From positions 1 through 43,444 of the forward strand of contig JAFAMK010000023.1 of NCBI GenBank assembly GCA_019233415.1: a DNA stretch of 43,444 nucleotides, given 5' to 3'. Below the pieces are notes generated by a model. That model was not told the DNA's origin. It was given only the letters and a program-made list of their open reading frames with translations, and ran no database searches. The stretch is from Vulcanimicrobiota bacterium (GTDB lineage Bacteria > Vulcanimicrobiota > Vulcanimicrobiia > Vulcanimicrobiales > Vulcanimicrobiaceae). A program made the translations under genes and the position numbers. Below are positions 1 through 43,444 of the stretch, in pieces; position 1 is the first letter of the stretch, and each line of letters begins with the position of its first letter.

Positions 1-588
1 ACGCAAGCGATCCTGCCGCTGCGCGGCAAGATCCTCAACGTCGAGAAGGCGCGGCTCGACAAGATGCTCTCGAACGAAGAGATTCGGACGATGATCACCG
101 CGCTCGGCACCGGCTTCGGCGACGAGTTCAACGCCGACAAGCTGCGCTACCACAAGATCATCATCATGACCGACGCCGACGTCGACGGCTCCCACATCCG
201 CACGCTGCTGCTGACGTTCTTCTACCGGCAGATGCGCCAGCTCGTCGAGCGCGGCTACGTCTACATCGCGCAACCGCCGCTCTACGGGGCGAAGAAGGGG
301 AAGCGCCAGGAGTGGGCCTACAGCGAGGCCGACCTCGAGCGCATCTTCGATGGCGCCGACCCCAAAGAGTGGACGGTGCAGCAGTTCAAGGGGCTCGGCG
401 AGATGGACGCCGAGCAGCTCGCCGACACGACGATGGATCCCGACAAGCGGCGCATGAAGCAAGTCACGCTCGAGGAAGCCTCGGAGGAGGCCGAGCGGAT
501 GTTCACGACGCTGATGGGCGACAAGGTCGAACCGCGCAAACTGTTCATCCAAGAGTTCGCCCGCACCGTCCGCAACCTCGATTTGTAG
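1..588 (+). CDS. gyrB: DNA gyrase subunit B, C-terminal part (5' truncated by window)
   Basis: Frame open from base 1: [48 protein letters not shown], ending in RNLDL. Short form lacking the proteobacterial insertion. A ParE-type paralogue cannot be fully excluded. Confidence 0.92.
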
Positions 589-608
589 GGCTCCGCACAG
601 CGGAGCCC
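588..608 (+). terminator. Hairpin directly after the gyrB stop
   Basis: Perfect 9-bp stem GGGCTCCGC-ACA-GCGGAGCCC; no U-tract. Confidence 0.5.
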
Positions 609-664
609 CGCGTTCGCCTGCGGCTCACGTGATGTTCAGAGGGATTTCCCAGCCCGGGTGCCTA

Positions 665-693
665 GGGAACCTCCGGACGGGGCGGTGCGTGTT
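665..693 (+). promoter_or_regulatory. Possible ECF-sigma promoter upstream of tamB
   Basis: GGGAAC-N17-CGTG, a near match to the motif upstream of bamA. Confidence 0.3.
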
Positions 694-726
694 TGTAACG
701 ATGGCCGCTCGGGGATTTAGGAAGCG

Positions 727-3700
727 GTGTTTGGCGTGAGGGCGTCGCGTCGTGCGGTGGTCGTTGCTGCATCGGTCGCGGCGCTGCTCGTCGTGCTGAT
801 CGCGGCGCGCCACGTCATCGAGCGCGGGATCATCCAGCTCGTGCTCTCCTCGGCGACGGGCTACCAGATCACGTTCGGCTCGCAGAAGCTGGGGACGCGC
901 CATGCGGCGTTCTTCGACGTCCACGTCGTCAAGAACGGCGACCCGGTGCTGGACGCGCAGCGCGTCGACCTCGAGTACGCGCTGCGCGACATCTTCCCCG
1001 GCGGCGAGCACCGCTTCGGGTTCGTCTCGATCTCGGCCCAGAAGCCGGTCCTCACCATCACCCGCCACGCCGACGGGACGCTGACGTTCAACCGCACCGG
1101 CGGGACGCCGGGGACGCCGCCGGCGCCGACGCGCAGGGCCGCCGCACCGTACTACTTCACCGCGCGCATCCGCGACGGGGTGATCCGGCTCGTCGATGCC
1201 GCGCCGCTGCAGCCCGACCTCGGGAACCAGGCGATCGAGGACGTCTCGATCGACGCCTCGGTCAAGTCGGACGCGCGCACGACGGCGCAGCTCTCCGGCG
1301 TCCTGCTCGGCCGGCGCGCGCAGGGCGCGCCGGTCGGCCGCTACCCGATCCGCGGGCACAGCGTGATCGACGTCGACCGCGGGATCGCGCTCAACACGAT
1401 ACGCGCGCGGTCGCTCCCGCTGCGCGGCGCGCTCGGGTTCTTCCTCCACACGAAGGCGATCCGCTTCGACGACGGGCTCCTCGACGACGTCGACCTGCGC
1501 TACTACGCGCTCGCGCCGAAGGCCGGGCAAGACTTCGTCTTCCGGCTCGGCGGCCACGCGCAGCTGCAGGACGGGCGGATCACGGTCGGCGCGCTCGCCA
1601 AGCCCGTGCGCGACCTACGCGCGCCGATCACCATCGCCGGGGACCTCGTCGCGGCGAAGCCGGTCGAGGCGACGGTCGCCGGGATTCCGGTGCGCGGCGG
1701 CGGCGCGATGTACGACCTGTTCGGGAACCCGGCGTTCCGGCTCGGCTTCGCCGCCGACGCCGACCTGCACGACCTGCGCGCGCTGTTCACGTTCATCGCG
1801 CAGCAGCCGCTGCGTGGCCGCGCGCACTTCGAGACGCTGCTGACCTCGACGATCGCGCAGCCGCTGATCCATACCTGGATCGAAGCGCCGCAGCTCGCCT
1901 ACGACCGCTATCCGTTCGAGAAGCTCAGCGGGGTCGTCGACTACTACGCCGGCGCGGTGAGCGTCGGCGCGGTGAACGCGCAGTACGGCGCGGCGCAGAT
2001 GCACCTCGGCGGCCGCGTCGTCATCGGCGGCGACGGCGACGACGTGGCGTTCGCGTTCGACGCGCGCGGCCCAGGGCGCGAGCTGCCGTACACCGACGTC
2101 GTCGCGCCCGACGCGTCGCTGACCGCGGACGCGCTGATCACGCAGCCGCCAGGCGGGAAGTTCAGCGCACGCGGGACGCTCGCGCTGACCGGCCCGACCA
2201 GCGGCGCGGGGACGTTCGCGGTCGATCCGCAGGGCGTCGGCGAGTTCGGGCCGTTCCGCTTCGCGCGCGCCGGCGGCGGCGCGCTGGCCGGCGGCTTCGA
2301 GCTGCAGCGGCCGATCTCGCAGAGCGCGGGCTGGCTGCACGCGGACCGCTTCCCGCTCGCCGCGGTGCGGACGGCGGCGACGATGCCGGGCGCGGTCATC
2401 CCCGCGTTCCCGCCGATCTCGGGGACGATCGACGGTGACTTCGCGGGCGGCGGGACGCCGGACGCCTTCGGGCTGGCCGGGACCTTCCGGGCCCAGGGGC
2501 TGCACTACCAGGACTACGCGCTCGGCGACGGGAGCGTGCGGCTTGCCGGGACGCTGCGCGACCTGCGGCTCGCGTCGATCGACCTGCGCGGGCCGCTCGG
2601 CACCTTCCAGGGCGACGGCGCGTTCAGCGGCGGAACCTTCGCGCTCCAGGGCAACTACGACGGCGCGCTCGAGGACCTGCGGCCGTTCACCGGCGATGCG
2701 GGCGCGCACGGGCCGGTCCACGGCCCCGTCCGCGCCGTGATCGGCCCGAACGGCATCGCCGTGCAGACGACCGGGGCGAATTTGGCCGGCGCGGCGGTGC
2801 GCGGCGTCCCGGTCGACCGCGTCGCAGGCACGCTGCTGGTCCAGGACAAGGGCCTGCGCATCGTCGCCGCCGACGGCACGGTCGGCGGCGGGCGCGCGGT
2901 CGCCGCCGACGCCGGCGGACCGTTCCTCGTCTCGGCGCCCGACATCCCGGTCGCCGCGCTGCGCGGGGCCGGGCTGCCGCTCCAGGGCGGGAGTCTCTCG
3001 CTGTTCGGCCAGGCCGACCTGCGCGGGAAGACGCCGGCCTTCGACGGGCTCGTGACGCTCGACGACGGGCGCGCCGCCGGTTACCCGGTCAGCGGCGGCG
3101 TCGACCTGGACCTCGCCGGCGGGACGGCGCGCATCCGGCGCGGGATCGCCGCGCTGGGCACGACCTATGGCACCTTCGCCGGCGCGGTCGACGGCATCGG
3201 CACGAGCGGCCGCAACACGCTGGCCTACGACTTGAACGCGAGCGTCCCCATCGGCGACCTCGGCGAGATGCGGCAAGCGCTGCACCTGCCGCTCCGCACG
3301 CTCGAGGGCAGCTTCTCGGCGCAGCTGCGCGTGCGCGGCAACGGCGCGCAGCCGCGCCTCGCCGGCGACGTCGCGATCCCGGAAGGCTCGTACAACGGGC
3401 TCGCGTTCCGCGACGCGAGCGCGGGATTGGTGCTCGGTGCGGCGTCGCTCGCGGCGCAGCATGCGCACGTGACCGTCGGCTCGACGCGCGCGCAGGTCGA
3501 CGCGGCGCTCTCGCTCGCCGGCGGCGGCTTCGACGTCGCGGTGCACAGTGCGAACGCGAACCTGGCCGACTTCGACGACTACTTCGACGAAGGCGAGACG
3601 CTCGACGGGCGCGGCAACATCGCGCTCGCGTTCGCGAACGACGGAACCACGACGCGCACGACCGGCCGCGTCGACCTGGCCGACTTCCGCTACCGGCGCT

Positions 3701-5988
3701 TCGCGTTCGGCACGACCGACGCGACCTGGTCGGAGCGCGGCGGCACCGTCGCGGCGGCGCTCGGCGTGCGCGGCGTGCGCGGCTCGCTGAGCGCGAACGG
3801 GACGATCGTTCCGGCGAACGGCGGTCCGGTCGCGGCGTTCCAGCGCGCGACATACAACGCGCACGTGCAGGCGCACGGCGTCGACCTCGGCACGTGGCTG
3901 CCGCCGTTCGGAATCACCGCGCCGGTCCTCGGGCAAGTCGACGTGCGCGGCGAGGTGGCCGGGCGCTGGCCGCGGCTCGGTCTGAGCGGCGACGCGTCGG
4001 TCGCGAACGGCTCGCTCTACGGCTACGCGGTGCGCGAGGCGCGCGTGCACGCGAGCAGCGACGGCGCGCGGCTTGCGTTCTCGGGCGGCGTGCTCGACTT
4101 CGGCTTCGCGCGCTTCGACGCGAGCGGCTCGACCGGATTCGACCCGGCCGAACCGATCGCGCTCGCGATCCACGGGCAGTCGCCCGACATCGCGAAGACC
4201 CTCGCGACGCTGCTGCCGAAGGGACCGCACTACGACGTCGGCGGCGCGATCCAAGCCGACGCGCGCATCGGCGGCACGCTGCGCGCGCCGCGCGCCAACG
4301 TCGGGTTCGAATTGACCGGTGCGCGCTACGCGTCGCTGGCGATCCCGCGCGTCCTCGGCAGCGTCGCGTACGACGGGCGCACGCTGACCGTCAACGACGC
4401 GGAAGCGACGTTCGCGAAGGGCGACGTGCTGATCGCGGGCTCGCTCCCGCTCACGCTGCAGCCGCTCGGCGTCGTTCCGGACAAACCGTTCTCGTTCACG
4501 CTCGGGCTGACGTCGCTCGATCTTGCACCGTTCGCGCCATTCGTTCCCGGACCGCAGACGAAATTGGGCGGGACGGTCGACGGCCGGCTCGCGATCGAAG
4601 GCACGGAGCGCGCGCCGCGCGTGATCGGGAACGTCGGTATCGCGAACGGCTCATACGTCTCGGCGCTCGACCGCGCGGGGATCAGCAAAGCCAACGCGCA
4701 GCTCGCGTTCACCGGCACCAGCGTCGCGCTGCAGGCGCTCAAGGCGAACCTCGGCAGCGGCACGCTCGACGGCAGCGGGCTGCTCGACCTTCCGTTCGCG
4801 CCGACGCAGCGCAACTACGCGATCGACCTCAACGCGCACGGCGCGCGCGTCGACTCGCCGCAGTACGGCAGCGGCACGATCGACGGGACGATGCAGCTAC
4901 GCAGCGGCGCGCCGATGCCCGTGCTCTCCGGCGACGTCGCCGTGACGAACGCGTCGATCCCGATCCTGTCGATCTACCGCAGCGCGAGCGGCGGCGGCAA
5001 CGGCAACGGCGCAGCGCAAGGCGGGCCGCCGTTCAACGTCGCGTTCGACATGACCGCGCACGCCGGCCGGAACGTGCGCGTGCAGGCGTCCTCACCGTAC
5101 ATCGACATCGGCACGACCGGGACGCTGCAGATCGGCGGCACGCTGACCTCGCCGAAGCTCGCGGGAACGCTGATCGCGACGCCGGGTGGCGTCTTCTCGA
5201 CCTACAACCGCGCGTTCCGCGTGCAGCAGGCCGCGGTCTCGTTCGATCCGGCGAACGGCGTGCTGCCGTACATCGACTTGCGCGCGTACGCGCACGTGAC
5301 GAACCCCGATCCCGACCCGAACCGCAACGCGGTCGGGAGCGCCGACATCACGGTGATCGTGCAAGGCCCGGCCGACGAGCTCGCGTCAGGAACGGGCGCG
5401 GGGATCACCTACTCGTCGAGCCCGCCGTACTCGCAGGAGCAGATCATCGGGCTGCTGCTCGACGCGTCGGTCTTCGGCGCGGTGAACTTCGACTCGCAGC
5501 AGGCCGGTGCGACGCTGCGCGGTGCGCCGGGCGAATCGAACCCGCTGCTGCCGCCCGGCGTCACGCCGTACCAGAGCGGGACGATCACGTTCAGCCAAGA
5601 GGCGTTCTCGGTCCTCAACGGTCAGCTCACGCAGCGTTTTCTCGCGCCGATCGAACGCGTGCTGATCGGCAACCTCGGGGTGACCGACTTCGAGATCACC
5701 GTCGACTACGGCGGCGGCCTCGGCTACAACGTGCTCAAGCAGATCGGGAAGCGCGACATCTACGCGAGCTTCGGGCAGACGCTCGGGAACCCGCTGCGCA
5801 CGACCGGCGGCTTCACCGCGCGCCCGGACGCGGTGACGTCGATCCAGTTCAACTACTTCACGCAGAACGGAAACCCGACGATCCTGACCAACACGAACGG
5901 CCTGTTCGGGACGCAGAAGGTGCGGGGGATCGAGCCGCTCTCGAACCGGCAAGGATTCACCTTCACGATCGTGCGGAAATACCCCTGA
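727..5988 (+). CDS. tamB: Translocation/assembly module TamB (AsmA-like, DUF490 C-terminus)
   Basis: 1753 aa with an N-terminal TM anchor, a long Gly-rich beta-taco-like body, a DUF490-like C-terminus (YSSSPPYSQEQIIGLL), and a position directly upstream of an Omp85 gene. Confidence 0.82.
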   Translation: MFGVRASRRAVVVAASVAALLVVLIAARHVIERGIIQLVLSSATGYQITFGSQKLGTRHAAFFDVHVVKNGDPVLDAQRVDLEYALRDIFPGGEHRFGFVSISAQKPVLTITRHADGTLTFNRTGGTPGTPPAPTRRAAAPYYFTARIRDGVIRLVDAAPLQPDLGNQAIEDVSIDASVKSDARTTAQLSGVLLGRRAQGAPVGRYPIRGHSVIDVDRGIALNTIRARSLPLRGALGFFLHTKAIRFDDGLLDDVDLRYYALAPKAGQDFVFRLGGHAQLQDGRITVGALAKPVRDLRAPITIAGDLVAAKPVEATVAGIPVRGGGAMYDLFGNPAFRLGFAADADLHDLRALFTFIAQQPLRGRAHFETLLTSTIAQPLIHTWIEAPQLAYDRYPFEKLSGVVDYYAGAVSVGAVNAQYGAAQMHLGGRVVIGGDGDDVAFAFDARGPGRELPYTDVVAPDASLTADALITQPPGGKFSARGTLALTGPTSGAGTFAVDPQGVGEFGPFRFARAGGGALAGGFELQRPISQSAGWLHADRFPLAAVRTAATMPGAVIPAFPPISGTIDGDFAGGGTPDAFGLAGTFRAQGLHYQDYALGDGSVRLAGTLRDLRLASIDLRGPLGTFQGDGAFSGGTFALQGNYDGALEDLRPFTGDAGAHGPVHGPVRAVIGPNGIAVQTTGANLAGAAVRGVPVDRVAGTLLVQDKGLRIVAADGTVGGGRAVAADAGGPFLVSAPDIPVAALRGAGLPLQGGSLSLFGQADLRGKTPAFDGLVTLDDGRAAGYPVSGGVDLDLAGGTARIRRGIAALGTTYGTFAGAVDGIGTSGRNTLAYDLNASVPIGDLGEMRQALHLPLRTLEGSFSAQLRVRGNGAQPRLAGDVAIPEGSYNGLAFRDASAGLVLGAASLAAQHAHVTVGSTRAQVDAALSLAGGGFDVAVHSANANLADFDDYFDEGETLDGRGNIALAFANDGTTTRTTGRVDLADFRYRRFAFGTTDATWSERGGTVAAALGVRGVRGSLSANGTIVPANGGPVAAFQRATYNAHVQAHGVDLGTWLPPFGITAPVLGQVDVRGEVAGRWPRLGLSGDASVANGSLYGYAVREARVHASSDGARLAFSGGVLDFGFARFDASGSTGFDPAEPIALAIHGQSPDIAKTLATLLPKGPHYDVGGAIQADARIGGTLRAPRANVGFELTGARYASLAIPRVLGSVAYDGRTLTVNDAEATFAKGDVLIAGSLPLTLQPLGVVPDKPFSFTLGLTSLDLAPFAPFVPGPQTKLGGTVDGRLAIEGTERAPRVIGNVGIANGSYVSALDRAGISKANAQLAFTGTSVALQALKANLGSGTLDGSGLLDLPFAPTQRNYAIDLNAHGARVDSPQYGSGTIDGTMQLRSGAPMPVLSGDVAVTNASIPILSIYRSASGGGNGNGAAQGGPPFNVAFDMTAHAGRNVRVQASSPYIDIGTTGTLQIGGTLTSPKLAGTLIATPGGVFSTYNRAFRVQQAAVSFDPANGVLPYIDLRAYAHVTNPDPDPNRNAVGSADITVIVQGPADELASGTGAGITYSSSPPYSQEQIIGLLLDASVFGAVNFDSQQAGATLRGAPGESNPLLPPGVTPYQSGTITFSQEAFSVLNGQLTQRFLAPIERVLIGNLGVTDFEITVDYGGGLGYNVLKQIGKRDIYASFGQTLGNPLRTTGGFTARPDAVTSIQFNYFTQNGNPTILTNTNGLFGTQKVRGIEPLSNRQGFTFTIVRKYP

Positions 5989-6037
5989 GACCAGAATGAG
6001 AGGCCCTCACGACGGTACGTCGTACCCTCCGGAGCGC

Positions 6038-6065
6038 GGGAACGCCGCCCCCCTCGCGAGCGTTA
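6038..6065 (+). promoter_or_regulatory. Putative ECF-sigma promoter upstream of bamA
   Basis: GGGAAC-N17-CGTTA, matching the GGAAY-N17-CGTT ECF promoter pattern, about 70 nt upstream of the likely bamA start. Confidence 0.45.
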
Positions 6066-6133
6066 CAACCGCATTAGAAACCCGTCGACCGACCGGCCGC
6101 GGGTTCCCCCACGTGACGAAGGACGTCTGCCCC

Positions 6134-8407
6134 TTGTTCGAACGGCTCCGCCGCACGCCGCGCATCGCGCTCGCCGTGCTCGCGTTCCTCGGTCTGGTGA
6201 TGCCCCCGGCGTTCGGGGCGCCGGCCGTCCCCACCGTCGTCTCGGTCGCGGTCACCGGGAACGCGCACATCCCAACGGACCGGATCCTCGCGGTGGTCAA
6301 GACCAAGGTCGGCGATCCGTTCGACCCGGCCGTCGTCCAGCAAGACTTGCGGTCGATCGCCGATCTCGGGTTCTTCGCGGACCAGGCGCCCCCGATCATC
6401 AAGCAGCGCCCCGACGGCGTCGCGGTGACCTTCCGCGTCATCGAGAACCCGGTCGTCACGTCGATCCGGTTCGACGGCAACAAGAGCGTCTCGGCCGACA
6501 CGCTTCTGGCGCTGATGGACACTGCCCCGGGCCAGGTCTTCAACATCAAGACGTACCAGCAAGACGTCCTGAAGATCAATAGCTACTACGACAAGATCGG
6601 CTTCGGCGGGCAGCTCCCCTCGCACGTCACCGACGTCAACATCAGCCCCGACGGCGTCCTGACCCTGAAGATTCAGGAAGGGCTGACGGTCCGCAACATC
6701 ATCATCACGCCGCCGCCCGACGCCGACCCGCTGCTTCCGCCGAACCTCCTGATCGGCGCGCTGGTCACGAAGCCCGGCAGCCCGTACTCCGAGGCGCAGC
6801 GCGACAAGGACTACGACGCGCTCAAGGCCCTCTACGAGAAGTACGACCTCAAGCTGGGCGACGTCGAGGCCGGCGTCGACCCGACGACGATCGACCAGAA
6901 GGCCGGGACCGCCGACGTCCGCTACACGATCAGCGTCCTGCGCGTCGGCGCGGTCGAGATCACCGGCAACACGAAGACCCACGACGACGTGATCCGGCGC
7001 GAGCTGCGGCTGAAGCCCGGCAGCGTCGTGACGGACTCGGGGCTGCGCCGCGACTACGACCGGCTCAACAACCTGGGCTTCTTCGAGAAGATCGACTTCC
7101 AGGCCAAGCCCGGCCCCGATCCCAAGCGCCCCGGCCTCGTCACGCTGAACTGGCAGGTCAAGGAGCAGCGCACGGGTACCGCGACCCTCGGCGCCGGCTA
7201 TTCGGGCGGTCTGACCGGGACCGGCCTCACCGGCACGCTGTCGTACCAGGAAAACAACATCAACGGCACCGGCAACGGCGCCTCGATCCGGCTCGAGCGC
7301 GGCTCGCGCGTCAGCGACGCGCAGCTCTCGGCGACGGTCCCGTACCTCGGCAAGACCGAGAAATCGCAGAAGTACAGCCTGGGCGCGACGCTGTTCACGA
7401 CCCAGCAGACCAACTACTATCCGGTCTACGCCGCGTGCGGAACGACGACGACCTCGTCGTGCCCGAGCACCGGCCCGATCCCCGTCTCGCTGATCCCGCA
7501 GGACGCGACGAGCCTGGCGGTCGTCAACGGGATCGTCTCGACCTACAAGTCCCGCTCGACCGGCGCGTCGGTGACGATCGGCCGGCGGCTGACCGACATC
7601 TACCGCATCTCGGCCGGTGCGAACGTCCAGACCGTGGCGGCGTCGGCCGACCTCCCGAGCGGCTACTTCTTCCCGAACGCCTCCGCCTCGAGCGTCGTCT
7701 CGCCGACCTGCACCACCGGCTCGTCGCTCTTCAACCAGAGCACGTGCAATACGCTGAACAACGCCCTCGGCGTGTCGGCGCCCTCGATCGCTACAATCGA
7801 TTCCAGCCACCCGTACAAGGTGCGCAGCTTCGTGTTCGGTGCGGGCGCCGACTCGCGCGACGACGTCTTCAACCCGCGCCGCGGCGTCAACATCACCGTC
7901 CAGGACGAAGTCAGCAGCCACTCCTTCGGCTCCGATTTCAACTACAACCTGATCACGCTGGACGGGGCGAAGTTCTTCCCGATCCTCAAGAACGCGACGC
8001 TCGGGTTCCACGGCCGCGCCGGGATCTCGACCGGGGCGCTCCCGACCAACAAGCTGTTCATCTTCTCGGACCAGGACTTGCGCGGGTATTCCGACCCGTT
8101 CTACGGAACCGACATCCTGCTGGGGCAGATGGAGCTCCGCGTCCCGCTCACGACGGATCGGAAGTTCGCCGTGGTCGGGTTCGTCGAGAGCGGCGGTACG
8201 CGCATCCGCGGCGGCACGTCGGTGCAGACCGACGCGTCGGGGATGACGACCACCACCTTCGACCTCAACCGGTATACCTTCCACGGCGACGTGGGCGTCG
8301 GGCTGCGGTTCGACGTTCCGCAGCTCGGGCTCAAGACGATCCGGCTCGATTTCGCGAAGGGAAGCAACGGTACGCACACGTCGTTCGGAATCGGACAGAG
8401 CTTCTAG
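6134..8407 (+). CDS. bamA: Outer membrane protein assembly factor BamA (Omp85)
   Basis: Signal peptide, POTRA repeats (VTGNAHI, FDGNKSV, ITGNTKTHDDVIRREL), barrel motif DLRGY and C-terminal FGIGQSF. Start placed at TTG 6134 after AAGGA; the ORF track start at 5996 is probably too long. Confidence 0.9.
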   Translation: MFERLRRTPRIALAVLAFLGLVMPPAFGAPAVPTVVSVAVTGNAHIPTDRILAVVKTKVGDPFDPAVVQQDLRSIADLGFFADQAPPIIKQRPDGVAVTFRVIENPVVTSIRFDGNKSVSADTLLALMDTAPGQVFNIKTYQQDVLKINSYYDKIGFGGQLPSHVTDVNISPDGVLTLKIQEGLTVRNIIITPPPDADPLLPPNLLIGALVTKPGSPYSEAQRDKDYDALKALYEKYDLKLGDVEAGVDPTTIDQKAGTADVRYTISVLRVGAVEITGNTKTHDDVIRRELRLKPGSVVTDSGLRRDYDRLNNLGFFEKIDFQAKPGPDPKRPGLVTLNWQVKEQRTGTATLGAGYSGGLTGTGLTGTLSYQENNINGTGNGASIRLERGSRVSDAQLSATVPYLGKTEKSQKYSLGATLFTTQQTNYYPVYAACGTTTTSSCPSTGPIPVSLIPQDATSLAVVNGIVSTYKSRSTGASVTIGRRLTDIYRISAGANVQTVAASADLPSGYFFPNASASSVVSPTCTTGSSLFNQSTCNTLNNALGVSAPSIATIDSSHPYKVRSFVFGAGADSRDDVFNPRRGVNITVQDEVSSHSFGSDFNYNLITLDGAKFFPILKNATLGFHGRAGISTGALPTNKLFIFSDQDLRGYSDPFYGTDILLGQMELRVPLTTDRKFAVVGFVESGGTRIRGGTSVQTDASGMTTTTFDLNRYTFHGDVGVGLRFDVPQLGLKTIRLDFAKGSNGTHTSFGIGQSF

Positions 8408-8409
8408 GA

Positions 8410-9219
8410 ATGCAGAACCCCTTCACGCGCGGCCGCAGCGCCGCGCTCGCCTTCGCCCTCGGTGCCGCGCTCGTCGCGGCGCCCGCGATCGGCGCAACCG
8501 ACGTTACGGACATCGGCTCGCTCGACCAGACCGCCCTCGCGTCGCTGCCGTCGTTTCAGGCCGCGAGCAGGCAGCTCAACGACTACGGGGTGTCGTTGCA
8601 GCGGCAGTACACGGCGCGCGCGGCGCACGCGTCGCAGGCGACGCAGCAGCGGCTCGCTGCCGAGTTCCAGGGCAAGATGGCCGACAAGCAGCGCTCGCTG
8701 TTCGGCCCGCTCTTCGCGAAGGCCGAGGTCGCGATCGCGTCGGTCGCGTCCTCGAAGAACCTTTCGGTCGTGATCGACAAGCGGATCGTCGTGTTCGGCG
8801 GCCAGGACATCACCGGGAACGTGCGCGACCTGCTCAACAGCGTCAGCGATCCGGTTCCGCCGGTCTCGACGCCGCCGCCGTCCAAGGTCGGCTTCGTCGA
8901 TCAACAGGCGCTCGACCAGGCGCCGAAGATCAAAGCCGCCGCCGACGACTTCCTGAAGTTCAAGGCCGCGCAGGACAAGATCGCCGGCGACAAGCTGAAA
9001 GCCGCCAAGACCGACGCCGACCGCGATGCGATCGTCAAAGACTATCGCAAGACGCTCGACGACCACCAGAACCAGGTCCTCAAGCCGGTCGCCGACGCCA
9101 AGAGCAAGGCGATCTCCGACGCAGCCAAGGCGAGGGGTCTCGTCCTCGTCGTCGACAAGGGCAACATCGTCTTCGGCGGGACCGACATCACCAAAGACGT
9201 CGCCGACAAGCTGAAGTGA
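8410..9219 (+). CDS. Skp/OmpH chaperone with tandem duplicated OmpH domains
   Basis: ATG at 8410. Signal peptide followed by two OmpH units, each ending in V(I/V)DK..(I/V)VFGG.DIT and separated by a Pro linker. Confidence 0.8.
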   Translation: MQNPFTRGRSAALAFALGAALVAAPAIGATDVTDIGSLDQTALASLPSFQAASRQLNDYGVSLQRQYTARAAHASQATQQRLAAEFQGKMADKQRSLFGPLFAKAEVAIASVASSKNLSVVIDKRIVVFGGQDITGNVRDLLNSVSDPVPPVSTPPPSKVGFVDQQALDQAPKIKAAADDFLKFKAAQDKIAGDKLKAAKTDADRDAIVKDYRKTLDDHQNQVLKPVADAKSKAISDAAKARGLVLVVDKGNIVFGGTDITKDVADKLK

Positions 9220-10568
9220 CCGCCTCCGCCTGCGGCGGAACGCTCCGCCGCCTCGCCGCGGCTGCGGCGCTCGCAGGGGTCGCGGGATGCGCGCACCCGC
9301 CGGCACAAACGGGTTCGACCGGAACGAACGCGGGCGTGATCGGCTACGTGCACATGGACGAGCTGGTGCAGAAGCACCCGCTCTACGATCAGCTCGCGCG
9401 CTACGACCGTAGCATCCAGGCGTTCGACCTGAGCACGACGACGCCGCAGGTCGCCTCGCGCGATCCGCAGGTGCTCGCGCGCGAAAAAGAGCTCGAAAAA
9501 GAACTGAACGACGCGGCGAACCGCACGAAGGCGCTCCTCGACCAGAAGCAGCGCGAGTACCAGGACCAGGAAGCGGCGGCGATCGCCGCCGCGATGCGCG
9601 GTGCGGGCGCCGGCGGGCCGAGCGCCGCGCAGATCGCCGGAAACCTCAACGCGACCGCGCAGCAGCAGGAAGCCGGCGTCGCGACCCAGGCGCAGCACGA
9701 TCTCGACGCCTACCGCAAGACGCTGGCGAAGCAGCAGAACGCGCAGATCGCGGCCGCGCAAAAAGCGCTCGCCGAACGCGCCGACCGCACGTACCGCGCC
9801 CGGGCCGACGAGCTGCAGTCGAAGGAGTCGGCGCTCTCGCTGCGCCTCGCCAGCGACGACGCCGCGCAGCGGCTCGCGCTGCGCACGCGGCTTTCGTCGC
9901 TGGCGCTGGACGATACGGCGCGCGACGACGTGCAGAAGCAGCTCGCCGCGCTCGACCGCAAAGAAGCCGACGCGGTCGCCGCGCAGCGCAACCGCGACCA
10001 GCAGTCCCTCGCGGCGCTGCAATCGCAGCTGCACGACGAGGTGCAGCACGAGCTGAACGCGCAGGTCGCGGCGATTCAGAAGCGGTCGCTGGGGTCGCTC
10101 GCGCAGCGCCAGCAGACGCTCTCGAAGCAGGTCGCGACGGTCGGTGGCCCGGTGGTGCAGACGACGACCGCCGGCGGCAAGATGCAGCAGCAGATCAACC
10201 CGAATCTGCCGCCCGCCCTGCGCGCGCGGATCGAGCAGCTCCACAGCGACTACCAGAAGCGGTTCCAGGACGACGCGAAGACGACGATCGCCGACTTCCA
10301 GAAGACGCGCGCCGACCTCTCGCGCCGCTACCAGGAACTGCACGGCGTGAACCTCGCCGCCGACCAGGACGCGCAAGCCCAGATCGCCTCGCTCCACAAG
10401 AAGCGCGACGACCTGTACGACCAGATCGTCGCGCAGATCGACCGCGAAGTCCGCCTCATCGCGCAGCAGCGCGGGATCTCCATCGTCGTCAACAACGTCG
10501 CCGCGCCAGCCGGCGGCGTCGACCTCACCCCCGACGCCCTCAAGGACATCGAAAGCCTCCACGAATGA
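9216..10568 (+). CDS. Elongated coiled-coil Skp/OmpH-like lipoprotein
   Basis: Lipobox VAGC, N-terminal IGYVHMDEL, a long Q/A/K/E-rich coiled coil and C-terminal GGVDLT. Confidence 0.65.
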   Translation: MTASACGGTLRRLAAAAALAGVAGCAHPPAQTGSTGTNAGVIGYVHMDELVQKHPLYDQLARYDRSIQAFDLSTTTPQVASRDPQVLAREKELEKELNDAANRTKALLDQKQREYQDQEAAAIAAAMRGAGAGGPSAAQIAGNLNATAQQQEAGVATQAQHDLDAYRKTLAKQQNAQIAAAQKALAERADRTYRARADELQSKESALSLRLASDDAAQRLALRTRLSSLALDDTARDDVQKQLAALDRKEADAVAAQRNRDQQSLAALQSQLHDEVQHELNAQVAAIQKRSLGSLAQRQQTLSKQVATVGGPVVQTTTAGGKMQQQINPNLPPALRARIEQLHSDYQKRFQDDAKTTIADFQKTRADLSRRYQELHGVNLAADQDAQAQIASLHKKRDDLYDQIVAQIDREVRLIAQQRGISIVVNNVAAPAGGVDLTPDALKDIESLHE

Positions 10569-10975
10569 CGACCATCCATCGCGTGCTTGCCGCCACGACG
10601 CTGCTGGCTTCGCTCTGCGCCTGCTCCACCGCACCGCAGTCGAGCATCGGCCTCATCGACACCAATCGCATCTCGTCGAACTGGCCGAAGTTCCAGAACT
10701 ACGAGAACCAGCTCTCCGCCGATGCGCAGGCGATCGACCGTTCCACGAAGTCGCCGCGTGAGAAGGACGCCGCGCACGCGGCGCTGCAGCGCCGCTTCCA
10801 AGAGGCGCAGGCGGAGCTGAGCAACGACGTCAGCACGGCCGCGAAGCAGGTCGCCGCCGACAAGCACCTGACGTACATCTTCACCCGCCAGTACGTCGGC
10901 TACGGCGGCGTCGACATCACCGCCGACGTCGAGAAGATCCTCCAGATCCAAGAGAAGCCGAGCCCAACCCCGTGA
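10565..10975 (+). CDS. Short Skp/OmpH-like lipoprotein
   Basis: Lipobox-like LCAC, IGLIDTNRI and YGGVDITADV. Confidence 0.7.
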   Translation: MTTIHRVLAATTLLASLCACSTAPQSSIGLIDTNRISSNWPKFQNYENQLSADAQAIDRSTKSPREKDAAHAALQRRFQEAQAELSNDVSTAAKQVAADKHLTYIFTRQYVGYGGVDITADVEKILQIQEKPSPTP

Positions 10976-12006
10976 GCCTGAACCCGCTGGGCACGCTGGG
11001 AGAACTCGCCCAGCGGACCGGCGGCCGCGTCATCGGCGATCCGGCGACCGTCATCGAGCGGATCACCGCGGTCGACGACGCCGATGCGACGACGCTGACC
11101 TTCGCAGTCGACGAACGCTATCTGCGCGCCGCGCTCGGCTCGCGCGCCGCGGCCGTGTTGACCGACGAGGCGCTCGTCGCCGACGGCGAGCCGCTCGCGA
11201 AGCCCGTGCTGACCGTGCCGTCCGCGCGCATTGCGCTCGCGGCGCTGCTCGCGTCGCTCGAACCGCCGCGGCCGCAGGGACCGTTCGTGCACCCGACCGC
11301 GGCCGTCGACCCGACGGCGCAGATCGGTAACGGCGTCTGGATCGGCCCGCACGTCGCGGTCGGCGCGCGGTCGCGCGTCGGCGACCGCTCGGTGCTCGCG
11401 GCCGGGGTCGTCATCGGGAACGACGCGGCGGTCGGTGCCGACTGCCACGTCCACCCGCGCGCGTACCTCGCCGACCGCTGCGCCATGGGCGACCGGGTCG
11501 TGCTCCAGGCCGGCGCCGTGATCGGGAGCGACGGGTTCGGCTGGGCGTTCCTCGACGGGCGGCTGGTGAAGATTCCGCAGGTCGGGACGGTCGAGCTCGG
11601 CGACGACGTCGAGATCGGCGCGAACACGTGCATCGACCGCGCGCAGACCGGCGTCACCTCGGTCGGGAACGGGACGAAGATCGACAACCTGTGCCAGATC
11701 GGGCACAACGCGCGCATCGGCAGCCACAGCGCGATTGCCGCGTTCGCCGGCCTCGCCGGGACGACGACGATCGGCGACTACGTGCGCGTCGCGGGCTCGG
11801 TCCTGTTCAAGGGCCACATCACGATCGGCGACCGCGTGACGATCGCCGGGGCCTCGCACATCTGGGGCGACGTCCCGGACGACGCGTTCGTGAGCGGGCG
11901 CCCGGCGCAGAACCACCGCGACGAGGTGCGGCTCCAGGCCTACCTCCGGCGGCTGCCGAAGCTGTTCGCTCGGGTCGACGCGCTTGAAAAGCAAGACCCC
12001 GACTGA
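10972..12006 (+). CDS. lpxD: UDP-3-O-(3-hydroxyacyl)glucosamine N-acyltransferase
   Basis: Hexapeptide repeats with IGSDGFG, EIGANTCIDR and TKIDNLCQIGHN. Confidence 0.95.
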   Translation: MSLNPLGTLGELAQRTGGRVIGDPATVIERITAVDDADATTLTFAVDERYLRAALGSRAAAVLTDEALVADGEPLAKPVLTVPSARIALAALLASLEPPRPQGPFVHPTAAVDPTAQIGNGVWIGPHVAVGARSRVGDRSVLAAGVVIGNDAAVGADCHVHPRAYLADRCAMGDRVVLQAGAVIGSDGFGWAFLDGRLVKIPQVGTVELGDDVEIGANTCIDRAQTGVTSVGNGTKIDNLCQIGHNARIGSHSAIAAFAGLAGTTTIGDYVRVAGSVLFKGHITIGDRVTIAGASHIWGDVPDDAFVSGRPAQNHRDEVRLQAYLRRLPKLFARVDALEKQDPD

Positions 12007-12010
12007 ACTC

Positions 12011-12862
12011 GTGCAGTATCAAACGACATTGCGCGACGCGATCGCGTTCGAAGGCGCTGGGCTCCACACCGGCGCGGCCGCGCGGGTCCGCGTCCTCCCC
12101 GCCCCGGCCGGCCACGGCCTGCGCTTCCGCCTCGACGACGCGGTCGAGTTTCCCGCGCGCGCCGACTACGTCGTCGACACGGTGCGCGCGACGGTCCTCG
12201 GCTGCGGCGAGCACCGCGTCTCGACCGTCGAGCACCTGCTCTCGGCGCTGCTCGGCTGCGGCGTCGACAACGCGCTGATCGCGGTCGACGGTCCCGAGAT
12301 CCCGGTCAGAGACGGGAGCGCGAAGGAATTTGCCGATGCCATCGACGCGGTCGGGCTGGCCACGCTCCACGAAGCGCGCGTGCGCTGGATCCCGACCGAG
12401 GCGCGCGTCTTCCGCGACGGCGAGAAGTTGCTGGTCGTCGCGCCGGCGGCGTCGTTCCGCGTGCGCATGACGGTCGACTACCCGCAGCCGATCGGCGCGC
12501 AGTACGTCGAGGCCGAGATCACGCCCGAGGCCTATCGCACCGAGGTCGCGCCGAATCGCACCTTCGGGTTCCTGCACGAGGTCGAGGCGCTGATGAAGCG
12601 CGGGCTCGCGCAGGGCGGGACGCTCGAGAATGCGGTCGTGTTCGGTCCCGACGGACCGCTCGCGCCGCTGCGCTCGCCGCACGAGCCGGCGCGCCACAAG
12701 GTGCTCGACTTGGTCGGGGACTTCGCGCTGCTCGGCGCCTACCCGCAGTGCGAGGTCATCGCGATCAAGAGCGGGCACAAGCTCCACTGCACCGCGGTGC
12801 GCGAGCTCCGTCCCTTCGGCGACGGTGAAGCGGCGGCCGCGATTTCTTCCGCCAGCTCGTGA
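12011..12862 (+). CDS. lpxC: UDP-3-O-acyl-N-acetylglucosamine deacetylase
   Basis: QTTL, GAGLHTG, STVEHLLSAL, RHKVLDLVGD and SGHKLH. Start at GTG 12011. Confidence 0.95.
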   Translation: MQYQTTLRDAIAFEGAGLHTGAAARVRVLPAPAGHGLRFRLDDAVEFPARADYVVDTVRATVLGCGEHRVSTVEHLLSALLGCGVDNALIAVDGPEIPVRDGSAKEFADAIDAVGLATLHEARVRWIPTEARVFRDGEKLLVVAPAASFRVRMTVDYPQPIGAQYVEAEITPEAYRTEVAPNRTFGFLHEVEALMKRGLAQGGTLENAVVFGPDGPLAPLRSPHEPARHKVLDLVGDFALLGAYPQCEVIAIKSGHKLHCTAVRELRPFGDGEAAAAISSASS

Positions 12863-12884
12863 GCGACCGAAGGTAGAGACGCGC

Positions 12885-13358
12885 GTGCAGACGCTCGACG
12901 TGCGCGAGATCATGAAGATCTTGCCGCACCGTTACCCGATGCTGCTGATCGACCGCATCACGGAACTCGTGCCGATGGTGCGCGCGCGCGGCTACAAGAA
13001 CGTCACCGCGAACGAGCAGATGCTGGTCGGGCACTTCCCGGGGAACCCGCTCTTTCCGGGCGTCTACATGATCGAAGCGCTCGCGCAGCTCGGCGGCACG
13101 ACGATCATCGAGCCCGGCGAGATGGCGCGCAAGGTGCCGTACCTGGCGGCGATCGACAAGGCGAAGTTCCGCCGTCCCGTCATTCCGGGCGACCGGCTCG
13201 ACATGGAGGCGCGCGTCCTCAAGACGAAGCTGAACATCGGCTGGGTCGCGGTCGACGCGAGCGTCGACGGCAAGCCGGTCGTCAGCGCCGAGCTGACCTT
13301 CTCGGTCGCCAGCGACCCGTCGGCGTTCGCCTACGACGCCACGGTGCTGCACCTGTGA
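12885..13358 (+). CDS. fabZ: 3-hydroxyacyl-ACP dehydratase
   Basis: LPHRYPMLLIDRI, GHFPGNPLFPGV.MIEALAQ and KFRRPVIPGD. Start at GTG 12885. Confidence 0.95.
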   Translation: MQTLDVREIMKILPHRYPMLLIDRITELVPMVRARGYKNVTANEQMLVGHFPGNPLFPGVYMIEALAQLGGTTIIEPGEMARKVPYLAAIDKAKFRRPVIPGDRLDMEARVLKTKLNIGWVAVDASVDGKPVVSAELTFSVASDPSAFAYDATVLHL

Positions 13359-14128
13359 TCCACCCGAGCGCGATCGTCCACCCGAACGCGAGCATCGCCA
13401 AGAACGTCGACATCGGACCGTACTGCGTCGTCGGCGAGCACGTGACGATCGGCGCGCGCGCGACGCTGCTCGCGCACGTCGTCATCACGGGGCGCACGAC
13501 GATCGGCGAGGACGCGGTGATCCATCCGTTCTGCTCGATCGGCGCGCCCTCGCAGGACCGCAAGGCGGAAGAGGGTGAGCTGGCCTACACGACGATCGGC
13601 GCACGCACGGTGATCCGCGAGTACGTCTCGATCCACCGCGGCAGCGCCGACGCCGGCGGCGTCACCTCGGTCGGCGACGACTGCCTGATCCTCGCGTACG
13701 GGCACATCGCGCACAACTGCCACGTCGGCAACGGCGTGACGATGTCGAACCTCGCGCAGCTCGCCGGCCACGTCGTCGTCGAAGACAACGCGCTGGTCGG
13801 TGCGATGGCGGGCGTACACCAGTTCGTGCGGATCGGCCAGTACGCGTTCGTCGGCGGCTACACGAAGCTCGGCCGCGACCTGCCGCCGTATCTCCTGGCC
13901 GACGGCAATCCCGCGGAAGTCTACGGGCTCAACAGCGTCGGCCTGCGCCGTGCCGGCTTCTCGCGCGAGGCGCTGGTCGAGCTGAAGGACGCGTACAAGA
14001 CGATCTACCGCTCCGAGAAGAACGTCTCGCAGGCGGTCGAGGCGTTGCGCGGGACCGTCCAAACCGACGAAGGCCGCTCGCTGCTCGCCTTCTTGGAAGC
14101 CGAGTCGGAGCGGGGCATCCTGAAGTAA
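13355..14128 (+). CDS. lpxA: Acyl-ACP:UDP-N-acetylglucosamine O-acyltransferase
   Basis: MIHPSAIVHP, HIAHNC, QLAGHV, VHQFVRIG and GLNSVGLRR. Confidence 0.95.
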   Translation: MIHPSAIVHPNASIAKNVDIGPYCVVGEHVTIGARATLLAHVVITGRTTIGEDAVIHPFCSIGAPSQDRKAEEGELAYTTIGARTVIREYVSIHRGSADAGGVTSVGDDCLILAYGHIAHNCHVGNGVTMSNLAQLAGHVVVEDNALVGAMAGVHQFVRIGQYAFVGGYTKLGRDLPPYLLADGNPAEVYGLNSVGLRRAGFSREALVELKDAYKTIYRSEKNVSQAVEALRGTVQTDEGRSLLAFLEAESERGILK

Positions 14129-14139
14129 TCACATCACCC

Positions 14140-15246
14140 ATGCGCGTCTTTTTCTCGACGGGCGAGGCATCGGGTGAGCTGCTCGCGTCGGACTTGTTGG
14201 GTGCGATGCGCGAACGCGTGCCGGTCGACGCCGAAGGGATCGGCGACGCGCGGCTGGAGCACGCCGGCGTGCGGATCGTGCAGCGCACGCGCGGCTGGGC
14301 GTCGCTCGGGATCGTCGACGCGCTGCGCAAAGTTCCGCGGCTGTGGACGGTCATGGCGCGCACCGCGCTGCGGCTGCGGCGCGCGCCGCCGGACCTCGTC
14401 GTGCTGGTCGACTTCGGCGCGTTCAACCTGCGCTTGGCGCGCACGCTGCGATTGCTCGGCTTTCCGAAGCCGATCGTCTACTACGCGCCGCCGTCGGCGT
14501 GGCTCGACAGCGTCAAGCGCGCGCGGCTCGTCGCCGCGGCGTGCGACGCGCTGACGATCTTCCGGCACCAGGCCGAGTTCTACCGCTCGCGCGGGCTCCC
14601 CATCGGCTACGTCGGGCACCCGCTCGTCTCGACGATCGCGCCGCGCGCGCCGCGCGCCGCGCCGCCGCCGGACGGCGGGCTCGTCGCGCTGCTCCCCGGC
14701 AGCCGTCACGGCGAGATCGAGCGGCACACGCCGCGGCTGCTCGACGCGCTCGCGCGCGTGCGCGAGGTGCGCCCGAACGTGCGCGCGCAGTTCGTCGCGA
14801 TCGACAACGACGCGCAGGCGCACATCGAGCACCTGCTCTCGTTCCGCTCGCCGCTTCCGGTCGCGATCGTGCGCGACGCGCGCGCGGCGCTGCGCGACGC
14901 CGACGCGGCCATGGTCGCGTCGGGCACCGCAGTTCTCGAAGCGGCGCTGCTCGAAACGCCTGCGGTCGCGCTGTACGTGTTGTCCGACGCGCAGGCGCGC
15001 ATCGCGCGCCGCGTCTACCACGGCACGTACGTCACGCTGCCGAACCTCGTGCTCGACGAACCGCTCGTCCCCGAATTGCTGCAGGAAGCGGCGACGCCCG
15101 CCGCGCTCGCGGAGGCGGTTCTCGCGCTGCTCGACGACCCCGCGCGCCAGCGCGAAGGCTATGCGCGGATGCGTGCCGCGCTCGGCCCGCCCGACGCGCT
15201 GCGCCGCAACGCCGACTGGGTGCTCGCCGCGGCGGGGCGCGCGTAG
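14140..15246 (+). CDS. lpxB: Lipid-A-disaccharide synthase
   Basis: GEASGE, LVDFGAFN, YVGHPL, LLPGSR..EI, ASGTAVLE, LPNL and VPELLQ. Confidence 0.92.
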   Translation: MRVFFSTGEASGELLASDLLGAMRERVPVDAEGIGDARLEHAGVRIVQRTRGWASLGIVDALRKVPRLWTVMARTALRLRRAPPDLVVLVDFGAFNLRLARTLRLLGFPKPIVYYAPPSAWLDSVKRARLVAAACDALTIFRHQAEFYRSRGLPIGYVGHPLVSTIAPRAPRAAPPPDGGLVALLPGSRHGEIERHTPRLLDALARVREVRPNVRAQFVAIDNDAQAHIEHLLSFRSPLPVAIVRDARAALRDADAAMVASGTAVLEAALLETPAVALYVLSDAQARIARRVYHGTYVTLPNLVLDEPLVPELLQEAATPAALAEAVLALLDDPARQREGYARMRAALGPPDALRRNADWVLAAAGRA

Positions 15247-15252
15247 CCTCCC

Positions 15253-15978
15253 GTGCGCATCTATCACACCAGCGATTTGCACGACCGGCGGCACGTCGCC
15301 GCGCCGATCAACGCGCTGCGCGCCGCGAAGCCGGGGCTGTACGTCGACTGCGGCGACAGCCTGCGCGGCTCGCAGACGGTGTTCCACCGCAGCGAGCCGA
15401 TCATCGCCGAGCTGGACGCCGCGCACGTCGACGTGCAGGCGATGGGGAACCGCGAGTTCCACTACCTGTTCGGCGCGCTGCGGTCGCGCGTCGCGCGCAT
15501 GCATCATCCGCTCGTGTGCGCGAACCTGCGCGACGCGAAGGGGCGTGCGCTCCCGTTCACCGCGGACGTCGTCCTTCGACGAGCTCAGGATGACGGGGAG
15601 TGGACGCTGCGGTTCTTCGGGCTGCTGGTCGTGCAGTATCCGGCCGGCTCGCCGTGGGAGCGCGTCTTCTCATGGCGGTTCGACGACCCGCTCGACGTCG
15701 CGGCGCGCATCGCCGACGACACGCCGCCCGGCACGACGCTGATCGCGCTCTCGCACCTCGGTTTGCGCCACGACCGTTTGCTCGCGCAGCGCGTTCCGCG
15801 GCTCGACCTCATCCTCGGCGGGCACAGCCACGACATGCTCGCCGCGCCGGAACTCGTCGGCGGCGTGCCGATCGTGCACGCCGGGCCGTACGGCGCCTAC
15901 GCGTCGCGCACCGACCTGGTGAAGGACGCGAACGGCCGCGCGCGGATCGCCGACTTCGCGCTCGAGCCGCTGCGATGA
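15253..15978 (+). CDS. Calcineurin-like metallophosphoesterase (stand-alone 5'-nucleotidase/UshA N-terminal-like domain); candidate UDP-diacylglucosamine hydrolase
   Basis: HTSDLH, VDCGD, GNREF, LSHLG and ILGGHSH. No signal peptide and no C-terminal substrate domain. Confidence 0.8.
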   Translation: MRIYHTSDLHDRRHVAAPINALRAAKPGLYVDCGDSLRGSQTVFHRSEPIIAELDAAHVDVQAMGNREFHYLFGALRSRVARMHHPLVCANLRDAKGRALPFTADVVLRRAQDDGEWTLRFFGLLVVQYPAGSPWERVFSWRFDDPLDVAARIADDTPPGTTLIALSHLGLRHDRLLAQRVPRLDLILGGHSHDMLAAPELVGGVPIVHAGPYGAYASRTDLVKDANGRARIADFALEPLR

Positions 15979-17054
15979 GCGGCACGATCTTGTTCGTCAC
16001 CAACGGGCACGGCGAAGCGGCGATCGCGGCGCGCATCGCGCAGGAGACGCGCGCGCTCGGCGACCTGCGCACCGAGCACTTCGGGCTGGTCGGCGAACGG
16101 CTCGGCGGCGGCGACTTTCCCGACGTCGGGCCGCAGCGCGCGATGCCGTCGGGCGGGCTCGTTGCGATGGGAAACGTGCGCGCGTTCGCGCGTGACCTCG
16201 GCGCGGGATTTGTCGGCTTGTTCGTGCGGCAGGTGCGCTTTCTGCGCGGCGCGCGCGGGCGCTACGCGGCGGTCGTCGCGGTCGGCGACGCGTACGCGTG
16301 CGCGCTCGCACGCCTCGCCGGCCCGCCGCTCGCGTTCGTCGGCACGGCGAAGAGCGTCTACGTCGCGCCGTACGGCCCGGGCGAACGCCGCATCCTGCGC
16401 GGCGCGCGCCGCATCTTCGTGCGCGACGCGGCGACCGCCGCGGCGCTGCAGCGCCATGGCGTCGCCGCCGAGGCACCCGGCAACGTGATCGTCGACTTGC
16501 TCGCGAGCAATGCGCGCGTCGATTGGAACGCGCCGCTGCGGCTCGCGCTGTTGCCAGGCTCGCGCGAGCGCGCCTACGCGGACGCGCTGCGGCTGGCCCA
16601 GGTCGTCGCGCGCCTGCGCGCGCGTGGGCTCGCGCCCGACGCGGTGCTCTCGATCGCGCCGAACCTCGAGCCGGCGCGCTTCGCACCGGCCCTCGAACGC
16701 GGCGCGCTGCGCGCCTGGACCGGCCCGCTCGGCGCGCTCTTGCACGATGCGACGCTCGTCCTCGGCCAGAGCGGAACCGCCAACGAAGCCGCAGCGGCGG
16801 AAGGGCTCCCGGTCGTCGCGCTCGAGCTGGACGGCGCGCCGCGCGACGCCTGGTACCGCAAGCGGCAGATGGGCCTGCTCGGCGCGGCGCTCCAGATCGT
16901 GCCGGGCGATCCGGACCGCGCGGCGGACGCCGTCGCCGCGCTGCTCGGCGACCCCGCGCGGCGCGAACGGATGGGCGCGGTCGGTCGCGAGCGGATGGGG
17001 CCGCCGGGCGGCGCGCGGGCGATCGCGCAGGCCGTCGCGGGCCTCGCGGCATGA
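15975..17054 (+). CDS. Lipid-A-disaccharide-synthase-related GT-B glycosyltransferase (TIGR03492-like)
   Basis: ATG 15975 overlaps the previous stop (ATGA). Motifs LFVTNGHGE, MPSGG, VAVGD, FVGTAKS, LLPGSR and GTANE. Confidence 0.75.
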   Translation: MSGTILFVTNGHGEAAIAARIAQETRALGDLRTEHFGLVGERLGGGDFPDVGPQRAMPSGGLVAMGNVRAFARDLGAGFVGLFVRQVRFLRGARGRYAAVVAVGDAYACALARLAGPPLAFVGTAKSVYVAPYGPGERRILRGARRIFVRDAATAAALQRHGVAAEAPGNVIVDLLASNARVDWNAPLRLALLPGSRERAYADALRLAQVVARLRARGLAPDAVLSIAPNLEPARFAPALERGALRAWTGPLGALLHDATLVLGQSGTANEAAAAEGLPVVALELDGAPRDAWYRKRQMGLLGAALQIVPGDPDRAADAVAALLGDPARRERMGAVGRERMGPPGGARAIAQAVAGLAA

Positions 17055-18241
17055 GCCGGGTCTCGGCGACGGCGCTGGTCGTTCTGTTCGCGATCATCCC
17101 GCTCTACGGCACGTTCGGCGCGCTCGACCCGGATCGGCCGCCGATCCCGCCGCTCGTTCCGCAGGCCGTGACCGTCGCGATCGCGCTGGTCGCGCTCGCC
17201 GCGATGCTCGCCGTCGTCCCGGCGGCTTGGCGTGCCGCGCGGCGCGACACGCTGACCATCGCCCTCTTCGCCCCGAGCATCGCGATCGGGCTCGCCGGGC
17301 TCATCGGCTTCGATCCGCCGACCGGGCTCGGCCTCGCGCTGCTCGCGGCCGGCTTCGCCGCGGCCGGACTGGCTGTGGCGCGCGGGGCCGGCCCTGCGCT
17401 CGTCCGGCGCTGCGTGCGGGCGTTGCTCTGGTCGGCGCTGGTAGGGTCCCTGATCGCACTGGCGATGCTGGTCGCCCACCGACCGGCCGCGCTCTACGCC
17501 TACAACAACGGCCGGGCTGTCGGGACGTTCTTGAACCCGAACGAGCTGGCAGCGTTCGCGCTGGCCACGCTCGGCGTTGCGGCGCCGCTCGCCGCCGCGA
17601 GCCGCGGGCGAGACCGGCTCGCGACCGCATGCGCGGTCGTCCTGCTCATCACGCTATTCGCGACGTTCTCGCGCTGGGGCGTCTTCGCGGCGGTGTGCGG
17701 GGTCGTCGTCTACGCGCTCGCCGCCCGGGCGCGCGTGCTGCTGGTCGGCGCGGTCGCCGTCGCGGTGGCCGGGATCGCGCTGAACCAGGTCGCCGGCGCG
17801 CTGCACCACAACCCGCGCGACACCGAGGCCCGGGTGGTCGCCTGGCAGGCCGGGCTGACGACCTTCGAGCGGTTCCCGCTCACCGGGGTCGGGCCGTTCG
17901 CCTACGGCCGCACCTACGACGCGTTCCGCCCGCCCGACGGGCCGGGGCCGAAGACCCCGGTGGCCTTCGATCCGCACTCGCTGCCGATCGCCTACGCCGC
18001 CCACTCCGGCCTCGCGGCCCTCGCGAGCTTCGCGGTGCTCATCACGATCCTGGTGCGCGGGGCGCTGCGGAGTGCGCGCGGCGCCGCGCCGCGCAGCCGC
18101 GCCGTCGCGATCGGCCTCGCGGCGGGGCTGGTCGCGCTGCTCGTCGACGGCGCGATCAACACGATCAGCCTGGTCATTCCGCTCCTGATCCAGGTCGGGC
18201 CGCTCGCCCTTGCCGTAGTACGGACCGATGCGCTCGACTAA
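17051..18241 (+). CDS. O-antigen ligase / Wzy_C family polytopic membrane protein
   Basis: Many TM segments with RAVGTFLNPNELA, TFSR, R...W...P.TGVG and PHS. Start at ATG 17051 (ATGA overlap). Confidence 0.8.
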   Translation: MSRVSATALVVLFAIIPLYGTFGALDPDRPPIPPLVPQAVTVAIALVALAAMLAVVPAAWRAARRDTLTIALFAPSIAIGLAGLIGFDPPTGLGLALLAAGFAAAGLAVARGAGPALVRRCVRALLWSALVGSLIALAMLVAHRPAALYAYNNGRAVGTFLNPNELAAFALATLGVAAPLAAASRGRDRLATACAVVLLITLFATFSRWGVFAAVCGVVVYALAARARVLLVGAVAVAVAGIALNQVAGALHHNPRDTEARVVAWQAGLTTFERFPLTGVGPFAYGRTYDAFRPPDGPGPKTPVAFDPHSLPIAYAAHSGLAALASFAVLITILVRGALRSARGAAPRSRAVAIGLAAGLVALLVDGAINTISLVIPLLIQVGPLALAVVRTDALD

Positions 18242-18800
18242 GCCGGCGGCCGCCTTCGGGCTGATCCTCGCCCTGGCCGCCTGCACTCCGAACAAGCCCG
18301 AGACGGCCGCGTCGCCGGCCCCGACCGCGCGCCCGGTTCCCTCGGCGAGCGCGACGCAGGTTCCGCTCCACATCGAAACGCACGGCGGCAACGGGCAGTA
18401 CGTCACGATTGTGGAGACGAACCACGGCCGCAAGGTCTACACGATCCGGGCGCTGTCGGGGACGATGCAGCGCACCGGGACGAACGAAGCGACCGGGGAC
18501 CTGGAGCAGCCGCACATCACGTTCGTCGACCGCGGCGGGACGACGACGATCGCCGACGCACCGAAGGCCCACGTCGCCGAACGGGACAAGACCGTCGTGA
18601 TGACGGGCGGCGTGCACGCCGTCACCAGCGGCGGGAGCGTCCTGCGCTGCGACACCTTGACCTACTTTGGCAACACCGAACGGTTCCACGGCGAGGGCAA
18701 CGTCAACCTCACCGCGCCGAACGGGCTCGAACTGAACGGCCGGTATCTCGACGGCGACGTGAAACTGCAAGACGTGAACGTGACAGGGAATCCACGGTGA
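18228..18800 (+). CDS. lptC: LptC/LptA-family beta-jellyroll LPS export protein with lipoprotein-like signal
   Basis: LALAAC lipobox and beta-jellyroll-like repeats (VVMTGGVHAV, LRCDTLTY, GNVNL); overlaps lptB. Confidence 0.7.
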   Translation: MRSTKPAAAFGLILALAACTPNKPETAASPAPTARPVPSASATQVPLHIETHGGNGQYVTIVETNHGRKVYTIRALSGTMQRTGTNEATGDLEQPHITFVDRGGTTTIADAPKAHVAERDKTVVMTGGVHAVTSGGSVLRCDTLTYFGNTERFHGEGNVNLTAPNGLELNGRYLDGDVKLQDVNVTGNPR

Positions 18801-19540
18801 CCGACCGCGACCGGATCGTCCTCAGCTCGCTCGTGAAGCGCTACGGGCAGCGCACCGTCGTCAAGGGCATCAGCGCCGAGGTGCACCGCGGCGAGGTCGT
18901 CGGCTTGCTCGGCCCCAACGGCGCCGGCAAGACGACGACGTTCTACATGGTCGTCGGCCTGATCCGGCCCGACGGGGGGACCGTCGTGCTCGAACGCGAT
19001 GGCACGGCGCGCGAGATCACCGGCGCGCCGATGCACGAGCGAGCGCGCGCCGGGATCGGCTACCTGGCGCAGGAGAACTCTATCTTCCGCAAGCTCTCCG
19101 TCGGCGACAACCTGCGCCTGATCTGGGAGATGAACGGCGTCCCGAGCGCCGAGCGCGAGCGCCGGCTTCCCGAATTGCTCGCCGAGTTCGGGCTCTCCGA
19201 GTTCGTCGACGCGCGCGGCGACTCGCTCTCGGGCGGCGAGCGGCGGCGCGTCGAGATCGCGCGCGCGATCGCGACCGAGCCGGCGTTCCTGCTACTCGAC
19301 GAGCCGTTCACCGGAATCGACCCCATCGCCGTCGCCGACATCCAGGCGATGATCCGCCAACTGCGCGATCGCGGCCTCGGCGTGCTGATCACCGACCACC
19401 AAGTGCGCGAGACGCTCGCGATCGTCGACCGCGCCTACATCCTCAACGACGGGAAGATCGAGGTCAGCGGGACCGCGCAGGACGTCCTCGACTCGCCGGT
19501 CGCGCGCAAGTTCTACCTCGGCGAAAGCTTTCGCCTGTGA
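18797..19540 (+). CDS. lptB: LPS export ABC transporter ATP-binding protein
   Basis: GPNGAGKTTTFYM, LSGGERRRVEIAR, LLDEPF.G.DP, ITDH.VRETL and YLGESF. Confidence 0.95.
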   Translation: MTDRDRIVLSSLVKRYGQRTVVKGISAEVHRGEVVGLLGPNGAGKTTTFYMVVGLIRPDGGTVVLERDGTAREITGAPMHERARAGIGYLAQENSIFRKLSVGDNLRLIWEMNGVPSAERERRLPELLAEFGLSEFVDARGDSLSGGERRRVEIARAIATEPAFLLLDEPFTGIDPIAVADIQAMIRQLRDRGLGVLITDHQVRETLAIVDRAYILNDGKIEVSGTAQDVLDSPVARKFYLGESFRL

Positions 19541-20682
19541 CCGAGGCGCGAACGCTCGGAAGAACTGCGCCCACGCGCGCTTGGCCGCCGACGATCCTGG
19601 ACCGCTACCTCGTCTCCGAGCTCGGCGGCCCGTTTCTGTTCGGTCTCTCCGCCTTCACGCTGATCTTCGTCGCGACGCAAATCCTCGCGATCGGACGGCT
19701 CGTCTCCGAAGAGCACGCGCCGCTGTGGGCGGCGGTCGAGTACTTCCTGTGGGACATGCCCTACTATCTGCTGCTGGTGATCCCGATGGCGATGCTGCTC
19801 GGGACGCTGCTCGCGATGCAGCGGCTCTCGAGCGAGAGCGAGATCACCGCGATGAAGGCCGGCGGCATCTCGCTCTCGCGCATCGTCGCACCGCTGCTGA
19901 TCGTCGGGATCGTCGTGTCGGTCGTGTCGCTGGCGATCCAAGAGCTGTTCGTGCCGTTCGCGAACGACAAGGCCGCGTACGTGCGCCAGCAAGCGATCGA
20001 GCACGTCTCGCCGGCGTCGTCGAACCTGCAAGCGGTCACGCCGCTCCCCGGCGGCGGAAAGCAGATCACGATCGCCGGCGGGCTGGACGTCGCGACGCAG
20101 ACGCTGCTCGGCGTGACGGTGATTCGCTACGACGCGGCGCAGAAGCCGGTCGACTTCGTCGTCGCCGACCGCGCGCGCTACGTCGCGCCGACGTGGACGT
20201 TCGAAAACTCGACGACGTATCATTTCAATCCCGACGGCTCGACGGTGACGCAGACCGCGCCGACGCTCGTCGTCGACATCGGTGAGCGCCCGAACCAGAT
20301 CGCGAAGCAGTCGATCAACATCACCAACCCCGAAGACCTCTCGCGCGCCGAGATTCGCGAGCGCCTGCAGTCCGGACAGCTCTCGCCGCAGCAGCAGCTC
20401 ACGTTCACCGCGACGTACGCGTCGAAGCTGGCGCGGCCGTTCGCGGCGTTCGTGTTCACGCTGATCGCGGTTCCGTTCGGGCTGCGCCCGGTGCGCGGCG
20501 GCGGAACGGGGCTCGGCTTCGGCCTCGCGGTCGCGATCGTGTTCGTCTACTACGTGATCTCGACGATCTTCCTGACGGTCGGCTCGATGGCGGCCGGGCT
20601 CGCCGGCCCCGCGGCGTGGGCGCCGAACGTCATCTTCACCGTGATCGGCGCGTGGCTGCTGCGCCGCGCGTCGCGGGTCTGA
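19537..20682 (+). CDS. LPS export permease LptF/LptG family
   Basis: ILDRYL, SEITAMKAGGISL, a periplasmic domain, and AWAPNVIF. Single copy in this window. Confidence 0.9.
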   Translation: MTEARTLGRTAPTRAWPPTILDRYLVSELGGPFLFGLSAFTLIFVATQILAIGRLVSEEHAPLWAAVEYFLWDMPYYLLLVIPMAMLLGTLLAMQRLSSESEITAMKAGGISLSRIVAPLLIVGIVVSVVSLAIQELFVPFANDKAAYVRQQAIEHVSPASSNLQAVTPLPGGGKQITIAGGLDVATQTLLGVTVIRYDAAQKPVDFVVADRARYVAPTWTFENSTTYHFNPDGSTVTQTAPTLVVDIGERPNQIAKQSINITNPEDLSRAEIRERLQSGQLSPQQQLTFTATYASKLARPFAAFVFTLIAVPFGLRPVRGGGTGLGFGLAVAIVFVYYVISTIFLTVGSMAAGLAGPAAWAPNVIFTVIGAWLLRRASRV

Positions 20683-20689
20683 GGCGGCG

Positions 20690-21643
20690 ATGGGCTCGAA
20701 CCTGCTCGGGATCGCCGTCGTCCTCGGGATCATGCTCGTCGCCGGCGGGATCGCATACATCGGCGACCGCGTCGGCCATCAGGTCGGCCGCAAGCGGCTG
20801 ACACTGTTCGGGCTGCGGCCGAAGTACACGTCGACGATCGTCGCCGTCGCGACGGGGATGCTGATCGCGCTCTCGGTGACGCTCGCGGCGCTCGCCGGGT
20901 CGACCTACGTGCGCACGGCGATCTTCCGCATCGGCCAGATCAACGCGCAGCTGCGGGACGCGCAGACGCAGGCGCTCAAGGCGCAGAGCGAGCTCGACAC
21001 GACGCGCAACGCATCGTTCAAGCTCCCGATCGGGTACCCGATCGCGAACGTGCTGCTGACGATCCGCCCCTCGGAGACCGACGCCGTCCTGATGCCGCGC
21101 CTGATCTCGCTCTTCGACCAGACCGTGCAGCAGGCGAACGCGCAGTACGCGCGCCCGCCGTACGACCTGCGGCCGTACAAGCTGCGCGGCAGCGACCCGT
21201 CGGTTCAGGCGAAGCTGCACCAGGAGCTGGAGCGGATTCGCAGCTCGCCGCTGTTCCCGCCCGACGCGCCGGTCCTGCTCGTCCCCGAGGTCGCCCAGAA
21301 CCTGTTCCGCGGCGACGTCATCTCGTTCGCCTTCCAGCCGTTCGCGGACCGGCGGCTGGCGGTGGCCGGCGAGTCGCTGGCGTCGCTCGACGTCCAGGGC
21401 GGGCAGTCGCTGAACCTGATCGACCTGCAGACCCTGACCCGCGCGGCGACCGTCGAGGTCTCCCACCGCGGGATGCCGCCAGCGTTCGCCTTGAACTTCG
21501 CCATCAACAGCGCGCAGGCGCAGGCGATCTTCGAGCAGATCGGTCGGCTGCGCGGCCACTACCGGATCGTCGCCAAGGCCGGGCTCGACCTCTACCCGCA
21601 CTCGGGGGGCATTCTGCTCGACTTCGCGCTGGTGCCGCGGTGA
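20690..21643 (+). CDS. DUF3084-family membrane protein
   Basis: GGIAYIGDRVG..VGRKRLTLFGLRPKYT; expected neighbour of lptF/G in diderm Terrabacteria. Confidence 0.8.
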   Translation: MGSNLLGIAVVLGIMLVAGGIAYIGDRVGHQVGRKRLTLFGLRPKYTSTIVAVATGMLIALSVTLAALAGSTYVRTAIFRIGQINAQLRDAQTQALKAQSELDTTRNASFKLPIGYPIANVLLTIRPSETDAVLMPRLISLFDQTVQQANAQYARPPYDLRPYKLRGSDPSVQAKLHQELERIRSSPLFPPDAPVLLVPEVAQNLFRGDVISFAFQPFADRRLAVAGESLASLDVQGGQSLNLIDLQTLTRAATVEVSHRGMPPAFALNFAINSAQAQAIFEQIGRLRGHYRIVAKAGLDLYPHSGGILLDFALVPR

Positions 21644-22035
21644 CGGTCCTCGGGCTCGACCCGGGGACCCGCAAGTGCGGCTACGCGGTCCTGCCGGGGC
21701 TCGGGGCCGAGCCGCTCACGCTCGGGATCGCCCCGATCGAGGCCCTCGCCGAGCGGCTGCGCGAGGTCTTGCTGCGCACGCCGGTCAGCGTCGCGGCGAT
21801 CGGGCGGGGAACGAACTCGGCCGCGGTCTCGCGGGTCGTCGCGGGGCTCGGTCTGCGGGTCGAGCTGGTCGACGAGCGCGAGACCACGCTCCGGGCCCGG
21901 GCCCGCTATTTCCGCGACCATCCGCCCCGGGGCTGGCGGCGGCTGATCCCCCGCGGCATGCTCTTGCCAGAGCGTCCGATCGACGACTACGCGGCGCTGC
22001 TCATCGCTGAACGGTTCCTGACTCCGGCGGGCTGA
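21640..22035 (+). CDS. YqgF/RuvX-like RNase H-fold protein
   Basis: VLGLDPGTRKCG, VDERETT..AR.RY and PIDDYAA. Confidence 0.8.
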   Translation: MTVLGLDPGTRKCGYAVLPGLGAEPLTLGIAPIEALAERLREVLLRTPVSVAAIGRGTNSAAVSRVVAGLGLRVELVDERETTLRARARYFRDHPPRGWRRLIPRGMLLPERPIDDYAALLIAERFLTPAG

Positions 22036-22239
22036 GGGGAGGAGTCCTCACTCTTGCTTCGGTATAGCGGACTTCGGCATGCGTTCCGTACTCGGGCGCG
22101 TCTCGTTGTGCCCGCCCGGATGAAACCGAGTCGGGCTCTTGTCGCCGGTAATCGATTGGGGCAACGCGGATACCCAGTCGCCGGCGGGACGAGCGGCGCG
22201 CGAGCGGAGCAGCACGTACCACTTTTCTCGGAGGACACG
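22036..22239 (+). promoter_or_regulatory. Long structured 5' leader of the ompM-like gene
   Basis: About 200 nt intergenic with hairpins at about 22110-22136 and 22135-22194, then a GGAGGA RBS. Confidence 0.4.
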
Positions 22240-24945
22240 ATGAAGCGTCTCGCTACCCTCGTCCTCGCAGCGGGCTTCAGTTTGAGTTCGCTCGTGGCGT
22301 TGGGTCAGGGCGCCTCCGCTACGCCGTTCTCGGACGTGCCTGCGAACCACTGGGCGTATCAAGCGATCCAGTCGCTCGCGGCCGACGGCCTGGTCGAGGG
22401 GTATCCCGACGGTAAGTTCAAGGGCGACCGTCCACTCACGCGCTACGAAATGGCCGTGCTGGTGGCACGCGTCATCGCGAAGCTGCAAGCGAACGGGGCC
22501 GGGTATGCCTCGAAAGCCGATCTCGACAAGCTGCAGAAGCTGATCGACGCGCTGAAGGATGAGCTGGACTCGCTCGGCGTGCGCGTCACCAACCTCGAAG
22601 ATGCGCTCGACGCGCTCGACAAGCGCACGAAGTTCGCGCAGTCGATCCAGCTCCACGGGTCGATCCTCGACAACAACTCGTTCCGCCAGCGCTACGGCGT
22701 TCCGCAGACGATCGCGCACGGCGCCATCGATCCGTTTGTCAACGTCTTCGTAACCTCGCCGTCGAACAACAGCGCCCTCGAACAGGCCGGCGCCGGTAAC
22801 CTGATCCGGTTCGACGACAAGCTGAACTTCATCTACACGATCAACGAGAACCTGACGGTCTCGCTGCCCGTGCACATCATCAATTACAACTACGGCGGCG
22901 AGTTCACGCCGCAGGCGAAGTACTCGATCCAGCCCGACGTCGTGGTGAACATCGCCAAGGCCGGCGCGCTGACGAACCTGTACTTCCGCGACGGCCAGCT
23001 CGACAACCTCAAGTCGTCGCGCGTGGGGCTGACCTACCGCGCGCCCGACGCGACGCAGCAGGGCCCTGGCTACGAGAACCCCGTGCAGCCCTACGAGAAG
23101 GGCTTCGAGATCGGCGGCATCCTGAACGGGCTCACGGAGTTCCAGGCCTCGTGGACGCGCATCGACCAGTCGATGATCAACACGCTGACCGGCGTCGCCG
23201 ATCCGAGCGGTGAGTTCGCGAACAACAACTACTTCTTCATCGTCGACCGGCCGCAGACGAGCTACTTCCAGCCCGGCGCTCCCGGCTCGACCGCCGGCGC
23301 GCTGAAGACCGATACGTTCACCGCCAACGGCCAGTCGATCACCTCGGTCTACCTCACCGCGAAGGCCACCATCGGGACGGTCTACGTCTCGGCGGTCAAC
23401 GGGATCGCCTGCAGCCAGGCGGCGCTGACGCCGACCGGCGGCGCGTGTCCGATCGGCGGCGGCGGGTGGTACTACGTCGACTCGACGAACCAGGTCGTCT
23501 TCACGACCCCGCTCCCGGCCGGGACGGTCGTGCAGATCACCTACGTCCGCCAGACGTACAACAACAACAGCCAGTACCAGCGCTATCACGCGAACGTGCG
23601 CATCAACCAGAAGATCAAGGGTCTGCCGGGCGCCGAAGTCGGCCTCTCGGTCAGCCGCATCTTCGACTTCGCCGACCTGATCAACTCGGAGAACACCGCG
23701 TTCTACCAGTCCTCGCCCAACGGCAACGCGGCCGGCAACGGCTTCGGCGTGCTGAGCGACACGGTCTACGGCGTCGACGCGCAGGTGCCGCTGTGGTTCA
23801 TCACCCTCGGCGGTGACAAGACGCAGCACCCGGTGATCTTCGGTGAAGGCGCGTGGAGCAAGTACACGCCGGACTTCTACAACACGCCCGCCGTCACGGA
23901 CAGCGCCGCCGTGATCGGTCTGCGCCTCAAGCTCTACCAGGCGACCGCGACGGTTCAGTACCAGGCGGTCGGGCCGAACTTCATGGACGGCGGTCCGCTG
24001 CGCTACTTCGGCCCGGCGCCCTCGACGTTCCAGTTCTGGAAGGGCAACTTCTTCCCGCAGTTCTTCGGCTTCGCGAACAACCTAGCGATCAACCAGACGT
24101 TCGACTCGACGACGCCGGGCTGCACGCAGGCGATCTCGACCGCGGCCGGCACCTGCACGGCGCGTAACCCGAACCTGACCTACATCTACCCGGTGTTCAA
24201 CCCGTTCGTGGCGAGCGGCCCGCAGTTCTTCAGCGCGTTCGCGCCGAACTCGCAAGGCTTCACCGCGAACGCGACGACGCCGTTCCGCATCGGCGACCTG
24301 AAGCTGAACGGGCGCGTCCTCGGCCAGCATCTCGAAGAGATGACGCCGAACGGGTTCGGTCAGATGGCGTACTTCGGTCAGACCGCGTACGGTGGTTCGG
24401 GCACGGCCTCCGGTCAGAAGCTCAAGCTCGACAAGATCGAGGGCGGGCTGCAGTTCGGGCTCCCGGTCTTCGGACAGAACCTCGCGGTCAACCTGAGCGG
24501 CGCGACGGAGCACCTGGCGCGCAACGACAAGACAGCCTTCCCGTACGTGCCGTTCAACACGGCGTCGGGCACGGCGGACGCGAGCGCCGCGGCGCTGGCG
24601 GCCGCATATCAGGCGGGCGGCGGTACGCCGGTCCTATTCTATCCGAACTACGTCGACGAGTACCACACGACGCTGGCGGCCGGCGCATCGCTGCCGCTGA
24701 CGAAGGACCTCGTCTTCGGCGTCGACTACAACTCGCAGACCTTCCACGGGTCGTACGCGACGACGGTCGGCCAGAACATCGCCGAGCGCAAGGACCAGTA
24801 CCAGGGGACGCTCACGTACAACATCCCGAAGACGACGAGTTCGATCTCGGCCTTCTTCCGGAACCAGAAGTACACCGACAACGTCCTCCCGACGTTCAAC
24901 TTCAACCAGAATCGCGAAGACCTGAACTTCACGATCCGGTTCTAG
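22240..24945 (+). CDS. SLH-domain outer-membrane porin/tether (OmpM/SlpA-like)
   Basis: GGAGGA RBS, signal peptide, SLH domain (FSDVPANHWAYQAI...GYPDG...TRYEMA), coiled-coil stalk, aromatic-rich barrel and terminal Phe (NFTIRF); 901 aa. Confidence 0.85.
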   Translation: MKRLATLVLAAGFSLSSLVALGQGASATPFSDVPANHWAYQAIQSLAADGLVEGYPDGKFKGDRPLTRYEMAVLVARVIAKLQANGAGYASKADLDKLQKLIDALKDELDSLGVRVTNLEDALDALDKRTKFAQSIQLHGSILDNNSFRQRYGVPQTIAHGAIDPFVNVFVTSPSNNSALEQAGAGNLIRFDDKLNFIYTINENLTVSLPVHIINYNYGGEFTPQAKYSIQPDVVVNIAKAGALTNLYFRDGQLDNLKSSRVGLTYRAPDATQQGPGYENPVQPYEKGFEIGGILNGLTEFQASWTRIDQSMINTLTGVADPSGEFANNNYFFIVDRPQTSYFQPGAPGSTAGALKTDTFTANGQSITSVYLTAKATIGTVYVSAVNGIACSQAALTPTGGACPIGGGGWYYVDSTNQVVFTTPLPAGTVVQITYVRQTYNNNSQYQRYHANVRINQKIKGLPGAEVGLSVSRIFDFADLINSENTAFYQSSPNGNAAGNGFGVLSDTVYGVDAQVPLWFITLGGDKTQHPVIFGEGAWSKYTPDFYNTPAVTDSAAVIGLRLKLYQATATVQYQAVGPNFMDGGPLRYFGPAPSTFQFWKGNFFPQFFGFANNLAINQTFDSTTPGCTQAISTAAGTCTARNPNLTYIYPVFNPFVASGPQFFSAFAPNSQGFTANATTPFRIGDLKLNGRVLGQHLEEMTPNGFGQMAYFGQTAYGGSGTASGQKLKLDKIEGGLQFGLPVFGQNLAVNLSGATEHLARNDKTAFPYVPFNTASGTADASAAALAAAYQAGGGTPVLFYPNYVDEYHTTLAAGASLPLTKDLVFGVDYNSQTFHGSYATTVGQNIAERKDQYQGTLTYNIPKTTSSISAFFRNQKYTDNVLPTFNFNQNREDLNFTIRF

Positions 24946-24983
24946 TGGTACGGCGCTCTGACGAGCGCCGAGCAAGCCACCGA

Positions 24984-25034
24984 ACGAAGGAAGAAACGCC
25001 CCGGGCCGCTAGGTTCCGGGGCGTTCTCGTTCGT
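24984..25034 (+). terminator. Intrinsic terminator-like hairpin after ompM
   Basis: AACGCCCCGG...CCGGGGCGTT stem, extendable with ACGAA/TTCGT. Confidence 0.7.
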
Positions 25035-25044
25035 AGGGATCAGC

Positions 25045-25905
25045 GTGGCCCGCATGATCCTGATCGCGGCCGGCATCCTCATCGTCGGCTGGCTCGGCGC
25101 GATTCAACTCGCGTCGTCGGCGGCATACGGCGACCTCGCGGTGCGCCCATCGCTCCCCGCTCTCCTGCACGACGTCGCGCCGAAGCTGCTGCGCCCGTTT
25201 CTCGGCGGAACGGCCGCGCGCGCCGCAGCCGCACTCCACAACGGTGACCTCACAACCGCCGGCGAGTTGATCGCGACGCTCCCCGATGACGCGCCGAGCG
25301 CCGACCTGCGCGGCCAACTCGCCGAAGCACGCGGCGACCGAGACGCCGCGGTGCGCAACTACGTCCACGCCAGCGACGTAATCCGCGCACAAGCACTGAT
25401 CGAAGCAGTCGCGGTAGCCGACCCCGCACGCGCGCTCGCCGACCAACAGCGGCTAGTCGCGGGGTTGCGAGACGATCCGAGCGCTGCAGAGGTAACCGGC
25501 GAAGCGTGGTGGCGTCTCGGCCAACTGCAAGCTGCTGCCGCGTACCGCGAGTCCAATCCTGGGCGTCGTGCCGCGTACGACCGTGCCGCAGAGGCGTCGT
25601 ACGAACGTGCGCTGACGCTCGCGCCGAACGAAGAGACGTACCTGCTTGCCGCCGGCTATCAGTCGCTCAAACTCGGCGCGCTCGCCGCCGCGACGCGCTG
25701 GTACACGCACGCCGTCGAGGTCGTCCCGAACAGCGCCGACGCGTTCGGCGGCCTCGCCTGGAGTGCAGCACTGCGCGGCGACTGCGCGGGTGCGCGTACG
25801 TATCTCGCGCGGTCGCGCGCGCGGCGTGCCGCGAGCGGCGCGACCTCGCGCGACCCGGCCGCCGACCCGCTCGCCGGACCCGCACTGAAGCGCTGCACGA
25901 CGTGA
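25045..25905 (+). CDS. Membrane-anchored TPR-repeat protein
   Basis: N-terminal TM segment and TPR-like helices (EAWWRLGQL, A..SYERAL.LAP, NSADAFGGLA). Confidence 0.65.
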   Translation: MARMILIAAGILIVGWLGAIQLASSAAYGDLAVRPSLPALLHDVAPKLLRPFLGGTAARAAAALHNGDLTTAGELIATLPDDAPSADLRGQLAEARGDRDAAVRNYVHASDVIRAQALIEAVAVADPARALADQQRLVAGLRDDPSAAEVTGEAWWRLGQLQAAAAYRESNPGRRAAYDRAAEASYERALTLAPNEETYLLAAGYQSLKLGALAAATRWYTHAVEVVPNSADAFGGLAWSAALRGDCAGARTYLARSRARRAASGATSRDPAADPLAGPALKRCTT

Positions 25906-26927
25906 TCGTCGCCCTCGACACGCAACTCGCCATCGGCACCGCGACCGGAATCGGCGTCTACCAGCGCGACCTCGCCGCGGCGCTGCTCGCGGAGTCGGTC
26001 GCCGTGCGCGAGTTGCGCCTGCCGGGGCTCGATCCGTGGCGCTTCGACCGCCGCATCCTTTGGGATCAGCTTTTCCTCCCGCTCCAAGCCGCGCGCAGCG
26101 ACGCGACGGTCCTCCACGCGACCGCCGGCACGATGCCGCTCGTACGCACGCTCCCAACGGTCGTGACCGTGCACGACCTCGCCTGGCACCGCGTGCAGGG
26201 CCACACTCGCTCCTACGCGCGCACCTACTTCGGCGCGCTGCAATCGCGCGCGTACCGCACCGCGTCGGCGATCGTGTGCGACTCGCAGTTCAGCGCGGAC
26301 GAGTACCGCGACCTCGTCGACCCGAGCGCGCATGTCGACGTCGTCCACCCAGGGGTCGACCAGCGTTTCGCCGCGCTCACGCGCACGCCAGACGAGTCGC
26401 CGTTCGCGCTCGTCGTTGGCACAGTAGAGGCGCGCAAGAACCTCCTGGTCCTCGTCGAGACGCTCCCCGCGCTCACCTCGCTGCGCCTCGTCTCGGTCGG
26501 ACCGTTCACACCGTACGCCGACATCGTCCGCGCGCGTGCGGCGGAACTCGGCGTCGTCGACCGCGTCGAGCTGCGCGGATACGTCACACGAGCGGAGGTC
26601 GACGACCTTTATGCGCGCGCGGCGTGCGCGCTCGTCCCGTCACGCTACGAGGGCTTCGGCTACGCGCTTGCCGAGGCGCTATGCGCCGGGCTGCCGGCGG
26701 TCGCTGCGCGCTCTTCATCGCTGGTCGAGGTCGCGGGGGACGACGTCGCACTGGTGCCACCGGACGACGCCGTCGCGTGGACCGACGCGATCCGCGGCGT
26801 GCTCACCGACCGTGACGCGGCGCAGACGCGTGCCGGAGCACTGCGTGCGCGCGCGGCAGAACGCTTCAGCTGGCCGACCGCCGCGATCCGGATGATGGAA
26901 ATCTACGCAGACGTCGAGGGGCGGTGA
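25902..26927 (+). CDS. Glycosyltransferase family 4 (GT-B)
   Basis: GTG 25902 overlaps the previous stop. Motifs TGIGVY, VVTVHDL, VGTVEARKN, PSRYEGFG..LAEA and FSW. Confidence 0.9.
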   Translation: MIVALDTQLAIGTATGIGVYQRDLAAALLAESVAVRELRLPGLDPWRFDRRILWDQLFLPLQAARSDATVLHATAGTMPLVRTLPTVVTVHDLAWHRVQGHTRSYARTYFGALQSRAYRTASAIVCDSQFSADEYRDLVDPSAHVDVVHPGVDQRFAALTRTPDESPFALVVGTVEARKNLLVLVETLPALTSLRLVSVGPFTPYADIVRARAAELGVVDRVELRGYVTRAEVDDLYARAACALVPSRYEGFGYALAEALCAGLPAVAARSSSLVEVAGDDVALVPPDDAVAWTDAIRGVLTDRDAAQTRAGALRARAAERFSWPTAAIRMMEIYADVEGR

Positions 26928-26953
26928 GAATAACCCTTCGACGCGACGCGAAA

Positions 26954-28126
26954 TCAGAAATTGTGCGTGATCACTTTCCACTTTCGCGCTGGAACGGTCG
27001 TGCCGGTGCTTCCGACGTACGTAAACTGGTAGCTGGGAAAAGCTCCGCCTTGCTGCGTCGACCAACACTGCGGTATCCCGCTCGGGTCGTTCGTGAGCGC
27101 TTCGAAATGTGTGTTCGATGGGCTAACTTCCTCCAGTGTCGTAGACCCGATCGGTAGAAGAAATGCCGACGCCTGTACTGGCTCACTTTGTTGGACATTC
27201 GTATCATAGCCGATGTCCTGACAATAGCCCGGGCTTCCCAGTGGTTGATTCGGCTCATTGTAATACTCGGTGAAGCTCCATCCTTCGCCTCCAGGATTGC
27301 CCGGAGTGTTTCCCGACTGCAACGATCCGCTCTCCATGGCAAGATCTTCCCACGTCGACGTACGTTGATTGTAGAGCATTGCGTGCCAGTTACCGTCCGA
27401 TGCCAGAAAGTTCTCTATAGAGTACACGTTCGAGATCGTGCCGTCGGTGTGTTGAACGACGTACGAATAGTTGTACCAAGAACTCGTTCCGAGCGTTTTC
27501 ACGACCACAAACTCACCGCCGTTCTTGCAGAAGTCGAAGACATAGAAAGCGCTCAGCGGCGAGGATGCTACGTCGTTCGGTGCTGCAGCCCAGTAGCCGG
27601 TACCGCTCTCGAAGCACTCGTTTCCCGGCCCTTTCGTCGTATCGGCGAAAACGACGTTCGACGTTGCTCCTCCCTGTGGATTGACGCCTCGGGGTTGCGA
27701 TCCAGGAGCGATTGCATTGATCGCCCAAGATTGAATGGCGTATACACCGTTATAGCCGGAAACGTCGAAGAACGAGCCGATATTTGCGTGCTCGAACGGA
27801 GATGCCGCTGTGATGTTGTTGGGCCGGCGGATATGGAGTGACGAGGTGTGTTCCATTGGGAACACTCCCTTTATTGCCGTGGCGCGATTTAGTGCGACAA
27901 GTTGTGCTGAGTTCAAGTTCGAGCCGGCTGTCGTATCGCGGACGACGGAGGCCAGCGAATCCAGCGAAGTCAGCGGCCTCCCAGCACCGGTGGGAAGTAC
28001 CGCGTCTGATTCGATAGAGGATGATAGCGGCGTGGAATTCGATGTAACGGTGCCGCATGACGACAAAAAAAGCGCCAGTGATGGTGCTACAACAGCCAGC
28101 AGCCAGCGTGGCTTTTCCGTAAGCAT
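26954..28126 (-). CDS. Lipoprotein of unknown function with atypical base composition
   Basis: ATG 28126 preceded by GAGGGAG, lipobox LSSC, S/T-rich linker and an aromatic-rich beta domain. Visibly more A/T-rich than the flanks. Confidence 0.7.
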   Translation of the reverse strand: MLTEKPRWLLAVVAPSLALFLSSCGTVTSNSTPLSSSIESDAVLPTGAGRPLTSLDSLASVVRDTTAGSNLNSAQLVALNRATAIKGVFPMEHTSSLHIRRPNNITAASPFEHANIGSFFDVSGYNGVYAIQSWAINAIAPGSQPRGVNPQGGATSNVVFADTTKGPGNECFESGTGYWAAAPNDVASSPLSAFYVFDFCKNGGEFVVVKTLGTSSWYNYSYVVQHTDGTISNVYSIENFLASDGNWHAMLYNQRTSTWEDLAMESGSLQSGNTPGNPGGEGWSFTEYYNEPNQPLGSPGYCQDIGYDTNVQQSEPVQASAFLLPIGSTTLEEVSPSNTHFEALTNDPSGIPQCWSTQQGGAFPSYQFTYVGSTGTTVPARKWKVITHNF

Positions 28127-28261
28127 TTGAGCTCCCTCGAGATCGTTGACCCAGATTTGGCTCGTTGTAAGGGCATAGCAACCCGACAACAGCCTGAACA
28201 AGGCGTTTTCGATCTATAAGTCCGGCTCCTGGGCGACGAGTGGGTTCCCAAGCCTCACAGC

Positions 28262-29938
28262 TTAGTAAATCAGCGAACCCGGCCCCCCAGGGGGCACCGA
28301 ACCGTCATCCGGGGCAAAGGTCAGGCGCAGCGGATACGAAGACCCACCCTCCGGCATCGTGACGATGCGAATACGCCGGAACGTCCCCGCATTGATCGTC
28401 TCCTGCCAAATCTTGAACCGCGAGAACGCCGGCAGCGCGTGCGCTTGGACGAGCGTACCGTCGACGAGGAACGTGCCCGTTGCGCGTCCGCCGCGCGGGT
28501 TTGCATAGAGCGCGATCGCGCGCGGCCCGCGGGTCATGTTGACGATCACCACGTTCAGCGTCTGCTCGACGCCGTAGTCGCCGCTGAGCGCCTCGCCCTG
28601 GCGCAGGTTCGGGAGCGGAAGCTGGCCGATCGGAATGTCGAGGTCGTCGCCTTCGACGTCGTACGTGCGCTCGAAGACGAACGACGGCACCGGGTAGACG
28701 CCGCGCGCGTGCGGCGCGCCGCCGGAGAGCAGTTGCGAGGTGTCGCCGGGTGCTTCGTCCATGGCCATCGCGTCTTGTGCGACCAGCGCCAGCTCGAGCG
28801 GGTCGCCGCTCACCAGGCGCAGCTGCAAGATGCCGCTGACGACGCTCTGCGGCGGCAGTGGGTGCACGACAAGGCTCGTGGTCGCGCCCGCGGCGATCGT
28901 CAGGACCTGGCCCTCGTTGCGCGCCTCGCGCACCAAGAACCGTTTGGTCGAGAGGTGCCCGACCTCCATCTCGTTCGGCCCCGGCCCGGCGCTGCCGTCG
29001 ATCATCTGCACCGTCGCCGGCGCGTTCGACGTGTTGCGCGCGACGAGCACGATGCGGCGCGCCGGTTCGCTTCCGGGGTTGTAGTGGTAGTACAGGAACC
29101 GCTGTGCCTGCGTGCGGTCGAGCCGCGCGGTGAACAGCACGCCGTTCGCGGTCAGCCGCTCCGGATAGTCGCTGACGAGCAGCCGCGACGGCTGGATCGT
29201 CGGGAGCGCGGTGTTCTCGACGCTCACGTGCGTCGAGCCGTTGACGTCGAGGTAGCCGTTGCCGCTGATCCGCACGGGGACGTCGAGCTCGAGACGGTCG
29301 TCGATCTTCAGGTCGCCCCGCAGTGGAATGCCGTCGGGCGCGACGGTGACGGTTGCGCCGATCCGCGCGTTTGCGGCGCGCGTGACCGCGGTCACGATCG
29401 CTTCGCGCAGATAGTCGGTGGACGTCGGGTTCCCGGTGACGCGCAGCGACGTCTCGTCGGCAACGGTGCCCGCGGCGTTCGCGACGCGGACAGGGACGTC
29501 GCGCGTCACGCCGCGCGTGTCGGTCAGCGTGACGGTCGTCGTGCCGACCTTCACGCCGGTCACGTAGAGGACGCGCTGCGCCTGATCGACGACGGCGGTC
29601 GCGACGGTCGCGTCCGCGACGGTGCTCGTCACGTCGCCGAGCGCGCTGTTGATGCGGCCCGCGACGGTCTTGCCGGGTTCGACGTTCAGCAGCGGCGGCT
29701 CGACCACGATTGGGGGCGGCGTGGGCGTCGCGGTCGGCACTGGGCTGGCCGACTCGCCAGGCGATGCCGATGCCCCCGGCGATGCGGACGCCGCGGGGAC
29801 GGGCGTCACGACGTTGCCGGGCGGGTTGACCGGTCCGGTGCTGGGCGGTGGGACGGGGGGATTCACTTGTGCCGACGCGGCGAGCGCGGCGGCGACCACC
29901 AACGCGAGGCTACAGAACGGCGCGAGGACGCGTCGCAA
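28262..29938 (-). CDS. Secreted hypothetical protein (Pro-rich linker, Ig/pilus-assembly-like N-terminal domain, conserved C-terminal domain)
   Basis: TTG 29938 after TAAGGAG, a signal peptide, VTGVKVGTTTV, LLVSDYPE, RFLYYHYN, GDYGV and ANPRGG. Confidence 0.7.
   Translation of the reverse strand: MRRVLAPFCSLALVVAAALAASAQVNPPVPPPSTGPVNPPGNVVTPVPAASASPGASASPGESASPVPTATPTPPPIVVEPPLLNVEPGKTVAGRINSALGDVTSTVADATVATAVVDQAQRVLYVTGVKVGTTTVTLTDTRGVTRDVPVRVANAAGTVADETSLRVTGNPTSTDYLREAIVTAVTRAANARIGATVTVAPDGIPLRGDLKIDDRLELDVPVRISGNGYLDVNGSTHVSVENTALPTIQPSRLLVSDYPERLTANGVLFTARLDRTQAQRFLYYHYNPGSEPARRIVLVARNTSNAPATVQMIDGSAGPGPNEMEVGHLSTKRFLVREARNEGQVLTIAAGATTSLVVHPLPPQSVVSGILQLRLVSGDPLELALVAQDAMAMDEAPGDTSQLLSGGAPHARGVYPVPSFVFERTYDVEGDDLDIPIGQLPLPNLRQGEALSGDYGVEQTLNVVIVNMTRGPRAIALYANPRGGRATGTFLVDGTLVQAHALPAFSRFKIWQETINAGTFRRIRIVTMPEGGSSYPLRLTFAPDDGSVPPGGPGSLIY
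29745..29795 (-). repeat. Short coding tandem repeat (ASASPG x2 + ESASP)
   Basis: About three degenerate 18-bp units in the Pro/Ser linker. Confidence 0.6.
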
Positions 29939-29960
29939 GCGACTCCTTATCCGGAACGGG

Positions 29961-31598
29961 TTACGCGATCTTCTGTTCGGCGGGCTCCCGCGAGACGGCC
30001 GATGCCAAGAGCGTCTTGTAGCCGACGTTCGGGAACAGCACCGTGACGAGGTCTTTCTCGGCGCGCTCGACCGTGCCTTGTCCGAATTTCGGGTGGTAGA
30101 CCACATCGGCGATCCGGTAGCCCGACGAGGTCAGGACCCGGTGGCCGTCGAGGCAGTTGTCGCACGCGCCGCAGGTCTCGGCGTCGTAGTCCTCACCGAA
30201 GTAGTTCAGGATGAAGCGGCGCCGGCAGCCCGTCGTCTCGGCGTACTGCAGCATCATCGCGAGCTTCGACTGGTCGTACTTCTTCTTCGTTTCGTAGTTG
30301 GCGAGGTTGAGGACCATTTCGCGCTGCTCGCGCGCGGCCTCGGTCAGCACGTACTTCCCGCGCATCGCGTTCTCGATGAAGCCGCCCTTCTTGAGCAGCG
30401 CGAGGATCACTTTGAGCTTGGTGAGCGGAAGTTGCGTGATCTTGCGCAGGTCGGTCAGGCTCACGCCGCCTTCCTGGTCGCCGAAGATTTCGAGCGTCCC
30501 GAAGACCTTCTGCACTTCCTCGACGTCGGGATACTTGCCGGTCAGGAAGTAGTTCTGCACGCGCGTGTCGCTCATGCGGTAGATCAGCACGCACTTCGAC
30601 GGGTCGCCGTCGCGGCCGGCACGGCCCGCCTCCTGCGTGTACGCCTCGACCGAGCCCGGCAGATCGTAGTGCACGACGAACCGGATGTTCGGCTTGTCGA
30701 TCCCGAGGCCGAACGCGTTGGTCGCGACGACGGCGCGAATCGCCTCCTGCATGAACAGCTCGTGGACCGCGGTGCGGTCGTGCTTCTGCAGCTTCGAGTG
30801 GTAGACGGCCGCGGGCAGACCCAGCTCGTCTTGCAGGTACTTCTGCACTTCGAGCGCGTTCTTGATCGTCGCGGTGTAGACGATCCCGGTCGCCTCCAGC
30901 TCGCCGCGCTGGAAGAGTTCCTTCAGTTCCTTGAGTTTGCCGGCTTCGCTCTCGGCGCGCTTGACGACGTACTGCAGGTTCGGGCGGTCGAACCCTTTGA
31001 CGATCGGCTTGACGTGCGGGATCCCGAGCTGGATGAGGATGTCCTCGCGGACCGCCGGGGTCGCCGTCGCGGTGAGCGCGAGGACGGTCGGCTTCCCGAG
31101 CTGGCGGATCACCTTGCCCAGGTTCAGGTAGGCGGGGCGGAAGTCGTGACCCCACTGCGAGATACAGTGCGCCTCGTCGACGACGAACAGCGGAATCGTC
31201 AGCTTCTGCAAGAGCGCGACGAACGCGTCGTCTTCGAGCTTCTCGGGCGTGACGAAGACGATCTTCAGCTCGCCGGATGCGATGCGCGCCATCGCCGTGA
31301 TTTCCTGGTCTTCGGAGAGGGTCGAGTTGAGCGCCGCGGTCGCGGTGACGCCGCGCTCCGACAGCATGTCGAGCTGATCTTTCATCAACGCAATGAGCGG
31401 TGAGACGACGATCGTCGTCCCGCCCATCAGCAGCGCGGGGAGCTGGTAGCAGAGCGACTTGCCGGCCCCGGTCGCCAGGATTGCAAGGGTGTCCTCCCCG
31501 TCCATGATGCGGGAGATGACCTCTTCCTGTCCGGGGTTGAACCGCTCGTATCCGAACTTTTCGCGCAGCGCCGCGCGCAAGTCGACCATGGTTGTCAT
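29961..31598 (-). CDS. recQ: RecQ-family ATP-dependent DNA helicase
   Basis: [38 protein letters not shown] and a Zn module (CRR...CGACDNC). ATG 31598 follows GAGGGA. Confidence 0.93.
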
Positions 31599-31812
31599 CG
31601 TCCCTCGATCTCGGTACCCGCCCACTCGCAGACGAGAGGCGACGCCTCGCTTGGAAAGCGGGCGCCGCGGCCATCTCAATGCCGGCGCACTCCGGGTACC
31701 CTACCCGGACCTCCTTAAAACGCTGTGAAACCGTGCCGAGTTGCTCCTGAGAGGAGCGATCTGCCGGACTCCGCCGGACGGGACCGGCCTGTGGCGCCCC
31801 GAATCTACGGGG

Positions 31813-33426
31813 GTGTCGCTGTATCGAACCTGGCGGCCACGGACGTTCGCCGATTTGGTCGGCCAGGACGCGGTGGTCAAGACGCTGACGACGGCCCTGG
31901 AGACCGGCCGCCTCGCGCACGCGTACCTGTTTTCCGGCCCGCGCGGTTCCGGCAAGACGTCGGCCGCGAAGATTCTCGCGCGCTGCATCGAGTGCGTCAA
32001 CGGGCCGACGGCGATGCCCGACAACACCTGCCCGAACTGCGTCGCGATCCTCGACGGGACCGCGCTCGACGTACTCGAGATCGACGCCGCGTCGAACCGC
32101 GGCATCGACGAGATTCGCGCGTTGCGCGACGCGGTGAAGTTCGCGCCCTCGGTGATGCGCAAGAAAGTGTACATCATCGACGAAGCGCACATGCTCACTA
32201 AAGAGGGCGCCACCGCGTTTCTGAAGACGCTGGAAGAGCCGCCGGAGTGGGCGGTGTTCGTGCTCGCCACGACCGCGCCCGAAGCGCTGCCGCCGACGAT
32301 TCTCTCGCGCTGCCAGCGCTACGCATTTCGGCGCATCGCGATCCCGACGATGATCGCGCGGATGCGCGAGATCGCGAACGCCGAGGGAATCGTCATCGAC
32401 GATGCGGCGCTCGGCACGATCGCGTACCGCGCCGACGGCGGGCTGCGTGACGCGCTGACGATGCTCGAACAGGTCGCCGCGTTCGCGAACGGTCCGGTCG
32501 ACGCGACCGTCGTCGATGCGGCGTTCGGCCAGACCGGGCGCGAGTTCGCGCGCGCGCTGCGCGACGCGGCGCTCGACGGCGACGCGGCGCAGGCGCTGCG
32601 CATCGTCGACGAGGCGTCGGACGCGGGGACCGACATGACCGGGCTGATCCGCAGCACGATCGCCGAGTTCCGCCACCTGCTCGTCGCGCGCGTGAACCCC
32701 GAACTGCTCGCCCGCGACCTCGCCGAGGACGACGCGCAGAGCGCGCGCGAGCGCGCCGCCGCGACGCCGCAGGCGCGGCTCGTGCGCGCGCTGCGCCTAC
32801 TCGCCGACGCGCTCGCCGCGGCGCGCGGCTCCGGCAACGCACGGCTCGAAGTGGAGAGCGCGGTGCTGCGCTTCGTGCTGCAGGGCGAAGACCCGAGCCT
32901 CGACGCGCTGGCCGCCCGCATCAGCGCGCTGGAGTCCGGCGACGCTGCCGCACCACGCCCCGCGCCAGCGCCCGTGGCGCCGCCGCGCGCCAAGCCGGTC
33001 GCGAAGGCGCCCGAACCGGAGCCCGTACCGGCGCCGCCGCCTCCGCAGCCCGCGCCACCACAGAAGCAGCAGCCGGCGGTCGCGCCGACGGAGTTGTCGC
33101 TGCAGAAGCTGCGCACGCTGTGGCAGAACATCCGCACACGCGCAGAGAGCGAAAAGACCTCGCTGCGCGCGGGGCTCTCGCGGGCGACGGTCGCGTCGCT
33201 CGAGGGCGACGTGCTGACGCTGCGGGTCCCCGACCCGATGGCGAGCGAGGTGCTCAAGAAGGACGCGGCGACGGTGAAGAAGGCGATCGCCGACGTGACG
33301 GGGCGCGCGCTCGACCTGCGCGTCGCGGTCGGCGCGGGCGGGCCGCCGCCCGAGACCGGCGCCGGCAACGACGACGGCGAAGAGCAGGACGACCTGATGC
33401 GCTACGCGCTCGAAAAGCTCTCGTGA
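31813..33426 (+). CDS. dnaX: DNA polymerase III subunit gamma/tau
   Basis: LYRTWRPRTF, GPRGSGKT, EIDAASNRG, IIDEAHML, LKTLEEPP and SRCQ. Start at GTG 31813. Confidence 0.95.
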   Translation: MSLYRTWRPRTFADLVGQDAVVKTLTTALETGRLAHAYLFSGPRGSGKTSAAKILARCIECVNGPTAMPDNTCPNCVAILDGTALDVLEIDAASNRGIDEIRALRDAVKFAPSVMRKKVYIIDEAHMLTKEGATAFLKTLEEPPEWAVFVLATTAPEALPPTILSRCQRYAFRRIAIPTMIARMREIANAEGIVIDDAALGTIAYRADGGLRDALTMLEQVAAFANGPVDATVVDAAFGQTGREFARALRDAALDGDAAQALRIVDEASDAGTDMTGLIRSTIAEFRHLLVARVNPELLARDLAEDDAQSARERAAATPQARLVRALRLLADALAAARGSGNARLEVESAVLRFVLQGEDPSLDALAARISALESGDAAAPRPAPAPVAPPRAKPVAKAPEPEPVPAPPPPQPAPPQKQQPAVAPTELSLQKLRTLWQNIRTRAESEKTSLRAGLSRATVASLEGDVLTLRVPDPMASEVLKKDAATVKKAIADVTGRALDLRVAVGAGGPPPETGAGNDDGEEQDDLMRYALEKLS

Positions 33427-33452
33427 ACGCCGGCGCCGAAGACCGAGGACAG

Positions 33453-33755
33453 ATGAACAACCAGATGATGAACCAGCTGCGCAAGATGCAGCAAGAGATG
33501 GCGAAAGCTCAGGACGAGATCCAGAGCACGACGGTCGAGGGCGTCGCCGGCGGCAGCGTCGTCAAGCTGACGATGACCGGCGACTTTCGCGTCACGAAGA
33601 TCGCGCTCGACCGCAGCGTCGTCGACGCGGACGACGTCGAGACGCTCGAAGACCTGATCATCGCGGCGTTCAACGACGCGCGCGGCAAGGCCGAGGAATT
33701 CGCCGCGAAGCGGATGGGCTCGGTCACCGGCGGGATCAAGATTCCGGGAATGTAG
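33453..33755 (+). CDS. ybaB: YbaB/EbfC nucleoid-associated protein
   Basis: GAGGA RBS then ATG 33453. Motifs AGGSVV and DDVETLEDLIIAAFNDA; lies between dnaX and recR. Confidence 0.92.
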   Translation: MNNQMMNQLRKMQQEMAKAQDEIQSTTVEGVAGGSVVKLTMTGDFRVTKIALDRSVVDADDVETLEDLIIAAFNDARGKAEEFAAKRMGSVTGGIKIPGM

Positions 33756-33767
33756 GCGGAGCGCACC

Positions 33768-34370
33768 ATCTCGACCACGCTCGCGGGCCCCGTCCAGGCG
33801 CTGATCAACGAGTTCAGCAAGCTCCCGACGATCGGCCCGAAGACCGCCGCACGGCTCGTCTTCTTTCTCCTCAACCGGCCGAAGGCCGACGCGGACGCGC
33901 TCGCCGAGGCGATCGTGCACTTGAAGGAACGCGTGCGCCTCTGCTCGCGCTGCTTCTCGATCACCGAGGACGACCCGTGCGCCGTGTGCGCCGACGTGCG
34001 CCGCAACGGTTCGCTGATCTGCGTCGTCGCCGAGGCGAAGGACGTCTTCGCGATCGAGCGCACCTCGGCGTACGATGGGCGCTATCACGTGCTCGGCGGG
34101 CTGATCTCGCCGATGGACGGGATCGGCCCCTCGCAGCTGCGCGTGCGCGAGCTGGTCGACCGCGTCGCGGCCGAGGCGCCGGACGAGATCGTCGTCGCGA
34201 CCAACCCCAACGCCGAAGGCGAGGCGACCGCGCTCTACCTCTCGCGGTTGCTGGTGCCGAGCGGCGTGCGCGTCACGCGGCTCGCCTACGGGCTCCCGAT
34301 CGGCGGCGACCTCGACTACGCCGACGAGACGACGCTCGCGCGCGCGATCGAAGGCCGCCGCGCGCTGTAG
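33768..34370 (+). CDS. recR: Recombination mediator RecR (non-canonical start)
   Basis: LINEFSKLPTIGPKTAARL (HhH), C4 Zn finger, YHVLGG.ISP.DG, ATNPNAEGEATA and GGDLDYAD. The conserved N-terminus lies upstream of the track ORF (33915), and the best start is ATC 33768. Confidence 0.9.
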   Translation: MSTTLAGPVQALINEFSKLPTIGPKTAARLVFFLLNRPKADADALAEAIVHLKERVRLCSRCFSITEDDPCAVCADVRRNGSLICVVAEAKDVFAIERTSAYDGRYHVLGGLISPMDGIGPSQLRVRELVDRVAAEAPDEIVVATNPNAEGEATALYLSRLLVPSGVRVTRLAYGLPIGGDLDYADETTLARAIEGRRAL

Positions 34371-34373
34371 CGC

Positions 34374-35006
34374 TCACTCGGCCGTGAGAGCATCGCCGCG
34401 CGCGAGCTCGCCCGGCGTGACGACCTCGCAGTAGACGCCGACGACGTTCGCGCGCTGCGTCGCGACGCGTTCGAGGACGGACGGCAGCGCCTCGCCGGTC
34501 GCGACGTCCCAGGTCGTCGTGACGCAGCGCCGGATGACCGTGACGACCTCCAGCACCACCGTGCCGGCGCGCAGCGTCAGCCCGACCATCTCGGCTTCGC
34601 GCTTGGCGAAGCCCGGGGCCGCGGTGACGTAGAGGTTCGGGCGCCAGCGCAGTGGGTCGAGCGGCTCGCCGACCAGCGCTTCGACGTCGTGGACCCACCG
34701 GTCGAGGAGCACCGAGACGGGACGCGCGTCGAACCAGCGCGGCTCGCTGCGGTCGAGGGTGACCAGGACGCCGTCGTCGGCGGCGTAGGACGCGGCGGTC
34801 TCGGGGTCCGCGGTCAGGTGCAGCCGCGAGGACTCCTTGCCGCGGAACGGCTTGCCGGCGCGCGCGTGGGTCGGGCTCTCGACGACGAGTGCGGCGGTGC
34901 GGTCGCCCGCGAGCCCGTCGGGAAGAACCGTGGCCTGCGCGAGCGGCTCGGCCCGCAGGGCCTTCACCGGATAGCGCCACAGCGCGGCGATCGTGCCGAC
35001 GTCCAT
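34374..35006 (-). CDS. MOSC domain protein
   Basis: LWRYPVK, GLAGDR, RWRPNL, RC and GVYCEVVTPGEL..GD. Start at ATG 35006. Confidence 0.85.
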   Translation of the reverse strand: MDVGTIAALWRYPVKALRAEPLAQATVLPDGLAGDRTAALVVESPTHARAGKPFRGKESSRLHLTADPETAASYAADDGVLVTLDRSEPRWFDARPVSVLLDRWVHDVEALVGEPLDPLRWRPNLYVTAAPGFAKREAEMVGLTLRAGTVVLEVVTVIRRCVTTTWDVATGEALPSVLERVATQRANVVGVYCEVVTPGELARGDALTAE

Positions 35007-35049
35007 CGTCCCGGGATTCGCGCCGGGCGCGCGCGAACGCTCCCGCCGC

Positions 35050-36003
35050 GTGGAGAACACCGAACTCCGCCCACTGGGCGCCGGCGAAATCCTCGATCGT
35101 GCCGTGACGCTGTTCGTGCGGCAGTTCGTTCCGATCGTCATCGTGCTGGCGATCGTGCTCGTCCCGGTGATGGCGCTGCAGGCAATCTCGCAGCCGCACT
35201 CCGGCCGCGTGTTCTCCGACATGGCGGCGATCATTCGCGCGGGCACCGATACGGCCGCCTCACGCGAGGCGACGAAAATGATGGAGCTCGACAGCGGGAA
35301 CGGCTCGCTGGTCGTCGTCGTCATCCTCGGCGGGATCATCCTGCAGCTCCTGATGCTCAGCGCGATCATCGCCACCGTGGCGGCAGCATACAGCGGCTCG
35401 CGCGTGTCCGTCGCGGAAGCGTACCGGACGGGGTTGCGCTGCTGGTTTCCGCAGCTCGTCGTCGGGCTCGTCTTCATCGTGATCGCGATCATCGGGATGA
35501 TCCCGCCGTTCATCCTGTACTTGCTGACGATCTTCGTCGCGGCCGCGCTAGCCGCGCTGCACGCGACGATCCCCGCGATCGTCGCCGGGATCGTCCTCGG
35601 ACTGATCGACATCGCCGCGTTCGCTGCCGTCGGTGCGTGGGCGTTCATGACCTACTACGCCGCGGCCGTCGCGGTCGTCACCGAGACGTCCAACGCGGTC
35701 ACGGCGATCGGGATCGCGATGCGGCGCGGGCTCGCGCGACCGATGCTGCTGCGCATGGTCGTCGGCGGGTTCATCATCCTCGCGGTCAGCTACGCCGGTA
35801 TCATCCCGGTGATCGGGATCGCCGCGACGGTCACCGCGCTGACCCACGTCGAAGTCCTCTACTTCGTGATCAACGGCGTCGGCACGGTGCTGCTCCAAGG
35901 GCTGGTCACGGTGTTCGTCGTCGTGTACGCGATCGACGTGCGCGTGCGCCGCGAAGGCTACGATCTCGCGCTCGCGGCGGAGCCGGCGCTTCCCGTCGCA
36001 TGA
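35050..36003 (+). CDS. Polytopic membrane protein (LRPL..GEILD family, GDPD membrane-domain-like)
   Basis: ELRPLGAGEILDRA at the N-terminus and IDVRVRREGYDL at the C-terminus; multiple TM segments. Confidence 0.75.
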   Translation: MENTELRPLGAGEILDRAVTLFVRQFVPIVIVLAIVLVPVMALQAISQPHSGRVFSDMAAIIRAGTDTAASREATKMMELDSGNGSLVVVVILGGIILQLLMLSAIIATVAAAYSGSRVSVAEAYRTGLRCWFPQLVVGLVFIVIAIIGMIPPFILYLLTIFVAAALAALHATIPAIVAGIVLGLIDIAAFAAVGAWAFMTYYAAAVAVVTETSNAVTAIGIAMRRGLARPMLLRMVVGGFIILAVSYAGIIPVIGIAATVTALTHVEVLYFVINGVGTVLLQGLVTVFVVVYAIDVRVRREGYDLALAAEPALPVA

Positions 36004-36614
36004 AGGCGCCGTGGGCGCACGGTGACCCGCGCGCGGTCGCGCACCGCATCCTGACCGATGCGCGGTATCAGACCGCGGCGCCGGAACCGCCGCAGAAGAC
36101 GTGGTACGACGTGCTCTGGGAAGCGTTCGCCGCGTTCTGGAAGCGGCTGTGGGAGCCGTTCAACCACTTGACCGGAAACGAGTTTCTCTCGCGCGTGATC
36201 GCGATCGTCGTCCTCGTCGCGCTCGTGCTCGGCTTGGCGTACCTGATCGTGCGGCTCGTCCGCGCCTACGCGCCGCGGCGCACGACGCACACGCTCGCGG
36301 GCGCGGAGGCGCTCGACGCGCCGGCCGGCGCCCGCGCGCTGTTCGCGCGCGCGCTCGAGGCGGCCACGCAGGGCCGCCATCACGAAGCGGCGGCGCTGCT
36401 GTGGGCGTCGGCGCTGCACGCGCTCGACGAGGCCGGTCGCGTTCGCTACGACGCGGCGCGTACGCCGGGCGAATGGCGGCGCGCGGTGCGCGATCCGCAG
36501 TTCGACGCATTTGCGCGCGACGCGGTCGTCGCATTGTTCGGCGACCGTGACGCCGACGCGGCGCTCGTCGCGCGGATGCGGGACGCGTACGACCGCGTCG
36601 TCACGCCCGCGTGA
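36000..36614 (+). CDS. DUF4129-domain membrane protein
   Basis: ATGA overlap, one TM segment, then A..G.H.EA...LW and RTPGEW. Confidence 0.7.
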   Translation: MKAPWAHGDPRAVAHRILTDARYQTAAPEPPQKTWYDVLWEAFAAFWKRLWEPFNHLTGNEFLSRVIAIVVLVALVLGLAYLIVRLVRAYAPRRTTHTLAGAEALDAPAGARALFARALEAATQGRHHEAAALLWASALHALDEAGRVRYDAARTPGEWRRAVRDPQFDAFARDAVVALFGDRDADAALVARMRDAYDRVVTPA

Positions 36615-37756
36615 AGCGCGACTACGTCGTCGCGGCGCTCGCGCTTCTCGCGCTGGTCGCCGTTTCGGTGCTCACCAAACCCGCTCCGTCGACCCCGCCG
36701 CCGACGCGTGCGAGCGCGGACTTCGGCTACGGCGGCTACCGCGGGTGGTACGAGCTGCTGCGGCGCGAAGGGCTGCGCGTCGGGCGCTTCGGCGAGCACC
36801 ACGACGCGCTGCCGGCGGGTCGCGTCGACACGCTGATCGTCGCCTTCCCCGGCGACGGCCTGCCAGTGCTCTGGAACGTTGCCGAGCGCGACGCGCTGCG
36901 CGCCTGGGTGCGCGGCGGTGGACGGCTCGTCGACATCGGGCTGACCCCGCCCGCCGGGAAGGGCGACGACAAGGACGAGCGCGTCTTCCTCGACGAGACG
37001 AACGGCGAGGGCGGCACGCTGCGCGGACCGTGGTCGGCGCTCGTCGCGGCGCTTTCCGGGCGCGGCAATTTCCGGCTCGTCACCGCACCCCACAAGCACG
37101 TCGAGACGCTGCTGCGCGACAAGGCCGGGATGCTCGTCGTGCGCTACCGCTACGGGAAGGGCGAGGTCGTCGGCGTCTCCGACGCGGGCTTCTTCGAGAA
37201 CGACGCGCTCGCGCACGGCGACGCGGCGCGGCTGGCGTTTCTCGTCGCGCAGCCGAGACGCGCCGGCGGCCTCGTCGCATTCGACGAAGCCGTCCGCACC
37301 GACGTCGCCGAGAAGCCCTGGTACCGCGCGCTGACCGCGCCGGAGCTGGTCGCGCTGGCGCTCGCCGCGCTCGCCGGACTGCTGTGGCTGCTGTACGGGA
37401 TCGTCCCGCTCGGCCCGCCGGTCCGCCTGCGCGCGCCGCGCGAGCCGACCTCCGACGAGTTCATCGACGCGGTCGCCGCGCTCTACGAGCGCGCGCGGGC
37501 GCGCGACCACGCGCGCGACGCGCTCGTCGCCGACCTGCGCCGCACCGTCGCGCGCGCGCCGAACACGCCCGAGTACCGCGGCTTCGCCGAACGTGCCGCG
37601 CACGCCGCGATGCAGCCGATCACCGATGATGCCGCGCTCGTCGACGTGGCCCGACTCGCCCGAACCGCCCGAGAGGAGACCATCCGTGCAACCAACCCCG
37701 ACCGACGTCTCGCATCGCCTGCGCGACGGGCTGGCCCGCGTCGTCGTCGGCGGTGA
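36611..37756 (+). CDS. DUF4350-domain protein
   Basis: N-terminal TM segment, WVRGGGRLV, G.GEVV.VSD..FFEN, VAFDE, a second TM segment and EFIDAVA.LY.RA. Confidence 0.72.
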   Translation: MKRDYVVAALALLALVAVSVLTKPAPSTPPPTRASADFGYGGYRGWYELLRREGLRVGRFGEHHDALPAGRVDTLIVAFPGDGLPVLWNVAERDALRAWVRGGGRLVDIGLTPPAGKGDDKDERVFLDETNGEGGTLRGPWSALVAALSGRGNFRLVTAPHKHVETLLRDKAGMLVVRYRYGKGEVVGVSDAGFFENDALAHGDAARLAFLVAQPRRAGGLVAFDEAVRTDVAEKPWYRALTAPELVALALAALAGLLWLLYGIVPLGPPVRLRAPREPTSDEFIDAVAALYERARARDHARDALVADLRRTVARAPNTPEYRGFAERAAHAAMQPITDDAALVDVARLARTAREETIRATNPDRRLASPARRAGPRRRRR

Positions 37757-38642
37757 CCGCGTCGCGTTCGCGCTGCTGGTCGCGGTCCTCGGCGGCGGCC
37801 ATGCGCTGATCGAGGGCGTTCCCGGTACCGCGAAGACGCTGACCGTCCGCGTCCTGGCGCGGCTGCTCGGCGTCTCGTACGGGCGGATCCAGTTCACGCC
37901 GGATTTGATGCCGTCCGACGTCGTCGGGACGACGGTCTTCGACCAGCGCAGCGCGACGTTCTCGCTCCGGCGCGGCCCCGTCTTCGCGGGCGTGCTGCTC
38001 GCGGACGAGATCAACCGCACCCCGCCGAAGACGCAGGCCGCGCTGCTCGAAGCGATGGAGGAACGGCGCGTCACGATCGACGGCACGACCTACGATCTTC
38101 CGGCGCCGTTTCTGGTCTGCGCGACGCAGAACCCGATCGAGTTCGAAGGGACGTACCCGCTTCCCGAGGCGCAGCTCGACCGCTTCCTCGTGCGCGTGCG
38201 CACGGGCTACCCGTCACCCGACGACGAGCGCGCGCTGATCGCGCGTGCGGTCGCCGGCTTCGACGCGCACGACCTCGACGCGGCCGGCGTCGAAGCGGTC
38301 GCCGGCGCCGACGACGTGCTCGCGGCACGCCGTGCAGTCCGCGCGATCCACGTCGCCGAGTCGCTGCAGGCGTATCTCTACGACGTGATCGCCGCGACGC
38401 GCACCTCGCCCGACGTCGCGCTCGGCGCGAGCCCGCGCGCCGCGCTGGCGCTGCTCGTTGCCGCGCAGGCCGCGGCGTACCTCGACGGGCGCGCGTTCGC
38501 GACCTCGGACGACGTCAAGGACGTCGCGCCGATCGTGCTGCCGCACCGCATCATCGTGCGCCCCGAGGCCGAGCTGGACGGGACGAGCGCGGACGACGTC
38601 GTCACGCGCGTCCTGGCCTCCGTGCGCGCGCCGGAGAACTGA
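37686..38642 (+). CDS. MoxR-family AAA+ ATPase
   Basis: GTG 37686 after GAGGAG. Motifs GHALIEGVPGTAKT, RIQFTPDLMPSD, LADEINRTPPKTQAALLEAM, ATQNPIEFEGTYPLPEAQLDRF and GASPR. Confidence 0.95.
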   Translation: MQPTPTDVSHRLRDGLARVVVGGDRVAFALLVAVLGGGHALIEGVPGTAKTLTVRVLARLLGVSYGRIQFTPDLMPSDVVGTTVFDQRSATFSLRRGPVFAGVLLADEINRTPPKTQAALLEAMEERRVTIDGTTYDLPAPFLVCATQNPIEFEGTYPLPEAQLDRFLVRVRTGYPSPDDERALIARAVAGFDAHDLDAAGVEAVAGADDVLAARRAVRAIHVAESLQAYLYDVIAATRTSPDVALGASPRAALALLVAAQAAAYLDGRAFATSDDVKDVAPIVLPHRIIVRPEAELDGTSADDVVTRVLASVRAPEN

Positions 38643-39950
38643 GTGCCGCGGATCGCGCCGCGCGGGATCACCGCGCTGCTCGGTCTCGCGCTCGTTGCGT
38701 TCGGCCTCGCGCAGGCGCTGCCGTGGCCGCTCGCGCTCGGGCTCGGGCTGCTGGCGTTCGCGGCGCTCGTCGTATACGACGCCGCGTTGCTGCGCGGCCC
38801 GCTGGAGATCGTGCGCATCGTGCCGCCGCGGTTCGCGCTGGCGCGGCCGGAGACGCTCGTCTACGAGATCACCAACCGCAGTTCGCACGAACGGCGCGTC
38901 GCGCTGGTCGAGGCGCCGGCCGAGAAGCTCGCGATCGCGCTCGACGAGGCGCACGCGGTCGTCCCGCCGCGCTCGCGCACGACGGCGACGATCGCGGTCG
39001 TCCCGCGCGAGCGGGGGCGCACCGCGCTGCGCTCGTTCCACGCGCGGATTCTCTCGCGGCTGGGGATCGTCGAGCTGCGCCGCGCCTTTCGCGTCCCGGC
39101 CGACCTGCGCGTGATGCCGGACTTGTCCGCGCTCGACCGCAGCGGTGACCTCGTCGCACGTACGAAGCTGATCGAAGCCGGACTGCGGCGGCTGCGCCGG
39201 CGCGGCGTCGGCGGCGAGTTCGCGAGCCTGCGCGAGTACACGCCGGACGACGCGTTCAACACGATCGACTGGAAAGCGACGGCGCGCCGGGGCCGCGCGA
39301 TGGTCGCGCAGTACGAGGTCGAGCGCGCGCAGCAGATCGTCGTCGCGCTCGACGCCGGACGGCTCATGTCGCCGCGGCTCGGCGACCGCCGCAAGCTCGA
39401 CTACGCGGTCAGCGCGGCGCTCGCCGTCGCGGCGATCGCGCGGCTCGCCGCCGATCGCGTCGGGATCGTCGCCTTCGCGGCCGAGGTCGTCGCGCGCGTC
39501 GCGCCCGGCGGCGGACCGCAGCACACCGCGCAGCTGACCGACGTCCTCTCCGACCTCGAGCCGCGCTTCGAGGAGGCCGACTACGAGCGCGCGTTCATCG
39601 AGATCGAGCGCACGCTGCGCCGCCGCAGTTTGATCGTCCTGTTCACCGACCTGTTCGACCCGGTTGCGTCGAGCGCGGTCCTCGGCGCGACGAAGTTGCT
39701 GACCACGCGTCACCTGGTCTTGGTCGTGCTGATGAACGACGCGGCGATCGCGGGCGCGCTGCGGCGCGAGCCGAACGACGTGACCGACGCCTACCGCGCG
39801 GCGGTCGCCGCAACGCTGTTCGAAGAACGCGCGCGCGCCGTCGCCGCGCTACGCAATCGCGGGATTCTGATCGTCGACGTCCCGGCCGCCGAGCTGACCG
39901 TCGCGCTGCTCGACGCGTACGTCGACATCAAGACCCGTGGACTTCTTTGA
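38643..39950 (+). CDS. DUF58 / vWA-like partner of MoxR
   Basis: EFASLREYTPDD..IDWKATAR, ALDAGRLM, DRVG and RRRSLIVLFTD. Confidence 0.88.
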   Translation: MPRIAPRGITALLGLALVAFGLAQALPWPLALGLGLLAFAALVVYDAALLRGPLEIVRIVPPRFALARPETLVYEITNRSSHERRVALVEAPAEKLAIALDEAHAVVPPRSRTTATIAVVPRERGRTALRSFHARILSRLGIVELRRAFRVPADLRVMPDLSALDRSGDLVARTKLIEAGLRRLRRRGVGGEFASLREYTPDDAFNTIDWKATARRGRAMVAQYEVERAQQIVVALDAGRLMSPRLGDRRKLDYAVSAALAVAAIARLAADRVGIVAFAAEVVARVAPGGGPQHTAQLTDVLSDLEPRFEEADYERAFIEIERTLRRRSLIVLFTDLFDPVASSAVLGATKLLTTRHLVLVVLMNDAAIAGALRREPNDVTDAYRAAVAATLFEERARAVAALRNRGILIVDVPAAELTVALLDAYVDIKTRGLL

Positions 39951-40898
39951 TCCAGCACCGATCAAATACGCGATCAGCGCGACGGCGGTGAGCGCGCCGA
40001 TCGCGGCGCGGGCGGGGATCGGCAGCCGTTGCGGCGAGATGAAGCCTTCGATCGTCCCGGCGACGCACAGCATCAGCGCGACGCCGAGGACGAGCGTCGC
40101 GGCGCGCCGTGCGGCCGCGACGAGCGCGTCGGTGCGGCGCGCGCGGCCCGGGCGCAGGAAGCCGCCGGCGACGATCAACCCCGCGCCGCCGGCGATCTGG
40201 ATCGCGGTCAGCTCGATGACGCCGTGCGGCGCGATCGTCGCCCAGAAGTCGGGGCCGAAGCCGGCCTTCGCGTAGAGCGCGCCGAGCGCGCCGACCATCA
40301 AGCCGTTCTCGAGGATGATCCAGCCGGTCAGCACTCCGCCGGTGATTCCGCCGGCAAACGCGATCGCGGCGACCTTCACGTTGTTGGTGATGATCTCCGA
40401 GGCCGCCGCCGGCGAGTAGGCGCGGTCGAACCCGAAGTTCGAGTCGTGCAGCGCTTTCGTCGGCGGCGCGAGGTCCATGTCGGGGAGCAGCGCGTGCGCG
40501 TTCGCCGGGTCGGCGCTGACCGAGCCGTAGGCGATCAGCGCCGAGACGATCGTCACCAGCGCGCAGAACACGATCGGCGCCCACGAGCGGCGCACCTCGC
40601 GCGGAAACCCGCGCATGACGAAGTCGACGACGCGGTGCCAGCCGTTGCGCGCGGTCGCGACGTAGACGACGGCGTGTGCGCGCGCGGTCAGCCGGTTGAG
40701 GTGATCGAGAACGAGCGCGTCCTCGCCGCGCGTGCGCGCGATCGCCAGATCGCTCGTCGCGGCGCGGTACGCCAGCGCCAGCTCGTCGATCTCGTCCGCG
40801 GTGAGCGCGCGCACGCCGCGTCCCGACGCTCGGTCGACCAGGACACTGAGCCGATCCCAACGCCCGCGCCGCGCCTTGACGAACCGCCGCTCTCGCAT
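39849..40898 (-). CDS. Stage II sporulation protein M (DUF95) family membrane protein
   Basis: YR....DLA.AR, IITNNVKV, NGLMVG, IAPHGVIELTAI and AGTIEGFISP. Confidence 0.85.
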   Translation of the reverse strand: MRERRFVKARRGRWDRLSVLVDRASGRGVRALTADEIDELALAYRAATSDLAIARTRGEDALVLDHLNRLTARAHAVVYVATARNGWHRVVDFVMRGFPREVRRSWAPIVFCALVTIVSALIAYGSVSADPANAHALLPDMDLAPPTKALHDSNFGFDRAYSPAAASEIITNNVKVAAIAFAGGITGGVLTGWIILENGLMVGALGALYAKAGFGPDFWATIAPHGVIELTAIQIAGGAGLIVAGGFLRPGRARRTDALVAAARRAATLVLGVALMLCVAGTIEGFISPQRLPIPARAAIGALTAVALIAYLIGAGSKKSTGLDVDVRVEQRDGQLGGRDVDDQNPAIA

Positions 40899-40942
40899 CG
40901 CGCGCACGAATTCGCGCCGCCTGTGCCGAAGACCGTCCGACC

Positions 40943-41668
40943 GTGCTGCGCGATGTCGACGTTCGTACTGGAGAAGCGGTTTCGATTCGCTACGAGCTGG
41001 CGGGGATCGGGAGCAGGTTCCTGGCCGTCGTCGTCGACATGGTCGCGCAGGTCACGATCGCGATCGCGCTGCTGATGGCGTTTGCCTTCGCCTCGCCGAC
41101 GCTGAGCCGAAACGGGTTCCTCGGCAAAGTGGCCGGGGCATGGCTGATCGCCTTCTGGGTCGCCTTCACGTTCCTGGTCTTCTTCGGTTGGTTCATCATC
41201 TTCGAGGCGTGGTGGTCGGGGCGCACGCCCGGAAAGCGCCTTCTCGGCCTGCGCGTCGTTCGCGACGGCGGCTTTCCGGTCGACCTGGGCGCGGCGGTGA
41301 TCCGCAACCTCGTCCGCATCGCCGAGCTGCTGCTGGGCTTCTACACGCTCTCGGCGGTCAGCGCGCTGCTCTCGCCCGAGAACAAGCGCCTGGGAGACTT
41401 CGCGGCCGGCACGCTGGTCGTGCGCGACCGCAGCGCGGTCCCCGACCTCGACGGTTACCTGGCGCGGCCGGCGCACGCCGCGAGCGGGCTCTCCGAAACG
41501 AACCGCGTCTTGGTCGAACGCTTCCTGGCCCGGGCTGGCAGCCTCGATCCGGCGGCGCGGATGCGGGTCGCCGGGCAGATCGCCGACCACGTCCGGCCGA
41601 CGCTCAGCGACCCGCGGCGCGACCTCGACGACGAGGCGCTGCTGGAGTACCTGGCCTCCGGAAACTAG
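40943..41668 (+). CDS. RDD family membrane protein
   Basis: TGEAV.I.YELAGIGSRFLAVVVD, GRTPGKR.LGLRVV, RNLVR and KRLGDFAAGTLVV. Confidence 0.88.
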   Translation: MLRDVDVRTGEAVSIRYELAGIGSRFLAVVVDMVAQVTIAIALLMAFAFASPTLSRNGFLGKVAGAWLIAFWVAFTFLVFFGWFIIFEAWWSGRTPGKRLLGLRVVRDGGFPVDLGAAVIRNLVRIAELLLGFYTLSAVSALLSPENKRLGDFAAGTLVVRDRSAVPDLDGYLARPAHAASGLSETNRVLVERFLARAGSLDPAARMRVAGQIADHVRPTLSDPRRDLDDEALLEYLASGN

Positions 41669-42672
41669 CCCGCCCCGTTGCTCCCGCCGCCGCGGCGCAA
41701 CCGGGCCAGGAACTCGCGCGCGAAGGTCATCGCGGAGGCTTTCGCGTCCTCGTAGACGTGCGCGGCGTCCTCGACGTTCATCTGGCGCCCGTGGCGATAG
41801 TAATATTGCACGCCCTCGCCGACGACGACCGTCCCGGCGTAGGCGATCGCGGCCTTGATGAAGACCCCGCCGACGGGGATGAATCCGGACAGCTCGCGCG
41901 CGAGCGCACGCCAGCCGAACCCGCCGCCGACGATCGGGAGCAGCTCCCACATCGCGGAGAGGTCGGGGTCGCGGCCGTAGGCGGCGCCGATGTTGAGCAT
42001 CAGCGTCATCTGGATGCCGGTGATCGCGAACATGTCGGCGCCCGAGGCGAACGCGCCGAGGACGATCCCGAGCACCGGGACGTGGTCGACGACGGCGCTC
42101 GCGCCGGCGACCTTGAGGGCATTGAGCGCGGCGTCGCGGGTCAGCTTCGCGGCGACCGTCTCGCGCAGCGCCGGCAGCCGGCGGCCGACCGCGATCTCGA
42201 TCCCGCGGCACGTGTCGATCAGGTGCGGGAAGAAGCGCCCGCGCAGCGTCTCGTGCGCGATCCGGTCGACGACGTACTCCTCGACGCCGCCGGGGCCCGG
42301 CGCCTGGCTGGGCCCGCTCGGCGCGGTGACGTCGCGGTCGGCGACCAGGACGAGGACCGGCAGCTTCAGCGCAGCGAGCCGTTCGAGCCCGAACGAGCCG
42401 CGGTCAGGCGGCCGCCCGACGCAGACGATGGCGCGGGCGTCGATCGTGTCGACGGTGCGCTGCACGTCGAGCGTCTCGACGGTGGCCGCGGCCTCGGGCG
42501 GGATCGTCCCGTCGTTGAAGCCTGCGAGAAGAACCACGCGCAGCTCGGCGACGAGCCCCGGGTCACCGCAGACGAAGAACTTGAACGGGCGGCGGGCTCC
42601 CGCGTGGACCGCTCCGACGTTGAGCGATCCGCGCAGGCGTTCGAAAGCGGCGACGGCGGACGAGGCGTTCAC
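41665..42672 (-). CDS. Hypothetical protein with DUF697/YcjF-like C-terminal domain
   Basis: VPVLG...ADMFAITGIQ..LML.IGAAYG and GFGWRALAREL...PVGG..KAAIAYAGT. Confidence 0.6.
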   Translation of the reverse strand: MNASSAVAAFERLRGSLNVGAVHAGARRPFKFFVCGDPGLVAELRVVLLAGFNDGTIPPEAAATVETLDVQRTVDTIDARAIVCVGRPPDRGSFGLERLAALKLPVLVLVADRDVTAPSGPSQAPGPGGVEEYVVDRIAHETLRGRFFPHLIDTCRGIEIAVGRRLPALRETVAAKLTRDAALNALKVAGASAVVDHVPVLGIVLGAFASGADMFAITGIQMTLMLNIGAAYGRDPDLSAMWELLPIVGGGFGWRALARELSGFIPVGGVFIKAAIAYAGTVVVGEGVQYYYRHGRQMNVEDAAHVYEDAKASAMTFAREFLARLRRGGGSNGAG

Positions 42673-42704
42673 ATACTGCTCCTACCCCGTCCGGCCGAGG
42701 CTGG

Positions 42705-43444
42705 TTACGCCCGGCCGCGCGCCTCCTTGTCGGGATCGTCCGTGTAGTCGAGGTAGACGAGCCCGAGGAAGATCTCCAAGGCCTGCGCATACATGCCGCG
42801 CGCGTTGGCGAGGTCGACGATGCTCTTGTTGGTCGCCTTGGCTTCGGCCAGGACGGCCTGCGGCGCGGCGTTCGTGTCGGCGCCGACGATCACGGCCGCG
42901 GCGACCTGGCCCGGCGTGAGGTCCTCGTGCGCGAGGTCTTCGTATTCGACGCCCTTGGTGTGGAACCGCACGTCGAGCGCGTGCTGGAACGTCGCGTAGC
43001 GGTCCGGCGACTCCTGGAGCCCGAGCATGTCGATCCGCGTCTCGAGCTGGCGCGCACGGGCCATGTTGTACAGCTGCGAGGCCTGGGTCGCGCCGACCGC
43101 GGCCTTGTTCAGCGAGTCGACGGCCTTCGTCACCAGCGGTTCGAGCCGGTGGTAGTCGGCCAGCGCGATGTCGCCGCTTCCGTCGAGCTGCGTGTGGCGC
43201 AGTTCTTGCACGAATGAGTCGAGGTCGCCCAGGCCCACGTCGAGCATCGCGAGCGACGCGCGCGCCGCATCGACGCCGCGCACCATGTCGGCGTCGGCAG
43301 CACCGACCGAGGCGAACATGCGCGGGTAGGTCGGGTATGTCGCGAGCGCCTGCGGCGGCGCGTCGTCGAGCTTGAGCGGCGCGGCCAGCTCGGTGAGGAT
43401 GTCGGCGTTTTCCTTGAGCAGCCCGCCCTCTTTGTTGCGCTCGA
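42705..43444 (-). CDS. Hypothetical helical protein, C-terminal part (5' truncated)
   Basis: The frame of track ORF 42705..43319 stays open to the window edge (ERNKEGGLLKENADIL...), with host-like codon usage. Confidence 0.7.
   Translation of the reverse strand, partial: ERNKEGGLLKENADILTELAAPLKLDDAPPQALATYPTYPRMFASVGAADADMVRGVDAARASLAMLDVGLGDLDSFVQELRHTQLDGSGDIALADYHRLEPLVTKAVDSLNKAAVGATQASQLYNMARARQLETRIDMLGLQESPDRYATFQHALDVRFHTKGVEYEDLAHEDLTPGQVAAAVIVGADTNAAPQAVLAEAKATNKSIVDLANARGMYAQALEIFLGLVYLDYTDDPDKEARGRA

Follow-up and report, generated by a model that had tools for sequence, protein, structure and literature searches.

We analysed a 43,444-nucleotide stretch of DNA from a Vulcanimicrobiota (Eremiobacterota) bacterium, referred to here as the window, which carries a complete outer-membrane cluster. 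Upstream of lpxD lie tamB, bamA and three ompH genes. They are followed on the forward strand by lpxD (10972-12006, TIGR01853), lpxC (11984-12862, TIGR00325), fabZ (12876-13358, TIGR01750), lpxA (13355-14128, TIGR01852) and lpxB (14140-15246, TIGR00215), each above its NCBIfam cut-off, confirming the contiguity of these genes described in a first-pass annotation. LpxB is the lipid A disaccharide synthase and needs lipid X, which it consumes. The lpxB stop at 15246 is separated by the expected 6 nt from a metallophosphoesterase gene (15253-15978, forward strand), which starts with GTG and encodes 241 residues. We found in addition that the stop codon of this gene overlaps (ATGA) the start of an LpxB-related, TIGR03492-like glycosyltransferase gene (15975-17054; 191.8 bits against a cut-off of 219.2), a point absent from that annotation. 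Next on the same strand are an O-antigen ligase (WaaL-like, PF04932; 17051-18241) and the LPS export genes lptC, lptB and lptF/G (18228-20682; Pfam and NCBIfam matches), and beyond lptF/G come DUF3084, a YqgF/RuvX-like gene and an SLH-domain protein that we take to be OmpM. A gene with no Pfam match and a GT4 glycosyltransferase gene, possibly LPS-related, occupy 25045-26927, 3' of the SLH protein. A promoter and terminator scan gave no informative signal.

The 241-residue protein contains the motifs HTSDLH, DCGD, LSHLG and GGHSH, as annotated, together with G65-N66-R67-E68 (GNRE; 15445-15456, forward strand). It is a stand-alone 5'-nucleotidase-type catalytic domain. In the Pfam search PF00149 was its sole match, with no match to PF06230 (LpxI), and the NCBIfam search returned 12 matches, all to 5'-nucleotidase, CpdB, SoxB or UshA models and each below its cut-off. 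None of the LpxH, LpxI or LpxG models was among them, and the protein showed no match to NF033458 (LpxG), no N-terminal membrane helix and no GNHD. With the first metal ligand already at residue 8, there is no space for a signal peptide; the same ligand has a median position of 11 and a 95th percentile of 16 among GNR[ED] proteins (330 of 334 with a scorable motif). The open reading frame stops at the end of the N-domain and contains no PF02872 C-domain, so that the claimed lack of both a signal peptide and a C-terminal domain was borne out.

Fold, active site and family of the GNRE protein

The AlphaFold model of the GNRE protein (pLDDT 97.9) matched 5'-nucleotidase N-domains with Z scores of 25-27 (NadN 27.4, Thermus 5'-nucleotidase 27.3, UshA 26.1), compared with 10.3 over 158 aligned residues for LpxH of P. 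aeruginosa (5B49). The family profile scored 124 bits on E. coli UshA and 2.8 bits on LpxH, and hhalign against LpxH gave a probability of 1%. These fold and profile scores confirm the UshA ancestry suggested earlier. With these values for LpxH and no match to the NCBIfam models of the three known enzymes, membership in LpxH, LpxG or LpxI was ruled out.

The seven dimetal ligands D8, H10, D35, N66, H168, H191 and H193 align to those of UshA and are invariant. R67 aligns to UshA His117 and is the same residue as the Arg of the LpxH GNRD motif, and H70 aligns to UshA Asp120, so the His117-Asp120 pair of UshA is replaced by R67/H70. Q41 aligns to UshA Pro90, a position at which the family has Asn or Gln. 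The title of PDB entry 1OI8, a structure with a P90C-L424C bridge, hints that position 41 may point towards the C-domain that the family lacks.

The Arg was predicted to be invariant, and it was present in 82/82 alignment rows, which had been chosen as short GNRE proteins, and in the GNx motif of 119/120 closest homologues. Arg occupied the position in 47/47 family rows versus His in 45/45 other rows. Of the 150 best cluster representatives, those that are short and full-length (~230-300 aa) were GNRE with few exceptions (e.g. P0228), and the long two-domain proteins were GNHE or GNHD. A quick tree of 92 rows, built on a subset (25/45 Armatimonadota, 35/70 long His and 10/19 short His proteins), placed the 47 Arg proteins on one side of a branch (SH-aLRT 96), where they formed two groups, Vulcanimicrobiota and Armatimonadota. 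The names on close homologues, which include Ca. Elarobacter and Eremiobacteraeota, and the neighbours in this tree assign the window's genome to Vulcanimicrobiota/Eremiobacterota.

Residue 44 is hydrophobic in 98% of the family versus 0% of the 45 His rows, and residue 79 is basic in 98% versus 9%. Relative to the His rows the family is also hydrophobic at 71, 72, 129 and 138 (the alignment over 126-141 being unsure) and basic at 45 and 215, and its median pI is 7.2-7.8 versus 5.8-6.0. The model contains no four-helix lid of the LpxH type, with one short helix (134-139) at that region. Candidate segments gave no amphipathic-helix signal, their hydrophobic moments being no higher than those of ordinary 5'-nucleotidases.

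Like LpxH (TIGR01854; 5B49), the GNRE protein has a calcineurin-like dimetal site with seven ligands, Arg instead of the usual His after GN, about 240 residues, no signal peptide and, as proposed here, the same reaction. Unlike LpxH, with which its similarity is limited to the GHxH motif, it has no helical insertion domain. Because the two belong to different subfamilies, we regard the Arg common to both as convergent. With the N-terminal domains of the UshA/5'-nucleotidase/CpdB/NadN/SoxB family, of which UshA splits UDP-sugars, it shares the fold and the metal ligands; it differs from that family in lacking the signal peptide and the C-terminal specificity domain, in the changes His117 to Arg, Asp120 to His and Pro90 to Asn/Gln, in being more basic with extra hydrophobic residues, and in being encoded among LPS genes. 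A precedent is LpxG (NF033458) of Chlamydia, for which the available text of PMC4807358 describes an unrelated calcineurin-like subfamily recruited for the same step; LpxG, unlike the GNRE protein, has an N-terminal membrane helix and GNHD. LpxI (PF06230) fills the same pathway gap but has an unrelated fold, attacks the beta-phosphate and is placed between lpxA and lpxB.

Several unusual architectures were observed. One database protein, P0153, fuses a GNRE domain to a TIGR03492-like domain. Five apparent LpxB-phosphoesterase fusions in the cluster representatives (P0125, P0148, P0152, P0160, P0204) have partial or degraded domains and were left uncounted because they may be frameshift artefacts. 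In the ESM Atlas clusters, two rows contained look-alikes of 248-263 aa, with Bacillota the commonest named phylum.

Occurrence and gene context across phyla

Our survey of the window's own phylum covered 121 Vulcanimicrobiota genomes, including G000 and the unpublished G110; dropping G110 alters no conclusion. Since the window's own genome is 75% complete, absence claims rest on its relatives. LpxB was found in 120/121 genomes, and LpxH (0/121), LpxI (0/121) and LpxG above cut-off (0/121) were missing, as the first-pass annotation had predicted; E. coli and Caulobacter served as positive controls for the LpxH and LpxI searches, and none of the controls carries a true LpxG. At E 0.001 the query protein matched 120/121 genomes, with long nucleotidases counted among these matches. 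Position relative to lpxB was compared in the 109 genomes with a short-form match among the matches listed. In the window's class LpxB was present in 70/70 genomes and the GNRE gene in 69/70, and in all 69 carriers it is the gene immediately behind lpxB. In G113, the one genome without it, the lpxB match is only partial. LpxG-like genes were absent from the class even below the cut-off (0/70), and weak YaeI-type matches occurred in 44/51 Vulcanimicrobiota genomes outside it.

In the other classes, among the matches listed, the gene lay within 4.2 kb of lpxB on the same strand in 32/40 genomes; in seven of the remaining eight it was on a separate contig, and one had no LpxB row for comparison. 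Across 20 Vulcanimicrobiota regions examined, the gene was present in 17, always as GNRE, with a TIGR03492-like gene just downstream in 16/17. Outside the window's own class it is thus tied more tightly to this glycosyltransferase than to lpxB. A second LpxB-like glycosyltransferase, an LmtA-like methyltransferase or both often stand between lpxB and the GNRE gene. LpxK was found in 0/3 and KdtA in 0/5 Vulcanimicrobiota genomes, and searches of the window's own genome, at its 75% completeness, found no Cdh, kdsC or kdsD.

Other features of these clusters were recorded. The second LpxB-like glycosyltransferase and the ICMT/LmtA-like methyltransferase occur together at L003:4754-6654, L008:9594-11503, L001:9360-11327 and L004:8792-10750, fused in L001 and probably in L004; the window's own genome has a second LpxB-like glycosyltransferase on contig C104. 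In genera g37 and g57, LpxB lies in open frames of 816-851 aa (L002:9309-11843, L017:7496-9943), probably fused to an extra domain. Between fabZ and lpxA we observed a Gfo/Idh/MocA dehydrogenase gene, sometimes with a DegT aminotransferase gene (L001:13199-15275, L003:8756-9751, L012:12020-14178). We take these to resemble GnnA/GnnB, which suggests a diamino-glucose lipid A in other Vulcanimicrobiota classes. A gene of 500-610 aa recurs between lpxD and lpxC (L009:7739-9538, L012:15446-17281, L015:2296-4035, L017:2375-4204) and has no Pfam match apart from a weak DUF3370 in L013. The Vulcanimicrobiota-type cluster is also present in full in a record titled Candidatus Babeliales (L074), whose protein groups within Vulcanimicrobiota, so that the record is perhaps mistitled.

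We also surveyed 91 Armatimonadota genomes around a Capsulimonadaceae record. The family profile matched 75/91 of them at E 1e-40; LpxB was present in 90/91, and LpxI, TIGR03492 and LpxG above cut-off were each found in 0/91. An anti-correlation with LpxG-like genes was uninformative in this phylum, as weak YaeI/YkuE-type matches occurred in 91/91 genomes and in monoderm controls too. GNRE was read in all of the 30 best loci. Within 1.5 kb at these best 30 loci we found kdsC in 22, a GT-C (PMT_2) gene, which appears to be ArnT-like, in 20, and one or both in 28. The context is a kdsD-kdsC-(gene)-glycosyltransferase operon away from lpxB. The lpx clusters of this phylum read lpxD-lpxC-fabZ-lpxA-lpxB-msbA, with LpxK, KdtA and LpxL, and those examined contained no hydrolase gene. 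The expected linkage of homologues to lpx genes thus held beside lpxB in the window's class but not in Armatimonadota, where a Kdo/glycosyltransferase operon takes its place. LmtA-like methyltransferase genes, below cut-off, adjoin lpxB or the GNRE gene in both phyla.

In 16/91 Armatimonadota genomes, all LpxB-positive, the short-form gene gave no match even at E 0.001. G174 has no GNRE match, and G171 has the GNRE gene and no LpxB match. In an LpxB tree, 13 of the 16 gene-less genomes formed two clades (5 and 7 genomes) and one singleton. In 4/5 gene-less genomes checked, kdsC abuts the GT-C gene with nothing in between. LpxH was found in 0/5 of the gene-less genomes searched, and no in-place replacement gene was seen around lpxB (13 loci) or kdsC (5 loci).

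The short GNRE form was likewise not found in 101 Cyanobacteriota genomes. At 1e-25, 68/101 were matched, all in frames of at least 491 aa, and 29 of the 30 loci examined show the His motif. The Synechococcus control has LpxB and gave no LpxH, LpxI or LpxG-like match. The available text of PMC3087551 lists only LpxA/C/D/B for Cyanobacteria and Dictyoglomi and describes cyanobacterial LPS as being without phosphate. PMC5007114, in its accessible part, places LpxI usually inside the lpx cluster of other Terrabacteria, and both it and the accessible part of PMC13018214 report LpxI in diderm Firmicutes. Since the GNRE gene was not found in the 16 LpxB-positive Armatimonadota genomes or in any of the 101 Cyanobacteriota genomes, a route to lipid X by none of the known enzymes must exist. 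The claim that the gene fills the missing step therefore fits the window's class (69/70) and does not extend to these genomes.

An obligate partnership with the TIGR03492 glycosyltransferase was rejected: its family is absent from the surveyed Armatimonadota and present in the Synechococcus and Deinococcus radiodurans controls, and the short form was not found in the surveyed Cyanobacteriota. The D. radiodurans control has a TIGR03492 match and no LpxB match. The TIGR03492-like GT-B glycosyltransferase occurs where KdtA and LpxK are missing (Vulcanimicrobiota, the Synechococcus control) and in none of the 91 KdtA-bearing Armatimonadota, making it a candidate for a first core-sugar transferase that replaces WaaA.

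Proposed function and competing readings

That GNRE proteins are a real, previously undescribed family with a role in LPS is well supported. Gene context and sequence together make it probable that the window's gene encodes a UDP-2,3-diacylglucosamine pyrophosphatase that has converged on LpxH. This UshA-derived dimetal hydrolase, predicted to be cytoplasmic, would supply LpxB with lipid X by hydrolysing UDP-2,3-diacylglucosamine, with release of UMP, standing in for LpxH, LpxI or LpxG. A metal-bound hydroxide, probably with Mn2+, would attack the alpha-phosphate as in LpxH and LpxG, and Arg67 may hold the beta-phosphate like Arg80 of LpxH. Having lost both the His-Asp pair and the C-domain, the enzyme would no longer act as a nucleotidase and would leave UMP and lipid X intact, and the hydrophobic and basic residues gained on the face covered by the C-domain in UshA could bind the acyl chains and the inner membrane.

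Published work on related enzymes would fit a pyrophosphatase that spares monoester products. According to the accessible text of PMC5016852, the LpxH Arg binds the beta-phosphate (the phosphate of lipid X), a metal-bound hydroxide attacks the alpha-phosphate, and the His-to-Arg change is peculiar to LpxH. The superfamily His is required more for monoester than for diester cleavage in the available part of PMC2190708. As described in the accessible sections of PMC7922932, nucleotidase activity is lost both in the isolated CpdB N-domain and in CpdB with His117Ala, and the kcat on CDP-choline is raised in the N-domain. The nucleotidase activity of UshA depends on its own C-domain, and without it UshA retains very low phosphoanhydride activity, in the part of PMC8071527 available. 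LpxG works with His, so the Arg is not required for the reaction.

The wider reading is that this family adds a fourth class to the UDP-2,3-diacylglucosamine pyrophosphatases, recruited independently of the others, derived from a 5'-nucleotidase catalytic domain turned cytoplasmic and inherited from a common ancestor, with a further enzyme acting in cyanobacteria and two Armatimonadota lineages; we give it somewhat better than an even chance. An exported 5'-nucleotidase domain would have moved to the cytoplasm, dropped its C-domain and converged on the Arg of LpxH, and Vulcanimicrobiota and Armatimonadota would both owe the gene to their common ancestor. Both phyla have the gap and the gene but not the same later steps, for which Armatimonadota use LpxK/KdtA in place of the TIGR03492 glycosyltransferase, indicating that the substrate is probably the disaccharide 1-phosphate or an earlier intermediate. 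As the function common to both phyla, a Kdo-specific role was dismissed because KdtA was found in 0/5 Vulcanimicrobiota genomes and neither kdsC nor kdsD in the window's own genome. Against the lipid X reading, another source of lipid X could also serve both phyla, and the lack of an LpxH-type lid leaves the mode of acyl-chain binding unexplained. Because the surveyed genomes share ancestry, the counts cannot be treated as independent. Overall, the genomic predictions of the first-pass annotation stood in the window's phylum, and those on lpxB linkage and gap-filling stood in part.

If the lipid X route is shared with cyanobacteria, the GNRE protein could instead clear nucleotides or modify lipid A. 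In the first case it would assist LPS synthesis as a pyrophosphatase acting on nucleotides or nucleotide sugars, for example on the UDP set free by the glycosyltransferases or on mis-acylated UDP-sugars, and not be the committed source of lipid X. UshA-type domains do cleave UDP-sugars and CDP-alcohols, the gene sits among nucleotide-sugar and glycosyltransferase genes, and it can be lost; but added hydrophobic residues lie close to the active site in this family, the gene is kept in 69/70 genomes with no other lipid X candidate, and nucleotide binding is weak without the C-domain in the accessible text of PMC7922932. We consider this role unlikely.

A cytoplasmic phosphoesterase that modifies lipid A, for example a disaccharide 1-phosphatase readying the site for the adjacent glycosyltransferase, with lipid X coming from an enzyme shared with cyanobacteria, seems to us quite improbable. 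It would account for the glycosyltransferase gene that follows in both phyla (TIGR03492-like at 16/17 loci, GT-C at 20 of the 30 best) and for the P0153 fusion; a modifying enzyme would be dispensable, which fits the losses in Armatimonadota, and Vulcanimicrobiota share the four-enzyme set of cyanobacteria, whose LPS has no phosphate in the available text of PMC3087551. However, the two neighbouring glycosyltransferases are unrelated and each is found without the GNRE gene, the LmtA-like genes beside lpxB or the GNRE gene hint that the 1-phosphate is retained, and the protein has another residue in place of the His on which monoesterase activity in the superfamily depends, as given in the accessible parts of PMC2190708 and PMC7922932.

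It is very improbable that the gene encodes an ordinary phosphodiesterase, or one half of a split 5'-nucleotidase, and that its LPS position is incidental: stand-alone N-domains occur in Bacteroidota and databases name the family 5'-nucleotidase or 2',3'-cyclic phosphodiesterase, but the Bacteroidota forms retain His and are not members of the family, a search of the window's own genome (75% complete) gave no PF02872 C-domain, and in each of the two phyla the gene has a conserved LPS context of its own.

In the Raetz pathway, lipid X formation alone is carried out by enzymes unrelated to one another, and for several Terrabacteria phyla that have LpxA/C/D/B no enzyme for this step is known. If the lipid X reading is true, a fourth class would close this gap for two phyla, bear on the evolution of the LPS outer membrane and provide a clean case of active-site convergence, His having changed to Arg twice. 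In the literature searched, which took in few subscription journals, we found no paper proposing the GNRE enzyme, and the family is unmentioned in the accessible portions of PMC4807358, PMC3087551, PMC5007114, PMC13018214, PMC9758169, PMC13721041 (a 2026 review) and PMC10454023 (a ushA survey). The available text of PMC4807358, which reports the discovery of LpxG, also gives an E. coli lpxH complementation system, and that of PMC9758169 describes a cultured member, Vulcanimicrobium alpinus, whose outer membrane is covered by LPS and whose fatty acids include 3-hydroxy forms.

Yet another enzyme is to be looked for in the lineages without the GNRE gene. One such place for a further lipid X-forming enzyme is an Armatimonadota clade without the gene in which FabZ is fused to LpxA (L152, L153, L155, L157, L160, L162); it is without LpxI and, where tested, LpxH, and keeps LpxB, LpxK and KdtA.
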